A program made the translations under genes and the position numbers. From an uncultured delta proteobacterium (GTDB taxonomy: Bacteria > Myxococcota_A > Polyangia > Polyangiales > Polyangiaceae), in assembly GCA_963782055.1 (NCBI GenBank), contig CAWAIF010000003.1:4736001-4800000 (forward strand): 64,000 nucleotides of DNA, given 5' to 3'. The stretch's first letter is position 1. Each line of letters opens with the position of its first letter. Shown here in pieces: positions 1-64,000 of this stretch. Under the pieces are notes generated by a model, which saw nothing but the letters and a program-made list of their open reading frames with translations, was not told where the DNA came from and made no database searches.

Positions 1-211
1 AGCCGGACACGTCCTGGGGCGTCGGGCAGGTGTCGTTGCTGGTGTCGGTGCCGCTGTCCGGCACCTTGACGACGTCCGGCTTGCTGTCCTTGCCGGCATC
101 ACTGCCCCCGCCGCCGTCGGGGTTGTCGTTGCCGCCCCCGCTACAGCCGTACGAGGCGAGCGCCACGCCGAAAGCGGCGGTACCCACGACCAGGATCTTC
201 AGTGCTCGCAT
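1..211 (-). CDS. Lipoprotein, N-terminal part only (runs off the window start)
   Basis: Manual translation gives MRALKILVVGTAAFGVALASYGC-SGGGNDNPDGGGGSDAGKD..., a lipobox followed by an acidic Gly linker. GGAGGAG RBS upstream of ATG 211. Not in the ORF track. Confidence 0.75.
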   Translation of the reverse strand, partial: MRALKILVVGTAAFGVALASYGCSGGGNDNPDGGGGSDAGKDSKPDVVKVPDSGTDTSNDTCPTPQDVSG

Positions 212-273
212 GGACGACTCCTCCGCGGCTCAGCCGCAAGCAAGGTCACCGGCTCCGGGCCGGTCCCGAATCG

Positions 274-307
274 AGGGCGCAGCGCGCCCCCTCTCTTTCA
301 TTCCCGC
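274..307 (-). promoter_or_regulatory. Candidate ECF-type promoter GCGGGAAT-N18-TGCGCCCT
   Basis: The same bipartite motif recurs at 2414-2446 upstream of the ECF sigma gene. Confidence 0.35.
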
Positions 308-309
308 CG

Positions 310-345
310 CGACGCCCGACGATCACACAATCGTCACCGGCGTCG
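310..345 (-). terminator. GC-rich hairpin downstream of the 360..1274 gene
   Basis: CGACGCC/GGCGTCG and GACGAT/ATCGTC arms; no U-tract. Confidence 0.35.
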
Positions 346-359
346 GATCGCGGCCCGGC

Positions 360-1274
360 TCACCGGGGAACGTCGCCCGCCCGGACCACCGACGCCGCCC
401 CGGTGAAGTGCGCCGGCCCGCCCTGCACCGCCAGGCGGGAGGACGTCACCGTCCCGTCCCCCACGCTCATGGCGAAGACCCCGCCGCCCGCGCCAAAGCC
501 GTACAGGGTGTCCCCCGCGTAGGCGAGGCCCTCCAGCACCTCGCCCGCCGCCAGCGGGTAGTCGCGGATCACTTGACCCGTCAACGGATCCACCTGCTGC
601 AGCACGTTCTGCGCGTCGGGGTTGGTCCAGTCCGCCAGCACCGAGACGTACGTCGCGCCGTCGGGCGCCACCACGATGTCGCAGCCCTCCTGGTCGGAGG
701 ACTGCAGCGGCGCGAAGGTGATGCGCGTGCCCTTCGTCGGGTTGAGCAGCATCAGCGATCCCGACTCGTCACCCATCAGCCGGCCCGGCTGGCTCGGCGA
801 CGACGACGGCACGAACCCGAGCGCCCACGGCGCCCGGGTGGAGAAGCGCGACACCGCGTGGCAGACCCCGGAGGACGGGTCCACCTCGTAGAGCGCCGCG
901 CGCCCCTCGTAGAAGCCGGCCGCGTACATCCGCGCCTGGGCGTTCTCGGTGATCTCGACCACCTGCAGATCGCAGCCCTGGAAGAAGACAGGCGCGGAGA
1001 AGGTGCCGCTCCCCGGCGAGAAGCGGTAGAGGGCGCGACCATCGGTGACATCGATGGCGTCCAGACCCGATGGCAGATCGCCCGCGCGCAGGGCGGGATC
1101 GCCCGACTGCGGGACCTTGCCCAGCGAGTAGTCACCGCTGCTGCATGCGGTCGCGAGCGCGGCGGCCGCGATCGCCAGCGCGCTAGCGAAGGGCGTCCGC
1201 CCGCGCGCGGAGCTTCCTCGACTCGGGAGCGAGCGTCCCCGCCGGGAACCGGCGGTCGTAGTCGTCGAGCGCAC
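360..1274 (-). CDS. Lipoprotein, probable beta-propeller
   Basis: Hydrophobic stretch ending ALATAC-SS; repeated short beta motifs (LYRFSP, LYEVDP, LQQVDP). AAGGAGG lies 9 nt before GTG 1274. Confidence 0.7.
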   Translation of the reverse strand: MRSTTTTAGSRRGRSLPSRGSSARGRTPFASALAIAAAALATACSSGDYSLGKVPQSGDPALRAGDLPSGLDAIDVTDGRALYRFSPGSGTFSAPVFFQGCDLQVVEITENAQARMYAAGFYEGRAALYEVDPSSGVCHAVSRFSTRAPWALGFVPSSSPSQPGRLMGDESGSLMLLNPTKGTRITFAPLQSSDQEGCDIVVAPDGATYVSVLADWTNPDAQNVLQQVDPLTGQVIRDYPLAAGEVLEGLAYAGDTLYGFGAGGGVFAMSVGDGTVTSSRLAVQGGPAHFTGAASVVRAGDVPR

Positions 1275-1812
1275 GGAGCGTGGCCTCCTTGTCGTTAGCG
1301 TACAACGCCTGACGCGCCTGGTCGATCGCCGCGATCTCCTCGGCGAGGGTGGAGCTGCTGGCGGAGGGCCGGGGCGACGCGGCGTGCGTCGACGCAGCGC
1401 GGCGCGGCGACGGCGCGACCGCGGCCGGCCCGGCGGGATCCTGCGGGCGCGTCGTCGTGGCGGCGGGCGGCGGGGCGGCCGGCGTCCGCGCGGTCGGCGC
1501 GGTCGGCGCGGTGGTGGTGATGGCCGGCGGCAGCGCGGGGGCGGCGGCGGTGGGCGACGGCGACGCGGGCGCGGGCGCGGGCGTCCGCTTCAGCAGATAA
1601 AGCCCCCCCGCCCCGCCGAGCGCGACGACGCCGAGCATCAGCTTCCACCCGAAGCGGTGGAGCCACGGCACCGGGCTCGGCCCGCTCACGCCGAGCGCCT
1701 CCAGCGTACGGCGTCGCGTCTCCGGCCCCGCGGCGTAGTCGCGCGCCTCGCGCAGCAGCGCGCGCTCGGTCGCGTCCTTCGTCTCCTCCAGCATCGGCTT
1801 CAGCTCACTCAC
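1183..1812 (-). CDS. Probable anti-sigma factor: single TM helix, Pro/Ala linker, C-terminal TPR-like helix pair
   Basis: GTG 1812 overlaps the end of the sigma gene. TM segment LMLGVVALGGAGGLYLL; C-terminal LAEEIAAIDQARQAL...YDRRFPAGTLAPE is typical of myxobacterial ECF partners. Confidence 0.7.
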   Translation of the reverse strand: MSELKPMLEETKDATERALLREARDYAAGPETRRRTLEALGVSGPSPVPWLHRFGWKLMLGVVALGGAGGLYLLKRTPAPAPASPSPTAAAPALPPAITTTAPTAPTARTPAAPPPAATTTRPQDPAGPAAVAPSPRRAASTHAASPRPSASSSTLAEEIAAIDQARQALYANDKEATLRALDDYDRRFPAGTLAPESRKLRARADALR

Positions 1813-2422
1813 GAGACCCTCCTCCACCGGCCCGGGACGAGCCCGGCACCGTGGCAGCATGCGCCTGCCGCGCCCGCAGCCGGGCGACACGCTCCCGAAA
1901 ATCCTCCCGCGCCCGGCGCAGCCGTGACGCGGCCGTGCCCACCGGCACGTCGATCAGCGCGGCGATCTCCGGGACCGAGAGCTGCTCGACCTCGAAGAGC
2001 ACGAACACCGCGCGCAGGTCCTCGGCCATGCCGCCGAGCACCTCCTCCAGCATCCGCGCGGCTCGCCGCCTGTCGATGAGCTCCTCCGCGCTCGGCCCGG
2101 AGTCCACCAGGGCGTCGGCGCCGTCCTCGTCGGCCGTCTCCCGGCGACGCGCCACGCTGCGGCGCGCGTGCGCGGCGACGTGCAGCGCGGTCTTGTAGAG
2201 GAAAGCGCGCTCGGCGCGCTCGGCGATCTCATCCATGCGGCGCGAGGCGGTCAGAAAGACCTGCTGGACGGCGTCGTCCACGTCGCCGTCCGGGACGCCC
2301 AGCCGCCGGAGCACGCGGGCGATCGCGTCGATATGCTCATCCACCATCGCTCGAAGCCTGTCCGCCTCGCGACGTCGCACCATTTGGGCCGGGCCCTCCG
2401 CCACCATGACCGCAGGGCACAT
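1805..2422 (-). CDS. ECF-type RNA polymerase sigma-70 factor
   Basis: Region 2 DVDDAVQQVFL...RAFLYKTA; region 4 LRAVFVLFEVEQLSVPEIAALIDVPVGTAASRLRRAR. The true start may be a downstream Met. Confidence 0.92.
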   Translation of the reverse strand: MCPAVMVAEGPAQMVRRREADRLRAMVDEHIDAIARVLRRLGVPDGDVDDAVQQVFLTASRRMDEIAERAERAFLYKTALHVAAHARRSVARRRETADEDGADALVDSGPSAEELIDRRRAARMLEEVLGGMAEDLRAVFVLFEVEQLSVPEIAALIDVPVGTAASRLRRAREDFRERVARLRARQAHAATVPGSSRAGGGGSRE

Positions 2423-2446
2423 GTCTACGATTTGAAGGATTCCCGC
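2414..2446 (-). promoter_or_regulatory. Candidate autoregulatory ECF promoter GCGGGAAT-N17-TGTGCCCT
   Basis: Matches the motif at 274-307. Confidence 0.35.
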
Positions 2447-2483
2447 AAGCGGCGCCAGCGATCACCAAATCGCCGCACCCCTC

Positions 2484-3428
2484 TCAAAACCGCACCCCCA
2501 GGCCCAGCTCGCCCAGCGCGCCCACCGGCGACGCCTCGAAGAGCACCACGTCGGGGTCGAAGACGAACCGCGGCGTCAGCACCGGCACGAAGGCCCCGAG
2601 GGCCGCCTCGATGAACACCAGCGAGGGCTCCCACACCAGCCGGGCCATCATGCCCAGGTCCAGCCAGGGCGCAGCGTGCGTCTCCGGGCTGGTCGCGCTC
2701 TGCCCCTCTCCCACCATCGCGCCCGCCTCCACGACCGCGAGCAGGTGGAAGGCGAAGGCCCGGGCGAACCGGGCCTGCACGCCGCCCACCTCCAGCCTGC
2801 CGAGGTAGCTGGTCAGGATCGCCGAAACCGGCCCGGCGCCCACCGTGCCGCTGGTCGCGTAGTGAAAGACAGCGCGCACGCGGAAGCCGAGCGGCCCCTC
2901 GCTCTCCCGCGCGAGCTCCACGAACGCCTCGCCATCGAGGGAGAGCGACGGTGCCAGGTACGTCGTCGAGGCGGCGTCCAGACCCGCGCGCCACCGCCAT
3001 CGCGCGCCCGGCGGCGGGCGCGGCGGTGGTGGTGGCGGCGGTGGTGGTGGCGGCGGTGGTGGTGGCGGCGGATGCGGACTGGCCGGCTCCACCGTGATGG
3101 CGGCGATCACCGCCAGGGCGGTGGCGACGTTCGCGCACGACGGATCGCTCACCGCGCGCGTCGTGGTGTCCGCGCCGTGCGTCACGGTGACGGTGCCGTC
3201 GTAGTCCGACCCCGCACGCACGACCGAGACGTCCAGCCGCCACGCGCCGTCGACGGCGCGCGTCGTGTGCTGCGCCCGCTCCGCGAACGCCTCCCAGAAG
3301 GCGTCCCTGGTCGGGCACCCCTCCGCGGCGCGGTAATCCAGCCGCGCCGTCGGGCCGGCCGCCCGCGCGACCGGGCCCCACGCGATCGCGGCCAGGACGA
3401 AGACGCAGCGGCACGCCCAGGCCCTCAC
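2484..3428 (-). CDS. Exported protein with polyproline linker and C-terminal outer-membrane beta-barrel-like domain
   Basis: Signal peptide ending ARA; long Pro run; alternating beta strands ending LGELGLGVRF (terminal Phe). Confidence 0.7.
   Translation of the reverse strand: MRAWACRCVFVLAAIAWGPVARAAGPTARLDYRAAEGCPTRDAFWEAFAERAQHTTRAVDGAWRLDVSVVRAGSDYDGTVTVTHGADTTTRAVSDPSCANVATALAVIAAITVEPASPHPPPPPPPPPPPPPPPPPRPPPGARWRWRAGLDAASTTYLAPSLSLDGEAFVELARESEGPLGFRVRAVFHYATSGTVGAGPVSAILTSYLGRLEVGGVQARFARAFAFHLLAVVEAGAMVGEGQSATSPETHAAPWLDLGMMARLVWEPSLVFIEAALGAFVPVLTPRFVFDPDVVLFEASPVGALGELGLGVRF
3022..3066. repeat. 3 x 15-bp perfect tandem repeat GGCGGTGGTGGTGGC
   Basis: Read directly; encodes the polyproline linker on the minus strand. 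Confidence 0.85.
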
Positions 3429-3483
3429 CGCGCGGTCGGCTCCTCGGCCCTCGGCATACGCCGAGCATACGCCGCCAGAGGCG

Positions 3484-5109
3484 CTACGCGACCTTCGCCG
3501 TCGCCGCGGCGCTCTCGGCGATGCGCGTCGCCGCGAGGCGCGCCACCGCCATGATGGTGTGCTGCGGGTTTACCCCCAGGTTGGTCGGGAAGACGCTGGA
3601 GTCCACCACGTAGAGGCCGGCGGCCTCGTGCGTGGAGAAGTCCAGGCCCACCGCGCTCGTCCTGGGGTCCGGCCCCATGCGCGCCGCGCCGAACAGGTGC
3701 GTCGCCACGAAGCCGTAGCGCCGCGCGTCGAGCGGGCCCTCGTCGATGGCCTTCGCCTCGTCGATGGACCGCATCACGCTCGGCAGGCCGAACACTCCCG
3801 GCCAGATCTCCTTCGCGCCCTGCTCGAACATGAGACGCGCCAGGACCCCGAGCGCCTTGCGCGCGTGCATCAGGTCGCTCTGCGTCAGGGAGAGCTTCAC
3901 CTTGTCGCGCCCGCCCCACCCGCTGCCGACCGTGCCCTCCGCCTCCGTGCGCACCTGCACGCCCCACACGCCGATGTTGGGGTACTCCGCGAGCCGGCGC
4001 ATCAGCTCGGTGCCCGCGCCGGGCATGCGCGCGGCCAGCAGCTCCGGCTGCATGGCGATGGTCTCGATCTTGAAGCGGTCGCTCTTGCGAAAGTGCGCGC
4101 TCTCCGCGCCCTGCGTGGTGCCGAACTCCATGTGCACCGGCTTGTCGAACACGCCGGCGAGCCCGACGCCCGGGTGCGCCTGGAAGTGCTTCCCGATGAT
4201 CTTCGAGCGCAGCCCGGAGCGGCGCAGGACGTTGGGTGTCTGGATGGTGCTGGCGGCGAGCACGACGCCGCGCCGCGCGCGGAGGGCGACGGTGCGCGGC
4301 CGGCGCCCGTCCGCCGTCACCGTGCGCGCGACGACGCCGGTGGCGCGGCCGCCGTCCACCACGATCCGCTCGACGCGGCACGAAGCGAAGAGCCGCGCGC
4401 CCAGCGCGAGCGTCCACGGCACGTACGACACGTTCATCCCCTGCTTGGCGGCGGTGCGGCAGCCCGTCAGGCACCCGCTGGAGCCGCGGCAACCGCGCGC
4501 GTAGCGGCGGATCGGGTGCGCGTCCATCCCACGCTCCCGGAAGCCGTCCAGGAGCATGCCGTTGTTGCGGCCCATGACGTCCGCCTCCGTCGGGTGGACG
4601 TTGAGGTCGTGCTCCAGCGCGTCGTAGTGCGCGTCGAGCGCCTTCATGGTGACGGTGTCGCCCAGGCCGAAGCGCGCCGCCCAGTCGTCGGTGACATCCT
4701 CCGGAACGCGCCAGGCGATGGCGGAGTTGACGACCGTCGAGCCGCCGACGCACCGCGCCTGCAGCAGCGGCATGAAGGCCCGCCCCTCGATCGCCTGCGA
4801 GCCGCCGTCGCGCATGAGCGTCCGGAAGGCCCCGAAGACGTCCTTGCCGAACTGGCGCGTCTTCACCCAGGGCCCCTCCTCCACCATCGCGACGGAGAAG
4901 CCGGCCTTCGCCAGGGTGTGCGCGGCGACCGCGCCGGCCGCGCCCGTGCCGATGACGACGTAGTCGAACGCCTCGTCCACGTCGCGCTCCAGGGCGTTGC
5001 CCTCGACGACGGACCCCTCCGGAAGTCCCTCGTCCGGGTACTGCGCGCGCGAGCGCTCGCCGCTCTCCATGTCCACACCCTCGACCTCGGTTTCAAGCGA
5101 CTCGTTCAT
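3484..5109 (-). CDS. GMC family FAD-dependent oxidoreductase
   Basis: YVVIGTGAAGAVAA FAD motif, CVGGSTVVNS, HLFGAARMG, VVDSSVFPTNLGVNPQHTIMA. ATG 5109 has a GGAG RBS. Confidence 0.9.
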   Translation of the reverse strand: MNESLETEVEGVDMESGERSRAQYPDEGLPEGSVVEGNALERDVDEAFDYVVIGTGAAGAVAAHTLAKAGFSVAMVEEGPWVKTRQFGKDVFGAFRTLMRDGGSQAIEGRAFMPLLQARCVGGSTVVNSAIAWRVPEDVTDDWAARFGLGDTVTMKALDAHYDALEHDLNVHPTEADVMGRNNGMLLDGFRERGMDAHPIRRYARGCRGSSGCLTGCRTAAKQGMNVSYVPWTLALGARLFASCRVERIVVDGGRATGVVARTVTADGRRPRTVALRARRGVVLAASTIQTPNVLRRSGLRSKIIGKHFQAHPGVGLAGVFDKPVHMEFGTTQGAESAHFRKSDRFKIETIAMQPELLAARMPGAGTELMRRLAEYPNIGVWGVQVRTEAEGTVGSGWGGRDKVKLSLTQSDLMHARKALGVLARLMFEQGAKEIWPGVFGLPSVMRSIDEAKAIDEGPLDARRYGFVATHLFGAARMGPDPRTSAVGLDFSTHEAAGLYVVDSSVFPTNLGVNPQHTIMAVARLAATRIAESAAATAKVA

Positions 5110-5548
5110 GACCGTCTCCTTGGTGCAAGCGAAGCTGGGTGAGGCCCGCGCGCTCGGCGGGGCGAACGACCTTCTCGCGCACGCCCGGCGCGGTGAAGAG
5201 GAACAGCGCGCCGAACGCCTTGAGCAGGAGCACGAGCTGCCGCACCACGTAGACCGGGCTGGAGAGCAGGCGCACCACGACGCGCTCGCGGTCGGCCGGC
5301 TGCAGCCCGCCGATGGTGCGGAGCTTCCCGAGCACGAAGAGCGGCGCGAAGGCGAGCAGCCACACCGCGGCGCGCAGGCCGAGCGCGACGCGCCCGGGGA
5401 CCTGCCGGCACGTCTCGTCCAGGCAGCCGTCGATGTCGACGATCTCGGCGCCATCGGGCACGCGCGGGTCGGCGTTGGAGGGGAACATGGCGGTGATCGC
5501 GGCGCGCGCCCAGCGGCGCTCGACGCGCGTGAGTTGGTGGATGCTCAT
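5093..5548 (-). CDS. Small accessory protein of the GMC oxidoreductase (gluconate-2-dehydrogenase subunit-3-like)
   Basis: MSIHQLTRVERR...LQPADRERVVVRLLSSPVYVVRQLVLLLKAF. ATGA overlap with the GntR stop. C-terminal part of ORF 5093..6715. Confidence 0.65.
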   Translation of the reverse strand: MSIHQLTRVERRWARAAITAMFPSNADPRVPDGAEIVDIDGCLDETCRQVPGRVALGLRAAVWLLAFAPLFVLGKLRTIGGLQPADRERVVVRLLSSPVYVVRQLVLLLKAFGALFLFTAPGVREKVVRPAERAGLTQLRLHQGDGHERVA

Positions 5549-6432
5549 GGCTTGCCTCGTTTCGTGCTCTTCGACGTGGTGGACGCCGCGCGATGCCTCC
5601 GCCGCGGGGGGGCGGGCGGCGCCGCCGGCGCCGCGGGGCGACCGGCGCGGGTCTCGATCTCCGGCGTGGCGTGGCGCGACAGCAGCACCTGGTCCATCGC
5701 CTCCAGCGCGCGGCGCACCAGCTCGCGCGCGCTCGCCGCGTCGCCCGCGCGGATCAGCTCGATGACCAGCGGGTAGTGCTCGAGCGAGCGCCGCGGCTCG
5801 TCGTAGAGCATCGCCACCAGCTCCGGCTGCTCGTCGGGGAAGCGGGCGAAGGTGTTGAGGATGAGCTCCAGCCCGACGTTGTGCGCGGCGCGGATCACGG
5901 TCCGCTGGAAGGCGATGTCCCCGCGGGCCATCGCCATCGGGTCGTCCACGTTGGCGCGCTGCGACTCGGCCACGGCCTCGAGCGCGGCGAGGTCCGCCTC
6001 GGTGTGGCGCTCGGCGGCGAGGGCGACCGCCTCGGCGGCGAGGATGCGGCGCACCTCCAGGATGGCGGCGAACAGCTCGTTGCGGGCGGGGTCCTCCGGA
6101 TCGAGGGCGCTGCCCAGCGCGCCGAGCGCGTCCAGCCCGGCGCGCTCGCGCCACGAGGCGACGACGGTACCGGCCCCGTGACGCGTGACCACCAGGCCGA
6201 GCGCCTCCAGCCGGGCGAGCGCGGCGCGCAGCGTGAGCCGGTTGATGCCGAGGGCGAGGGACAGCTCGCGCTCGGAGGGCAGGCGGGCGCCCGCGTGGAG
6301 GCGGCCGCTGAGGATCTCGCCGCGGATGCGGTCGGCCACGGCGTCGACGACGCTGGACCGCGCGATGGGCCCGAGCACCGAGATGGCGTCGGGCGTCTCG
6401 GCCGGCTCGGCCGGCTCGGCCGTGGGGGCCAA
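5545..6432 (-). CDS. GntR/FadR family transcriptional regulator
   Basis: HTH RLPSERELSLALGINRLTLRAALARLEALGLV plus an FCD domain. Start uncertain (TTG 6432 chosen; the ORF extends to 6471). Confidence 0.9.
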   Translation of the reverse strand: MAPTAEPAEPAETPDAISVLGPIARSSVVDAVADRIRGEILSGRLHAGARLPSERELSLALGINRLTLRAALARLEALGLVVTRHGAGTVVASWRERAGLDALGALGSALDPEDPARNELFAAILEVRRILAAEAVALAAERHTEADLAALEAVAESQRANVDDPMAMARGDIAFQRTVIRAAHNVGLELILNTFARFPDEQPELVAMLYDEPRRSLEHYPLVIELIRAGDAASARELVRRALEAMDQVLLSRHATPEIETRAGRPAAPAAPPAPPRRRHRAASTTSKSTKRGKP

Positions 6433-6456
6433 CGGAGGAGAGTTGATTGGGTGATT

Positions 6457-6473
6457 CACTGGTTGAACCAATT
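6457..6473. promoter_or_regulatory. FadR-subfamily operator-like palindrome CACTGGTTGAACCAATT
   Basis: TGGTT-G-AACCA inverted repeat close to the PdhR/LldR consensus AATTGGTnnnACCAATT, at the 5' end of the GntR gene. Confidence 0.65.
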
Positions 6474-6668
6474 AGCCCCCTCCGCCGAGCTGCGCAAGAC
6501 CTTTCGCAGCAAAATCGTCTTCGCGGCAAAACGATGTGTGATTTCGAGCTACGGCCGACGCGTGGAGACCCGTGCGAGGCGGCGGCCGGGCCGCGCCGGA
6601 TCGTCAGCACGCTCGCGATCCGGCGTGGCGGCTTCGGCGGCGGGGCGGGGGCTGCTACAACATCCGCC

Positions 6669-7709
6669 ATGATCGACCTCCGCAGCGACACCGTCACGCG
6701 GCCGACGCCCGCCATGCGCGAGGCGATGGCGCGGGCGGAGGTGGGCGACGACGTCTACGGCGAGGACCCCACCGTCCTCGCCCTCCAGGAAGAGGTCGCG
6801 CGCATCACGGGCAAGGAGGCCGCGCTCTTCGTCTCCTCCGGGTCGATGGGCAACCAGCTCGCCATCGCCCTCGCCACTCGCCCTGGCGACGAGGTGATCG
6901 TCGGCGAGGGCGCGCACCCCGTCTTCTACGAGGCGGGCGCCGGCCCCGCGCTGAGCGGCGTTCAGTTCGCCGTCGCCGGCGAGGGCGGCCTCTTCACCGC
7001 CGACGAGATGGAGGCGGTCGTCAAGCCGCGCGCCTACTACTCGCCGCGCACCTCGCTCGTCTGCGTGGAGAACACGCACAACCGCGCGGGCGGCCGCGTC
7101 TTCCCGCAGCGCGACGCCGCCGCCATCGCCGATCGCGCGCACGCCCTCGGCCTGGCCGCCCACCTGGACGGCGCGCGCCTCTGGAACGCGAGCGCCGCGA
7201 CGAAGACCCCCGTCGCCGACCTCGCCGCGCCCTTCGACACGGTGAGCGTCTGCTTCTCCAAGGGCCTGGGCGCGCCGGTCGGCAGCGCCCTCGCCACCAC
7301 GCGCGAGGCCGTCGAGCGCGCGCGCCGCTTCCGCAAGATGTGGGGCGGCGGCACGAGGCAGGCAGGCATCCTCGCCGCCGGCGCGCTCCACGCGCTCGCC
7401 CACCACCGCGAGCGTCTGGCCGAGGACCACGAGAACGCGCGGCACCTCGCGACCGCGCTGGCGCGCGCGCCGCACGTGACGGTGGACCTCGCCCGCGTGG
7501 AGACCAACATCGTCAACGTCGACCTGCCCGTCCCGGCCGACATCGTGTCCGCACTCGCGAAAAAGAAGGGTGTGCTCATCAGCCCCTCCGGACCGAAGCG
7601 CCTGCGCGCGGTCACCCACCTGGACGTGTCGCGCGCCGACATCGACACCGCCGCCTCGGTGCTGGCCGAAGCGGCGGCGCGCGCGGTCGCCGAGCACGGA
7701 GCGCGGTGA
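6669..7709 (+). CDS. ltaE: Low-specificity L-threonine aldolase (PLP-dependent)
   Basis: [47 protein letters not shown]. Confidence 0.93.
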
Positions 7710-8800
7710 GGCGAGCCGCCGCCGTCCTGACCGTCGTCCTCGCGGCGTGCGGCGGCGCCATCCCGCCGTACGCCACCCACTTCGCCGCCGCCGAGCGCGC
7801 CGAGTCCGCCGGACGCTACGAGGAGGCGGCGCGCGCCTACGACGCCGCCACGACCGACGCCACCGCCCCCGCGCGCGAGCGCGACCACGCACGCTGGCTG
7901 GCGGGCCTGATGTGGCTGCGCGCGGGCGACGTCGCCCAGGGCGCCGCGCACCTGCGCGCTGTCGCCGCCGGAGGCGGCCAGGACGCCCCCGAGGCGGCCC
8001 TCCGGCTGGCGCGCATCCACCTCGCGCACGGCGACCCCGCCGCGCTGGACGAGCTCGACGCCGTCGCCCTGCGCTTCTCCCAGAGCGGCGCCGCCCTCCA
8101 GGCCCTGCGCGCGCGACTCATCCAGGAGGACGAGCGCGGCCCGGAGCAGGCCCTCGCCTACCTGCACGCCATCCGGGCGAAGCTTGACGCCGGCGGCAAG
8201 ACCAGCGAGCTCGACGACTTCGTCGCGTACTCCGCCGCCGAGCGCGTGGCGCGTGCGGGCCGCACCGCCGAGGCGCGCGACGCCTTCGTCGCCGTGGCGC
8301 AGAAGTGGCCCTATCCCAAAGCCTACTTCGACGACGCGCTCTTCCGCGCGAGCGAGCTCGACGAGAAGCTCGGCCGCTACCAGGCCGCGGTCGACGATCT
8401 GCGCCGCATGCTCTCGGTGCGCGAGTCCTCGACGTTGCCCGGCAGCTACGACCGCCCGCGCTTCCCCGCCGGCGCCTTCCGCATCGCGGTGCTGCTGCGC
8501 GACCGGCTCGGTCGCCCCGACGAGGCCCACGACGCCTTCGTCCGCTTCGCGCGCGACTTCGACACCTCGGTGCTCGTCGACGACGCGCTCTGGAACGCCG
8601 CGGCCCTCGAGCGCGCGCGCGGCGACGCGGACGCCGCGTGCGACGACCTCGCCGACCTGGTCGGCGCGCGGCCGGACTCGCGCTACGTGCCGTGCGCGGT
8701 GAAGCAGTGCAAGGACATCGAGAGGCCGAAGGAGAGCCGCGCCCCGAAGACGTGCCGCGCGTACATCACGCGACGCCAGTCCGCGGAACGTCGGAGATGA
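7706..8800 (+). CDS. TPR-repeat lipoprotein
   Basis: GTGA overlap with ltaE; lipobox VLAAC-GG; helical repeats ([20 protein letters not shown]). Confidence 0.75.
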
Positions 8801-8852
8801 GATCGCGGGCCTTGCCGTGCTCGAGGCACGTCCGCCCGCCATTCACATCCTC

Positions 8853-9251
8853 TCAGTCGCCCTCTTCCTCTTCCTCTTCCTCGTCGAGGTCCTCGTCGTC
8901 CTCGTCGAGATCCTCGTCGTCGTCGAAGTCCTCCGCGTCCTCTTCGTCCTCGTCCTGGGCGACGACGCGGCCCTTCTTCTCGAACTTCACGTCGACGCCC
9001 ACCTCGCCGAGCTGCGTGTCCACCAGCTCGAAGAGCTCGTCGACGTCGTCGCCGCTCCACTCGTCGAGCATGTCGGTGATGAACTCGAAGAAATCGCCGT
9101 TGTCGAGGCGACGCTCGATCTCCTCCACCTGCTCCTCGGTGAAGGCCTCGAGAATGTCCTCGCGCAACGTCTCGGTGTCGCCCTCCTCCACCGCATCCTG
9201 CGCGGAGAGGCGAATCTGCTTCACGGCACGCTTATCGAGCACAATCTCCAT
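8853..9251 (-). CDS. Small, extremely acidic hypothetical protein (132 aa)
   Basis: MEIVLDKRAVKQ...DLDEEEEEEEGD; about 44% Asp+Glu by manual count; normal GC3-biased codon use. Confidence 0.75.
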   Translation of the reverse strand: MEIVLDKRAVKQIRLSAQDAVEEGDTETLREDILEAFTEEQVEEIERRLDNGDFFEFITDMLDEWSGDDVDELFELVDTQLGEVGVDVKFEKKGRVVAQDEDEEDAEDFDDDEDLDEDDEDLDEEEEEEEGD

Positions 9252-9293
9252 GGGGCGTCTCCGCCGGAATCCCCCGGCTCCCGTACGACAAGG

Positions 9294-9323
9294 CGAATAG
9301 GGCAACCGCGCGCACGCTGTCAA
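9294..9323 (-). promoter_or_regulatory. Candidate sigma-70 promoter TTGACA-N18-TATTCG
   Basis: Consensus -35 box upstream of the acidic protein gene. Confidence 0.45.
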
Positions 9324-9481
9324 TGCCCGCGAACCACCCCCGCGACGGAGCGGCGGCCGAGCTCCCCTCGCCCCACCCGGCTCCCGCAAACTTTTGCGGC
9401 CCGTCATGACGTCGAGGTGACGCGCCGACCGTTCGCTCCTATGCTCGTCCGGTGCGGCGCCCAGCGCGTCGCGCACGCCTC

Positions 9482-10114
9482 ATGCGGCCCCGCCCCCTTG
9501 CCCAGCTCGTCCTCGCGGCGGCCCTCCTCGCCCCCGCCGCCGCCCGGGCCGACGACACCGAGGACGCCTCCACCCCCACGCACCTGCGGCGGGAGTACGT
9601 CCAGTACGGCCTCGCCTTCACCGGCGAGTTCGTCGTCGCACCCGGCCCCATCTGCGGCGGCACCGCGCAGGGGGCCCCGTGCATCCTGGGCAGCGGGGGC
9701 GGGGTGGCCATCCGCCTGGGGCAGCGGCTCCGCGCCCCGTTCTGGCTGGGCGGCGCGTACGAGTTCTCCAAGCAGGAGCCTGGGCAGGTCTACCGCCTGG
9801 CGATCCTGCAACAGCTGCGCGCGGAGGGCCGCTTCTACATCGACACCGGCCGCACCACGCAGCCCTACTTCTCGGCCACCGTCGGCGGCGTGGGCTACGG
9901 CAACCTCTGGGGCCTCGACACCGGCGGCCCGGAGGCCGGCCTCGGGCTCGGCTCCGAGACGCAGCTCTCGACTGGCCTCGTCGTGGGCTTCTCGCTCACC
10001 TACCGCGGGATGTTCCTCGCGTCCTTCGACGACTCGGGCGGCACGCACCGTCCGGAGGGCTTCGCCCAGGTGCTCGGGCTGGATCTGGTCCTCGAGTCGC
10101 GCGACTCTCTCTGA
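9482..10114 (+). CDS. Exported protein, probable small outer-membrane beta-barrel
   Basis: Signal peptide ending ARA-DD; alternating Gly/aromatic beta strands. Confidence 0.65.
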   Translation: MRPRPLAQLVLAAALLAPAAARADDTEDASTPTHLRREYVQYGLAFTGEFVVAPGPICGGTAQGAPCILGSGGGVAIRLGQRLRAPFWLGGAYEFSKQEPGQVYRLAILQQLRAEGRFYIDTGRTTQPYFSATVGGVGYGNLWGLDTGGPEAGLGLGSETQLSTGLVVGFSLTYRGMFLASFDDSGGTHRPEGFAQVLGLDLVLESRDSL

Positions 10115-10216
10115 TCGCCCTCGCCGAGCTCCCGGGGGACACAACGGGGGATAGAACGCCGCCGCACGCGGAAACCCGCTTGACGGGGACGCCCGCTCCG
10201 AGTTCCCTACCTACTC

Positions 10217-11755
10217 GTGATTTGCGCGACCTGTGGTCGAAACAACGGCGACCATCTCGTCTTCTGCGAGGACTGCGGCGCTCGTCTCGCGCCGCGCGTC
10301 GCCCCGCCCACCCCGGCGATCGGCATCCCCATGCCGCCCGGTGCGGGAGGCGCTGCGCCCGCAGCCGGCCCTTCCGCTGCGCCCGGGCCCGCGCCGGCGA
10401 AGGGTGTCACCTGTCCGCGCTGCGGCGCCAACAACAACGCGGGCATGCGCTTCTGCATCACGTGCGGCAGCCCGCTGGAGGGCAAGCCATCGAAGCCCTC
10501 GATGCCTGCGCCCGTCCCCGCGCCCGCCGCGCCGCAACCCACGCCCGCGCCCGCGGCGCAGCCACCCACCCCTGTCGCCCACACCCCCGCGCCCGCGCCC
10601 AGCCCGGGCATCGCGGCGCCGGGGCCGGCCATCGCGCCGGTGCCGGTCGTGGGGCTTGGAGCCCCCGCGCCCCAAGCGGCGACCCGCGCGTGCAAGCGCT
10701 GCAAGGGGGTGTGCGACGCCAACGCGCAGTTCTGCCGCTTCTGCGGCGCACCCCTGGCGGATGGAAAAGACACTGAGCCCATCCCGGTGATGGCGTCGCC
10801 CAGTCAGGCCGCCCCGGCCGCGCCACCCGCCGCGTCGCCTCCGGCAGCCGCGACGCCCGTGCCGGCTGCCGCGAGCCCGGCGCCGGCTGCCACGACGCCG
10901 CGGCTGGATGCGACCCTCATCTCCGGCCCGCCCGGCGGCATGGACGCCACCACCCCCGCCCCCACGCCCGCGGAGGAGCACGAGAAGACGAAGGTCATCC
11001 AGGCCTACCAGGGGGAGGTCGCGCCCGCCGGCCGCCTCGTCGTGATCGCCAAGGATGGCGGCGAGGGCCCGAGCTTCCCCATCCTCGACCAGCTGGACAT
11101 CGGCCGCGCCGATGGCGAGGCCACCTTCGCCGAGGACCGCTACCTCGCGCCGCGTCACGCCCGCATCGTCCGCGTCGGCGACACGCTCCGCGTCCGCGAT
11201 CTGGGCTCGCCCAACGGCATCTATCTGCGCCTGCGGAAGAAGGGCGCCGGCGCGACGGAGTACGCCGGCGAGGCGCCGCTCGCCGACCAGGATTTGATCT
11301 TGATCGGGCAGCAGGTGCTAAGGTTCGAGATCGTGAAAGACGCCGAGGAGGGGTTCGGGGCGGCCTCCGAGCACGGTACACTTGTCTTTGGCACACCGGC
11401 GGCTCCAAGGTACGCTCGGCTTTGCCAGCGGACGACCGAAGGGGTCGCCCGCGACGTGTATCACTTGCGCAAGGCGGAGACCGTGCTCGGACGCGAATCG
11501 GGAGACATCGTGTTCACGGAGGACCCATTCCTCTCGCGCCGGCACGCGGCCGTCCGCATGGACACGCCCGAGAGCTTCGCCCTGGTGGACCTCGACTCCT
11601 CCAACGGCACCTTCATCCGGATCCGCGGGGAGGTGGCCGTGCAGGACGGCGACGAGCTGCGCATGGGTCAGGAGCTGTTCCGTGTCGACCTGAAGTCGCT
11701 CGGCGGCCGCGCCGCGATGCCCAGCACCAGCGACGCCGCGAGGGCGCCTGCATGA
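10217..11755 (+). CDS. Zinc-ribbon and double FHA domain protein
   Basis: Three CxxC...FCxxCG ribbons, Pro/Ala linkers, two FHA domains (IGR...RHA...SPNG; LGR...SRRHA...SSNGT). Confidence 0.88.
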   Translation: MICATCGRNNGDHLVFCEDCGARLAPRVAPPTPAIGIPMPPGAGGAAPAAGPSAAPGPAPAKGVTCPRCGANNNAGMRFCITCGSPLEGKPSKPSMPAPVPAPAAPQPTPAPAAQPPTPVAHTPAPAPSPGIAAPGPAIAPVPVVGLGAPAPQAATRACKRCKGVCDANAQFCRFCGAPLADGKDTEPIPVMASPSQAAPAAPPAASPPAAATPVPAAASPAPAATTPRLDATLISGPPGGMDATTPAPTPAEEHEKTKVIQAYQGEVAPAGRLVVIAKDGGEGPSFPILDQLDIGRADGEATFAEDRYLAPRHARIVRVGDTLRVRDLGSPNGIYLRLRKKGAGATEYAGEAPLADQDLILIGQQVLRFEIVKDAEEGFGAASEHGTLVFGTPAAPRYARLCQRTTEGVARDVYHLRKAETVLGRESGDIVFTEDPFLSRRHAAVRMDTPESFALVDLDSSNGTFIRIRGEVAVQDGDELRMGQELFRVDLKSLGGRAAMPSTSDAARAPA

Positions 11756-11765
11756 GGCTCCCGTC

Positions 11766-12959
11766 GTGACGCAGCCCGAGACCCCCGCGGCCGAGACCGC
11801 CGTCGAGACGCGTGAAGACCCCGCGCCGCGTGGCGAGGTGCGCGTCAAGCTCTTCGCCCGCACCGACGTCGGGCAGGTACGCGAGCACAACGAGGACAAC
11901 TTCCTCGTGGCCGACCTGACCCAGCGCGCCCGCGGCCTGCACGAGGCCAACCGCGAGGTCGCGATCGCCGGCAACGGGCAGCTCCTCGCCGTGTGCGACG
12001 GCATGGGCGGCGCGGCGGCGGGCGAGATCGCCAGCCAGCTCGCGGTCGACATCATCTACGAGAGCATGGTCGAGGGCCTGGACCCCACGACCGAGCGCAA
12101 CGACATCGCCCGCCGGCTGGTCCGCGCGGTGGAGGCCGCCGGCCTGCGCATCTTCCAGGAAGCGAAGGCGGACCGCACCCGGCGCGGCATGGGCACCACC
12201 GTCACCGCGGCTGCGCTCGTGGACGACCACCTCTTCCTGGCGCAGGTGGGCGACTCGCGCGGCTACATCCTGCGCAACGGCGTGCTCACGCAGGTCACGC
12301 GGGATCAGTCGCTGGTCAACCAGCTCATCGAGGCCGGCCAGCTCACCGAGGAAGAGGCCGAGACCTTCGAGCACAACAACATCATCCTGCAGGCGCTCGG
12401 CACCGCGGACACCGTGCAGGTGGACCTCACCTACGTCGAGCTGCGCAAGGGCGACACCCTGCTGCTCTGCTCCGACGGCCTGTCGGGCATGGTGCGCGGC
12501 GACGAGATCCGCGAGGTGCTCAAGACCGCGGCGGACCCGCTCGAGGCGTGCAAGACCCTCACCGAGCGCGCCAACCTCGCCGGCGGACACGACAACATCA
12601 CGGTCATCGTCGCCAGGTTCGACGGCGAGGGCCTGCAGGACACGTCGGCCGACACCGAGCCGCTCAAGTACCGCAAGTACAACCTGCCGGAGGAGTCGAC
12701 CGGGCCGTACCGCCGCAACGCCACCACGGTGACCGGCCGGCAGCCCGAAGAGCGCGAGGTCGCGGCGCCGCTGGATGGCGCGGGCGCGTCCCCGCAGCCG
12801 GCCGTGGTCGGCGGCGCCGCCACGTGGCCCGCCGCCGCGGGCGCGGAGGAGGAGCGTATCGACATCCCGGGCACGCACGTGCCGGCGGGCGTCGTCGTCG
12901 GCCTCATCCTCGGCGTCATCCTGCTCTTCGCCGCGACGGCCTTTTTGCTGCTGCGCTGA
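11766..12959 (+). CDS. PP2C/Stp1-family Ser/Thr protein phosphatase with C-terminal TM helix
   Basis: TDVGQVREHNED, VCDGMGG, GMGTT, VGDSR, LCSDGL, GGHDNIT. Confidence 0.93.
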   Translation: MTQPETPAAETAVETREDPAPRGEVRVKLFARTDVGQVREHNEDNFLVADLTQRARGLHEANREVAIAGNGQLLAVCDGMGGAAAGEIASQLAVDIIYESMVEGLDPTTERNDIARRLVRAVEAAGLRIFQEAKADRTRRGMGTTVTAAALVDDHLFLAQVGDSRGYILRNGVLTQVTRDQSLVNQLIEAGQLTEEEAETFEHNNIILQALGTADTVQVDLTYVELRKGDTLLLCSDGLSGMVRGDEIREVLKTAADPLEACKTLTERANLAGGHDNITVIVARFDGEGLQDTSADTEPLKYRKYNLPEESTGPYRRNATTVTGRQPEEREVAAPLDGAGASPQPAVVGGAATWPAAAGAEEERIDIPGTHVPAGVVVGLILGVILLFAATAFLLLR

Positions 12960-12969
12960 GCTTCCGGGC

Positions 12970-13809
12970 TCAGCGCCTGCCCGCCTGCGCGAGCGCATAG
13001 CGCGCGACGGCGTTGCCCGGCTGGAGCGCGAGCGACCTGTGCGCGGCGTCGGTGCCGGCGGTGGCGTCCCCTTCGGCGATGCGGTCCACGGCGATCCAGG
13101 CCCACGCGGCGGCGGCGAGGCTCGGGTCGGACGACTCGGCCAGTGGGCGAAGTGTCGAGAGCGCGCGCGTGTGATCGCCGGCGCGAAGCAGGCGGCGCCC
13201 GACGAGCAGGAGCAGCTCCGGACGCTCGCCGAGGAGCTGGCGCCCGCGGTCGAGGGTGGCGTCGGCGTCCGCGTCGCGACCGAGCCGCAGCAGGCACTCC
13301 GTCAGGCCCGCCCAGCCCTCGACCCTCTCCGGCGCGACCTGCGTGAGGCGGAGGAACTGCTCGCGCGCCGGGTCGATGGCGCCGCGCGCGAACAGCAGCC
13401 GGCCGAGGTTGACGCGCGCCGGCGCGAAGCCGGGGTCCACCTTGAGGGCCTCGCGGTAGTGCTTCTCGGCCGCGCGCGTGTCGCCGGCCTTCTCCGCGAC
13501 GAGCCCCAGCCCGTGGTGCGGCGCGGGCAGGTCCGGGTTGAGCGAGCGGGCGTGGCGCAGGTCGTGGCGGGCCTTGTCCAGCCGGCCGCGCCGCAGCTCC
13601 ACGAGCCCCAGGTTCACCCACGCCTCGGTGAAGCGCGGGTTGTACTCCAGGGCCAGAGCGATCTGCGCCTCGGCGGCGTCGAGATCGCCGTCGCCCAGCG
13701 CCGCGGCGCCGCGGTCGTTGAGCTGGATGGCGCGGGCCGGAAGGGGCGGCCGCGTGGTGGCGCATCCCACAACCAGCGCGCAGAGGGCGAGGAGGAGCAG
13801 AGCTTTCAC
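12970..13809 (-). CDS. TPR-repeat lipoprotein
   Basis: GTG start VKALLLLALCALVVGC; multiple TPR units (EAWVNLG, APARVNLG). Confidence 0.8.
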   Translation of the reverse strand: MKALLLLALCALVVGCATTRPPLPARAIQLNDRGAAALGDGDLDAAEAQIALALEYNPRFTEAWVNLGLVELRRGRLDKARHDLRHARSLNPDLPAPHHGLGLVAEKAGDTRAAEKHYREALKVDPGFAPARVNLGRLLFARGAIDPAREQFLRLTQVAPERVEGWAGLTECLLRLGRDADADATLDRGRQLLGERPELLLLVGRRLLRAGDHTRALSTLRPLAESSDPSLAAAAWAWIAVDRIAEGDATAGTDAAHRSLALQPGNAVARYALAQAGRR

Positions 13810-13871
13810 GCGCCCCCATCGGCCCGGGGGCGCGGCCGGTTGCGCGGCTCGGGGCCCGGGCGGGCGGGGGA

Positions 13872-14918
13872 TCAGGGAGGGTCGACGCGCGGGGCGGGGC
13901 GCGGCTCGGCCCCGGAGTGCAGCCGCATGAGCGACGGCTCGCCCTCGCTGACGCCGGTGTAGACGTTGGTGACGTCGTCGGGCGCGGTGACCTGCCGGGC
14001 ATCGAACACGGGCCTCAGCACGTAGAGCCCGGAGTGGAGGAAGGTGCCATCCGGGCAGCTCGGGCCGATGCCGACGACCTCCGAGGTGTGGCGCCGCGGC
14101 GACAGCGTGTGGAGCAGCTCGGGGATGGCCACCGCCGCGAGCGATCCGCTGCAGCGGACCAGGCGTCCGTCCGTCCGCCGGACGACGAAGCCGAGCGTCT
14201 GCGGGCGCACGAGCACACGCAGGGAGCGCTCGCCCTCGTTGGTCACGCGGATGACCGTCTGGCGCTCGAAGAGACGGCCGATGTCCAGCCGCGCGGGCAT
14301 CGTGACCTTGAGCTGCTCGCGGAAGGCGACGGTGGGGACGGTGGTCGACGCGGCCTCCGGCGCGCCGGCGTCGGCGGGGGCTGGCGGGAGGGTGATGGGC
14401 GGCGCCTGGATCTCCTTGGCCGCGGCGGGGGCGCCCGCGTCTCCGGCGACGAGCGCCGCGGTCACGTACGGCGGGGCGAGGTGCGTGGAGCGCCACCCGA
14501 AGTGCCCGACCACCGACGCGCCGGGCACGAGCGCCGCGGCGTCGCGCGAGCTGAAGCAGTACAGGCGCGGGTCGAAGTGCGCGGTGTAGCTGCGGCCAGG
14601 CACCAGCACGAGCGCGCGGGCTACGTCGCTGACGGGCTGCATGTCGCGAGGCAGCCGGCAGGAGACGGTGCGCCCGCCGGGCGGCGTCACGTCCAGCGAG
14701 AGCAGGTAGGAGTCCGCCACGATGCGCAGCGGCACCGTCCCGGTGTTTGCCACCTTCATCGTCCACTGGTGCGGCGTCGGCGCGTCGAGCGCGAGCGACA
14801 CCTGCGGCGGTGGTGGAGGTGGCGGCGGCGGTGGCTTGGCCTTGCGGCGGGCGGCGAGCGCGACGGCGGCGGTCGACACCGCCACCATCACGAACAGCGC
14901 CACCCGCCCGGCACGCAT
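13872..14918 (-). CDS. Exported hypothetical protein with two similar beta-sandwich-like domains
   Basis: Signal peptide and polyproline; repeats VANTGTVPLRI...GRTVSC and VTNEGERSLRV...GRLVRC. Confidence 0.65.
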   Translation of the reverse strand: MRAGRVALFVMVAVSTAAVALAARRKAKPPPPPPPPPPQVSLALDAPTPHQWTMKVANTGTVPLRIVADSYLLSLDVTPPGGRTVSCRLPRDMQPVSDVARALVLVPGRSYTAHFDPRLYCFSSRDAAALVPGASVVGHFGWRSTHLAPPYVTAALVAGDAGAPAAAKEIQAPPITLPPAPADAGAPEAASTTVPTVAFREQLKVTMPARLDIGRLFERQTVIRVTNEGERSLRVLVRPQTLGFVVRRTDGRLVRCSGSLAAVAIPELLHTLSPRRHTSEVVGIGPSCPDGTFLHSGLYVLRPVFDARQVTAPDDVTNVYTGVSEGEPSLMRLHSGAEPRPAPRVDPP

Positions 14919-14920
14919 GA

Positions 14921-16453
14921 TCAGCCGCGCAAGCTCTCGAGGAGCTCGAGGTCGGGGAGCGACACGACGTGCCGCGTGCGAACGACCGCGACGTCTGCGT
15001 CCTCCAGCAGCTTGCAGAAGGCGAGACCGTCGTAGAGCGCGACGGGGGGCGCGTTGGGCGTGCCCGCCTCCTCGCGCGCGCCGGAGAGGACCTGACCGGT
15101 GGTGATGAGCCAGCCGGCCGTCGCCGGGCCGTAGTGATGGAGCGCGCCGCGCAGGTCGGTCACGCGCTCGCGCCCGATCTCGCGGCCATCCTTGCGGATG
15201 ACGACGGCGGTGCGGATCTCGTCGGTGCCGGTCTTGTGGATGCCGGCGAAGTGCGCCTCGCCGCCGGAGAGGCCGGAGCGCTTGACCGGACGCACCTGCG
15301 AGAGACCCATGCGCTCGAGGGCGAGCAGCGCGAGCTCGACGAAGGCATGGCCGGGCAGCTCCTGCACGCGGCGAAGGAAGGCGCGCCGCGCGCCGTCGCG
15401 GTAGCGGTCCACGGCGATGGCGACCTCCTGCTCGAGGCGCACCAAATCCTGGCTGAGGAGCCAGTCGGTGGGGGCGACGCGCATGCCGGAGGCGAAGCGG
15501 AAGCGGGGGCGCTGGCCGGAGGCCTGACGCCGCAGGTTGTCGGCGCGGAGCGAAGCGGAGAGCTGCGTCGCGGCGGCCGCGGGATCGCCGCCGATGCGGC
15601 CGCGCCGCGCGAGCTGGTCGACGAGCGAGCGCATCGCGACGGGGCCGCCGTTGCGATCGAAGGCCCCGAACACGATGAGCGCAGCGTCGGCGAGGTCGCG
15701 GCCGGCGAGCTCGTCGCCCTCGCCGAGGGGGACGTCGATGCCGCTGGGCGTGCCACCCGCCATGATCTGCTGGCGATCGCGCACGACGGGGCGCGAGGGC
15801 ATGCCGCCTTCGCGCGACATGTCGAGCGAGGAGTCGGCGTCCACCGAGAGGATGGGCGTCGGCTGGATGGGAGCGCCGTCGGCGCCGGCCTGGCCGCCGC
15901 GACCGCGACGGCGACGGCGGCGGCGGCGGCGGCCGCCTTCCGGAGCGGCTCCGGCCTCGCCCGCCGGCGCGCCCGGCTGGGCGGCGAGCGGCGCGAGGAT
16001 GGGCTGATCGTCGTCCTCCTCGTCGTCGAAGAAGTCGGCGCCGCTCGCGGCGAGGTCCGCCCGCAGGGCGTCGTCGGTGGAGACGAGCATCTCGTCCTCA
16101 CCCTCGTCCTCGACCGCGACCGCGGAGGACGGCGGCGGCGCCGCGGCGGCCTCCACCTCCAGGGCGTTGACGGTCACGTCGGTCTCTTCGTCCTCGGGCC
16201 GGGGCTTGCCGGGGCCCTTCTTCTTGTCCGCCCACTCGCGGAGGGCGAACACGCCCGGCTTCACCCGGACGATGGGGTTGGTCTTGTCTTCCTTCTTGAG
16301 CAGCGCCGCGAGGCGGGCGCCCATGGTGACCTCCGGGCTCTTGCCCACGTGGGAGAGGAGGTTCTTCTCCACGGCCAGCTCGGTGATTTCTTTGTAGTGC
16401 AGCGGTTTGCCGGCGAGGCGCAAGACCTCCGCGGCGGCTTCGGTGAACGTCAT
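14921..16453 (-). CDS. HARE-HTH protein with C-terminal degenerate Mrr-like restriction endonuclease domain
   Basis: N-terminus MTFTEAAAEVLRLAGKPLHYKEITELAVEKNLL...KSPEVTMGARL...PGVFALREW; C-terminus FVELALLALERMG...IGRERVTDLRGAL...GWLITTG...VALYDG. Confidence 0.82.
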   Translation of the reverse strand: MTFTEAAAEVLRLAGKPLHYKEITELAVEKNLLSHVGKSPEVTMGARLAALLKKEDKTNPIVRVKPGVFALREWADKKKGPGKPRPEDEETDVTVNALEVEAAAAPPPSSAVAVEDEGEDEMLVSTDDALRADLAASGADFFDDEEDDDQPILAPLAAQPGAPAGEAGAAPEGGRRRRRRRRRGRGGQAGADGAPIQPTPILSVDADSSLDMSREGGMPSRPVVRDRQQIMAGGTPSGIDVPLGEGDELAGRDLADAALIVFGAFDRNGGPVAMRSLVDQLARRGRIGGDPAAAATQLSASLRADNLRRQASGQRPRFRFASGMRVAPTDWLLSQDLVRLEQEVAIAVDRYRDGARRAFLRRVQELPGHAFVELALLALERMGLSQVRPVKRSGLSGGEAHFAGIHKTGTDEIRTAVVIRKDGREIGRERVTDLRGALHHYGPATAGWLITTGQVLSGAREEAGTPNAPPVALYDGLAFCKLLEDADVAVVRTRHVVSLPDLELLESLRG

Positions 16454-16620
16454 GTTCTCGTATCCCTGCCCCTCTTCGGGGCCCCTGTCGTTCCCGCGGC
16501 CGCCCCCATGGCTGCCGCGCGCAGAACGTATGCTTTCCGGTTCGGAGCGCCCCCGTGGTCCCGTTCCGCGCCGATGAGCGGGCGATGCAGGGCCGTGGGC
16601 ACCAAACTCTTACGCGCGGC

Positions 16621-16649
16621 AACATAATGCCCCGACGGGTGCACGTCAA
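16621..16649 (-). promoter_or_regulatory. Candidate sigma-70 promoter TTGACG-N17-TATGTT
   Basis: Near-consensus boxes with 17-nt spacing, about 165 nt upstream of the HARE-HTH start. Confidence 0.6.
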
Positions 16650-16691
16650 ACCGCATTGCGCCGGGGCCGTTCGGGGTGCTACGGCCCGGCC

Positions 16692-17411
16692 ATGCCACCG
16701 TCGCGAGCCCCGTCGCTCCTCCGCACAGCCGCGCTGGTGCTGGTCGCCGTGGCCGCGGTCGGGGTGGCGGTGCGCTACGCGTTCGACGAGGCTCAGGCCG
16801 GATCGGTGCGTGCGCTCGGCGCGCTCGGGGCCGCCTACACGCTGGTGCTCGTGGTGGCGGCGGTCGCCGGGAGCGGGAAGGACACCTTCGAGCCGCGCTT
16901 CTGGCTGCGCCCGCAGTGGGGCGACATCTCACGCGGCTTCTTCGCCGCGGTGGCCCTCTTCGGTGCGGCGTACGCCTTCGTGCGGGTGGTCGCGCCGCCG
17001 ACCTCCCCGCGCAGCGCGTGGGTGGCGCGCGTGTATTTGCAGGCTGGCGACACCAAGCTGCTGCGCGAGCACCTCGGCCTGGTGGCGCTGGTGATCGTCG
17101 CGGCCGCGACGTGCGAGGAGCTGGTGTGGCGCGGCTGGGTCACCGCCGAGCTGGAGCGCGTCATCGGCGAGAGGTGGGCGTGGGTCGGCGCGGCGGGCGC
17201 CTACGCGCTCGCCCACGCGCCCACGGTGCTCGCGCTGCGCGATCCCACCGCGGGGATCAACCCGACGATCGTGCTCGCGGCGCTCGCCGGCGGCCTGCTC
17301 TGGGGCGGGATGCAGAAGCGCTTCGGGCGGCTCGTCCCGGGGATCTTCGCGCACGCCATCTTCGACTGGGCGGTGCTGATGACCTACCGGCTCTGGGGCC
17401 CCAGCGTCTGA
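16692..17411 (+). CDS. CPBP (Abi/CAAX) intramembrane glutamic endopeptidase
   Basis: CEELVWRG, YALAH, IFAHAIFD motifs; multiple TM helices. Confidence 0.85.
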   Translation: MPPSRAPSLLRTAALVLVAVAAVGVAVRYAFDEAQAGSVRALGALGAAYTLVLVVAAVAGSGKDTFEPRFWLRPQWGDISRGFFAAVALFGAAYAFVRVVAPPTSPRSAWVARVYLQAGDTKLLREHLGLVALVIVAAATCEELVWRGWVTAELERVIGERWAWVGAAGAYALAHAPTVLALRDPTAGINPTIVLAALAGGLLWGGMQKRFGRLVPGIFAHAIFDWAVLMTYRLWGPSV

Positions 17412-17420
17412 GAAAAGCGA

Positions 17421-17457
17421 AGGCCCGCGGCTCGCGGTGAAGCGAGCGCACGGGCCT
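17421..17457. terminator. Hairpin between convergent genes
   Basis: AGGCCCG/CGGGCCT and GCTCGC/GCGAGC arms; the preceding A-run gives a U-tract on the minus strand. Confidence 0.55.
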
Positions 17458-17482
17458 CCACGTCGTCAGAGCGGCTGGACGA

Positions 17483-18034
17483 TCAGTTGTTGGCCATCGC
17501 CTGGAGCACGCCCCAGATGATGCCGCCGATCAGGCCGACGACGATGCCGATGATGGAGATCATCATGCCGGTCTTGGCCTTGGCCTGCGCCGTCATCATG
17601 TCGCCGGTCTTCTTCGCGTTCATCGCCTGAACGGAGAAGATGATGCCGCCGACGCCGGCGGGCAGGCAGCAGCACGCCGTGCAGACGATGGCGAGCACCA
17701 GCGGCAGGGTCGTGTTGACGTCACCGCCCATGCCGGGGGTCATCGGGCCGCCGGGAGGGGGGAAGCCACCTCCGGGAGGGCCGAAGCCGCCGCCGGGCGG
17801 AGGACCGCCGAACCCGCCGGGGGGAGGTCCGCCTCCGGGAGGGCCGAAGCCACCGGGAGGTGCGCCGCCGGGAGGAGGCCCACCGTAGCCGCCGGGAGGC
17901 GCGCCGGGAGGAGCTCCGCCAGGCGGACCGCCGTAGCCGCCACCACCGGGCGGAGGGTAACCGCCACCCGGAGGACCGTAGCCTCCCTGGGCGTGCGAAA
18001 TTCCGTTTGCGCTCATCGGCTGATCCACCATCAT
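17483..18034 (-). CDS. CD225/dispanin family membrane protein with Gly/Pro-rich N-terminus
   Basis: LAIVCTACCCLPAGVGGIIFSVQA...GDMMTAQAKAKTG; GGGFGPP-type low-complexity repeats. Confidence 0.82.
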   Translation of the reverse strand: MMVDQPMSANGISHAQGGYGPPGGGYPPPGGGGYGGPPGGAPPGAPPGGYGGPPPGGAPPGGFGPPGGGPPPGGFGGPPPGGGFGPPGGGFPPPGGPMTPGMGGDVNTTLPLVLAIVCTACCCLPAGVGGIIFSVQAMNAKKTGDMMTAQAKAKTGMMISIIGIVVGLIGGIIWGVLQAMANN

Positions 18035-18100
18035 GAGTTCCCTTCTCTCCTCGTGCAGGAGCCCCTCCTGCGAGGGGGGAGCATCGCACACGTTGGGCGG

Positions 18101-18589
18101 ATGCTAAATCGAAACCGCACCTTGTCGCATCTCCCATCTGCAGCTGGGGTAGACCCCTCACAAACCCGGGCAAATCCGCCGCTCGGGCCCCGCCCGCCCC
18201 GTCACTGGGGTCGGGCGGCGGGGGTCCTCTCCTTCTACGTCGGCGTCTTCTTTTTGCTTCTCTCCGGCTCGGTGCGGTGCACCTTCGCGACCCTCACGCA
18301 CCACCCGTGCCCCGGCTGCGGCACGACGCGCTCCGCGTGGGCGATGCTCCACGGTGACCTCGGCGAGGCGTTCCGCTTCAATCCGCTCGGGCCGTTCGTG
18401 ATCCTCTGCCTCTTCGTGCTCGCGGTGGAGAGCATCGTGGACATCTGGAAGGACGGCAACGCCGATCGCTTCGCCTCCAGGGGTCCGGGCAAGTGGGCGC
18501 TCTACACCCTCTTCGTCGTCTGCGCGCTGGAGCTCGTGGTGTGGGTCGCGCGCTTCTTCGGTGCCTTCGGCGGACCGGTCCCGGTGTGA
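18101..18589 (+). CDS. DUF2752 domain membrane protein
   Basis: CTFATLTHHPCPGCGTTRSAWAMLHGDLGEAFRFNPLG. Start uncertain. Confidence 0.82.
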   Translation: MLNRNRTLSHLPSAAGVDPSQTRANPPLGPRPPRHWGRAAGVLSFYVGVFFLLLSGSVRCTFATLTHHPCPGCGTTRSAWAMLHGDLGEAFRFNPLGPFVILCLFVLAVESIVDIWKDGNADRFASRGPGKWALYTLFVVCALELVVWVARFFGAFGGPVPV

Positions 18590-18590
18590 C

Positions 18591-20255
18591 GTGGCATCCA
18601 GGATCTGCCCCGAGTGCGCCGAGCTTTACCCGAACGACGCGGGCTTCTGCCCGCTCGACGGCACCAAGCTCGTGCCGCAGCTCGACCCGCTGCTCGGCCG
18701 CACCATCTCCTCGCGCTACCGGCTGATCAAGAAGCTCGGCGCCGGCGGGATGGCGAACGTGTACCTCGCCCGGCACGTCATGATCGACCGCAAGAACGCC
18801 ATCAAGGTGCTGCGCAACGACCTGAGCCTCGACCCCAACCACCGCGAGCGCTTCCTGCGCGAGGCGCGCGCCGTCAACCGCATCAACCACCCGAACATCG
18901 TCGAGATCACCGACTTCGGCGAGTTCGACGGCATGGCGTACCTGGTGATGGAGTACGCCGAGGGCGAGAGCCTGCTCGCCGCGCTCAAGCGCGAGACGTT
19001 CGGCTGGGACCGGGCGGCGCGCGTGGCGCTCCAGGTCGCCTCGGCGCTGGCGCGCGCGCACGAGGCGGGCGTCATCCACCGCGATCTGAAGCCGGAAAAC
19101 GTGCTGCTGCTCGCGCCGGCGCCGGGCGCCCCGCCGGACGACGGCGACCGCGTCAAGCTGACCGACTTCGGCATCGCCAAGATCGTCGACGCCCCCGCGC
19201 TCACCTTCTCGGAGCAGATGTTCGGCACGCCCGGGTACATCGCGCCGGAGTACGTCGAGGGCGTGCCGCCGGACGGGCGCGCCGACCTCTTCTCCCTCGG
19301 AGTGATGCTCTACGAGATGATCGCCGGCCGCCTGCCCTGGGAGGCGCGGAGCCAGGCGGACCTGTTGCTGCGCCCGCTGAGCGTCGCGCCCACGCCGCTC
19401 TCGCAGCGAGAGGTGGAGGTGCCACCGGAGATCGACTCGCTGGTGCTATCCATGCTGGCGAAGCGACCGGAGGACCGCCCGGGGGACGCCTTCGCCGTCC
19501 ACGACGCGCTGGTCTCGGTGCTGCGCCGCTACGCGCCGTCGCGCTCCAACCGGCCGCCGCCTCCTGCGTCGAACGAGCGCGACGAGAGGCCCACCATGGC
19601 CGACGCGATGCCCTCCGCGCCGCCGCAGGTGACCGCCGAGCTCGGCCGGCTGCAGACGTCGGAGATGGCGTCGCGCTGGACGGCGGCGCTCTCCGAGGTG
19701 CAGGTGGCGCTCGCGCGGGCGCGGCGCAAGGGCATCGCCCGGGAGGCGGCGGCGCGCGCCGACGACCTGCTCTCGCACGTGCGCGGCCTGGTGACGAACC
19801 TGGAGCGCGCGACGCGCACAGTCGCCGAGGTGCAGGCGCGGGTGGATCGGCTGGAGGCGCACGCGCGGGAGTTTCGCGCCAACCTGGGGCACGCGATCGA
19901 CGCCCTGTCGCACGACCGCTCGCGCGAGCGCGCGCACCGGGTGGCGCTGCGGGCGCGCCGCGACGAGCTGGAGTCGCCCGCGAGCAGCGCGTCGGCCGAG
20001 GCCCACGTCTGGGAGAACGCGGCGCTTGTCGCGGAGGAAGAGCGCGCGCGGGCGGTGGAGGACGACCTCGCCTTCCAGATCGTCCAGCTCCAGCTCCGGC
20101 TGGAAGCCCAGAACGAGCGCTTCGAGAAGGACTTCGCCGTCGCCACGGGCGAGCTGGAGGGCGCCATCTCGGCCGTGCGCGCCATGACGAGCGAGATCGT
20201 GCGCACGCTCGACGAGGCCGCGGTGATCGTGTCGGCGCCGCGCCGCCGCCGCTGA
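18591..20255 (+). CDS. Ser/Thr protein kinase with N-terminal zinc ribbon and C-terminal coiled coil
   Basis: CPEC...FCPLDG, LGAGGMANVY, AIKVL, HRDLKPEN, DFG, GTPGYIAPE; no TM helix. Confidence 0.93.
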   Translation: MASRICPECAELYPNDAGFCPLDGTKLVPQLDPLLGRTISSRYRLIKKLGAGGMANVYLARHVMIDRKNAIKVLRNDLSLDPNHRERFLREARAVNRINHPNIVEITDFGEFDGMAYLVMEYAEGESLLAALKRETFGWDRAARVALQVASALARAHEAGVIHRDLKPENVLLLAPAPGAPPDDGDRVKLTDFGIAKIVDAPALTFSEQMFGTPGYIAPEYVEGVPPDGRADLFSLGVMLYEMIAGRLPWEARSQADLLLRPLSVAPTPLSQREVEVPPEIDSLVLSMLAKRPEDRPGDAFAVHDALVSVLRRYAPSRSNRPPPPASNERDERPTMADAMPSAPPQVTAELGRLQTSEMASRWTAALSEVQVALARARRKGIAREAAARADDLLSHVRGLVTNLERATRTVAEVQARVDRLEAHAREFRANLGHAIDALSHDRSRERAHRVALRARRDELESPASSASAEAHVWENAALVAEEERARAVEDDLAFQIVQLQLRLEAQNERFEKDFAVATGELEGAISAVRAMTSEIVRTLDEAAVIVSAPRRRR

Positions 20256-20263
20256 CGCGGGGC

Positions 20264-20890
20264 TCAGAGCCCGTCGGCGCTTCCGGCGTCCAACGGGCAG
20301 GGCGGCAGGTCGGTCGGACAGGACCAGTGTCCGTCACTGCAGAAGCAGGAGAGGGTCCCGGCGTAGTTGCCGTCGCAGTCGTAGTAGGCCGTATCGGACG
20401 AGCACATCCCCTGGAAGCCGGAGAGTGAGCACGCCGCGCCCTCCTGCACGGTGGACGGCGGCGGACACGCAGGCTTGGGCGGCGGTTCGCAGTTGGTCGG
20501 GGTGTCGCACGAGAACTTCGACCCGTCGCAGGTGCAGTAGAGGATGGGCGCGTTGACGCACGCGAGCTGCGTCGCCGACTCGCACCGGAGACCGCTGGAG
20601 GAGCAGGAGTCGCCGGCCTTCGCGCCCTTGGTGGGACACTGGTTGGTGGGCTGCGGGCAGCTCGGCGCCCCGAGCTGCGGGCACTGCCACCCGTCGGCGG
20701 TGCACGCGCAGGCGAGGTGGTGCGTCCCCTCGCAGTCGGTCACCGTCTGGGTGCACGTCCCGTTCTCCGGGCACGCGGTGCCGAGGTCGGAGGGGCAGGG
20801 AGCGCCGGAGTCGATCTTGCCACCGCAGTCGAGGGCGAGGAGGGCGCCGACGGCGGCCAGGGCGAACGCAGCGAGGGAGGAGCGGAGCAT
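20264..20890 (-). CDS. Cys-rich lipoprotein
   Basis: LLALDC-GG; three similar Cys modules (GxxC...CxCxxxxW/FxC). Confidence 0.72.
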   Translation of the reverse strand: MLRSSLAAFALAAVGALLALDCGGKIDSGAPCPSDLGTACPENGTCTQTVTDCEGTHHLACACTADGWQCPQLGAPSCPQPTNQCPTKGAKAGDSCSSSGLRCESATQLACVNAPILYCTCDGSKFSCDTPTNCEPPPKPACPPPSTVQEGAACSLSGFQGMCSSDTAYYDCDGNYAGTLSCFCSDGHWSCPTDLPPCPLDAGSADGL

Positions 20891-20981
20891 GGTGGAGCAC
20901 TTCGCAAGGCACATGCCGCGCGAGCGGCGCGGAACTCCGGGATTTCGGCCCGGCCGCGTGTGCCACTCTGCGCCGGACGCG

Positions 20982-21641
20982 TCAGGATTGCCGGGTGGCC
21001 GAGCGCGATCCGGAGGCCGGCGTCACCACCCCCAGCAGCCCGCCGAGCTTGCGGGGCTTGGGGTCGGGGTCGTGATCGCGGACGTACCGGAGGTTGACGG
21101 CGTTGACGAGCACGTGGGCGGCGATGCAGCCGATCAGTTGACCCGTCAACGCATAGACGAGGGCGAGGAAGAGGCCCATGACGAAGGCGGAGGCCGCCCA
21201 GCCCCAGCGACCGGCGCCGCGGACCTGATGGAGCGCGCCGAAGGCGAGCGAGGAGAGCCAGACGCCGAGGGTGACCGAGAGGAAGCCGCGGAAGAAGAGC
21301 TCCTCGCCGATGCCGCTCGCGAGGGCGATGAAGAGGAGCGTCGCGCTCCCCTCGTCCCGGACGAAGGGGCGGAGCTTGCCGTGGAGCGCGCGCGCCCACG
21401 CCGCGCGGTGCACCAGGGCGCGCGTGAGGAGCAGCGCCAGCCCGGCCCCCGCCAGCCCGAGGCAGAGGGACGCGACGACCGCCTCCGCGCCCGCGGTGGG
21501 GAGCCACGGATGACGGGTGGTGGGGCGGTGGCCGAAGAGCAGGGCGAGGCTCGCGCCGAGCACGCCGAGGCCCACGTACACCAGCGCCATCAGCGAGGCG
21601 ACCTGCCCCCTGCCCTCCCTGTGCTCGCGCTCGAAGCGCAT
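20982..21641 (-). CDS. CPBP (Abi/CAAX) intramembrane glutamic endopeptidase
   Basis: GEELFFRG, FGALH, AAHVLVN motifs. Confidence 0.88.
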   Translation of the reverse strand: MRFEREHREGRGQVASLMALVYVGLGVLGASLALLFGHRPTTRHPWLPTAGAEAVVASLCLGLAGAGLALLLTRALVHRAAWARALHGKLRPFVRDEGSATLLFIALASGIGEELFFRGFLSVTLGVWLSSLAFGALHQVRGAGRWGWAASAFVMGLFLALVYALTGQLIGCIAAHVLVNAVNLRYVRDHDPDPKPRKLGGLLGVVTPASGSRSATRQS

Positions 21642-21766
21642 GGCCTGACGAATGGCATGCGCGCCGCGGGAGCGCAACAGCCCCGCGGCTCGGCTGTGAG
21701 CGCCGCCCCGGCAATGGCCGCGCAGGAGCAGAAAGCCTGCAATGTCTGGTATGGTGTCGGGGCTCG

Positions 21767-23254
<1,488 letters not shown>

Positions 23255-23276
23255 ACGCCGCGACCCCGGCCGACGG

Positions 23277-23305
23277 TGGCCAGCGGCGGCGCGCCGCGCT
23301 ATAGA
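23277..23305 (+). promoter_or_regulatory. Candidate sigma-70 promoter TGGCCA-N17-TATAGA for guaB
   Basis: Spacing and position fit; the match to consensus is imperfect. Confidence 0.3.
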
Positions 23306-23338
23306 GTCGCGCACTCTCAGTCCACGTGCCCCGCATGA

Positions 23339-24834
<1,496 letters not shown>

Positions 24835-24835
<1 letters not shown>

Positions 24836-25611
24836 TGGCCAGGGCCGACGTCACCGCATACTGGCTGGGGCGCGTCGAGTACGGCCGCGCCCTCGCCCTG
24901 CAGGAGTCACTCCTGCGCGCGCGCATCGACAAGACGGTGGGCGACACGCTGCTCCTGCTGGAGCACGACCCGGTCATCACCCTCGGCCGCGGGGCCTCGG
25001 CGGACAACGTCCTGCTCGGCGCGGCGGCGCGGGAGGCGCGCGGCGTCGGGCTGTACGAGACCGGCCGCGGCGGCGACGTCACCTACCACGGGCCGGGGCA
25101 GCTCGTGGCGTACCCCGTCTTCGACCTGCGCCCGGATCGGTGCGACGTGCGCCGCTACGTGCGCGACCTGGCCGCCGTGATGATGGCACTCTGCAACGAT
25201 CACGGCGTGGGCGCCGGCCTCATGCCACCCGACCCGAAGTACGTCGGGGTCTGGGTGGACCTGGAAGCCCCCGCGCGGTGGGCGCCCCTGGAGGAGGGGG
25301 ACCTGGCGCTGCCCCACCGCCGCGTCGCCAAGGTGGGCGCCATCGGCGTGCGGCTCTCGCGCTGGGTCACCATGCACGGCTTCGCGTTCAACGTGTCCAC
25401 CGACCTCGCCGGCTTCTCCGCGATCGTCCCGTGCGGCATCAAGGAGTACGAGGTCGCCTCGCTCGCCTCCCTCGGCGTCTCCCCCGTCCCGGCGGTGGAG
25501 GACGTCGCCCGCCGTGCCGGCGAGCACTTCGCGCGCGTCTTCGACGCGAACCTCTCCTTCGCCGACCCCGCGCAGCTCCTCTCCCTTCAGGGAGAGGGCG
25601 CCGGGGGGTGA
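24835..25611 (+). CDS. lipB: Lipoyl(octanoyl) transferase
   Basis: LLEHDPVITLG, RGGDVTYHGPGQLVAYP, KVGAIG, HGFAFNV, IVPCGI. Confidence 0.95.
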
Positions 25612-25613
25612 GG
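25578..25613. repeat. REP-like palindromic element, copy 1
   Basis: CCTCTCCC-TTCA-GGGAGAGG followed by GCGCCGGGGGGTGAGG; similar to 33260-33293. Confidence 0.55.
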
Positions 25614-26249
25614 TCGGGTGGCGATGATCGCCACGTTGGCGAAGGGCGTGCTTCCCCAGCTCGGCTCGACGCGCACGGTGAAGCCGGCCGCCTCCAGCGA
25701 GCCCACGACGTCGGCGATGGGGCGCACCCGCACGCGCTCGCCCACGTTGTAGCCGAGCAGGGTGGTGATGCCCTCCTGTAGCTTCGTCGTGGCGCTGCGC
25801 CACCCGCGATCGGGGTCGAGCTCGCGCACCACGACGGCGCGGCGCGCGGAGGCGATGACCCTGGCCACCAGATCCTCCTGCTGCTTGTCCGTCAGGTAGT
25901 GCAGCACGTCCACCAGCAGCACGGTGTCGGCTTCCGGGATGGGCTCGGTGCGGACGTCGCCCTGGCTGAAGTGGGCCCGCAGGCCCTCGGCCGCGGCGTT
26001 TCCCTCCTCCACCTTCTTGGCGTCCCAGTCGAAGCCGCTGACGCGCTCGGCGACGCCGCTCTCGCAGAGCAGCACGGCCATCTGCCCGCGGCCGCAGCCG
26101 ACATCCACCACGTGACCGAGCGGCTGCTCCCGCCCCAGGGCCACCAGCTGCCCCGCGATGGGATCGCTGCTCAGCTTCCCCTTCGCGTACATGCGCGAGG
26201 CGGTCCTGCGGTAGCGGTTGGCCACCCGGCTCACCAGCTCGGCGTCCAT
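25587..26249 (-). CDS. Class I SAM-dependent methyltransferase
   Basis: VVDVGCGRG, GFDWD, LVDVLHYL. Confidence 0.88.
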   Translation of the reverse strand: MDAELVSRVANRYRRTASRMYAKGKLSSDPIAGQLVALGREQPLGHVVDVGCGRGQMAVLLCESGVAERVSGFDWDAKKVEEGNAAAEGLRAHFSQGDVRTEPIPEADTVLLVDVLHYLTDKQQEDLVARVIASARRAVVVRELDPDRGWRSATTKLQEGITTLLGYNVGERVRVRPIADVVGSLEAAGFTVRVEPSWGSTPFANVAIIATRPHPPAPSP

Positions 26250-26313
26250 GTCCGGACTTTTCGTCCCTTTCTGGGGACCTGACAAGCGCCGTCGGTGTGA
26301 TTAGGCTTCGAAT

Positions 26314-27255
26314 ATGGCCAACTGGTCCGCGCTGCGCGATGGGCTGTTGCTTTCGCGGGTGGACGAGGGTCATTTTGGCAAGATCCACGTGCGGCGCTTC
26401 GCCGGGCCCGCCGTGTACACCGACCTGCTGGACCCCATTCGCGTGGCCCACCTGACCGACCTCCACGTCGGCCGCGTCACGCCGATGCGCGTCCACGAGG
26501 AGGCCGTCCAGCTCACCAACGCCTCGCAGCCGGACCTCGTCGCCATCACCGGCGACTTCGTCTGCCACAGCCAGAGATTTCTGGACGAGCTCGGCGAGGT
26601 CATCCGGGGCATCCGCGCGCCGGTGGTGGCCGTGCTGGGCAACCACGACTACTGGTCGGGCGCCGACGAGGTGGTCCGCACGCTGGAGCACGCCGGCGCC
26701 CTCGTGCTCCGCAACCAGAACACCGTGCTGACGCTGGGCCACCAGCGCCTCCAGCTCGTCGGCCTGGACGACGCCTACACCGGCCACGCCGACTACGGCC
26801 GGGCGCTGCGAGGCCTCCGCCACGACCTCCCCACGCTCGGCCTCTCGCACATCGCCGAAGAGGCGGACGCCCTCTGGCACCACGACGTGCCGCTCGTGCT
26901 CTCCGGCCACACCCACGCCGGGCAGATCACCGTCGCGCGCCTCCACGAGCTCGCCCTCGGCCACATCGTCGGTCACAGGTACGTCCACGGCCTGTACGGC
27001 GACCGCCGCGCCCACGGCGCGGTCTACGTCGGCGCGGGCATCGGCGCGGCGATCATGCCGGTGCGGCTGGGCGCCCGCGCCCGCCGGGAGATCACCCTCT
27101 TCGAGCTGGGGCAGCAGCCGGGCGCCTTCCGCGAGGACCACGAGGAGCAGAGCCCCCTGCCCGGCCGCCCGGTCCCCCTCAAGAAGCAGATGAAGCGCAT
27201 CGCCGCGGTGGAGCGCAAGCGCCTCCAGCGGGAGAGCAAGAAGCGCGACGCGTAG
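26314..27255 (+). CDS. Metallophosphoesterase (YkuE/YaeI-like)
   Basis: TDLH, TGDF, LGNHDY, LSGHTHAGQ. Confidence 0.9.
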   Translation: MANWSALRDGLLLSRVDEGHFGKIHVRRFAGPAVYTDLLDPIRVAHLTDLHVGRVTPMRVHEEAVQLTNASQPDLVAITGDFVCHSQRFLDELGEVIRGIRAPVVAVLGNHDYWSGADEVVRTLEHAGALVLRNQNTVLTLGHQRLQLVGLDDAYTGHADYGRALRGLRHDLPTLGLSHIAEEADALWHHDVPLVLSGHTHAGQITVARLHELALGHIVGHRYVHGLYGDRRAHGAVYVGAGIGAAIMPVRLGARARREITLFELGQQPGAFREDHEEQSPLPGRPVPLKKQMKRIAAVERKRLQRESKKRDA

Positions 27256-27273
27256 CGCTCCTCCTGCGTCCTC

Positions 27274-28005
27274 TCAATCCGCGGGCGGCGTGGACGGCTT
27301 CGCGCGGTAGGCGGCGAGCATCCGCATGTACATCTTCGCCTGGGTGTTCTCCGGCTCGATCTCGAGGGCGCGGGTCCACTGCTCGTCGGCGCCGTCCGCC
27401 TCCCCCTGCGAGAGGAGCGTCACGCCCAGCGCGAGGCGCGCGGGAACGTAGTTGGGGCGGGCCGCGACGGCGGCCTCGTAGTGCTCGCGCGCCCGCGGGG
27501 TCTCCTTCACCTCGCGCAGCAGGTTGCCGAGCTTCGTGCGCAGGTCGGCGAACTGCGGACACAGCCCGACGGCCTTCTCCAGCTCGGCGATCGCCTCGTG
27601 GACGAGGCCGGAGTCGGCGTAGGCCTGCGCCAGGTCGGCGTGCATGTTGGCGAGCTTGCCGCGGGCGAAGGGATCCAGCCCGGAGAGGGCGCCGGAGGGC
27701 TTGCCCTTGATGCGCGAGTAGACCTGCCGCGCGGCCTCGTACTTGCCGCGGTCGTTGTAGGTCACGGCGAGGTTGAGGGCGGCCTCGGTGTAGGAGGGGT
27801 TGATCTCCAGCGCGCGCTCGAAGTGCTGCTCGGCCAGCATGAAGTTGCCGCGCGAGTGCGCGATGACGCCGAGCATGTCGTGCACGTCGGCGAAGCGGTC
27901 GTCCTGCTGCAACACCTGGCGCAGCAAGGGCTCGGCCTTGTCGTACTCGCGCTTGCCGTAGTGCTCCCGTCCCAGGAGCAGCGTTTGTTTCAGGCCCTCG
28001 TCCAT
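27274..28005 (-). CDS. Cytoplasmic TPR protein
   Basis: Several TPR units (ALEINPSYTEAALNLA, ARPNYVPARLALG). Confidence 0.85.
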   Translation of the reverse strand: MDEGLKQTLLLGREHYGKREYDKAEPLLRQVLQQDDRFADVHDMLGVIAHSRGNFMLAEQHFERALEINPSYTEAALNLAVTYNDRGKYEAARQVYSRIKGKPSGALSGLDPFARGKLANMHADLAQAYADSGLVHEAIAELEKAVGLCPQFADLRTKLGNLLREVKETPRAREHYEAAVAARPNYVPARLALGVTLLSQGEADGADEQWTRALEIEPENTQAKMYMRMLAAYRAKPSTPPAD

Positions 28006-28166
28006 CGTGGAATCGTCGATCGAAGTTAGGCGAGAGCGCCCCGTCTTGTCGCCTCCTTTTTTCGGCGACGGGCGGGGGGCCGCTCCGGTCGACGCGCCCT
28101 TCGAGCTGTCGGCCGGCCTGCGGCCGGGTTGCGCGGGCGGGCGCCGGACGGTATGGGTCGCCCGCC

Positions 28167-29636
28167 GTGGACGAGAAGCCGGACGTTCCCTCGACAGTGA
28201 GACCGAAGCCGCGGCTGGGCGCCCGCGCTCTCGCCGCGCTCGCGCTCGCCGCGGGGGCGCTGACGATTGCCTGCGTCTCGGCGCCCTTCGCCGCGCTCGC
28301 CCGGCGCAACGTCCACGCCGCGGCGGCGCCGCCTGTGCACCACGAGGCGGCGGTGGCCACCGCGAGCGCGGCGCCGGCCGATCTGGACGCCGGCGCCCCG
28401 GCCGAGACGCCGCCGCACCCGCGCGTGCACACCTTCCGGGTGGCCGACCTCGCGGGCGACACGCGCGTCCACCTCGCCAAGGGGTCGGTGGGCAAGCACC
28501 CGCTGCTCGTCGCGCTCTCCGCGGCGGGCCTCGGCAAGAAGGCGGGGATGGCGGTGGTCACCGCGTTCAAGGGCGTGCGCGATCTGGACCACTGCGCGCC
28601 GAGCGACACCTTCGCCTTCGCCAAGTCGGTCGCCGACGGCCACCTCGTCGCCTTCGAGTTCGCCACCTCCCGTGAGGACGTGTGGCAGACACGCGAGGCG
28701 GACGGCGCGCTGGAGAAGGCGCACAAGCTGGAGCTGGACATCGAGCATCACCAGGTGGCCGTGGGCCTGGTGGTGCAGGCCGACCTGCGCACCGCGATCA
28801 GCCACGCCAAGCTGGACGAGGGCCTGCTCTCCATGCTGGACGACGCGCTCGACGGCCACGCCGACCTCTCCGATCTCAAGCCCGGCGTGCGTCTGCGCAT
28901 CGTCGCGACCGAGGAGCGCGTGGAGGGCCGCTTCACCGGCTACTCCTCGCTCGACGCGGTGGAGTACACGGCGGTCGGCCATGACCCGCTCCGGATCTAC
29001 TGGTACGCGCGTGGCTCGAGCGACCCGCACGGCAGCCACCACGGCCCCGGCGGCTACTACGACGCCAAGGGCCGCCAGCCCTACCACGGAGGCTGGCGCT
29101 CGCCGGTGCCGATGGCGCGCATCTCCTCGCGCTTCGACCCGCACCGCATGCACCCGGTGCTGCACGTCATCATGCCGCACAACGGGGTGGACTTCGCCGC
29201 GCCGAGCGGGACGCCCGTCTACGCGGCCGCCTCCGGCAAGGTGGTGGTGATGAGCCGGAGCGGGCCGTGCGGCAACATGATCAAGATCGACCACCCGAAC
29301 GGCCTGACCAGCGCGTACTGCCACCTCTCGCGCTTCGCCGGCGGGCTGCACGTGGGCGAGCACGTCGAGACGCGGCAGCTCATCGGCTACGTCGGCCAGA
29401 CCGGCCGCGCCACCGGTCCTCACCTGCACTTCGCGGTGAAGCGCGGCGCCGTCTTCCTCGACCCGCTGGCGATGAAGCTGGACGGCGTGCGCGTGCTCCC
29501 ACCCGCGGCCAGAGACGACTTCGAGCACCTGCGCGAGGCGATGGACAAGGCCCTGGACGCCATCCCCCTGCCGGAGAGCCCCGACGCGGGGGAGGCGGAC
29601 GCGGGCGAGGTCTTCTACGAGGACCCCTCCCCCTGA
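28167..29636 (+). CDS. M23 family peptidoglycan metallo-endopeptidase
   Basis: HNGVDFAAPSGTPVYA, YCHLS, GRATGPHLHF; N-terminal TM helix. Confidence 0.92.
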   Translation: MDEKPDVPSTVRPKPRLGARALAALALAAGALTIACVSAPFAALARRNVHAAAAPPVHHEAAVATASAAPADLDAGAPAETPPHPRVHTFRVADLAGDTRVHLAKGSVGKHPLLVALSAAGLGKKAGMAVVTAFKGVRDLDHCAPSDTFAFAKSVADGHLVAFEFATSREDVWQTREADGALEKAHKLELDIEHHQVAVGLVVQADLRTAISHAKLDEGLLSMLDDALDGHADLSDLKPGVRLRIVATEERVEGRFTGYSSLDAVEYTAVGHDPLRIYWYARGSSDPHGSHHGPGGYYDAKGRQPYHGGWRSPVPMARISSRFDPHRMHPVLHVIMPHNGVDFAAPSGTPVYAAASGKVVVMSRSGPCGNMIKIDHPNGLTSAYCHLSRFAGGLHVGEHVETRQLIGYVGQTGRATGPHLHFAVKRGAVFLDPLAMKLDGVRVLPPAARDDFEHLREAMDKALDAIPLPESPDAGEADAGEVFYEDPSP

Positions 29637-29761
29637 GAGGACGGCTCCCACATCTGCGCACACGGGGACGCCCGCAGAGAAAAATCCAGCGGTGGCGCTT
29701 TCGCCCGTTGCGCTGGTGGCAGCTTGGGTGCGATTCTTGAACGTGGAGGCGTGCGCGAGCC

Positions 29762-31666
29762 ATGCGTCTATCGTTCGAGCTTCTGGGACTGGGTATCGTG
29801 GGGTTGCTGGTGGCCGGCTGCGGCAGCGGCGACGGCCTCGGCGTGGGCGTCAACACCGACGACGGTGGCGTCGACGGTGGGGGCGGCCAGGACAGCAGCG
29901 TCATCTGGGACGCCGGCAACTCGCAGTTCGACCAGACCGCACCTCCCCCGGACCTGGACGCCACCCTGGACGTCTCCTTCCCCGACGCCTTCTACGGCCC
30001 GGACAGCAGCCAGGGTCAGGACGCCGGGCAGGGCCCCGACGGCGGGTGCAAGCCCGACGGCATCACCTGCAACGGCGACGTCGCCAACACCTGCAAGAAC
30101 GGCAACCTGACGAGCGTCGACTGCGCGCTCTCGGGGAAGATCTGCGCGGACGGCTACGGCTGCGTGGTGTGCGACCCCGGGTCCGGCACCTGCAACGGCA
30201 GCGCGGGCACCGTCTGCAACTCCGACGGCACCGGCTACGTCACCAACGACTGCGACCCGCTGATGGGCCTCTCCTGCCAGAGCGGCGTGTGCGTCGGCGC
30301 CTGCGCGACGGTCGGGCACAGCTACATCGGGTGCGACTACTACGCCGTGACGATGATCAACAACTGGCTCGACCAGACGACGTTCACCTTCTCGGTGTCC
30401 ATCGCCAACACGAGCCCCAACACCGCCTCGGTGACGATCACCGGGCCCGCCAACTACAGCAGCACGACCACCATCGCGGCGGGCGCCATCAAGGAGGTCA
30501 CCCTCCCGTGGGTGAGCTCGCTCTCCTGCGGCACCGGTCCGTGCAACGGCGGACAGCCCAACGCGCCGACCACCGAGAAGGTCACCGGCGGCGCGTACCG
30601 CATCCGGAGCACCGAGCCGGTGACGGTCTATCAGTTCAACGCGCGCGACTACGCGAAGGGTGGCTCGTACTCCTACACCAACGACGCCTCGCTGCTGCTG
30701 CCGGTCAACGCGATGACCGGGAACTACTACGCGGCGTCGTATCCGTCCTTCTACACGCTCCCCGGCATCGTGACGATCGTCGGCACCGAGGCGAACACGC
30801 AGGTCACCGTGTCGCCGTCCACGACCATCGTCTCCGGAGGCGGCCTGGCCGCCAACGGCGGGACCGTCACGCTGGGCCGGGGCGACGTGCTGCAGATCAC
30901 CAACCCCACGCCGGGCACGGGCTCCTATGGCTCGGACATGAGCGGCACGGGCATCTCGGCGTCGGCGCCCGTGGAGGTCTTCGGCGGGCAGGCGTGCGTC
31001 TACATCCCCGCGAGCCAGGGCTACTGCGACCACATGGAAGAGGTGATGTTCCCCAAGGAGACGCTGCGCGAGGACTACCTCGTCGTACCGCCCAAGGTGA
31101 CGGGCTACACGCCGAAGCACTTCGTCCGCATCGTCGGGACCGTCAACGGCACCACCCTCACCTACGATCCCACTCCAACCGTCACCTCCGGCACCGCCTC
31201 GACGTCGCTGAACGCGGGGCAGGTGGCGGTGTTCGAGACCGCGACGCCCTTCCACGTCACCGCCAACGCCAACCACCCCTTCGAGGTGGCCAGCTACATG
31301 GAAGGCTCCTCCAACTTCGGTGACGGCGTGCTGAGCGGCGACCCCGCGATGAGCATGGAGGTCGCCACCGCGCAGTTTCGCACCAGCTACGCCTTCACCG
31401 CGCCGAACAACTACCAGATCAACTGGGTGACGGTGCTCGCGCCGACGGGCAAGGCCGTGACGATCGACGGCAACAACGTCACCGGATGGACGACCATCGG
31501 CAACAGCGGCTACCGGTTCGCGTACTACCAGATCTGCAACGGCAACTGCGGCAACTCGTCGAGCAACCACTCGGCGAGCGGGACGGCGGGGTTCGGCATC
31601 CAGGTGTACGGCTACGGCAGCTACACCAGCTACATGTACCCGGGTGGCCTCGACCTGAATCGCTGA
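29762..31666 (+). CDS. Lipoprotein with Cys-rich region and IgGFc-binding protein N-terminal-like domain
   Basis: Lipobox LVAGC; SYIGCDYYAV, YTNDASLLLP, CDHMEE, GDPAM, YGSYTSYMYPGG. Confidence 0.8.
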   Translation: MRLSFELLGLGIVGLLVAGCGSGDGLGVGVNTDDGGVDGGGGQDSSVIWDAGNSQFDQTAPPPDLDATLDVSFPDAFYGPDSSQGQDAGQGPDGGCKPDGITCNGDVANTCKNGNLTSVDCALSGKICADGYGCVVCDPGSGTCNGSAGTVCNSDGTGYVTNDCDPLMGLSCQSGVCVGACATVGHSYIGCDYYAVTMINNWLDQTTFTFSVSIANTSPNTASVTITGPANYSSTTTIAAGAIKEVTLPWVSSLSCGTGPCNGGQPNAPTTEKVTGGAYRIRSTEPVTVYQFNARDYAKGGSYSYTNDASLLLPVNAMTGNYYAASYPSFYTLPGIVTIVGTEANTQVTVSPSTTIVSGGGLAANGGTVTLGRGDVLQITNPTPGTGSYGSDMSGTGISASAPVEVFGGQACVYIPASQGYCDHMEEVMFPKETLREDYLVVPPKVTGYTPKHFVRIVGTVNGTTLTYDPTPTVTSGTASTSLNAGQVAVFETATPFHVTANANHPFEVASYMEGSSNFGDGVLSGDPAMSMEVATAQFRTSYAFTAPNNYQINWVTVLAPTGKAVTIDGNNVTGWTTIGNSGYRFAYYQICNGNCGNSSSNHSASGTAGFGIQVYGYGSYTSYMYPGGLDLNR

Positions 31667-31757
31667 CGGCGAGGTTCCGGGCGCCCACATGGCCCTCCGC
31701 CGCCGCAGCTTTGCCCTTCAATCCCCCGCCTGCCGGTACTAGGGTAGGGCCGGCGGT

Positions 31758-33233
31758 ATGGCGAAGCTCACCCAGGCGGCGAAGGTCGGCGCGTTCGTGC
31801 TTCTTGCCGCCGGCGCCGCCTACGCGATCTACCGCACGATCGGCCACGAGTATGGCGCCGGGGGTGGGTACGTCGTGCACGCCTACCTACCCGACGCCAC
31901 CGGCCTCGCCAACCACTCGCGGGTGACCGTCGCCGGCATCCCGGTCGGCACCATCCAGTCCATCCGCCTGGAGAACGGGCGCGCCCGCGTGGACGTGCGC
32001 GTGGACGACGGCGTGCCCCTCTACCAGAACGCCACGCTCGGCAAGAAGTCCTCCTCGCTGCTGGGCGAGTACACCGTCGTCCTGACCGAGGGCGCGAAGC
32101 CGCCCAAGCTGACGGACGGCGACGAGATCCAGGTGGTGCCGGAGGAGGCATCCATCGACGACATCAAGAAGAACATCAACGACGTCGCCGTGCTGGTGAA
32201 GCAGGTCGCCGGGCAGCTCGCCAAGTCCATCGGCACCGAGCAGGGCGGCCAGAACATCCGCCTCATCCTGCAGAACATGGCGGACGCCACCGACGCCCTC
32301 AACAAGACCATCCGCGAGAACCGCGAGACCATCAAGGAGACGCTGGAGCGCCTGGACCGCATCACCGCGCAGAACGAGGCGCCGCTCGCCAAGATCACCG
32401 ACAACGTGCGCGCCATCACCGAGGACGTGCGCAACCTGACGGCCGCCATCCAGGGGCGCGGCACCGGCACCGGCGCCGACGTCAAGGAGACCATCAGCCA
32501 CCTGGACGAGTCGTCCAAGAGCCTGCAGAGCGCGCTCTCGCACATCGACCACGTCGCCGACCGCCTGGACAAGGGCGAAGGCACGCTGGGCCGCCTCTCC
32601 AAGGACGACACCCTCATCAACGAGGTGCAGAGCGCGGCCGAGGGCATCAACAGCATCGTCGAGCCGATCGCGCGGCTGCAGACCATCGTCAGCCTCCGCA
32701 GCGACTACAACTTCCTGTCCAACACGTTGAAGAGCTACTTCGAGCTGCGCCTCCAGCCGCGGGAGGACAAGTACTACATGATCCAGCTCATCAACGACCC
32801 GCGCGGCCTCACCTCCTTCGCGCAGACGGACGTCGACACCACCAACCCCAACGAGCCGGCGCACTACCGCACGCTGACGACGACCACCACCGACAGCTTC
32901 CGCTTCTCCCTGGAGCTCGCGCGGCAGCTCGGGCCGGTGCGCGGCCGGTTCGGCATCATCGAGTCGACGGGCGGCGTGGGCGTGGACCTGGTCCTGTTCA
33001 ACGGCCGCTTCGAGCTGGTCAACGACCTCTTCGGCTTCGGCGAGCAGGCGGTGCCGCGCTTCCGCTCCTTCCTCAGCTACGAGTTCATCAACCGGCTCTG
33101 GCTGCTGGGCGGCGTCGACAACGTCTTCCTGGACACGCGCCGTGACTACTTCGTCGGCCTGAACCTGCGCTTCAACGACGAGGACCTGAAGGCCGTCCTG
33201 CCCTTCGCGGGCGGCGCCGCGACCCCCAAGTGA
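31758..33233 (+). CDS. Long MCE/MlaD family protein
   Basis: N-terminal TM, MCE domain (DATGLANHSRVTVAGIPVG...SSLLGEY), long helical stalk, beta-strand-rich C-terminus. Confidence 0.88.
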   Translation: MAKLTQAAKVGAFVLLAAGAAYAIYRTIGHEYGAGGGYVVHAYLPDATGLANHSRVTVAGIPVGTIQSIRLENGRARVDVRVDDGVPLYQNATLGKKSSSLLGEYTVVLTEGAKPPKLTDGDEIQVVPEEASIDDIKKNINDVAVLVKQVAGQLAKSIGTEQGGQNIRLILQNMADATDALNKTIRENRETIKETLERLDRITAQNEAPLAKITDNVRAITEDVRNLTAAIQGRGTGTGADVKETISHLDESSKSLQSALSHIDHVADRLDKGEGTLGRLSKDDTLINEVQSAAEGINSIVEPIARLQTIVSLRSDYNFLSNTLKSYFELRLQPREDKYYMIQLINDPRGLTSFAQTDVDTTNPNEPAHYRTLTTTTTDSFRFSLELARQLGPVRGRFGIIESTGGVGVDLVLFNGRFELVNDLFGFGEQAVPRFRSFLSYEFINRLWLLGGVDNVFLDTRRDYFVGLNLRFNDEDLKAVLPFAGGAATPK

Positions 33234-33259
33234 CCTCTCTCTCCCTCCGCGGTCTCTCT

Positions 33260-33293
33260 CCCTCTCCCGCGTAGGGAGCGGGCCGGGGGTGAG
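33260..33293. repeat. REP-like palindromic element, copy 2
   Basis: CCCTCTCCC-GCGTA-GGGAGCGGG-CCGGGGGTGAG between convergent genes. Confidence 0.55.
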
Positions 33294-35261
33294 CTAGCGG
33301 ATCTCGAGCAGGTGGGCGGCGAGGAGCATGTCCAGCGCCCGGAGGACGGAGCCGGCGGTGGTCTGGCCGCCGCGCGTCGCCTCGCTGAGCAGCTCGCTCA
33401 GGCGCTTGGGTCTGCGCGAGAGCGCCTCCACCGCGGCGACCTGGGGCGGCCACCGCACCTGCAGCAGGCCCGGACGGTCCCGGCGGCCGGGGCCCACCAC
33501 CGCGTGAAGGCGCGTGCGGTAGCGCTCCAGCGCGCTCTCGCCGGGGACGGCCGCCTCCATCCCGGCGAGCATGAGGGTGGGCAGGTCCAGGTCCAGCGGG
33601 AACTCGACGTGGAGCGCGGTCTGGTTGCGGTAGAAGCTCGCCTGCCCCTGCGTCCACATGAACAGGTCCGCCACGCGATCGCGGCCCTGCTCGCGGATCG
33701 CCTGGAAGACGTCGACCGGGCTCACCAGGCCGAGGGAGATGAGGGTGTCGCCCATCCGGCCGTTGTGACGGGGGAGCACCGCGAGCGCCATGTCCAGCTC
33801 GTGGCGGGAGAGCTTGCCGCGCCGGACGAGATACTCGCCGAGCAGCTCGCTCGCGTTGGAGGAGGCGACGTGGTGAAGCCGCCCGCGCACGAAGTAGAGC
33901 TCCTTGCGCGCGTTGCGATCCCCGCGCTCGGCGAAGAGCACGCCGGTGTCGTCCTTCTCCAGGACGCAGAGCAGGACCTCCAGCATGGAGAAGTGGGAGA
34001 GGTCGTAGGTGGCGTCGGGCTTGCCCGGGCCCTCCAGCTTGCTCGTCGCCGGCGTCTGCGCGGGGAGGAAGCGCGCCAGATCCTCCACGTCGGCGACGGA
34101 CGCGTAACCGCGCCCGATGTAGTCGACCTGATCGGCGCGGCCCACCTCGCCGGTGGCCAGCGCCTCCACCAGCCGCGCGAACGTCCACGGGCCGTGCTTG
34201 GTGCCTGCCGTGGTGATGACGAAGGAGGGCAGGGTCGTGTACTCGCCGGTGGGCCGCTCCTCCTGCTCCACCGCCACCGGCGCCGCGGCGCGCATGCGGC
34301 TGCTGCTGTCGCGCACGGCGGCCATGGTGGAGCCGGAGCGCGAGCGCATCGCCTCCCGGACGAGCACCCCGAGCTCGGCGCGGGCGCCCGCGGGGTCGCC
34401 GGCGAAGGGGGCCAGCGCCTCGGCGAAAGCGCGGGCGCGCTCGAAGCGGTCGTCGGGGTTCTTGGAGAGGCCCTTGACCAGGGCCTGGTAGAGGCCGGGC
34501 GGGAGCTCGCCGGCGCGCGCGTGCAGCGCGTCGATGCGGCAGTCGCGGATGGCGAGGAGCACCGCGAGCTGACCGACGCCGGGGAAGAGCTGCTCGCCCA
34601 GCAACAGCTCGGCGAGGACGGTGGCCATGCTAAAGAGATCGGCGCGGTGATCGAACTCCTCGCCCGCGACCTGCTCCGGCGCCAGATAGGCGAACTTGCC
34701 CTTGAGCATCGCGCTGGCGGCGCGCTGCGCGGTGAGGCGCTCGTTGGCGCGCGCGATGCCGAAGTCGCCCAGCTTCACGTCCCCGTTCTTGGACAGGTAG
34801 ACGTTGGAGGGGGTCACGTCCCGGTGGACGATGTGGAGCGGGGTGCCCGCGGCGTCGGTCGCAGAGTGCACGTAGTCCAGCGCGAGGAGCACCTCCCGCG
34901 CGATGTGCACGGCGACGGGCACGGGGAGGCTCCGCCCGTCCTGCCGGGTGCGGCGGATCAGCCGGTAGCCGTCGACGCCCTCGACCCACTCCATCGCCAG
35001 GTAGGGCTCGCCGTCGTCGGTCTCGCCGGCGGCGAACACCTTCACGACGTTGTCGTGGCGGACGGAGGCGTGGAGCGCCGCCTCGCGGGCGAACATGGTG
35101 CGGCCCTCCTCGTCGCCCAGGAAGTCGGGCAGGAGGCGCTTCACCACGAGCTGCGGCGGCTCGCCGCGCGGGTCGGCGTGCCGCGCGAGGTAGACCTCCG
35201 CCGTTCCCCCGACGGCGAGGCGAGTCTCCAGGACGTAGGGGCCGAAGGTCACCTCTCGCAT
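33294..35261 (-). CDS. Ser/Thr protein kinase with GYF_2-like and DUF4388/PATAN-like C-terminal domains
   Basis: HRDVTPSN, DFG, KGKFAYLAPEQ; HGPWTFARLVEALATG; KELYFVRGRLHHVASSNASELLGEYLV. Confidence 0.9.
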   Translation of the reverse strand: MREVTFGPYVLETRLAVGGTAEVYLARHADPRGEPPQLVVKRLLPDFLGDEEGRTMFAREAALHASVRHDNVVKVFAAGETDDGEPYLAMEWVEGVDGYRLIRRTRQDGRSLPVPVAVHIAREVLLALDYVHSATDAAGTPLHIVHRDVTPSNVYLSKNGDVKLGDFGIARANERLTAQRAASAMLKGKFAYLAPEQVAGEEFDHRADLFSMATVLAELLLGEQLFPGVGQLAVLLAIRDCRIDALHARAGELPPGLYQALVKGLSKNPDDRFERARAFAEALAPFAGDPAGARAELGVLVREAMRSRSGSTMAAVRDSSSRMRAAAPVAVEQEERPTGEYTTLPSFVITTAGTKHGPWTFARLVEALATGEVGRADQVDYIGRGYASVADVEDLARFLPAQTPATSKLEGPGKPDATYDLSHFSMLEVLLCVLEKDDTGVLFAERGDRNARKELYFVRGRLHHVASSNASELLGEYLVRRGKLSRHELDMALAVLPRHNGRMGDTLISLGLVSPVDVFQAIREQGRDRVADLFMWTQGQASFYRNQTALHVEFPLDLDLPTLMLAGMEAAVPGESALERYRTRLHAVVGPGRRDRPGLLQVRWPPQVAAVEALSRRPKRLSELLSEATRGGQTTAGSVLRALDMLLAAHLLEIR

Positions 35262-35331
35262 GGCACGCCGTATCTTCGCCGCCGCGGGGCGCTTTCTCCT
35301 TCCCTGTCCATTGAGTATCTATACGACGACC

Positions 35332-36993
35332 ATGATCGAGCATCGGCGGGCGCGCTGCAAATGGCAACCGAGATTGACGGCTCGAGCGTCGGCGCTCGCG
35401 CTCTTCTGCACCATCGCCGGGGCCGCGGCCTCGGCCTGCGAGGGCTGCCACCCCCAGAGAGGGGCCCAGCCGGACGCGGCGGACGCGCCGACGGTGCGGC
35501 TTTACCTCGTCTCCGACCCGGCCGGCGCGCTCGAGCCGTGCGGGTGCGTCAAGGACCAGCTCGGGGGCCTGAACCACGTGGCGGCGTGGATGAAGGGGGA
35601 GCGAAAGCGCGCGCCCGACAGCCTCTTCGTCTCCGCCGGGCCGCTCTTCTTCATCGACCCGGTCATCGAGCCGCCGAAGAAGGCGCAGGAGCTCGCCAAG
35701 GCCGAGACGCTCGCCGCCTCCCTGAAGGACCTGGGCCTCGTGTCCTTCTCCCCCGGGCGCAACGACTGGGCGCTCGGGCAGGACACCTTCGCCCGGCTGG
35801 CGGGGGAGAGCGGCGCCGCCGCGCTCGCGGCGAACGCCACCCCCGCGAGCGGCGTCTTCCACGCCTCGGTGCTGCGCGAGGTGCACGGCGTGAAGGTGGG
35901 CATCGTCGGGGTGGCCCAGCCGGACAAGGCGACCGAGGGGATGCCCACCGACGGCTTCACCTTCGCGGCGCCGGAGGAGGCGGCCAAGGCAGAGGCGGCG
36001 AAGCTGAAGGCGCAGGGCGCGCAGGTGCTGGTGGCGCTCGCCGCCGTGGGCCGCGGGGAGGCCAAGCGCATCGCCGACGCCGTGCCGGACTTCACCGTCG
36101 TGGTGGTCGGGTCGACGGGCGGCGGCGGGGAGGAGAACACGCCCACCCCCTCCCCCGAGCTGGACGGCAAGGTGATCGTCGCCCAGACGGGCAACCACCT
36201 GCAGACCGTCGGCGTGCTGGACCTCTTCGTGCGCGACGGCTCCTTCGACTTCCACGACGCCACCGGCCTCGGCCGCGGCCAGAAGCGCGATGACCTCACG
36301 CGACGCATCGACGAGCTGCGCGGCAAGATCGCCGACTGGGAGAAGTCGGGGAAGGTGGACCCGAAGGACCTCGCCGCCCGAAAGGCGGACCTGGCCCGGC
36401 TGGAGTCGCAGAAGAAGGCGCTGGACGAGGCGCCGGCGCCCAAGGCGGGGAGCTTCTTCCGCTACACCAGCACCGAGGTGCGCGACTCGCTGGGGAGCGA
36501 CGACGCCATCCAGAAGCAGCTACTTGCATACTACAAGAAGGTGGACGACATGAACCGCGTCGCCTTCGCCGGGTTGAAGCCGCCGCCCGCGCCGCCCGGC
36601 GGCGACTCCTACGCCGGCGTGGAGGCGTGCAGCACGTGCCACGCGGCGCCGCGGGCGGTGTGGGACAAGACCGCGCACGCCCACGCGTACGTGACGCTGT
36701 CGTCGCAGTTCAAGGAGTTCAACCTGGACTGCGTGAGCTGCCACGTCACCGGCTACGACCGCCCCGGCGGGAGCACGGTGACGCACGTGGAGAAGCTGAA
36801 GGACGTGCAGTGCGAGGTGTGCCACGGGCCCTCGTCGCGGCACGCGGAGAACCCGAAGATCCCGCCGGAGGTGCCGAAGCCGACAGCGCAGATCTGCACC
36901 ACTTGCCACCACCCGCCGCACGTCCACACCTTCGACGCGCAGGCGAAGCTGCAGGAGATCCTCGGCCCCGGGCACGGCAAGCCGCTGCACTGA
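35332..36993 (+). CDS. UshA/5'-nucleotidase-like domain fused to a multiheme cytochrome c (c554-like)
   Basis: GALEPCGC...QLGGL motif; CSTCH, CVSCH, CEVCH, CTTCH at the C-terminus, plus CEGCH at the end of the signal peptide. Start uncertain. Confidence 0.82.
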   Translation: MIEHRRARCKWQPRLTARASALALFCTIAGAAASACEGCHPQRGAQPDAADAPTVRLYLVSDPAGALEPCGCVKDQLGGLNHVAAWMKGERKRAPDSLFVSAGPLFFIDPVIEPPKKAQELAKAETLAASLKDLGLVSFSPGRNDWALGQDTFARLAGESGAAALAANATPASGVFHASVLREVHGVKVGIVGVAQPDKATEGMPTDGFTFAAPEEAAKAEAAKLKAQGAQVLVALAAVGRGEAKRIADAVPDFTVVVVGSTGGGGEENTPTPSPELDGKVIVAQTGNHLQTVGVLDLFVRDGSFDFHDATGLGRGQKRDDLTRRIDELRGKIADWEKSGKVDPKDLAARKADLARLESQKKALDEAPAPKAGSFFRYTSTEVRDSLGSDDAIQKQLLAYYKKVDDMNRVAFAGLKPPPAPPGGDSYAGVEACSTCHAAPRAVWDKTAHAHAYVTLSSQFKEFNLDCVSCHVTGYDRPGGSTVTHVEKLKDVQCEVCHGPSSRHAENPKIPPEVPKPTAQICTTCHHPPHVHTFDAQAKLQEILGPGHGKPLH

Positions 36994-36999
36994 GAGGCG

Positions 37000-38193
37000 C
37001 TACAGGCCCGCGACGTGGTTCTTGAAGGTCGTGCCGTAGGGCGTCGTCGCGGTCCCGGAGTAGTTCTGGATGAGGTCGAGGCAGTCGCCCCAGGTGTCCC
37101 ACGTCCAGGCGAGGTAGCTCTGCTTCTTGCCGTCGAGCCAGTTCATCAGCGTCGTGATGAAGCCGCCCCCGCAGTCCTGCTCGCCGATCTCGGTCGCGAC
37201 GACGGGGTACTTCTTGGCCACCGCGCCGGCGGTGGCGTCGTAGCAGCTGGTGTCGCTGCAGAGGTTGAAGTCGTAGACGTGCCACGCCGCGGCGAGGTTG
37301 TTCGCCGGGTCGGCGGGCACGTGCGTCAGCCACTGCGAGAGCGCGTTGGAGTACTCCACGCCGCCGAGCAGGACGAGGTTGTTCGCGCCCGCCGCGCGGA
37401 CGGCGGAGACGAGGGTGCTCATCCCCGCCACGGTGTAGTTGATGCCGCTGCAGGAGCCGCCCTTCTCCCAGCACGTCCAGGCGGCGTTGGTGTCCTGGTT
37501 GTTGTCCGGGTACGGCTCGTTGTGCATCTCCAGCACCACATCGGGCCGGCTGGCGAAGGCGGCGGCCACCTGCGACCAGAAGGTGACCGAGTGATCCATG
37601 TCGGGCATCGGCCGCTGCCCGGTCGCGGGCGTCGAGCCGGGCGCCGTCCAGTGCAGCTCGAGGATGGGGTACATGCCGTGCGCCAGGATGCGATCGGCGA
37701 AGTCGGAGAGGGCCTTCTGGTAGTTGGCGCCCGCGTACTGCGACGGCACGCCGTTGATGCCGAGCCAGCAGTCCTCGTTCATGGGGACGCGCACCGCGTT
37801 GACGTTCTTCCAGCTCGCGATGGCGGCGAGGGAGGCGTCGTCGGATGGGCCGTCGAAGATGCCGAAGCCCTGGATGCACGCGTACTCGGTGCCGGAGCGG
37901 TTCACGCCGTGGAGCTGCACGGTGTTGCCCTTGCCGTCGACGAGCAGGTTGCCGACGGCGTGGAGGTAGTGCACCCCGGCGTCGCCCGACGGCGAGGCGT
38001 CGGCGTCGCCCGACGGCGAGGCGTCGCCCGTCGCGTCGGCGCCGACCGCGGCGTCCAGCGCAGGCGAGGCGCCCGCGTCGCCCGTGGCGGAGGGGTCGGC
38101 GGCGTCGGGCTCGCTCGAGCTGGAGGTCGTCGAAGGCCCGCACGCGAAGGCGGCGGACGCCATGAGGGCGATGGCCCATCGGAGTTGCTGCAT
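37000..38193 (-). CDS. Glycoside hydrolase family 5 (cellulase-like) lipoprotein
   Basis: Lipobox AFAC; LHGVNRSGTEYAC, VRVPMNE, NEP acid/base motif, ATEIG nucleophile, YLAWTW. Confidence 0.9.
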   Translation of the reverse strand: MQQLRWAIALMASAAFACGPSTTSSSSEPDAADPSATGDAGASPALDAAVGADATGDASPSGDADASPSGDAGVHYLHAVGNLLVDGKGNTVQLHGVNRSGTEYACIQGFGIFDGPSDDASLAAIASWKNVNAVRVPMNEDCWLGINGVPSQYAGANYQKALSDFADRILAHGMYPILELHWTAPGSTPATGQRPMPDMDHSVTFWSQVAAAFASRPDVVLEMHNEPYPDNNQDTNAAWTCWEKGGSCSGINYTVAGMSTLVSAVRAAGANNLVLLGGVEYSNALSQWLTHVPADPANNLAAAWHVYDFNLCSDTSCYDATAGAVAKKYPVVATEIGEQDCGGGFITTLMNWLDGKKQSYLAWTWDTWGDCLDLIQNYSGTATTPYGTTFKNHVAGL

Positions 38194-38337
38194 GCCGATG
38201 CTCTAGCAACCGGACTCGCGACTCGGCTCGTGGCTCATGCGCGATTGCTCGCATCATGTGCGGCACGAGCGTGCGGCGCCGCTCGGGCCGAGCTCTCCCA
38301 AAATTGTCCGTGGCTCAGGCGTGCGCATCGGCCTAGA

Positions 38338-38856
38338 ATGGACGCCATGTCCGGCTCGGCTTCCGACAAATCCGGCGACGCGACCGCCAGCCGCGCGCTG
38401 CTCACCGCCGCGCTCGGCGGCCTCCTGTGCGTCGGGATGCCGGCCTGCAGCGCCACCGACCCGGGCTCCGACACCGTCGCCCCCGGCGGCCGACCGGACG
38501 CCGCGCTGGCGTCCCCTGCCGTGCAACCGGACGCGGGCGTCGGCCTGGACGCCTCCGTCGACCTGGACGCCTCCGCCGCCGATGCCGCCGCCGGGGACGC
38601 GGCGCCCGCGTGCGAGGGTGGCCCGGGCGATGCCGCCCCGATCATCACCTCCTCGACCATCGTCCCCGACCTGACGCTGGAGGACTTCACCGCCGAGTGC
38701 GACAAGCGCGGCGGCACCGTGGAGATCCACCCGCACTGCGGCGGGGAGAACACCTGTCGCGGGATGTCCTACGACACCGGGACGCAGACCCTCACCGAGC
38801 ACACCTGCCGCGGGATGAACGTCTGCGCGGGCTTCAGCTGCGTCATCTGCGACTGA
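38338..38856 (+). CDS. Cys-rich exported (lipo)protein, candidate MNIO/bufferin-type RiPP precursor
   Basis: Leader RALLTAALGGLLCVGMPAC; DAG-rich linker; C-terminus HPHCGGENTCRG...EHTCRGMNVCAGFSCVICD; abuts DUF2063/DUF692. C-terminal part of ORF 37015..38856; alternative ATG at 38347. Confidence 0.72.
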   Translation: MDAMSGSASDKSGDATASRALLTAALGGLLCVGMPACSATDPGSDTVAPGGRPDAALASPAVQPDAGVGLDASVDLDASAADAAAGDAAPACEGGPGDAAPIITSSTIVPDLTLEDFTAECDKRGGTVEIHPHCGGENTCRGMSYDTGTQTLTEHTCRGMNVCAGFSCVICD

Positions 38857-38859
38857 GCC

Positions 38860-39732
38860 TCAGCCGGCCCCGGCCCAGAAGCCCAGCGTCACGCTGCGGG
38901 CGAGCCACGCCTGCGTCTTGACCGGCAGCTCGCCGCGCTCCTCGGCGGGGCACGCCGCCTCCAGCCGGGCGAGGGCGTCGCGCACCGTGTGGCGACCGAG
39001 CAGGTCGAGGAGCTCCGCCTCGCGCGCCTCCAGCGGGAGGTGGCCCAGCCCCTCCGGCCGGCGGACAATCGCCCACCACCGCGCCTCGGGCAGCCGCGCG
39101 GGGAGCGCGACCGGAGCCTCCGTCGCGTCGTCGCGCGCCTGCTTGCGAAGCTCGAGCAGCGGCCAGCTCTCCTTCACCAGCGCCGCTGCCGGAGAGGGAA
39201 CCAGCCGCGCGTCGAGCAGCCGCGGGGCGTCGCTCGCCGAGGGACGGTACGGCAGGATCTCCGGCGCGCCGAGCACGCGCATGAATGCGGCGTCGATGCG
39301 CGCTGCCTCCACGAGCGCCTCCCGAGCGACCAGGCGGTCGCCGGCGGCGACGTGCTCGCCCGGCGTCTCCTCGTCGAGGAAGGTCTCGAAGCCGTCCGCC
39401 GCGCGGCCGACGTCCCACCCGTGCGGGGGGTGAGCGAGCAGGAAGCGCGAAGCGTGATCGTTGAAGGTCCAGTGACCGAGCAGCCGCGTGGTGAGCGGGA
39501 AGGCGGTCTGCAGCACGCCGAAGAGGCGAAACCAGTACTGCCGGTTGTAGACGGCGAGCCGCTCCGCGCCGCTCGTCTTCGGGCCGCCCCGCGCCTGCTC
39601 CACGAGGGCGGCGTCGTAGGCGGCGGGCGTCGCCCTGAGCGTGCCGCTCGCGCGGTCGAGCGGCGTGCGGATGGTCGCGCCGAAGCGCGCCTGCAGGTCG
39701 GCGAGCCAGGCCGGGGCGTCCCGCGAGCTCAC
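38860..39732 (-). CDS. DUF2063 (HvfC/BufC-like) MNIO partner protein
   Basis: LADLQARF, ERLAVYNRQYWFRL...FPLTTRLLG...FLLAHPP. GTGA overlap with the DUF692 stop. Confidence 0.85.
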   Translation of the reverse strand: MSSRDAPAWLADLQARFGATIRTPLDRASGTLRATPAAYDAALVEQARGGPKTSGAERLAVYNRQYWFRLFGVLQTAFPLTTRLLGHWTFNDHASRFLLAHPPHGWDVGRAADGFETFLDEETPGEHVAAGDRLVAREALVEAARIDAAFMRVLGAPEILPYRPSASDAPRLLDARLVPSPAAALVKESWPLLELRKQARDDATEAPVALPARLPEARWWAIVRRPEGLGHLPLEAREAELLDLLGRHTVRDALARLEAACPAEERGELPVKTQAWLARSVTLGFWAGAG

Positions 39733-40565
39733 GCGCGCGCCTCCCGCGCCCGCTCCAGCTCCGCCAGCACCTCCGGCATGGGCGGGATGCGGGCGTCCCA
39801 CTCGAGCAGCGTCGGGAAGGGCCCGCCCATCCGCCACGCGCGCGCGTAGAGCGACCACACCGCGTCGGCCACCGGGTGGTCGTGCGTGTCGACGATGGTG
39901 CCGTCCGGCTCGCGCGCGAACCCCGCCAGGTGGACCTCGAGGACGCGGGAGAAGTCGATCGCCGCGAGGTACGCGTCCGGGTCGAAGCCGTGGTTCTGGC
40001 TGGAGACGTAGACGTTGTTGACGTCGAACAGGAACCAGCAGCCCGACTCGCGCACCACGCGCGTGTAGAAGTCCCACTCGGTGAGCGTGGACCCGGCGAA
40101 GGTCACGTAGCTGGAGAGGTTCTCGATCCCGAAGGGGCGCCCCAGCCGCCGCTGCACGGCGTACGCGCGCTCCGCCGCCCACTCGACGAGCTCGGGTCGG
40201 TAGGGCGTGGGCAGCAGGTCGTGGTGGGAGACGCCGTGCGCGCCGGTCCAGCAGAGGTGATCGGTGACGAAGGGCGCGTCCACCTCGTCGGCGAGCCGGC
40301 AGAGGGCGTCGAGGTAGGCCTCGTCCAGCGGCGCGTGGCCGAGCAGGTTGAGGCCCACGCCGTGGAGCACCACGGGGTAGCGCGCGCGCACGCGGGCGAG
40401 CTTGTGCCGCGGGGGGAGCGCGGCGTCGAGGAAGTTCTCGCTGATGATCTCGAAGTACCCGACCTCCGGCTCGTGCTCGAAGAGGTACGGGTAGTGCGAC
40501 GGCCGCAGCCCCAGCCCGAGGGCCTCGCCGGCGAGGCCGCGGGCCGCCCGGACACGCTCGCTCAC
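39729..40565 (-). CDS. DUF692 multinuclear non-heme iron oxidative enzyme (MNIO, MbnB/TglH-like)
   Basis: GLGLR, FEIISENF, LHGVGLNL, DHLCW, HDLLP, IENLSSY, DVNNVYV, HLAG, DTH, LLEWD. Start 40565 or 40583. Confidence 0.93.
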   Translation of the reverse strand: MSERVRAARGLAGEALGLGLRPSHYPYLFEHEPEVGYFEIISENFLDAALPPRHKLARVRARYPVVLHGVGLNLLGHAPLDEAYLDALCRLADEVDAPFVTDHLCWTGAHGVSHHDLLPTPYRPELVEWAAERAYAVQRRLGRPFGIENLSSYVTFAGSTLTEWDFYTRVVRESGCWFLFDVNNVYVSSQNHGFDPDAYLAAIDFSRVLEVHLAGFAREPDGTIVDTHDHPVADAVWSLYARAWRMGGPFPTLLEWDARIPPMPEVLAELERAREARA

Positions 40566-40600
40566 GTCGCGCGAGGTGGACACGACGAGGAGGGTAGCAC

Positions 40601-41674
40601 TCAGTAGACGAAGGGCACGATCCGGTGGGGCACGCGCTTCCGGTACTCGTCCCACAGCGCGCCGTACTTCGCCGCGCACCGCCTGTCGTCGTCGCGCTCG
40701 CGGGGCACCAGCAGCGCGAGGTAGTACGCCGGGTACAGCCAAGGCCACGGGTCGCTCGGCCGCGCGAGGGCGAGCGTCAGGCCGAGCGCCATCAGGATCT
40801 CGCCCAGGTAGTTGACGTGGCGGGAGACGCCCCAGAACCCGCCGACGAGCAGCGTGTGCTCGCCGTCGGCGATCGTCCGCGGCGCCAGCAGGCCGAGGAG
40901 CTTCGCCGGCGGGCGCGTCTTGAAGAGGAACTTCTGGAGGTTCGCCCCGCGGGAGAGGGCCCAGCCGCCGAAGAAGACGAGCCCGGCGGCCGCGAGCAGC
41001 CACGCCGGGGCGTGGGGGTCGGGCGCGCGCGCCGCGGACCAGAGCCCCACGCAGTAGAAGAAGGGGTAGAAGGTGAAGCAGCCCCAGCCCAGCTTGAAGC
41101 CCACGCGCTCGGCGAAGAAATCGTAGGTGTACAGGTGCACCTCCTCGAAGAAGAGGTACTCGCTCACGAAGAAGGTGAAGAGCGCGGAGTACACCACGAC
41201 CGAGATCGCCGTGACGCCGCCGTTGACCTTCGCCTCGTGAGCGGCGAAGGAGAGGACGTTGAGCTCCAGCATCACCGCGCCGATGAGGTACAGGTACATC
41301 TTGGCGTCCACCAGCCCGCCGAGCAGCTGCGGGTTGGCGCGCCGGCCGAGGAAGAGCTCCGCCAGGAAGGGCTTGCCGGTGGGCGGCGCGCCGAGCACCA
41401 CGGCGAAGGTGAACGCCAGCCCCAGGGCGCACGCTCCAGCCAGCGCCTCCCACCGGTGATCCCACAGGAAATCGCGGGGCAGGACGCCGAAGTGGTCCAG
41501 GCCGTAGTAGGCGAGCAGGGTGACGGCGAGCACGCGCAGGCCGTTGAGGCGGTAGGTGAGCTTCTCCCCGTTGTCGCCCGTGACGTAGCCGCGCACGGTG
41601 CGCGCGGGCAGCAGCACGTGGAGCACGAGCACCCACGCGTAGACGGCGAGCGGCGCGACGAGCCCGGCGATCAA
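40601..41674 (-). CDS. ERG4/ERG24 family sterol reductase
   Basis: LTYRLNG, FLGRRANP, GFWGVSRHVNYLGE, RERDDDRRCAAKYGALWDEYRKRVPHRIVPFVY. TTGA overlap with the SDR stop. Confidence 0.88.
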   Translation of the reverse strand: MIAGLVAPLAVYAWVLVLHVLLPARTVRGYVTGDNGEKLTYRLNGLRVLAVTLLAYYGLDHFGVLPRDFLWDHRWEALAGACALGLAFTFAVVLGAPPTGKPFLAELFLGRRANPQLLGGLVDAKMYLYLIGAVMLELNVLSFAAHEAKVNGGVTAISVVVYSALFTFFVSEYLFFEEVHLYTYDFFAERVGFKLGWGCFTFYPFFYCVGLWSAARAPDPHAPAWLLAAAGLVFFGGWALSRGANLQKFLFKTRPPAKLLGLLAPRTIADGEHTLLVGGFWGVSRHVNYLGEILMALGLTLALARPSDPWPWLYPAYYLALLVPRERDDDRRCAAKYGALWDEYRKRVPHRIVPFVY

Positions 41675-42468
41675 GGCTCGACCGACTTCTTCATGATGGC
41701 GATGGCCCGCGCGCGCGTCACGACGCGCCGCAGGAAGAAGCTCGCCAGCTTGTTGACCGTCCCCGGCACGACGACCGGACCGCGTCCGAGCGCGTGCAGC
41801 GTCTCCTCCACCACCGCGAGCGGCGCCATCGTCCCGGGGGCCTCCTTCCCGCCGCCGAGCATGCGCTGGTAGTTGGGCGTGCGGATGGCGCCCGCGCACG
41901 AGGCGATCACGTCCACCCCGCCCGGCCGGAGCTCCGCCCAGAGGCCCTCCGCGAGGGTGGTGAGGAAGGCCTTGCTCGCCGCGTAGGCGGCGAGCCGCGG
42001 CGAGCCGGTGAAGCCGGCGAGAGACGACATGATCACCAGCGCGCCGCGGCCGCGCGCGAGCATCGGTGGGACGACGGCGTGCGTGAAGCGCAGCGGCCCG
42101 TTCACGTTGACGTCCACGACGCGCAGGGCGTCGGCGAGCGGCCGCTCCAGCAGCGGCGCGACGAAGGAGTACGCCGCGTTGTAGACCGCCACCCCCACCT
42201 CGCGGTCCGCGAGCGCGGCGCCCAGCGCGCCGGCGAAGCCCGGGTCGGCGAGGTCCAGCGCCAGCGGGACGACCTCCACGCCGTGCCGCTCCCCGAGCTC
42301 GCGCGCCAGGTCCTCGAGCACGTCCGCCCGGCGGGCGACGAGCAGCAGGTCGAGCCCCCGCGCGGCGAGCGCCTCGGCGAAGGCGGCGCCGAGGCCCTCC
42401 GACGCCCCGGCGACGACCGCCCAGCGGCCGTACCGCTCGCGGAAGGGGAGCGCGAGGCGCCGCACCAC
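41671..42468 (-). CDS. Short-chain dehydrogenase/reductase (17beta-HSD/ketoacyl reductase-like)
   Basis: YGRWAVVAGASEGLG, MSSLAG, YAASK. Confidence 0.9.
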   Translation of the reverse strand: MVRRLALPFRERYGRWAVVAGASEGLGAAFAEALAARGLDLLLVARRADVLEDLARELGERHGVEVVPLALDLADPGFAGALGAALADREVGVAVYNAAYSFVAPLLERPLADALRVVDVNVNGPLRFTHAVVPPMLARGRGALVIMSSLAGFTGSPRLAAYAASKAFLTTLAEGLWAELRPGGVDVIASCAGAIRTPNYQRMLGGGKEAPGTMAPLAVVEETLHALGRGPVVVPGTVNKLASFFLRRVVTRARAIAIMKKSVEP

Positions 42469-43274
42469 TAGCGCGACACCCCGGCGATGGCGTCCAGGAG
42501 CGCCGGCCCGTCCAGCGCGAACAGGTCGGTGTGATGCCCGCCCTGGATGGTGATGAGCTCCGCCCGCGGGAAGGTCTTCGAGAGCGCCTGGCCCATCGCG
42601 AAGGGGACGACCTCGTCCTGGGTGCCCTGGATGATCAGGACGGGCAACCGGATGCGCGGCGCCTTGGATCGGGTGTCGAAGCGGTCCCCCACCAGCCAGT
42701 GCACAGGAAGGAAGGGCGCGACCTTGGCACCGACGTCCGGGATGGAGGTGTACGGCGCCATCAGGACGAGCTCCCTCCCGAAGCCGCGCAGCGCCATCTC
42801 CGCCGCCACGCCGGTGCCCAGGCTGGTGCCCCAGAGCACCAGGCGATCGCGAGGGATCGCCAGCGCGTCCAGCAGCGCCTGCGCGTCGGCGTAGAGGCCC
42901 TGCTCGGTGGGCGACCCGGCGTCGCGCGAGAGGCCGTAGCCGCGGTACTCGGCGAGCACCACGTTCACGCCGCGCAGCGCGAGCTCACGCGCGATCTCCA
43001 CGTCGTCGAAGACCGTCTCGCCGTTGCCGTGAAAGTGCACGACGGTGGTGGCGGTCGCGCCGCCGCCCCTCGCCGCGAAGCGCATGGCGAAGACGGGTGT
43101 GCCGTCCTTCGCCGTCGCGTCGATGCGCGTCGCGTCGGACGGGATCGGGCGATCGGCCTCGACCGGCGCGGGGTAGAGCAGCCTGCGGTAGCTCGCCGCG
43201 CCCAGGACGCACACGCCGGCGTAGAGCAGGGCGAGGCCGGCGAGGAGCTGGATCACGCGGCGCCTCCATCTCAT
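42468..43274 (-). CDS. Alpha/beta hydrolase with N-terminal TM (ABHD13/17-like)
   Basis: HFHGNGE, EYRGYG, GTSLG nucleophile, QGTQDEVVP, GGHH. Confidence 0.88.
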   Translation of the reverse strand: MRWRRRVIQLLAGLALLYAGVCVLGAASYRRLLYPAPVEADRPIPSDATRIDATAKDGTPVFAMRFAARGGGATATTVVHFHGNGETVFDDVEIARELALRGVNVVLAEYRGYGLSRDAGSPTEQGLYADAQALLDALAIPRDRLVLWGTSLGTGVAAEMALRGFGRELVLMAPYTSIPDVGAKVAPFLPVHWLVGDRFDTRSKAPRIRLPVLIIQGTQDEVVPFAMGQALSKTFPRAELITIQGGHHTDLFALDGPALLDAIAGVSR

Positions 43275-44023
43275 GACGTCGCGAAGAGCCCCGGCACCGC
43301 CTCGGTCGCGCGGCCGAGACGGCACTCGTCGAAGGCCCCGCCGTTCTCCGGCGCCTCCGGGCCGACGTAGACCGTGCGCGCGCCCGCCGCGCGCGCGGCC
43401 CGCACCAGGCCCGCCGCCGGGTAGACGGCCCCGGAGCTGCCGATGGTGACGAAGAGGTCGCAGGCGTCGACGGCGCGCGCGATGGCCTCCAGCCCGAAGG
43501 GCACCTCCCCGAACCAGCAGATGTGCGGGCGGACGCGCCCGCCGCACGCGCACCGCGGAATGCTCGCGTCGTCCTCGTACAGGCCCGCGTCCTCGAAGGG
43601 CTCCGCGCGATCGCAGCGCGGGCCGGGGCGCTCGCAGCGGCTCTTGGAGAGCTCGCCGTGCATGTGCAGCACGCGCCTGGAGCCGGCGCGCTCGTGGAGG
43701 GGGTCCACGTTCTGCGTGCAAAGGAAGAGTCGGTCGGCGAGGGCGCCCTCCACCGCGGCGAGCGCCACGTGCGCCGCGTTCGGCGCGACGGTCGCCGCCT
43801 GGGCGCGCCGCGCGGAGTAGAAGCGCCAGACGAGCACCGGGTCGCGCGCCCAGCCCTCCGGCGACGCCACGTCCTCGAAGCGATGCTCCTCCCACATGCC
43901 TCCCGCGTCGCGGAAGGTACGGATGCCGCTCTCCGCGCTGATCCCCGCGCCGGTCAGGACGAAGACGCGCCGCGCCGGGAGCACCGCGAGCGGCGCGAAG
44001 TCGGCGTGGGGCCTCACGTTCAT
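43271..44023 (-). CDS. cobB: NAD-dependent protein deacylase (sirtuin)
   Basis: LTGAGISAESGIRTFRD, TQNVD, HMHG, RPHICWFGE, GSSGAVYPAA. Confidence 0.93.
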   Translation of the reverse strand: MNVRPHADFAPLAVLPARRVFVLTGAGISAESGIRTFRDAGGMWEEHRFEDVASPEGWARDPVLVWRFYSARRAQAATVAPNAAHVALAAVEGALADRLFLCTQNVDPLHERAGSRRVLHMHGELSKSRCERPGPRCDRAEPFEDAGLYEDDASIPRCACGGRVRPHICWFGEVPFGLEAIARAVDACDLFVTIGSSGAVYPAAGLVRAARAAGARTVYVGPEAPENGGAFDECRLGRATEAVPGLFATS

Positions 44024-44060
44024 GGTGTGCAGAGCATACGCGCGGACTATCCTCGTGCCC

Positions 44061-46511
44061 ATGGCACGGTGGGCGTTCGTCGCGACGGCAGGGCTGGCGC
44101 TGGTGCTCGGGACCATGGGCGGGTGCAGCTCGGACGACGCCGGCACGCAGGGCGCGGTCGCTCGCTTCACCCTCACCGCGGGACAGACGCCCCCGTTCCT
44201 CGATGTCCCCTACCCCACCGACGCGTACCTGAAGGACGGGCACGTCATGAACCCCCTGCCCGGGCTGGACGCGGTGGTCACGCAGAACGCCGACATCCTC
44301 TCCGGCGCCTTCGCCGAGCTGGACGGCTTCTCCCGCTTCACCCACGCCCTCTTCTACGTCGACGACATGGACGCCGCGCCCGTCGACGACGCTCCGCCCT
44401 CGGCGGTGATCGACAAGACCTCCCTACCGGCGGACGAGGACGCGTGCGTGGCCGACACCAGCTCGGTCTACCTGCTGGACATGGACGCGCCTGACCCCGC
44501 GCACGCGCGCGTGCGCTGCCGCGCCTACTTCCAGGACGACGCCATCCGCGGCTCGGACACGCGTCCAGTGGTGGCCGTCGGCCCGGCGCGCGGCATCGTC
44601 CTGGAGGAAGGCCACCACTACGCCGCCCTCCTGACGAGCCGCCTGCAGACGGCCGACGGGCGCGCGGTGCGCGCGAGCGCCGACCTGACCAACCTCCCCA
44701 CCACGCCGGAAGATGCGACGCAGAGGATGTATCGCGACGCCCTTGACCGCGCCGTCGCGCTCCTGGGGCCCGGCCTCGGCGGCGCGCGCATCGTCGCCAT
44801 CGCGCCGTTCACCACGCACACCCGCGCGCGCGAGCTGTTCCAGCTGCGCGCGACGCTCGACACCGAGCCAATCCCCCCGCTCTCCTTCGACCCGAAGGAG
44901 CTCGCGCCGATGGGCGCGGCCCGCTTCGCGCGGCCTGTCGGCGGCGTGCTGCCCGCCGGCTTCACCGCCAGCCTGGACGACTGGCTCGGCGTGGTCGACC
45001 CGAAGAACAAGCTCCCCGACGGCTCCGACGACTGGGACAACCAGCTCCCCGTGCGCGCGCACGATTACATCGCCGCGTGGGGGACGGCCGTCTTCGAGGC
45101 GTCCAGCTACCTGCGTGACGAGCCGGGCGGCTACGACAACCCGCTGCACGCGCACTTCGCCCGCGACGCGAGCGGCAACATCGTCCGCAGCCCCACCAAG
45201 CCGACGGCCAAGATCTGGGCATCCATCGCCGTCCCCGACGCCCCCATGCCTCCCGGCGGCTACCCGACGGTGATCGTGCAGCACGGCCTGGGCGCCTCGC
45301 GCGAGTACCTCGTCCAGGCGGCCAACGTCTTCTGCACCAAGGGCTGGATGGTGGTGGGCGTCGACAGCATCACCTTCGGCGCGCGCGCCGTGGAGCCGGA
45401 GTTCCAGGTGGACGAGCACACCGACTACGAGAGCGCCCCCGGCGCAACGTACAAGGGGCCCGACGGCATCGCCGACAACACCCCCAGCGGGCGCAACCCG
45501 CCGACCGACCTCTTCGGCAACCTCCTGAACCTGGGCGCGTTCCGCGATCAGCTCCGGCAGGCGGCGATCGACACGGTGAGTCTGGTCCGTGTATTGCGCA
45601 ACCATCCGGATCTCTCCCCCCTGAAGACGGGCGCGACCGTCCCGGCGATCGACCCCGACCACATCGCCTACGTGGGCGAGTCGCTCGGGTCCATCGAGGG
45701 CGAGATGGCGGCGGCGATCGAGCCGCACGTCCACCCGTGGGTCTTCTCCGTGGGCGGTGGCGGCTTCATCATGGAGGCGGCGGTGCACGGCCCGGGCATC
45801 GGCACGCTGCTCGGCGCCGCGGCGGGCCTGTATTTCCACTTCCTGCGCGACCGCCTCACCGAGTTCCACCCCCTGGTGAACCTGGTGCAGACGGCGGTGG
45901 AGCCGGCCGACCCGCTGCTCTACGCCGGCGACCTCATCCGCCACCCGCAGCCCGTCGGCGACGTGCCCCCCGCCCCGCGCGACGTGCTGCTCATCGAGTC
46001 GCTCTACGACGAGCTGGTCGCCAACGAGGCGGGCGAGGCCTGGGCGCGCGCCGCGGGCCTCGGGCTCGCCGAGCCCAACGTCGGGTCCAACGCCGGCATC
46101 ACCGACCTGCAGAGCCTCGAAGCCGGCGGAGGGCACGTGCCTCTGCCGAGCATCGGCCCCGACGCCTCCGGCACCATCCACGACGTGCCTCTACCGGGGA
46201 TCACCGGCCTGGTGGTGCAAGCAGGCCCCTGCGACCACGGCTCCGACTGGGTATCGAGCAAGGGCCAGCACCAGTTCGCCATCCCTTACGTGCGCTACGA
46301 CGACCCGGTGCTCTACGACCGGCTCCCCGTCGCCTTCGACATGCGCAACCCCTACCGTGCGCTGGCCCAGCAGATCACCGACTTCATCGGCGACCGCTTC
46401 GCCGGGAAGGCGCCCGGCGTGGTGGTTCACCAGCCACCCGTGCGGGACTTCGACGACGACGGAGTGAAGGACGACGTCGACCCCGACCCCAGCGACCCAT
46501 CCGTCAAGTAA
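44061..46511 (+). CDS. Large lipoprotein with alpha/beta-hydrolase (extracellular lipase-like) domain
   Basis: Lipobox MGGC-SS; VPYPTD, LDGFS, IVQHGLG, RDQLRQAAID, GESLG; terminal DFDDDGVKD loop. Confidence 0.78.
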   Translation: MARWAFVATAGLALVLGTMGGCSSDDAGTQGAVARFTLTAGQTPPFLDVPYPTDAYLKDGHVMNPLPGLDAVVTQNADILSGAFAELDGFSRFTHALFYVDDMDAAPVDDAPPSAVIDKTSLPADEDACVADTSSVYLLDMDAPDPAHARVRCRAYFQDDAIRGSDTRPVVAVGPARGIVLEEGHHYAALLTSRLQTADGRAVRASADLTNLPTTPEDATQRMYRDALDRAVALLGPGLGGARIVAIAPFTTHTRARELFQLRATLDTEPIPPLSFDPKELAPMGAARFARPVGGVLPAGFTASLDDWLGVVDPKNKLPDGSDDWDNQLPVRAHDYIAAWGTAVFEASSYLRDEPGGYDNPLHAHFARDASGNIVRSPTKPTAKIWASIAVPDAPMPPGGYPTVIVQHGLGASREYLVQAANVFCTKGWMVVGVDSITFGARAVEPEFQVDEHTDYESAPGATYKGPDGIADNTPSGRNPPTDLFGNLLNLGAFRDQLRQAAIDTVSLVRVLRNHPDLSPLKTGATVPAIDPDHIAYVGESLGSIEGEMAAAIEPHVHPWVFSVGGGGFIMEAAVHGPGIGTLLGAAAGLYFHFLRDRLTEFHPLVNLVQTAVEPADPLLYAGDLIRHPQPVGDVPPAPRDVLLIESLYDELVANEAGEAWARAAGLGLAEPNVGSNAGITDLQSLEAGGGHVPLPSIGPDASGTIHDVPLPGITGLVVQAGPCDHGSDWVSSKGQHQFAIPYVRYDDPVLYDRLPVAFDMRNPYRALAQQITDFIGDRFAGKAPGVVVHQPPVRDFDDDGVKDDVDPDPSDPSVK

Positions 46512-46632
46512 AGACTTCGCGGCGCGGCGACGCGCCCAGGCGGCGGTTGCGACGCGTGGACGTTGGCATAGACTAGTCGTCGGCTCGCCTCTCCGCGCCC
46601 CGCGCGGAGTCCGGGCCCAAGGAGGCACCCCG

Positions 46633-48087
46633 TTGGGCGCGATCGAAGACGCGGCCCCTCAAAGAGGAACGGACGTCGGCATCGACATCGCCGCCGGCGA
46701 TCAGGTGGAGCTGCTCTCCGCCGACCTCTCCCTGGCGCGGGCCCTTTTCGACGGCGTGCCGGTCGCGAGGCTCCTCGCGCGCGCGCGCGTGGGCCGCGAC
46801 GAGCGGGATCTCGCCGCCCCGGCCGAGGGCGGACGCGTCAGCTTCACCTTCGACGCCCTGCTCGTGCGCGTCTGCTCCGCCAGCGTGGTCGCGACCGACA
46901 GGGTGAAGGTGGCCGTCGCGCGGCAGGCGCGCGCGGCGTCGGTGGAGGGCCCGCTCGCGGCGAGCGACGCCACCATCGCCACCCTCGTCTACGCCGTGGC
47001 GATCGCGCCGGACCCCGACGCCTCCATGGCCGAGGCCTTCCTGGAGTCCACGCAGACGGGGCTCACGCTCAAGGCGGCGGAGACCATCGGCGCGTACGTC
47101 GAGAAGGTGGGGGAGGCCGCGGCGGCCTACGACGCGCGCGTGCGATCCGTCGACCCGCGCGGCGCCCTCTTCGAGGCCTGCGTGCGCCTGGCGACACGCG
47201 CCGTGGTCGGGCCGATGCCGGCGTCCCGCCTCTTCGAGGCCGCGCGGCGCCTGTACCGTGCCGGCCTCGCGAGCCCCCTGCTACGCCCGGCCGCGTCGCC
47301 GCTCTACCCCCAGGGCATCGACGCCGAGATGCCGCGCAAGCTGCGCCGGATGGTGTCGCTCGACCGCGCCCCGCTCGAGGCGCTCACGTCGCGCGACCCG
47401 CGCGAGCTCGCCGCCGCCCTCGCCCGCCTCGAGGGGGCCCGCGAGAGCTCCGCGGAGATCCAGCTCCTGCGCCTGGACTCGCTCGTCGCCGACCTCACCG
47501 TCCTGCTCGGGCACGCGGGCGCGCCGGCGCTCGCGGTGAAGGTGCCCGAGCCGGAGCCGCTCGCCGCGCCGGACTCCGCGCGCCCCTCGTGGCAGCCGCA
47601 CGACTGGTCCAGCCGCGAGGCCGCGGAGGCGCTCGCCACCGCGCTGGAGCGCGGCACCACCACCCTCCCGCGCGCCTACGTCCTGGTGCAGCGCGGGGGT
47701 GACGCGGCGCTGGACGCCGTGGGCGCCGAGATGCTCCGCGTCGACGCCCACCCTTACGCGAGCGCCGCCATCGCCGAGATCCTCGCGCGCAGCCAGCGCC
47801 CGCGCGACGTCATGCGGCTCGTCACCTACTTCGCGGTGGCGCCCGACCCGACGATCGCCGCGCGCACGCTCAGCGCGTGCGGGGCGCCGGAGCTCCCCGG
47901 CGTGCTGCGCGCCTGGCTCGAGGCGATGCTCCCGCACGACGGCACGGCCGTCCCCTTCCGCGACGACCCGCACACCTCCACCGCGGGCCGCGTGACGGCG
48001 TGCATCGCCGCGCTCAAGCCGTACCCCAACCTGTACGGCGCGGTGAGCCCGCTGCTCGACCGCGTGAGCAACCCGCCACCCGGCTGA
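46633..48087 (+). CDS. Hypothetical, mostly alpha-helical protein
   Basis: 484-aa ORF with host-like codon use and AGGAGG upstream of TTG; no motif recognised. Confidence 0.65.
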   Translation: MGAIEDAAPQRGTDVGIDIAAGDQVELLSADLSLARALFDGVPVARLLARARVGRDERDLAAPAEGGRVSFTFDALLVRVCSASVVATDRVKVAVARQARAASVEGPLAASDATIATLVYAVAIAPDPDASMAEAFLESTQTGLTLKAAETIGAYVEKVGEAAAAYDARVRSVDPRGALFEACVRLATRAVVGPMPASRLFEAARRLYRAGLASPLLRPAASPLYPQGIDAEMPRKLRRMVSLDRAPLEALTSRDPRELAAALARLEGARESSAEIQLLRLDSLVADLTVLLGHAGAPALAVKVPEPEPLAAPDSARPSWQPHDWSSREAAEALATALERGTTTLPRAYVLVQRGGDAALDAVGAEMLRVDAHPYASAAIAEILARSQRPRDVMRLVTYFAVAPDPTIAARTLSACGAPELPGVLRAWLEAMLPHDGTAVPFRDDPHTSTAGRVTACIAALKPYPNLYGAVSPLLDRVSNPPPG

Positions 48088-48125
48088 GGCGGCGCGAGGC
48101 CATACGCGCGTGATATCCTCCGAAG

Positions 48126-49097
48126 GTGCGTCGCTTCCTCGCCATCGCCGGCTCCCTGGCGCTCGTCTCGTGCGCGGCGATCCTCGGCATCGACGACGGC
48201 ACGCCCCGCGACGATGACGCCGGCCTCGACGCCGCGACGGCCGACGTCGCGATGGACGCGCCCGCGGAGGCGGCGACGGAGGCACCACCACCGCCGCCCT
48301 GCGACGTGACCACCCCCTTCGGCACGCCGGTGCCGATCACCGAGCTCAACACCACCTCCGCCGAGGAGCACCCGCACCTGACACCGGACGAGCTCACGAT
48401 CTACTACCAGAGCAACCGCAACGGCGGCGCGGGCAAGTCCGACATCTGGAGGGCGACGCGGCCGACCCGGACCTCGCCCTTCGCCGCGCCGGTCAACCTG
48501 AGCGGCATCAACACGACGGGGCAGGAAGCCGATCCCGCCATCTCCGCCGACGGCCTCACCCTCCTCTTCTTCACCGACCGCTCCGGCGGCGGCGACATCT
48601 GGTTCGCGCAGGCGGCCGACGGCGGCTTTGGCGCGCCCGCCATGCTGCCGCTCGTCAACACCTCCTCCCTCGACTTCGGCCCCTCGCTGCAACCGGGGGC
48701 GCTGGTGCTCTACTTCGCCTCTGCCCGCAACAGCGACGCGGGCCTGACGAACGTGTTCGTCGCGTCGAGCAACGACGCCGGGGTCACCGGCGTGAGCAGC
48801 GTCGGCCCCGTCAACACGGCCAACCACAAGGATGGCTACCCCGCCATCTCGGCGGACGGCCTCGTCTTGTACTTCGCCTCCGACCGACCCACCAACGGGC
48901 TGGGCGACTGGGACGTGTGGGTCTCGGTGCGCGCCTCCACCGCCGACGCCTTCGGCACCCCGACCGACGTGACCGAGGTCAACACGTCCTCCAGCGACGA
49001 GCCAGGGTGGCTCTCCGCCGACCTGTGCCGCCTCTACCTCTCGAGCAGCCGCGGGGGGAACAACGATCTGTACATCGCGGAGCGAGCGCCGCCCTGA
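48126..49097 (+). CDS. Lipoprotein with PD40/TolB-like beta-propeller repeats
   Basis: Lipobox LVSC; repeats PAISADGLxLxF...DIW. Confidence 0.85.
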   Translation: MRRFLAIAGSLALVSCAAILGIDDGTPRDDDAGLDAATADVAMDAPAEAATEAPPPPPCDVTTPFGTPVPITELNTTSAEEHPHLTPDELTIYYQSNRNGGAGKSDIWRATRPTRTSPFAAPVNLSGINTTGQEADPAISADGLTLLFFTDRSGGGDIWFAQAADGGFGAPAMLPLVNTSSLDFGPSLQPGALVLYFASARNSDAGLTNVFVASSNDAGVTGVSSVGPVNTANHKDGYPAISADGLVLYFASDRPTNGLGDWDVWVSVRASTADAFGTPTDVTEVNTSSSDEPGWLSADLCRLYLSSSRGGNNDLYIAERAPP

Positions 49098-49115
49098 CGC
49101 GCGGATACGTGCACT

Positions 49116-50687
49116 CTACACCGGAATGATGCCCCGCTTGCGGGCCGGCCGCTCCATCGTCTTGTGCCGGGCGAGCTCCAGCCCCCAGGCGATGGCGCGG
49201 CGGGTGTCGCGCGGGTCGATCACCTCGTCGATGAGTCCCCAGCCCGCCACCTTGTAGATGTCGATGTTCTTCTGGATCATCTCGACGATGGTCTTCTTGG
49301 CCTCCGGCGGGGGCTCGGTGTCGCCGAAGAGCTTGCGCGCGGCGATCCCCACCATCCCCTCCGCGCCCATCACGCTGATCTCGCCGGTGGGCCAGCTCAC
49401 GATGAGGTCCGGCTCGTAGGCGCGGCCCGCCATGACGTAGTAGCCGGCGCCGTACGCCTTGCGCACCACCACGGTGATCTTCGGCACCGTCGCCGCGCTC
49501 ATCACGTGCAGCATCTTGGCGCCGTGACGGATGATGCCCGCGTGCTCCACCTTGGAGCCCACCATGAAGCCGGGCACGTCCTGCAAGAAGACGAGCGGCA
49601 CGTTGAAGGCGTCGCAGATCTGGATGAAGCGCGCCGCCTTGTCGGCGGAGTCCACGTCCAGGATGCCGCCGAGGTACATCGGCTGGTTGGCGACGATGCC
49701 CACGCTCTTGCCGCCCACCCGCGCGAAGCAGGTGATGACGCTCCGCGCCCAGCGCGGCTTGATGTCCAGGATGTCGCCGCCATCGACGAGCATCTTGATG
49801 AGCTTGTACATGTCGTACGGCTTGCGCGTGGACTCCGGGAGCAGGTCGAGCAGCGCCTCGTCGCGGCGCTCCACCGGGTCGGTCACCGGCAGCTCCGGCG
49901 GCGACTCGTCGCAGTTGGAGGGCAGGAAGGAGAGGTACTTCTTCACCGCCGCGATGCACGCCGCGTCGTCGGCGAACTCCCCGTCACCCACGCCACTCAC
50001 CTCGCTGTGCACCTTGGAGCCGCCCAGGTCCTGCTCGGCGATCTCCTGCCCGGTCACCGCCTTCACCAGCGCCGGACCGCCGAGCGCCAGGCTCCCGATG
50101 TTCTTCACCATCGGCACGTAGTCGGCGAGGCCGGGGATGTACGCGGTACCCGCCGCGCCCGGCCCGACCATCGCCGCCACCTGCGGGACCACGCCGCTCA
50201 TGTGCACCTGCTCGCGGAAGAGGTGCCCCGTCCCGGCGAAGAGCGAGATCATGTCGGGGTGGCTGGAGCCGGGGTCGATGCGCGCACCGCCGGAGTCGAT
50301 GAACCACACGATGGGCCAGCGCCCGCGCAGGCTCATCTGCCGCAGGCGCGTCACCTTCTCCTCGCCGGTGTAGCCGATGCTCCCGCCCTTCACGGTGAAG
50401 TCGTAGGCGGCGACGCACACCATCCGCCCGTCCACCTTGCCGAAGCCGGTGACGACGGCGTCGGCTGGGGGCTTGTCCTTGCCGTCCGGCCCGGCGGCCA
50501 GGCCCATCTGCGTCCCGTGCGCGCCGATCTCGAAGAACACCCCGCCGTCGAAGAAGGCGGCCATGCGCTCGCGCGCCGTCATCTTCCCGCGGGCGTGCTG
50601 CTTCTCCACCCGCGCGGGCCCGCCCATCTTGCGGATCTCCTCGAGGCGCTTCTCCAGGTCGGCGACCAGCTCACGCATGTTCGGCAT
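49116..50687 (-). CDS. Acyl-CoA carboxylase carboxyltransferase (beta) subunit
   Basis: GKMTARER, DFTVKGGS, DSGGARI, DVPGFMVG, RKAYGAG, VIDPRDTR. Confidence 0.93.
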   Translation of the reverse strand: MPNMRELVADLEKRLEEIRKMGGPARVEKQHARGKMTARERMAAFFDGGVFFEIGAHGTQMGLAAGPDGKDKPPADAVVTGFGKVDGRMVCVAAYDFTVKGGSIGYTGEEKVTRLRQMSLRGRWPIVWFIDSGGARIDPGSSHPDMISLFAGTGHLFREQVHMSGVVPQVAAMVGPGAAGTAYIPGLADYVPMVKNIGSLALGGPALVKAVTGQEIAEQDLGGSKVHSEVSGVGDGEFADDAACIAAVKKYLSFLPSNCDESPPELPVTDPVERRDEALLDLLPESTRKPYDMYKLIKMLVDGGDILDIKPRWARSVITCFARVGGKSVGIVANQPMYLGGILDVDSADKAARFIQICDAFNVPLVFLQDVPGFMVGSKVEHAGIIRHGAKMLHVMSAATVPKITVVVRKAYGAGYYVMAGRAYEPDLIVSWPTGEISVMGAEGMVGIAARKLFGDTEPPPEAKKTIVEMIQKNIDIYKVAGWGLIDEVIDPRDTRRAIAWGLELARHKTMERPARKRGIIPV

Positions 50688-50696
50688 CGTCTTCCT

Positions 50697-51476
50697 CTAT
50701 TTCCCGGTCCACTTCGGCTGGCGCTTCTCCAGAAACGCCATCAGGCCCTCGCGCGCGTCGTCGGTGCCGAGGCACTCGCCGAGCTTCTCGCGCAGCACGG
50801 GCAGCGACTGCTCCAGCGGCTCGCCGTCCTGCGCGGCGAAGGCGCGGAGCCCGAGGCGCATGGCGACGGGCGCGCGCCCGGCGAGATCCTCGCAGAGTGC
50901 GTCCACCTCCCCGTCCAGCGCCGCGGCGTCGACGGCGCGGTTGACCAGCCCCACCTCGGCGGCGCGCGCGGCCGGGAGCTTCTGCCCGCGCAGCATCATG
51001 TCCAGCAGCGCACGCCGCGGCATCACGCGCGCCAGCACCGCCATGATCATGAAGGGGAAGAGGCCGACGTCGATCTCCGGCGTGCCCAGCTTCGCCTCCG
51101 CCGCGGCGATCGCGAGGTGGCTCGCGGCGACGAGGCCGAGGCCGCCGCCCATGGCGTGCCCGTTGACGCGCGCGACGATGGGCTTCTCGAAGCGCGTCAT
51201 CGCGAGCAGGAGGTCGGCGTAGTCGCCCTTGAACGGCAGCGTGTCGCCGTCCGACCCCTGCCCGGTCATCTGCTGGAAGTCCCCGCCCGCGCAGAAGGCC
51301 TTGCCCTCGCCGGTGAGCAGCACCACGCGCACCGCCTCGTCCTTCGCGGCCTCCTCCAGCGCGTGGAGCAGCTCGTTGACCATCACCGGGCCGATGGCGT
51401 TGCGCCGCTCCGGGTTGAAGAGCGTCACGCGGAAGACGGCCCCCGCCCGCTCCGTCCTGATCTTGGAGAAGCCCAT
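50697..51476 (-). CDS. Enoyl-CoA hydratase/isomerase family protein
   Basis: FCAGGD, VNGHAMGGGLGL, GTPEIDVG, DAREGLMAFLEKRQP. Confidence 0.92.
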   Translation of the reverse strand: MGFSKIRTERAGAVFRVTLFNPERRNAIGPVMVNELLHALEEAAKDEAVRVVLLTGEGKAFCAGGDFQQMTGQGSDGDTLPFKGDYADLLLAMTRFEKPIVARVNGHAMGGGLGLVAASHLAIAAAEAKLGTPEIDVGLFPFMIMAVLARVMPRRALLDMMLRGQKLPAARAAEVGLVNRAVDAAALDGEVDALCEDLAGRAPVAMRLGLRAFAAQDGEPLEQSLPVLREKLGECLGTDDAREGLMAFLEKRQPKWTGK

Positions 51477-52375
51477 CACGCCTTCTGCGGCTTGAACTGG
51501 TCCAGGCCGAGGATCTGCCGCGCCTCGTCCACCGTCGCCGGCTTGCGCCCGGTGTCGCGCACCATGCGGGCGGCGACCTCCACCAGCTCGCCGTTGGACT
51601 TCGCCATCTCCCCGCCCGGCAGGTAGAAGTTGTCCTCCAGCCCGACGCGCACGTTGCCGCCGAGCACCAGCGCCGTCGCCAGCATCCGCCACTGGCACTT
51701 GGAGATGCCGATGACCTCCCACTCGCTGCCCGGCGCGAGATCGAGGGCGATCTGCTTCTGGAGCTGAAGGCTCTCCACCGTCGGCGGGATGCCGCCCAGC
51801 ACGTTGACGATGAACGAGAACTGCAGCGGCTTGTGGAGCACGCCCATGTCGAGCAGCGGCCAGATGCCGTGCGTGTGCCCGGTGTCGAAGCACTCCAGCT
51901 CCGGCTTCACGCCGCTCTCGTTCATGGCGGAGAGGAGCTTGATGATCTTGGAGTAGGTGTTCGGAAACACCATGTCGAAGGCGAAGGACTTACGCTTCGC
52001 CGAGTACTTCGAGTAGTTCATCGTGCCCATGTTGAGGGCGGCGATGGCGGGCCGGCTCTCGCGCACGTAGGTGCACTGCTCGGTCACGTCGTCCAGGATG
52101 GTGCCCGTCGAGAAGTTGAGGATGATCGGGCAGCGCTTCTGGATCTCCTCCTTGATCTTGGCGAAGGTCGCCGGGCTGAAGGTGGGCGAGCCGTCGTCGT
52201 TGCGCGCGTGGATGTGCACCACGGCGGCGCCGGCGTCGTAGGCGCGCTTCGCCTCGTCGGCGATCTCCGCGGGGGTGTAGGGGATGTGCGCGCACTGCTG
52301 CCGGTTGGCGAGCACGCCGCTGAGGGCGCACGTCACGACGCACAGGTCCGGATCTCTCTCGAAGGCCATGGTCAC
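51476..52375 (-). CDS. Beta-keto acid cleavage enzyme (BKACE/Kce, DUF849)
   Basis: TCALSG, PYTPAEIA, VHIHAR, PELECFD, VRVGLEDN, SNGELV. Confidence 0.92.
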   Translation of the reverse strand: MTMAFERDPDLCVVTCALSGVLANRQQCAHIPYTPAEIADEAKRAYDAGAAVVHIHARNDDGSPTFSPATFAKIKEEIQKRCPIILNFSTGTILDDVTEQCTYVRESRPAIAALNMGTMNYSKYSAKRKSFAFDMVFPNTYSKIIKLLSAMNESGVKPELECFDTGHTHGIWPLLDMGVLHKPLQFSFIVNVLGGIPPTVESLQLQKQIALDLAPGSEWEVIGISKCQWRMLATALVLGGNVRVGLEDNFYLPGGEMAKSNGELVEVAARMVRDTGRKPATVDEARQILGLDQFKPQKA

Positions 52376-52848
52376 TCCTTGCCGGGTTGGGGCGCGGCCA
52401 CGAGCTGGCGCACGCGCTTGGAGAGCTTGGTGGAGATCTTGAGCAGCTCCCGCGTCTCCTGCGCGGAGAGGCCGAGCAGCGCCTGGCGGAAGACCTCCAT
52501 CGGCTCGACGGGGATCTCGCGGGCGAGCTGGGCGCCCTTGGGGGTGAGCTTGATGTGCACGACGCGCCTGTCGGTGGTGGAGCGCGCGCGCAGGACCAGC
52601 CCCTCGCGCTCCATGCGATCGATGATCCCGGTCACGGTGCTGTTCTGCGCACGGATGCGCTCGGAGAGCTCGGTGAGGGAGAGGTCGCCGATCTGCTCGA
52701 GCATCTTGATCACCGTGAGCTGCGGGCCGGTGAGGTTCGCCCGGCGGGCGAACTCCTTCGTGACGCGGCGACCCTCCGTGTAGAGGTAGATGATCGCCTC
52801 GAGGATCTGGTCGACGTCCTGCTTGAGATCGGGGCTGAGGGGGGTCAC
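52372..52848 (-). CDS. MarR family transcriptional regulator
   Basis: LTGPQL, STVTGIIDRMEREGLV, DRRVVHIKLT. Confidence 0.92.
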   Translation of the reverse strand: MTPLSPDLKQDVDQILEAIIYLYTEGRRVTKEFARRANLTGPQLTVIKMLEQIGDLSLTELSERIRAQNSTVTGIIDRMEREGLVLRARSTTDRRVVHIKLTPKGAQLAREIPVEPMEVFRQALLGLSAQETRELLKISTKLSKRVRQLVAAPQPGKE

Positions 52849-52922
52849 GAGAGGGGCCTCCGCGCGCGCTCCGCCCCGGAAACTGGAGCCCGTCGGGGCT
52901 GCATTCTTCCGAGGTTCGGAAT

Positions 52923-52952
52923 TTTAGCGTGCGAAAGAATTGTACGCGAAAG
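52923..52952. promoter_or_regulatory. Candidate MarR operator/promoter: tandem GCGTGCGAAAG / GTACGCGAAAG
   Basis: AT-rich direct repeat upstream of marR; contains TACAAT and TAAAAT on the minus strand. Confidence 0.45.
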
Positions 52953-52994
52953 GCCCCGCGTCAACCGAGAAGCGTCGACCGCGCGAGGCGCGGC

Positions 52995-53642
52995 CTAGAG
53001 GCAGGCGCCGACCAGCTTCTTGGTGGAGGTGCCGACGGTGACCTCGACGGTCGTGCAGTGCCGCGACTTGTCGGTGCAGTCGTTGTCGGTCGAGCAGAGC
53101 TCCAGGCCCTTCGTGCATGTCGCCGCGCACTGGGCGCCGCCCATCGTGACCGTCGTCGTCTTCGGACACCCGGCGGAGCTGGGGGGCGGCAGCCCGGCGC
53201 AGCACGCCGCGCCGCTGCATTGCGACGGGTTGTCGCAGTCCCAGCGATACTGATTCGGTCCGGCGCACGTCGTGCTGGCGGTGCAGCCGCTGCCGCTGAC
53301 CGACTGGCAGCAGGAGGGCATCTGGCTGCCGAGGGTGCAAGCGCTCGGAGGGCAGTCCATCGTGGTGCCGTTGGAGCCGCTCCCGGTGAACGGGCACGGG
53401 GGCGGCAATCCGTCCGGGCCACCGTCCACGGCGGGCGAACCTGAGTCGTTGCCGGCATCCACGCGGACGCAGACGCTGGACAGGCACGTCAGACCGGCGT
53501 TGCACGTACCGTTGGAGAAGCACGGCTGCCCCTCGTCGCCGGGGTTGCTGGTGGTGGTGGGCGTGTCGCCGACGCACGCCGCGACGCACACCATCCCGAT
53601 CGCCGTCATCCCCAAGAGCACTGCCAAGCTCGATGCGCGCAT
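52995..53642 (-). CDS. Cys-rich lipoprotein
   Basis: Lipobox VAAC-VGD; many Cys; DAG/DGG linker. Confidence 0.72.
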   Translation of the reverse strand: MRASSLAVLLGMTAIGMVCVAACVGDTPTTTSNPGDEGQPCFSNGTCNAGLTCLSSVCVRVDAGNDSGSPAVDGGPDGLPPPCPFTGSGSNGTTMDCPPSACTLGSQMPSCCQSVSGSGCTASTTCAGPNQYRWDCDNPSQCSGAACCAGLPPPSSAGCPKTTTVTMGGAQCAATCTKGLELCSTDNDCTDKSRHCTTVEVTVGTSTKKLVGACL

Positions 53643-53772
53643 CGCCGCTCCTTTCGACAAGCCCCCAAGGTATCACCGTTGCTCCCTGTCGCGCGTGGCA
53701 CCCGCATCCGCCTTCCGTTAGACTGCGCGACAGCTTGCCCTCACTCTTTTCGCCGCAACTCCAGGAGCCACC

Positions 53773-54195
53773 ATGCGTCTTTCCTTGCTCATCGCTCTCA
53801 CGCTTCTCGCGGCCGCCGGCTGCGGAGGGCAGGTCGCCGGCCCCATCGACGCCGGCGCGGGCGACGGGCAGGCGGCGGACGCGACGAGCGACGTGAAGGT
53901 GGACGCCCCGCCGGCGGTCGACTGCACCAAGCTCGCGGCGGACATCGGCGACCTGGAGGAGCAGGCGCGCACCTGCTGCGCCTTCTGCAACTCCGTGCAG
54001 TGCTCGCACGTCGTGGACGGCCTCTGCTGCCCGGTCAGCATCACCTCCGACCAGGCGCCGGCCCTGGCGGCCGCGCTGGCGAAGTTCAAGGCGGCGGGCT
54101 GCGTCGCCGGATGCCCGGCCGTCCTGTGCCCCACGGCGCCGTCCAACGTGTGCGGTCCGGGGAAGGACCCGAACGGCGCCGGCCGCTGCCAGTAG
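53773..54195 (+). CDS. Small Cys-rich lipoprotein
   Basis: AGGAG RBS; lipobox AAGC-GG; DAG linker; Cys-rich C-terminus. Confidence 0.75.
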   Translation: MRLSLLIALTLLAAAGCGGQVAGPIDAGAGDGQAADATSDVKVDAPPAVDCTKLAADIGDLEEQARTCCAFCNSVQCSHVVDGLCCPVSITSDQAPALAAALAKFKAAGCVAGCPAVLCPTAPSNVCGPGKDPNGAGRCQ

Positions 54196-54228
54196 CGGCC
54201 CGCCCGGTCGCCAGCGTGCGCGCGAGGG

Positions 54229-54879
54229 TCAGCCGCGGGCGTGCAGGCCGGTCACCGCCCACGCGCCGACGGCGGCGTAGGGAGCGACGAGCGACGAGCG
54301 CGGTCCGATCGTCACCACCCCGCCGTTGGCCGGGTTGTCCAGCGCCTCGAACTCCTCCACCGTCAGGTGAAGGAAGCGCATGACGAAGCAGCGCAGCGCC
54401 ATGCCGTGCGTGACGATGAGCACGCGCGCGGAGTCCTTGCGCTCCACCTGCCGCATCATGCTCTCCAGGAAGCCGGACACGCGGTCGTAGCAGTCCGCCG
54501 GGCTCTCACCGCCCTGGTAGCGGTAGTAGAACCAGCCGTGCGTCTCGCGCAGCGGCTCCTGCTCCTTCACGTCGGAGTAGCCGTGGTCCTGCTCGCGCAG
54601 GCGCGGGTCTTCGTAGACGCCGAGGCACTCCGAGCCGGCGCAGCCGGCGCCCTCCAGCAGGCCGTGGAGTGTCTGGCGCGTGCGCACGTACGGGGACGTG
54701 TAGACCAGGGCGCCGCGCAGGAAGTCCGCGCCGATCTCCCCGCCGGCGCGCCGCGCCTGCTGCTCGCCCAGCGGCGTCAGCAGCGCGCGGAAATCCCCCG
54801 CCTTCTGCGGGTCGAACTCCTGCACGTTGGCAGCGGACTGCCCGTGGCGGACGAGCTTGATGAGGAGGTCGCGCGGCAT
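54229..54879 (-). CDS. Histidine phosphatase (phosphoglycerate mutase family)
   Basis: VRHGQS, TSPYVRTRQT, GGESP, VTHG. Confidence 0.9.
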   Translation of the reverse strand: MPRDLLIKLVRHGQSAANVQEFDPQKAGDFRALLTPLGEQQARRAGGEIGADFLRGALVYTSPYVRTRQTLHGLLEGAGCAGSECLGVYEDPRLREQDHGYSDVKEQEPLRETHGWFYYRYQGGESPADCYDRVSGFLESMMRQVERKDSARVLIVTHGMALRCFVMRFLHLTVEEFEALDNPANGGVVTIGPRSSLVAPYAAVGAWAVTGLHARG

Positions 54880-54983
54880 CGCCTGTAGGTACATGGCCCA
54901 CCCGGCGCCGTCCGCCCGGCGGGTCGGGGGCGGTTGTAGCGCATCCGTCAGAGCTTTCACCCGGCTCGTGCGTACAAGCCCCC

Positions 54984-57044
54984 ATGCGCCGATCCGCCTT
55001 CACTCGGAGCCTCCTCCTGCTGGGGATCTCCAGCGCCGCCTGCTGGGCGTGCCACCGCCACGTCCCCGCGCCGCCCCCGCCGGATCCCGCGCCCGTGGTC
55101 GAAGCGCCGCCCGCGTCCCCCGTCGTCCCGCTGGAGCGCGTGGGCTCGCGGCGTGAGGGCGCGAGCGTCGCCCTCGCCAGGCTCGGGGGCAAGCCGGTCG
55201 CCCTGGTCGCCGACGCCGACAGCGGCGCGGTGCGCACCATCGACCTCGACGCGCGGCGAGAGGTGGGCTCGATCGACCTGCTCGGCCGTCCCGGTCAGAT
55301 CCTGGTGACGAGGCAAGGCAAGGTGGCGGTCGCGCTGCGGGACGACGGCGCCGTCGCCCTGCTCGACGCCCACGCCGACGGCTCGCTCAGCTTCGCCACG
55401 CGCCATCCCACCGCGGTCGAGCCCATCGCCCTCGCCCTCTCCCCGGACGACGCTACCCTCTTCGTCGCCTCCGGCTGGGGTCACACGCTGCAGTCCTTCG
55501 ACCTCGCCACGTGGAAGGAGACACGCCACCTGTCGATCGCGCGCGAGCCGCGCGCGGTGCTCGTCGCGCCCGACGGCAAGCACGCCTTCGTCGCGCACTC
55601 GTCGGTAGGCAAGCTGGACGTCATCGATCTCGCCGCCCCCGACGGCAAGCTCGCCGCCGTCGACCTGGGCGTGCCCAGCTTCACGCGTCCCGGCTCGCGC
55701 AGCCTCATCTTCGACGCGCTCGTCCCTGTGGACAACGAGGCCGGTCCCCCCATCGACGATCCCCCCATGCCGTTCCGCTGCGGCTTCGCGCGCCACCGTT
55801 TCGTCACGGTGCCGCCGCGGTTCGCGCGTCAGGGCTACGCGCTCGTCTCCTTCGCCGTGCCGGACCGGAAGGGCGGGGCCTCGCACGACGTCGTCCTCGC
55901 CCCCCACACCGAGGTGATGACCGGCGATCCGCTGGCCATCTCCAGCGGCTACGGCGGCGGCGGCATCGAGGACTTCGAGCAGGGCCTGCGCGCGGAGGTC
56001 TTCGGCATCTCCACGGTGGACGGGCGGAGCGGGACGAAGACCGTGTTCACGAGGGCGGGCGACTCCGCGACGCAGGACGGCTGCCACCTGCCGCGTGGCG
56101 CCGCCGTGGACGCGGCCGGCAAGCGTCTGCTGGTGGCCTGCCTCGGCAGCAACGCGCTGATGTCCTTCGACGTGAGCAAGGGCAAGGTCGGCCGCAAGGC
56201 GCTCGCGAGGGTGCCTGTCGCCGCGGGGCCGACGGGCGTGGCGGTGGACGAGACCGGAGGGCGCGCCGTCGTCTTCTCGCAGTTCGACGCCACCCTCTCC
56301 GTCGTCCCGCTCGCCACCCTGGCCGCGCCCGCCACCAAGGAGGCTCCCCCACCGGCGCCCCTCTTCACCGTGAAGCTGGAGCGTCCCTCCCGTCTCTCCG
56401 AGAAGGCCGCGCTCGGCCGCAAGCTCTTCCACTCCGGCGGCGACGCGCGCATCGCGAAGGACGGGCGCGCGTGCGCGAGCTGCCACCCCGGCGGCCGCGA
56501 CGACGGCCTCGTCTGGTCCACGCCCAACGGCCCCCGCCAGACGATCATGCTCGCCGGACGCGAGGCCCGCCCCGCGCCCTTCGGGTGGATGGGCAAGCAC
56601 GGCACGCTGCAGATCCACATGGCCGCCACGATGAAGAACCTGAAGGGCACCGGCCTGCCGGCGAGCGACGCGGACGCCCTCGCCGCCTACATCCAGACGA
56701 TGAAGGGCCCGCCGCACCCGGTGCGCACACTCACGAAGGAGGAGGAGCACGGCAAGGACGTGTTCGAGTCGCCCAGCACCGGCTGCTCCACCTGCCACGC
56801 CGGGTCGAGCGGCTTCTCCGACCACGACGTGCACAATGTGCATAGTGCAACCATCGCCGACACCCAGAGCGAGTTCCTCGCGCCCTCTCTCATCGGCGTC
56901 GGGGGCTCCGCCCCGTACTTCCACGACGGCCGCTACGCCACCCTGGACGACCTGATCGCCAAGAGCGACGGCAAGATGGGGACGACGAGCACGCTGAGCC
57001 CCATGGACCGCCGCGCCCTCGCGGCCTACCTGGCGACCCTGTAG
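54984..57044 (+). CDS. YVTN-type beta-propeller fused to a diheme cytochrome c peroxidase/MauG-like domain
   Basis: Propeller repeats; LGRKLFH, CASCH, GPRQT, CSTCH, PSLIGV, APYFHDG. Confidence 0.85.
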   Translation: MRRSAFTRSLLLLGISSAACWACHRHVPAPPPPDPAPVVEAPPASPVVPLERVGSRREGASVALARLGGKPVALVADADSGAVRTIDLDARREVGSIDLLGRPGQILVTRQGKVAVALRDDGAVALLDAHADGSLSFATRHPTAVEPIALALSPDDATLFVASGWGHTLQSFDLATWKETRHLSIAREPRAVLVAPDGKHAFVAHSSVGKLDVIDLAAPDGKLAAVDLGVPSFTRPGSRSLIFDALVPVDNEAGPPIDDPPMPFRCGFARHRFVTVPPRFARQGYALVSFAVPDRKGGASHDVVLAPHTEVMTGDPLAISSGYGGGGIEDFEQGLRAEVFGISTVDGRSGTKTVFTRAGDSATQDGCHLPRGAAVDAAGKRLLVACLGSNALMSFDVSKGKVGRKALARVPVAAGPTGVAVDETGGRAVVFSQFDATLSVVPLATLAAPATKEAPPPAPLFTVKLERPSRLSEKAALGRKLFHSGGDARIAKDGRACASCHPGGRDDGLVWSTPNGPRQTIMLAGREARPAPFGWMGKHGTLQIHMAATMKNLKGTGLPASDADALAAYIQTMKGPPHPVRTLTKEEEHGKDVFESPSTGCSTCHAGSSGFSDHDVHNVHSATIADTQSEFLAPSLIGVGGSAPYFHDGRYATLDDLIAKSDGKMGTTSTLSPMDRRALAAYLATL

Positions 57045-57065
57045 TCCCGCGGAATTCCTGCCAAA

Positions 57066-57167
57066 CGTCGGACTGCTAGCACGCTCGCAATCCGGCGCGT
57101 GCCCGCTGCCGCGGCGTCCGGGCCGGGCCCCCACCCCGCGGATTGCGAGCGTGCTAGCGGTCCGGCG
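57066..57167. repeat. Long inverted repeat (29-bp arms, 44-nt spacer)
   Basis: Perfect 20-bp core GCTAGCACGCTCGCAATCCG (57075-57094) and CGGATTGCGAGCGTGCTAGC (57139-57158), extended by two T.G pairs. Confidence 0.85.
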
Positions 57168-57261
57168 GAAGGGGGGCAGCTGGGGGGTGAGCAAGGGGAG
57201 ACGCTCCGCCGGCCGGGAGGTTGCGTGGACCCCGTCGCCGTGCTTCCCTTCCGGCCCCCCG

Positions 57262-57840
57262 ATGGACCACGAGTTCCAGATCCCCCTGACCGAGCTGGAC
57301 GCCGGCGGGCGTGATTACGCCTTCGCCATCGGCCCCGCCTGGCTCCACGCCGCCCTGGAGGGGACCGAGGCCTCCCCCGGCAAGTCCGCCGGCGAGGTGT
57401 CCGTCCGCCTCTCCAAGAGCGGTAACGACGTGGCCGTCCACGGAAAGCTCCACGTCGAGGTGACGGTCCACTGTGCCCGCTGCACCAAGCCCTTCCTTCT
57501 GCCCATGGAGGTCCCCCTGGCCGTGCTGATGGTGCCCGCCGCCACCGCCCGGACCCCAACCGGCGAGGAGGACCTGACCCCCCAGGACGCCGACGTCATC
57601 CCCTACGAGGGGGATCACGTCGTCCTGGACGATCTGGTCCGCGACGAGATCTTGCTCGCCGTCCCCATGATCCCCTTGTGCTCGGAAGATTGCCCGGGTA
57701 TTCACCCGGCTCCCACGGAGGAGCCCGCGCCGGAACGCATCGATCCGCGGCTCGCGCCCCTCCTGGCGCTCAAGGCCCAGGCCGGAGACACGCCGCCCCA
57801 TCCGGGCGAGCAGGCGACGAAGAAGAGGAAGAAGGAGTAG
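57262..57840 (+). CDS. yceD: YceD/DUF177 family protein
   Basis: CARC...[23 protein letters not shown]...IDPRLAPL; directly before rpmF. Confidence 0.9.
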
Positions 57841-57844
57841 CGCC

Positions 57845-58033
57845 GTGGCAGTCCCCAAGCGACGAACCAGCCGATCCAAGCGCAACATGCGCCGCGCCAA
57901 CCACGACAAGGTGACCGCCCCGCAGCTCATCGCGTGCGCGCACTGCGGCGAGCCCAGCGTGCCCCACCGGGCGTGCGCCTCGTGCGGTTTCTACAAGGGC
58001 AAGAAGGTTCGCGCCGGCTCCGCCAAGGAATAG
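57845..58033 (+). CDS. rpmF: 50S ribosomal protein L32 (zinc-binding form)
   Basis: [22 protein letters not shown]...[12 protein letters not shown]. Confidence 0.97.
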
Positions 58034-58052
58034 GCGCTACCCTTCGCATACC

Positions 58053-59054
58053 GTGCCCACCACCGTCATCCCGAAGAGCCGCGTCCTAGGCACCGGCCGC
58101 TACCTGCCGCCCCTCGTCCGCACGAACTTCGACCTCGAGAAGATGGTGGAGACGTCGGACACGTGGATCCGGGAACGTACCGGCATCCGCGAGCGCCGCA
58201 TCGCGCCGGAGGGCATGGTCACCAGCGACATGGCGACCGGCGCGGCCAAGGCCGCGCTGGAAGCGGCCGGCCTCGAGGCCAAGGACCTGGACCTCATCAT
58301 CGTGGGCACCGTCACGCCGGACATGCCCATGCCGGCGACCGCGGTCTTCGTGCAGCAGAAGCTCGGCGCGCGGCCGACGTGCCCCTCCTTCGACCTGTCC
58401 GCCGCGTGCGCTGGCTTCATCTACGGCATGACGATCGCCGACCAGTTCGTGCGCTCCGGCGCGGCCAAGCACGTGCTGGTGGTCGGCGTGGAGCTGCTCT
58501 CGCGCGTCATCGACTGGAGCGATCGCACCACGTGCGTCCTCTTCGGCGACGGCGCCGGCGCCGTCGTCATCGGCCCGGCGGAGGGCGACGACCGCGGCAT
58601 CCTCGCCACGCAGATCTTCAGCGACGGCTCGCTCGCCGAGTCGCTCATGATCCCCGGCGGCGGCAGCCGGGAGCCCGCCTCGAGCGACGTGCTCGCCCAG
58701 ACGCGCCACAAGGTGAAGATGCGCGGCCAGGACATCTTCAGGGCCGCCGTGCGAAACCTGTACTCGGCGAGCCAGGGCTGCGTCGACTCCGTCGGCCTGA
58801 AGAACGAAGAGGTCGACTGGGTGGTGCCGCACCAGGCCAACCTGCGCATCATCGATCAGGTGACCGCCCGCGCGAGCTACCCCAAGAGCAAGGTGCTCAC
58901 CAACATCGAGCACGTCGGCAACACCTCCAGCGCATCCATCCCCATCCTGCTCGACGAGAGCGTGCGCGAGGGCAAGATCAAGAAGGGCCACGTCGTGCTG
59001 ATGTGCGCGCTCGGCGCCGGGATCTCCTGGGGCGCCGCCCTCGTCCGGATGTGA
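58053..59054 (+). CDS. fabH: Beta-ketoacyl-ACP synthase III
   Basis: AACAGF, FGDGAGA, PHQANLRI, GNTSSAS. Confidence 0.96.
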   Translation: MPTTVIPKSRVLGTGRYLPPLVRTNFDLEKMVETSDTWIRERTGIRERRIAPEGMVTSDMATGAAKAALEAAGLEAKDLDLIIVGTVTPDMPMPATAVFVQQKLGARPTCPSFDLSAACAGFIYGMTIADQFVRSGAAKHVLVVGVELLSRVIDWSDRTTCVLFGDGAGAVVIGPAEGDDRGILATQIFSDGSLAESLMIPGGGSREPASSDVLAQTRHKVKMRGQDIFRAAVRNLYSASQGCVDSVGLKNEEVDWVVPHQANLRIIDQVTARASYPKSKVLTNIEHVGNTSSASIPILLDESVREGKIKKGHVVLMCALGAGISWGAALVRM

Positions 59055-59101
59055 TCGGGTAGGGTTGCGGCCGGGCCCGCACCAAAGTAAACGCGCGCGA
59101 C

Positions 59102-60052
59102 ATGAGCATCGCGTGGGTCTTTCCGGGTCAGGGCGCCCAGGCCGTCGGCATGGGCAAGGACGTGATCGCCGCCTCCGCCGCCGCACGTGACGTGCTGGCG
59201 CGCGCCGACGCCGCGCTGGCCGAGCCGCTCTCGCGCCTCATCGCCGAGGGGCCGGAGGACCAGCTCACCCTCACGGCCAACGCCCAGCCGGCGATCGTGA
59301 CGACGAGCTGCGCGGTGCTCGCCGCCATCCGCGAGCGCGTACCCGACCTGCGGCCGCCCGCCTTCGCCGCCGGCCACTCCCTGGGCGAGTACTCCGCGCT
59401 GGTCGCCGCCGGCGCGCTCTCCCTGGAGGACGCCGTACGCCTGGTGCGCGCGCGCGGCCGCGCCATGCAGGACGCCGTGCCTCCCGGCGCCGGCGCCATG
59501 AGCGCGGTGATGGGCCTCGACCCCGAGAAGGTCGATGCACTCTGCAAGCAAGCCGCGCAGGGCGAGGTGGTGAGCGCGGCCAACTTCAACGCGCCGGGGC
59601 AGGTGGTCATCGCCGGTCAGGCCAGCGCCGTCGCCCGCGCGGCGGAGCTGATGGCCGCGGCGAAGGGCAAGGTCATCCCCCTCAAGGTGAGCGCCCCCTT
59701 TCACTGCGCGATGATGGCCCCCGCCGCGCGCGCGCTGCTGGCGGAGCTGGAGCGCGTCACCGTCGCGCCCCTCGCCTTCCCCATCGTCGCCAACGTCGAC
59801 GCGCGCCCCAACCAGGACGCGTCGCGCGTCAAGGACCTGCTCGTCCGCCAGGTGGATGGCGCGGTGCGCTGGGAGGAGTCGGTGCGCCTCATGCAGCGCG
59901 AGGGCGTGACGCATGCGCTGGAGATCGGTCCGGGGAAGGTGCTCGCCGGGCTGATCCGCCGCACGGCGAAGGAGATCAAGGTGCTCAGCGTGGGCGACGC
60001 CGCCGCCCTCGACCAGGTGGCCGCCTTCGTCGCGGAGGCGTCCGGCGCCTGA
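59102..60052 (+). CDS. fabD: Malonyl-CoA:ACP transacylase
   Basis: FPGQGAQ, GHSLGEYSA, VSAPFH, EIGPGKVL. Confidence 0.96.
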   Translation: MSIAWVFPGQGAQAVGMGKDVIAASAAARDVLARADAALAEPLSRLIAEGPEDQLTLTANAQPAIVTTSCAVLAAIRERVPDLRPPAFAAGHSLGEYSALVAAGALSLEDAVRLVRARGRAMQDAVPPGAGAMSAVMGLDPEKVDALCKQAAQGEVVSAANFNAPGQVVIAGQASAVARAAELMAAAKGKVIPLKVSAPFHCAMMAPAARALLAELERVTVAPLAFPIVANVDARPNQDASRVKDLLVRQVDGAVRWEESVRLMQREGVTHALEIGPGKVLAGLIRRTAKEIKVLSVGDAAALDQVAAFVAEASGA

Positions 60053-60060
60053 GCAAATCG

Positions 60061-60088
60061 GCAGGGCCCCGCCCCACGCGGGCCCTGC
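60061..60088 (+). terminator. Hairpin after fabD
   Basis: GCAGGGCCC/GGGCCCTGC arms; no U-tract. Confidence 0.4.
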
Positions 60089-60194
60089 GCGACGCGTCGG
60101 TCGTCGGCCCGGCGCCCCGGATCTGCTTTTCGCGCTTTTCTCGGCCGGAGAAGCGTGCGAAGAAAGCGCCCCGCTGGAGGACTGTACGAACCCG

Positions 60195-60941
60195 ATGTTT
60201 CGACTCGACGGAAAGGTAGCGCTCGTCACCGGCGGCTCGCGCGGGATCGGCCGCGCGGTGGCCGAGGCCCTCGCCGAGCAGGGCGCCGCGGTGATCGTCA
60301 ACTACGTCCGGGGTGAGGCGGCCGCGCGTGAGGTGGCCGACGGCATCGTCTCCCGCGGCGGCAAGGCGGAGATCGCCGGCTTCGACGTGGCCGACACCGC
60401 CGCGACCGAGGCCGCGATGGACGCCCTCATCAAGCAGCACGGCAAGCTGGACGTGCTCGTCGCCAACGCCGGCATCGCCATCGACGGCCTGCTGCTGCGT
60501 ATCAAGGACGAGGACCTGCAGAAGCTCTTCGACACCAACGTCAAGGGCACCCTCACCTGCGCCCGCGTCGCCACCAAGTCCATGATGCGCGCCAAGACCG
60601 GCCGGATCATCTTCCTGTCCTCCGTCGTCGGGGAGATGGGCAACGTCGGCCAGACGGCCTACGCCGCCACCAAGGCGGCGCTGCTCGGCGCCGCCAAGTC
60701 CATCGCGCGCGAGTACGCCTCCCGCAACATCACCGTCAACGCCGTGGCCCCCGGCTTCATCGACACCGACATGACACAGGCCATGAACGACGCCGCGAGG
60801 GACGCGGTCCTCAAGGCCATCCCCCTCGGCCGCACCGGCACCGCCCGGGAGGTCGCCGCGGCCTGCGCCTACCTCGCGAGCGACGAGGCGGCCTACGTCA
60901 CCGGCCAGGTCCTGCGCGTCAACGGCGGGATGTACGTCTAG
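60195..60941 (+). CDS. fabG: 3-oxoacyl-ACP reductase
   Basis: TGGSRGIG, NAGI, SSVVG, YAATK, APGFIDTDMT, NGGMY; fab cluster context. Confidence 0.95.
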   Translation: MFRLDGKVALVTGGSRGIGRAVAEALAEQGAAVIVNYVRGEAAAREVADGIVSRGGKAEIAGFDVADTAATEAAMDALIKQHGKLDVLVANAGIAIDGLLLRIKDEDLQKLFDTNVKGTLTCARVATKSMMRAKTGRIIFLSSVVGEMGNVGQTAYAATKAALLGAAKSIAREYASRNITVNAVAPGFIDTDMTQAMNDAARDAVLKAIPLGRTGTAREVAAACAYLASDEAAYVTGQVLRVNGGMYV

Positions 60942-61044
60942 TCACCCGGGCGGACGCGCGCCCCTATCCACGCGACATTCATCACTTTTCTTGCAGTCCT
61001 TCGCTTTTCGCGAAAAACCCCACGTTTTCTGATACGAGGCACGC

Positions 61045-61290
61045 ATGGCTCATGACATCCCGACCGAGGTCAAGCGCATCATCAAAGAGCAGCTCGACGT
61101 CGACGAGAAGGACATCAAGGCCGAATCCACGTTCATCGACGACCTCGGCGCGGATTCGCTAGGGCTGGTCGAGCTCGTTCTGGCCTTCGAAGAGGCCTTC
61201 GAGATCGACATTCCGGACGAGGACACCGAGAAGATCCGGACCGTCCAGGACGCGATTGACTACATCGAGAAGCACGCCAAGAAGAAGTAG
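61045..61290 (+). CDS. acpP: Acyl carrier protein
   Basis: [29 protein letters not shown]. Confidence 0.97.
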
Positions 61291-61301
61291 TCGACCCTCT
61301 C

Positions 61302-61322
61302 CGGCAGCCGGTCGGGCTGCCG
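61302..61322 (+). terminator. Hairpin between acpP and fabF
   Basis: CGGCAGCC/GGCTGCCG arms. Confidence 0.4.
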
Positions 61323-61329
61323 AACCCCC

Positions 61330-62579
61330 ATGGCCATGGAACGCGTCGTCATCACCGGCATCGGGCTCGTCACTCCGGTCGCGACCGGAACGATGGAGTC
61401 GTGGCGGGCGCTTCTCGCCGGGCAGAGCGGCGTGGCGCCCATCACCCTCTTCGACACCACCGACTTCCGCGTCCGCATCGCGGGAGAGGTGAAGAACTGG
61501 GACCCCCTCCAGTTCATGGAGAAGAAGAAGCTCAAGGAGATGGACCGCTTCGCGCAGTTCGCGGTGGGCGCAGCCTACAACGCGATCCGCGACGCCCAGC
61601 TCGAGCTCGCCGACGAGGAGCGCGACGAGGCCGGCTGCTTCATCGGCGTCGGCCTGGGCGGCCTGCAGACACTCGAGCGCGCCAAGCAGACGCTGCTCGA
61701 GAAGGGCCCGCAGCGCATCAGCCCGTACAGCATCCCCGGCATCATCGCCAACATGGCGGCCGGTCAGGTGTCGATGGCCCACGGCCTGCGCGGCCCCTCG
61801 TACTGCACCACGAGCGCGTGCTCCAGCGGCGCCCACGCCCTCGGCGAGGCGACGGAGTGGATCCGCCGCGGCCGCTGCCAGGTGATGGTCGCGGGCGGTG
61901 CGGAGGCGACCGTCTCACCCGTCGGCATCGGCAGCTTCGAGGCGATGATGGCGCTCTCCCGCCGGAACGACGACCCCACCCGCGCCAGCCGGCCGTGGGA
62001 CAAGGGGCGCGACGGCTTCGTGTGCGGCGAGGGCTCCGGCGTGCTGGTGCTGGAGTCGCTCACCCGCGCGAAGAAGCGCGGCGCGCGCATCTACGCCGAG
62101 ATCACCGGCTACGGCGCGTCGAGCGACGCCTACCACCTCACGCAGCCCGCCCCCAACGGCGAGGGCGCGCAGCGATCCATGCGCATGGCCCTGAAGGACG
62201 CCGGCGTGGCGACGGACCAGGTCGACTACATCAACGCGCACGGCACCTCCACCCCGGTGGGCGACGTCGAGGAGTCCCGCGCGATCGAGGCGGTCTTCGG
62301 CGACCACGCGCGCAGCAAGAAGCTCTGGATCAGCTCCACCAAGTCGATGATGGGCCACCTCCTCGGCGCGGCGGGCGCGGTGGAGAGCGCGATCTGCGCC
62401 CTCACCATCGCCGAGGGCAAGATCCCCCCACCATCAACCTGGAAGAGCCCGACCCGGCCTGCGTGCTCGACTACGTCCCCAACGTCGCGCGCGAGCGGCA
62501 CGTCACCCACGCCCTCAACAACTCCTTCGGCTTCGGCGGGACCAACTGCAGCCTCGTGCTGTCGCGCTTCGAGGGCTAG
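61330..62579 (+). CDS. fabF: Beta-ketoacyl-ACP synthase II with an apparent 1-nt frameshift near 62424-62429
   Basis: [20 protein letters not shown] in the 61330 frame. The C-terminus [10 protein letters not shown]...[20 protein letters not shown] continues in the -1 frame to TAG 62579. Confidence 0.92.
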
Positions 62580-62592
62580 GTCGGTCCTCGCC

Positions 62593-63092
62593 GTGCGGTG
62601 CCCGTTCTGCTCCCACATGGAGAGCAAGGTCATCGACTCGCGGCTCTCGACGCCGGGGGACGTCACCCGCCGGCGGCGCGAGTGCGAGCGCTGCGCCCGC
62701 CGCTTCACCACCTACGAGCGCGTGGAGGACGTGCTGCCGCTGGTGGCCAAGAAGGACATGCGCCGCGAGCCCTACGACCGGCAGAAGCTCCTCGCCGGCG
62801 TCCGCAAGGCCTGCGACAAGCGCGCGGTGCCACAGGAGAAGCTGGAGGAGCTGCTCGACGGCATCGAGCGCGAGCTCGCCGAGACGGGAGAGCGCGAGGT
62901 GAGCTCGCTCGACCTCGGCGAGAAGGTGATGCTGCGCCTGCGCGACCTGGACGAGGTGGCGTACGTGCGCTTCGCCAGCGTCTACCGCTCCTTCCGCGAC
63001 ATCGCCGAGTTCCAGGCCGAGCTGGATCGCATCGCCCAGCAGAAGCGCGAGGAGAGCGACCGGCCGCCGCCCTCGCCGGAAGGGGGCGGGCG

Positions 63093-63096
<4 letters not shown>
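62593..63096 (+). CDS. nrdR: Transcriptional repressor NrdR
   Basis: GTG start; RCPFC...VIDSR...[17 protein letters not shown]...[11 protein letters not shown]. Confidence 0.95.

Positions 63097-64000
<904 letters not shown>

Follow-up and report, generated by a model that had tools for sequence, protein, structure and literature searches.

The locus analyzed here raises the question of what an MNIO (DUF692) enzyme and its DUF2063 partner act upon when the gene that faces them, tail to tail, encodes a cysteine-rich protein with a lipoprotein-type leader. The locus is located in a 64 000-nucleotide stretch of the genome of an uncultured delta proteobacterium (hereinafter, the window). The initial annotation proposed that the three genes together yield a post-translationally modified, cell-anchored metal-binding protein. 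The reading that we favor, with a probability of roughly 0.6, is that of a membrane-tethered copper-binding mini-protein, three or four core cysteines of which would be oxidized to 5-thiooxazoles by the enzyme pair.

All three genes are confirmed, as is their association (Table 1). As described at the outset, the MNIO and DUF2063 genes overlap (by 4 bp), the stop codon of the latter is separated by 3 bp from the end of the convergent precursor gene, and the domain assignments are clear-cut (314.8 bits against PF05114; for PF09836, the cut-off is 27.2). The precursor gene is indeed hidden in a 613-codon shadow ORF (37015-38856), with a GC3 of 0.94 compared with 0.60 in the rest of this ORF, in the same frame; given the low GC3 outside the precursor part, the long ORF was rejected as a true gene. 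The locus is flanked by genes for a GH5 glycosidase and a sterol reductase (ERG4/ERG24), and no DoxX or sigma factor gene is adjacent to it; the genome contains four DoxX matches, the nearest one ∼190 kb away from the locus, and one match is 1.8 kb from the canonical Buf2-type locus of the same genome. In one soil RNA run, a fraction of 0.06 of the words was present, with two short contigs on the DUF2063 and MNIO genes and none on the precursor gene, an outcome that is not informative with regard to expression.

Table 1. Coordinates of the genes, protein regions and candidate promoter elements of the locus in the window
Feature	Position	Strand	Remarks
TAGAAT, likely -10 box for leaderless transcription of the precursor gene	38334..38339	+	7 nt before ATG 38347; putative function
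Precursor gene	38338..38856	+	172 aa if started at 38338; start at 38347 (169 aa) likelier
Lipoprotein-type signal	38347..38448	+	S-x-x-L-L-x-A-A-L-x-G-L-L stretch conserved; ends at Cys37, codon 38446-38448
Acidic low-complexity linker with Cys92	38449..38637	+	low pLDDT
Folded six-Cys core and optional C171	38638..38853	+	from model and alignments
DUF2063 partner, BufC/HvfC-like	38860..39732	-	PF09836, 55.9 bits
MNIO (DUF692), BufB-like	39729..40565	-	PF05114, NF050167; translation might begin earlier, at the in-frame GTG 40583
TG-N-TACCCT, possible extended -10 box for the MNIO-DUF2063 pair	40591..40596	-	7 nt before GTG 40583; single site

The length of the precursor probably has to be revised. 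The ORF begins at the first ATG, which gives the 172 amino acids originally reported, and this ATG is overlapped by the TAGAAT box; a -10-type box in this position implies that the likely start is the second ATG. A TAnnnT box ending 4-22 nt before the ATG is found in 38 of 42 precursor genes (48 upstream regions minus five later tandem copies and one duplicate), compared with 0-3 of 42 in each of four control windows further upstream, and none of the 42 genes is preceded by a Shine-Dalgarno-like word. A strict sigma-70 scan detected no promoter, and no upstream word is common to more than 7 of the 48 regions, so that, in the absence of a shared word beyond the -10 box, stress induction finds no support here.

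A search with the precursor retrieves 76 proteins at E ≤ 0.001 including itself (75 relatives) and no Pfam family at E ≤ 0.1; DUF2282, the signature of four-Cys Buf1, was not found. The cysteines occupy positions 31, 37, 92, 121, 134, 140, 157, 163, 168 and 171, so the seven cysteines within the last 52 residues, the two CxGxNxCxG units and the CVICD end are all as described in the initial annotation. The leader, where a possible lipobox had been noticed, is a conserved lipoprotein-type one: Cys37 is retained in all 50 aligned relatives, and position -1 is occupied by A, G or S in all but one of them. The lipobox of the window protein itself (M-P-A-C) is non-canonical, Pro occurs at -2 in 11 of the 50, and positions -2 and -3 often deviate from the canonical residues. 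A lipobox-like pattern, which is a pattern only, is present in 71 of 75 heme-less proteins and in 107 of 120 proteins in which the core is fused to a cytochrome (see below), and a loose signal peptide pattern in 59 and 98 of these, respectively. The genome carries two signal peptidase II genes, and the precursor would be tethered to the membrane by lipid on Cys37. The possibility that the signal peptide is a required leader was set aside because the Buf1 signal is reported to be dispensable on overexpression (10.1101/2024.03.18.585515, PMC11626156), with its conservation in this family leaving some room for such a role. The linker is acidic, as originally noted (11 D/E and one K/R in 63 residues), and ranges in relatives from about 7 to about 150 residues.

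The core consists of ∼70 residues, and in the AlphaFold2 model of the unmodified chain, it is a block with pLDDT of 71-97 next to a disordered linker. In this model, C121 is on a helix, C134/C140 and C157/C163 are in loops, where the two CxGxNxC units reside, and C168 is on the last strand. Among the 75 heme-less proteins, C121 and C134 are present in all, C157, C163 and C168 in 73 (the other two are truncated), His155 in 71, and C140 in 72, with Gly in the remaining three. C171 is optional: of the 67 proteins scored, 45 have both the tail and the linker cysteine, 13 the linker cysteine only, three the tail cysteine only, and six neither. With the window model, Foldseek gave no match at E ≤ 0.001 and VIA-align no fold match (best Z 3.9); the ESM Atlas had no usable match for the core, sequence search found no solved BufA2-like chain, and there were no longer forms (456-2000 aa) among 8000 candidates, which is weak evidence.

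The core is, however remotely, related to Buf2 bufferins. The precursor scores 14.3 bits against the BufA2 model NF050166, and the core alone 17.8, with a cut-off of 60, a strict one given that a short Buf2-type precursor from the same genome stays at 47; of 59 cores, 57 give a weak match to this model (best E-value 4.4e-6). Comparison of the core profile with 15 canonical BufA2 sequences yields a probability of 93.8 and an E-value of 1.8e-7 over 31 columns, and aligns C134, C140, C157 and C163 with Buf2 cysteines I, II, IV and V, respectively, with Cys III missing in the core. The leading helix (E-C-x-x-x-G-G-x-V) weakly resembles the C-terminal Cys VI helix of Buf2, a likeness suggested by inspection before the shuffle test, in which 1 of 100 column shuffles scored as high. 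With four cysteines aligned and the order changed, the core reads as a reordered Buf2, likely a circular permutation.

The resemblance extends to the locus. The BufA2-BufB2-BufC2 system of Caulobacter vibrioides (Buf_6/12Cys; NF050166, NF050167; PMC11626156) likewise combines a DUF2063 partner with a precursor that bears an export signal, six conserved cysteines and two CxGxNxC units; its MNIO is of the BufB type, to which the window MNIO comes close, and its cluster also lacks DoxX (10.1101/2024.03.18.585515). According to the same preprint, Buf2 cysteine I likely pairs with cysteine VI, and -4 Da shifts are found on the central cysteines, for a total of -18 Da. Buf2 precursors are described as having 6 or 12 cysteines, a strict bufABC gene order and clusters devoid of sigma/anti-sigma genes, and about 16% of them are predicted lipoproteins (PMC12452194). 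Lipid anchoring, the missing DoxX and the missing ECF gene, all taken at first for unusual traits, were therefore dropped as novelties: each is on record for bufferins, and lipidation of MNIO products has been demonstrated, for DybA and NedA (PMC13056109). These DAG-RiPPs, and the predicted lipoprotein bufferins (PMC13056109, PMC12452194), resemble the window precursor in that a lipoprotein signal precedes an MNIO-targeted cysteine motif, but the core is different here, the 169-172 aa of the precursor exceed the 50-160 aa range that was mined (PMC13056109), and lipidation is a prediction. Unlike Buf2, where precursor, MNIO and partner follow each other on one strand, the window precursor is encoded tail to tail on the opposite strand; the helix cysteine, last in Buf2, comes first, a beta-hairpin takes the place of Cys III, and there is a new cysteine on the last strand. 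Further differences are the long acidic linker, the separate enzyme branch and a large sister group fused to cytochrome c. The locus appears to work like a bufferin system, yet falls outside Buf2 by model, cysteine order and gene order.

The proposal that the convergent gene encodes the substrate of the enzyme pair gains from a survey of 136 loci (56 from genomes and 80 from metagenomes; the loci are related and some are redundant). In 111 of these, the precursor gene is tail to tail with DUF2063, at a median stop-to-stop distance of -4 bp, so that the opposite-strand layout is real and conserved; four are linked otherwise, six stretches are too short and 15 lack the pair (46, 2, 2 and 6, respectively, for the genome loci only). 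With one exception, the titled hosts are Myxococcota or ‘delta proteobacterium'. In a sample of 251 genomes of the order, the enzyme type, defined as an MNIO with E ≤ 1e-100 to that of the window, occurs in 40, the core in 46 and both in 39, and in the single enzyme-only genome, the contig ends inside DUF2063. Among the seven core-only genomes, four have a more distant MNIO (48-65%) adjoining the gene, and for pairless precursors, the best MNIO is just 39-45% identical in two of the five genomes checked. A different cognate precursor elsewhere in the window genome did not turn up: six-frame translation of its 7.6 Mb yields five CxGxNxCxG matches, two in this locus, two in the canonical Buf2-type precursor and one unassigned, and the three further MNIOs come with precursors at their own loci, two of them directly preceded by a cysteine-containing lipoprotein-type gene and the third, on contig C2, by one visible as an antisense trace alone. 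Judging from linkage, co-occurrence and the enzyme branch, the precursor is a likely substrate of the MNIO-DUF2063 pair.

The MNIO scores best, among five models, with BufB (NF050167; 308.1 bits, just short of the cut-off of 310), compared with 220.2 bits for HvfB (cut-off 360) and 54.2 bits for MbnB (cut-off 325), whereas the DUF2063 protein reaches 25.3 bits with NF050145, below the cut-off of 142. Because the BufB score of the MNIO greatly exceeds those for MbnB and HvfB, 5-thiooxazole is the likelier modification; of the two outcomes originally considered, oxazolone-thioamide and thiooxazole, the latter is thus favored, as a prediction. The oxazolin HvfABC and methanobactin MbnABC systems share with this locus an MNIO and a partner that convert precursor cysteines into copper ligands, but the window precursor has no EGKCG repeat and the enzyme is far below the HvfB and MbnB cut-offs. 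Residues H68, D102, H103, E148, D181, N184, H212, D226, H228 and E255, which we take to be the iron ligands of the MNIO, do not vary across 40 aligned relatives. A quick tree of 97 MNIOs places 68 family-type enzymes on a single branch (SH-aLRT 98) to the exclusion of 29 others, which include the genome's three other MNIOs. This branch has support of 100 in a 58-row tree, thinned by the removal of four MNIOs that had been labelled family-type without an adjacent precursor, of two rows on long branches and of roughly half the heme-less and outside rows that were left; it is long (0.5 changes per column) and separate from the MNIOs found beside canonical BufA2.

In weaker matches from genomes, the same six-Cys core is followed by a C-terminal domain that carries CxxCH and a distal Met. 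A profile search for such fusions retrieved 171 proteins; among the best 120 of these, all have the six-Cys core, 118 have CxxCH behind it and 104 a matching distal Met motif, and both motifs are invariant in 14 aligned fusions. With PF00034 above the cut-off in six of seven fusions and cytochromes c6 as top, albeit weak, fold matches (E-value 0.1), the fused domain is, by its sequence, a monoheme class I cytochrome c; searched with a fusion, the ESM Atlas returned only generic cytochromes at 0.84-0.85, and a plasmid search gave no match. The Buf1-Cytochrom_C fusions (WP_017136223.1, WP_160059411.1; PMC12452194) similarly join a bufferin-type domain to a c-type cytochrome, but these are described as few and have four-Cys Buf1, whereas the six-Cys fusions are a major and probably ancestral form of this family. 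An MNIO is encoded in the stretch around 26 of 29 fusion genes, in 22 cases directly downstream on the same strand in the canonical order and in none convergently; the genomes with the remaining three hold a family MNIO elsewhere. Neighbors of the fusions include MbnP copper-binding proteins above the cut-off (L143, L144 and L146), DUF1775 (in L142), YtkA, DUF3570 and DUF2271, some fusions add Cu-binding_MopE repeats (in L152) and an EF hand, and one fusion cluster comes from a cultured bacterium, Cystobacter fuscus (WP_002626552.1). Around the heme-less form, no copper gene recurs among ∼100 fetched stretches; the recurring neighbors are shadows of the three genes, kinases, two-component genes or fusion-locus genes. 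Neither the rearranged cysteine order nor the cytochrome c fusions had been caught in the initial annotation.

The family as a whole comprises 205 clusters at 50% identity, and the 150 clusters listed include heme-free lipoproteins in which two to four cores follow one another in tandem. By their core domains, 72 heme-less and 116 fused proteins fall into two cleanly separated groups (FastTree 0.99), although in one protein (P0267), a core of the heme-less type is attached to a cytochrome. A single clade of fusion-linked MNIOs is rejected (AU p 0.005, in a test picked once the first tree was available). With other MNIOs as the root, the heme-less-linked enzymes nest inside the fusion-linked ones; this is a quick tree with inner supports of 82-94, and its shape may owe something to host kinship. 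Under the simplest reading, the ancestor of the window's heme-less form was likely a cytochrome c fusion that lost its heme domain. The presence of heme in the fusions hints at a redox role rather than plain buffering.

The favored reading of the locus, that of a tethered thiooxazole-type copper protein, can be laid out as a sequence of steps, all of which we infer from the Caulobacter bufferins and lipidated MNIO products. The precursor and the enzyme pair would each be transcribed from a short promoter of their own, in which case no shared operon is needed. Modification would be a cytoplasmic step and would most likely affect C140, C157 and C163, and perhaps C134; the first three are the best thiooxazole candidates because their contexts match those of the modified Buf2 cysteines II, IV and V, whereas C134, the counterpart of the unmodified Buf2 Cys I, and C168 are uncertain. 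The loss of C140 alone in three of the heme-less proteins is what would be expected of a non-disulfide cysteine. Sec export followed by lipidation at Cys37 would then anchor the product, the helix cysteine C121 would enter a disulfide, for which C168 is a likelier partner than C134, and C92 and C171 may form another. The rings, possibly together with the conserved His155, would hold copper as an envelope buffer or store at the end of the acidic tether. The precursor being far below the BufA2 cut-off and lacking Cys III, the pattern of modification may differ from that in Buf2.

Three other explanations were weighed against the copper-buffer reading. The fusions make it possible, although doubtful, that modification turns the core into a redox-active metal site, which in the fusions trades electrons with heme c, with the heme-less form using a separate cytochrome or donating metal. 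The near-universal CxxCH behind the core, the core-plus-cytochrome model (pTM 0.75), the MNIO genes next to most fusions and the position of the fusion-linked MNIOs around the heme-less ones all speak for it, but only the best of the five models is confident (pLDDT 80; the others 62-71), the window protein has no heme motif, and no split-off cytochrome half was detected in its genome above 18 bits with the domain profile, against at least 83 bits in 120 fusions. Furthermore, heme-less and tandem-repeat forms are common, which implies that the heme is dispensable. Tentatively at best, then, the family could be pictured as an MNIO-built redox metalloprotein, a tethered lipoprotein with a thiooxazole copper site packed on heme c, of which the window gene would be a derived, truncated form.

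It is unlikely, on the other hand, that the precursor is a substrate with chemistry or a metal foreign to bufferins, be it another heterocycle, a cross-link or a non-copper metal. The long branch of the family enzymes and a cysteine order unlike that of Buf2 leave space for this explanation, and MerC-bufferin fusions have been taken to suggest other metals for some bufferins (PMC12452194); nevertheless, the enzyme misses the BufB cut-off by less than 2 bits, three cysteines keep their Buf2 contexts and MbnP-type copper proteins adjoin three fusions. Least probable, and in our estimate highly so, is an unmodified disulfide-bonded lipoprotein next to an enzyme pair that acts elsewhere. Six core cysteines could form three disulfides, the precursor gene is not co-transcribed with the enzyme pair and 15 of the 136 loci are orphans, but no other candidate precedes the MNIO, the sterol reductase gene ending 35 bp upstream of it, and virtually all enzyme-type genomes hold the precursor. 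Moreover, C140 is lost singly, in L047 and L054 in genomes in which no family-type MNIO was found, and most fusion genes are directly upstream of the MNIO in the canonical order.

Current models miss this precursor family, which combines a rearranged bufferin scaffold with an enzyme branch of its own. The first search in PMC12452194 is described as considering genes that precede the MNIO, and among these, signal-bearing ones under 200 aa, which creates a blind spot for tail-to-tail precursors; two spreadsheets of that study, one of them truncated, gave no match for five Cystobacter and Sandaracinaceae accessions of the family. No description of the family was found in the literature, with the caveat that the work on captophorins (10.1101/2025.11.18.689057, PMC13097082) may bear on its novelty. 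The heme fusions allow one to ask whether thiooxazole metal sites take part in redox reactions, and what lets an MNIO select certain cysteines and leave the CxxCH of the same chain untouched. If the redox reading is true, RiPP-type modification would yield a cofactor for electron transfer or catalysis, not a chelator.

The ERG4/ERG24 and SDR neighbours do not recur among the related loci. The GH5 glycosidase starts like a lipoprotein, and its D/A/G linker resembles that of the precursor. The same genome (G000) contains three more MNIO loci, on contigs C2 and C3.

Positions of flanking genes, further MNIO loci and two cytochrome fusions
Feature	Position	Strand	Remark
ERG4/ERG24 sterol-reductase-family gene and SDR	window 40601-42468	-	upstream of MNIO
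GH5 glycosidase gene	window 37000-38193	-	divergent from precursor gene
MNIO locus	G000:C3:1686930-1688133		short Buf2-type lipoprotein precursor without helix
MNIO locus	G000:C3:4696009-4697487		lipoprotein with SCG motifs
Third further MNIO locus	G000 C2:about 140800-141966
Fusion with MopE-type repeats	L152:4305-5351
Fusion P0344	L147:3449-4600		additional Cys- and His-rich C-terminal domain

Near the fusions of the six-Cys core to a monoheme cytochrome c, or near their MNIO, a cassette recurs (loci L143, L144, L145, L149, L151, L179, L193 and L195) whose members are DUF3570, a DUF2271 that is joined to a choice-of-anchor V-like domain, MbnP, and an unannotated small protein bearing a C-x4-C-H motif. 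In another set (L152, L153, L154, L182-L185 and proteins P0341 and P0350), Cu-binding_MopE-type repeats with an EF-hand-like insert precede the core, which is followed by the cytochrome c; the Pfam scan of these fusions covered L152. The P0344 fusion adjoins a DUF1775-like gene, and MNIO is absent from its 18 kb contig.

Among the matches listed, ten heme-less lipoproteins carry 2-4 tandem six-Cys cores (P0228, P0283, P0286, P0295, P0305, P0312, P0315, P0316, P0331 and P0334). Separate precursor copies, two or three per locus, are found at L002, L005, L015, L029, L039, L041 and L088, each copy in L029 and L041 being preceded by its own -10-like box.

The core Cys C140, one of the candidate modification sites, is replaced by Gly in the precursors of L032, L047, L054 and L106; a family-type MNIO was not found in the genomes of L047 and L054 (best MNIO 45% and 39%, respectively).

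Upstream of the precursor genes in L002-L053, -10-like boxes lie near the start codon and Shine-Dalgarno-like words were not seen, a combination that, as judged from sequence, suggests leaderless transcripts or very short leaders for these genes in their hosts.
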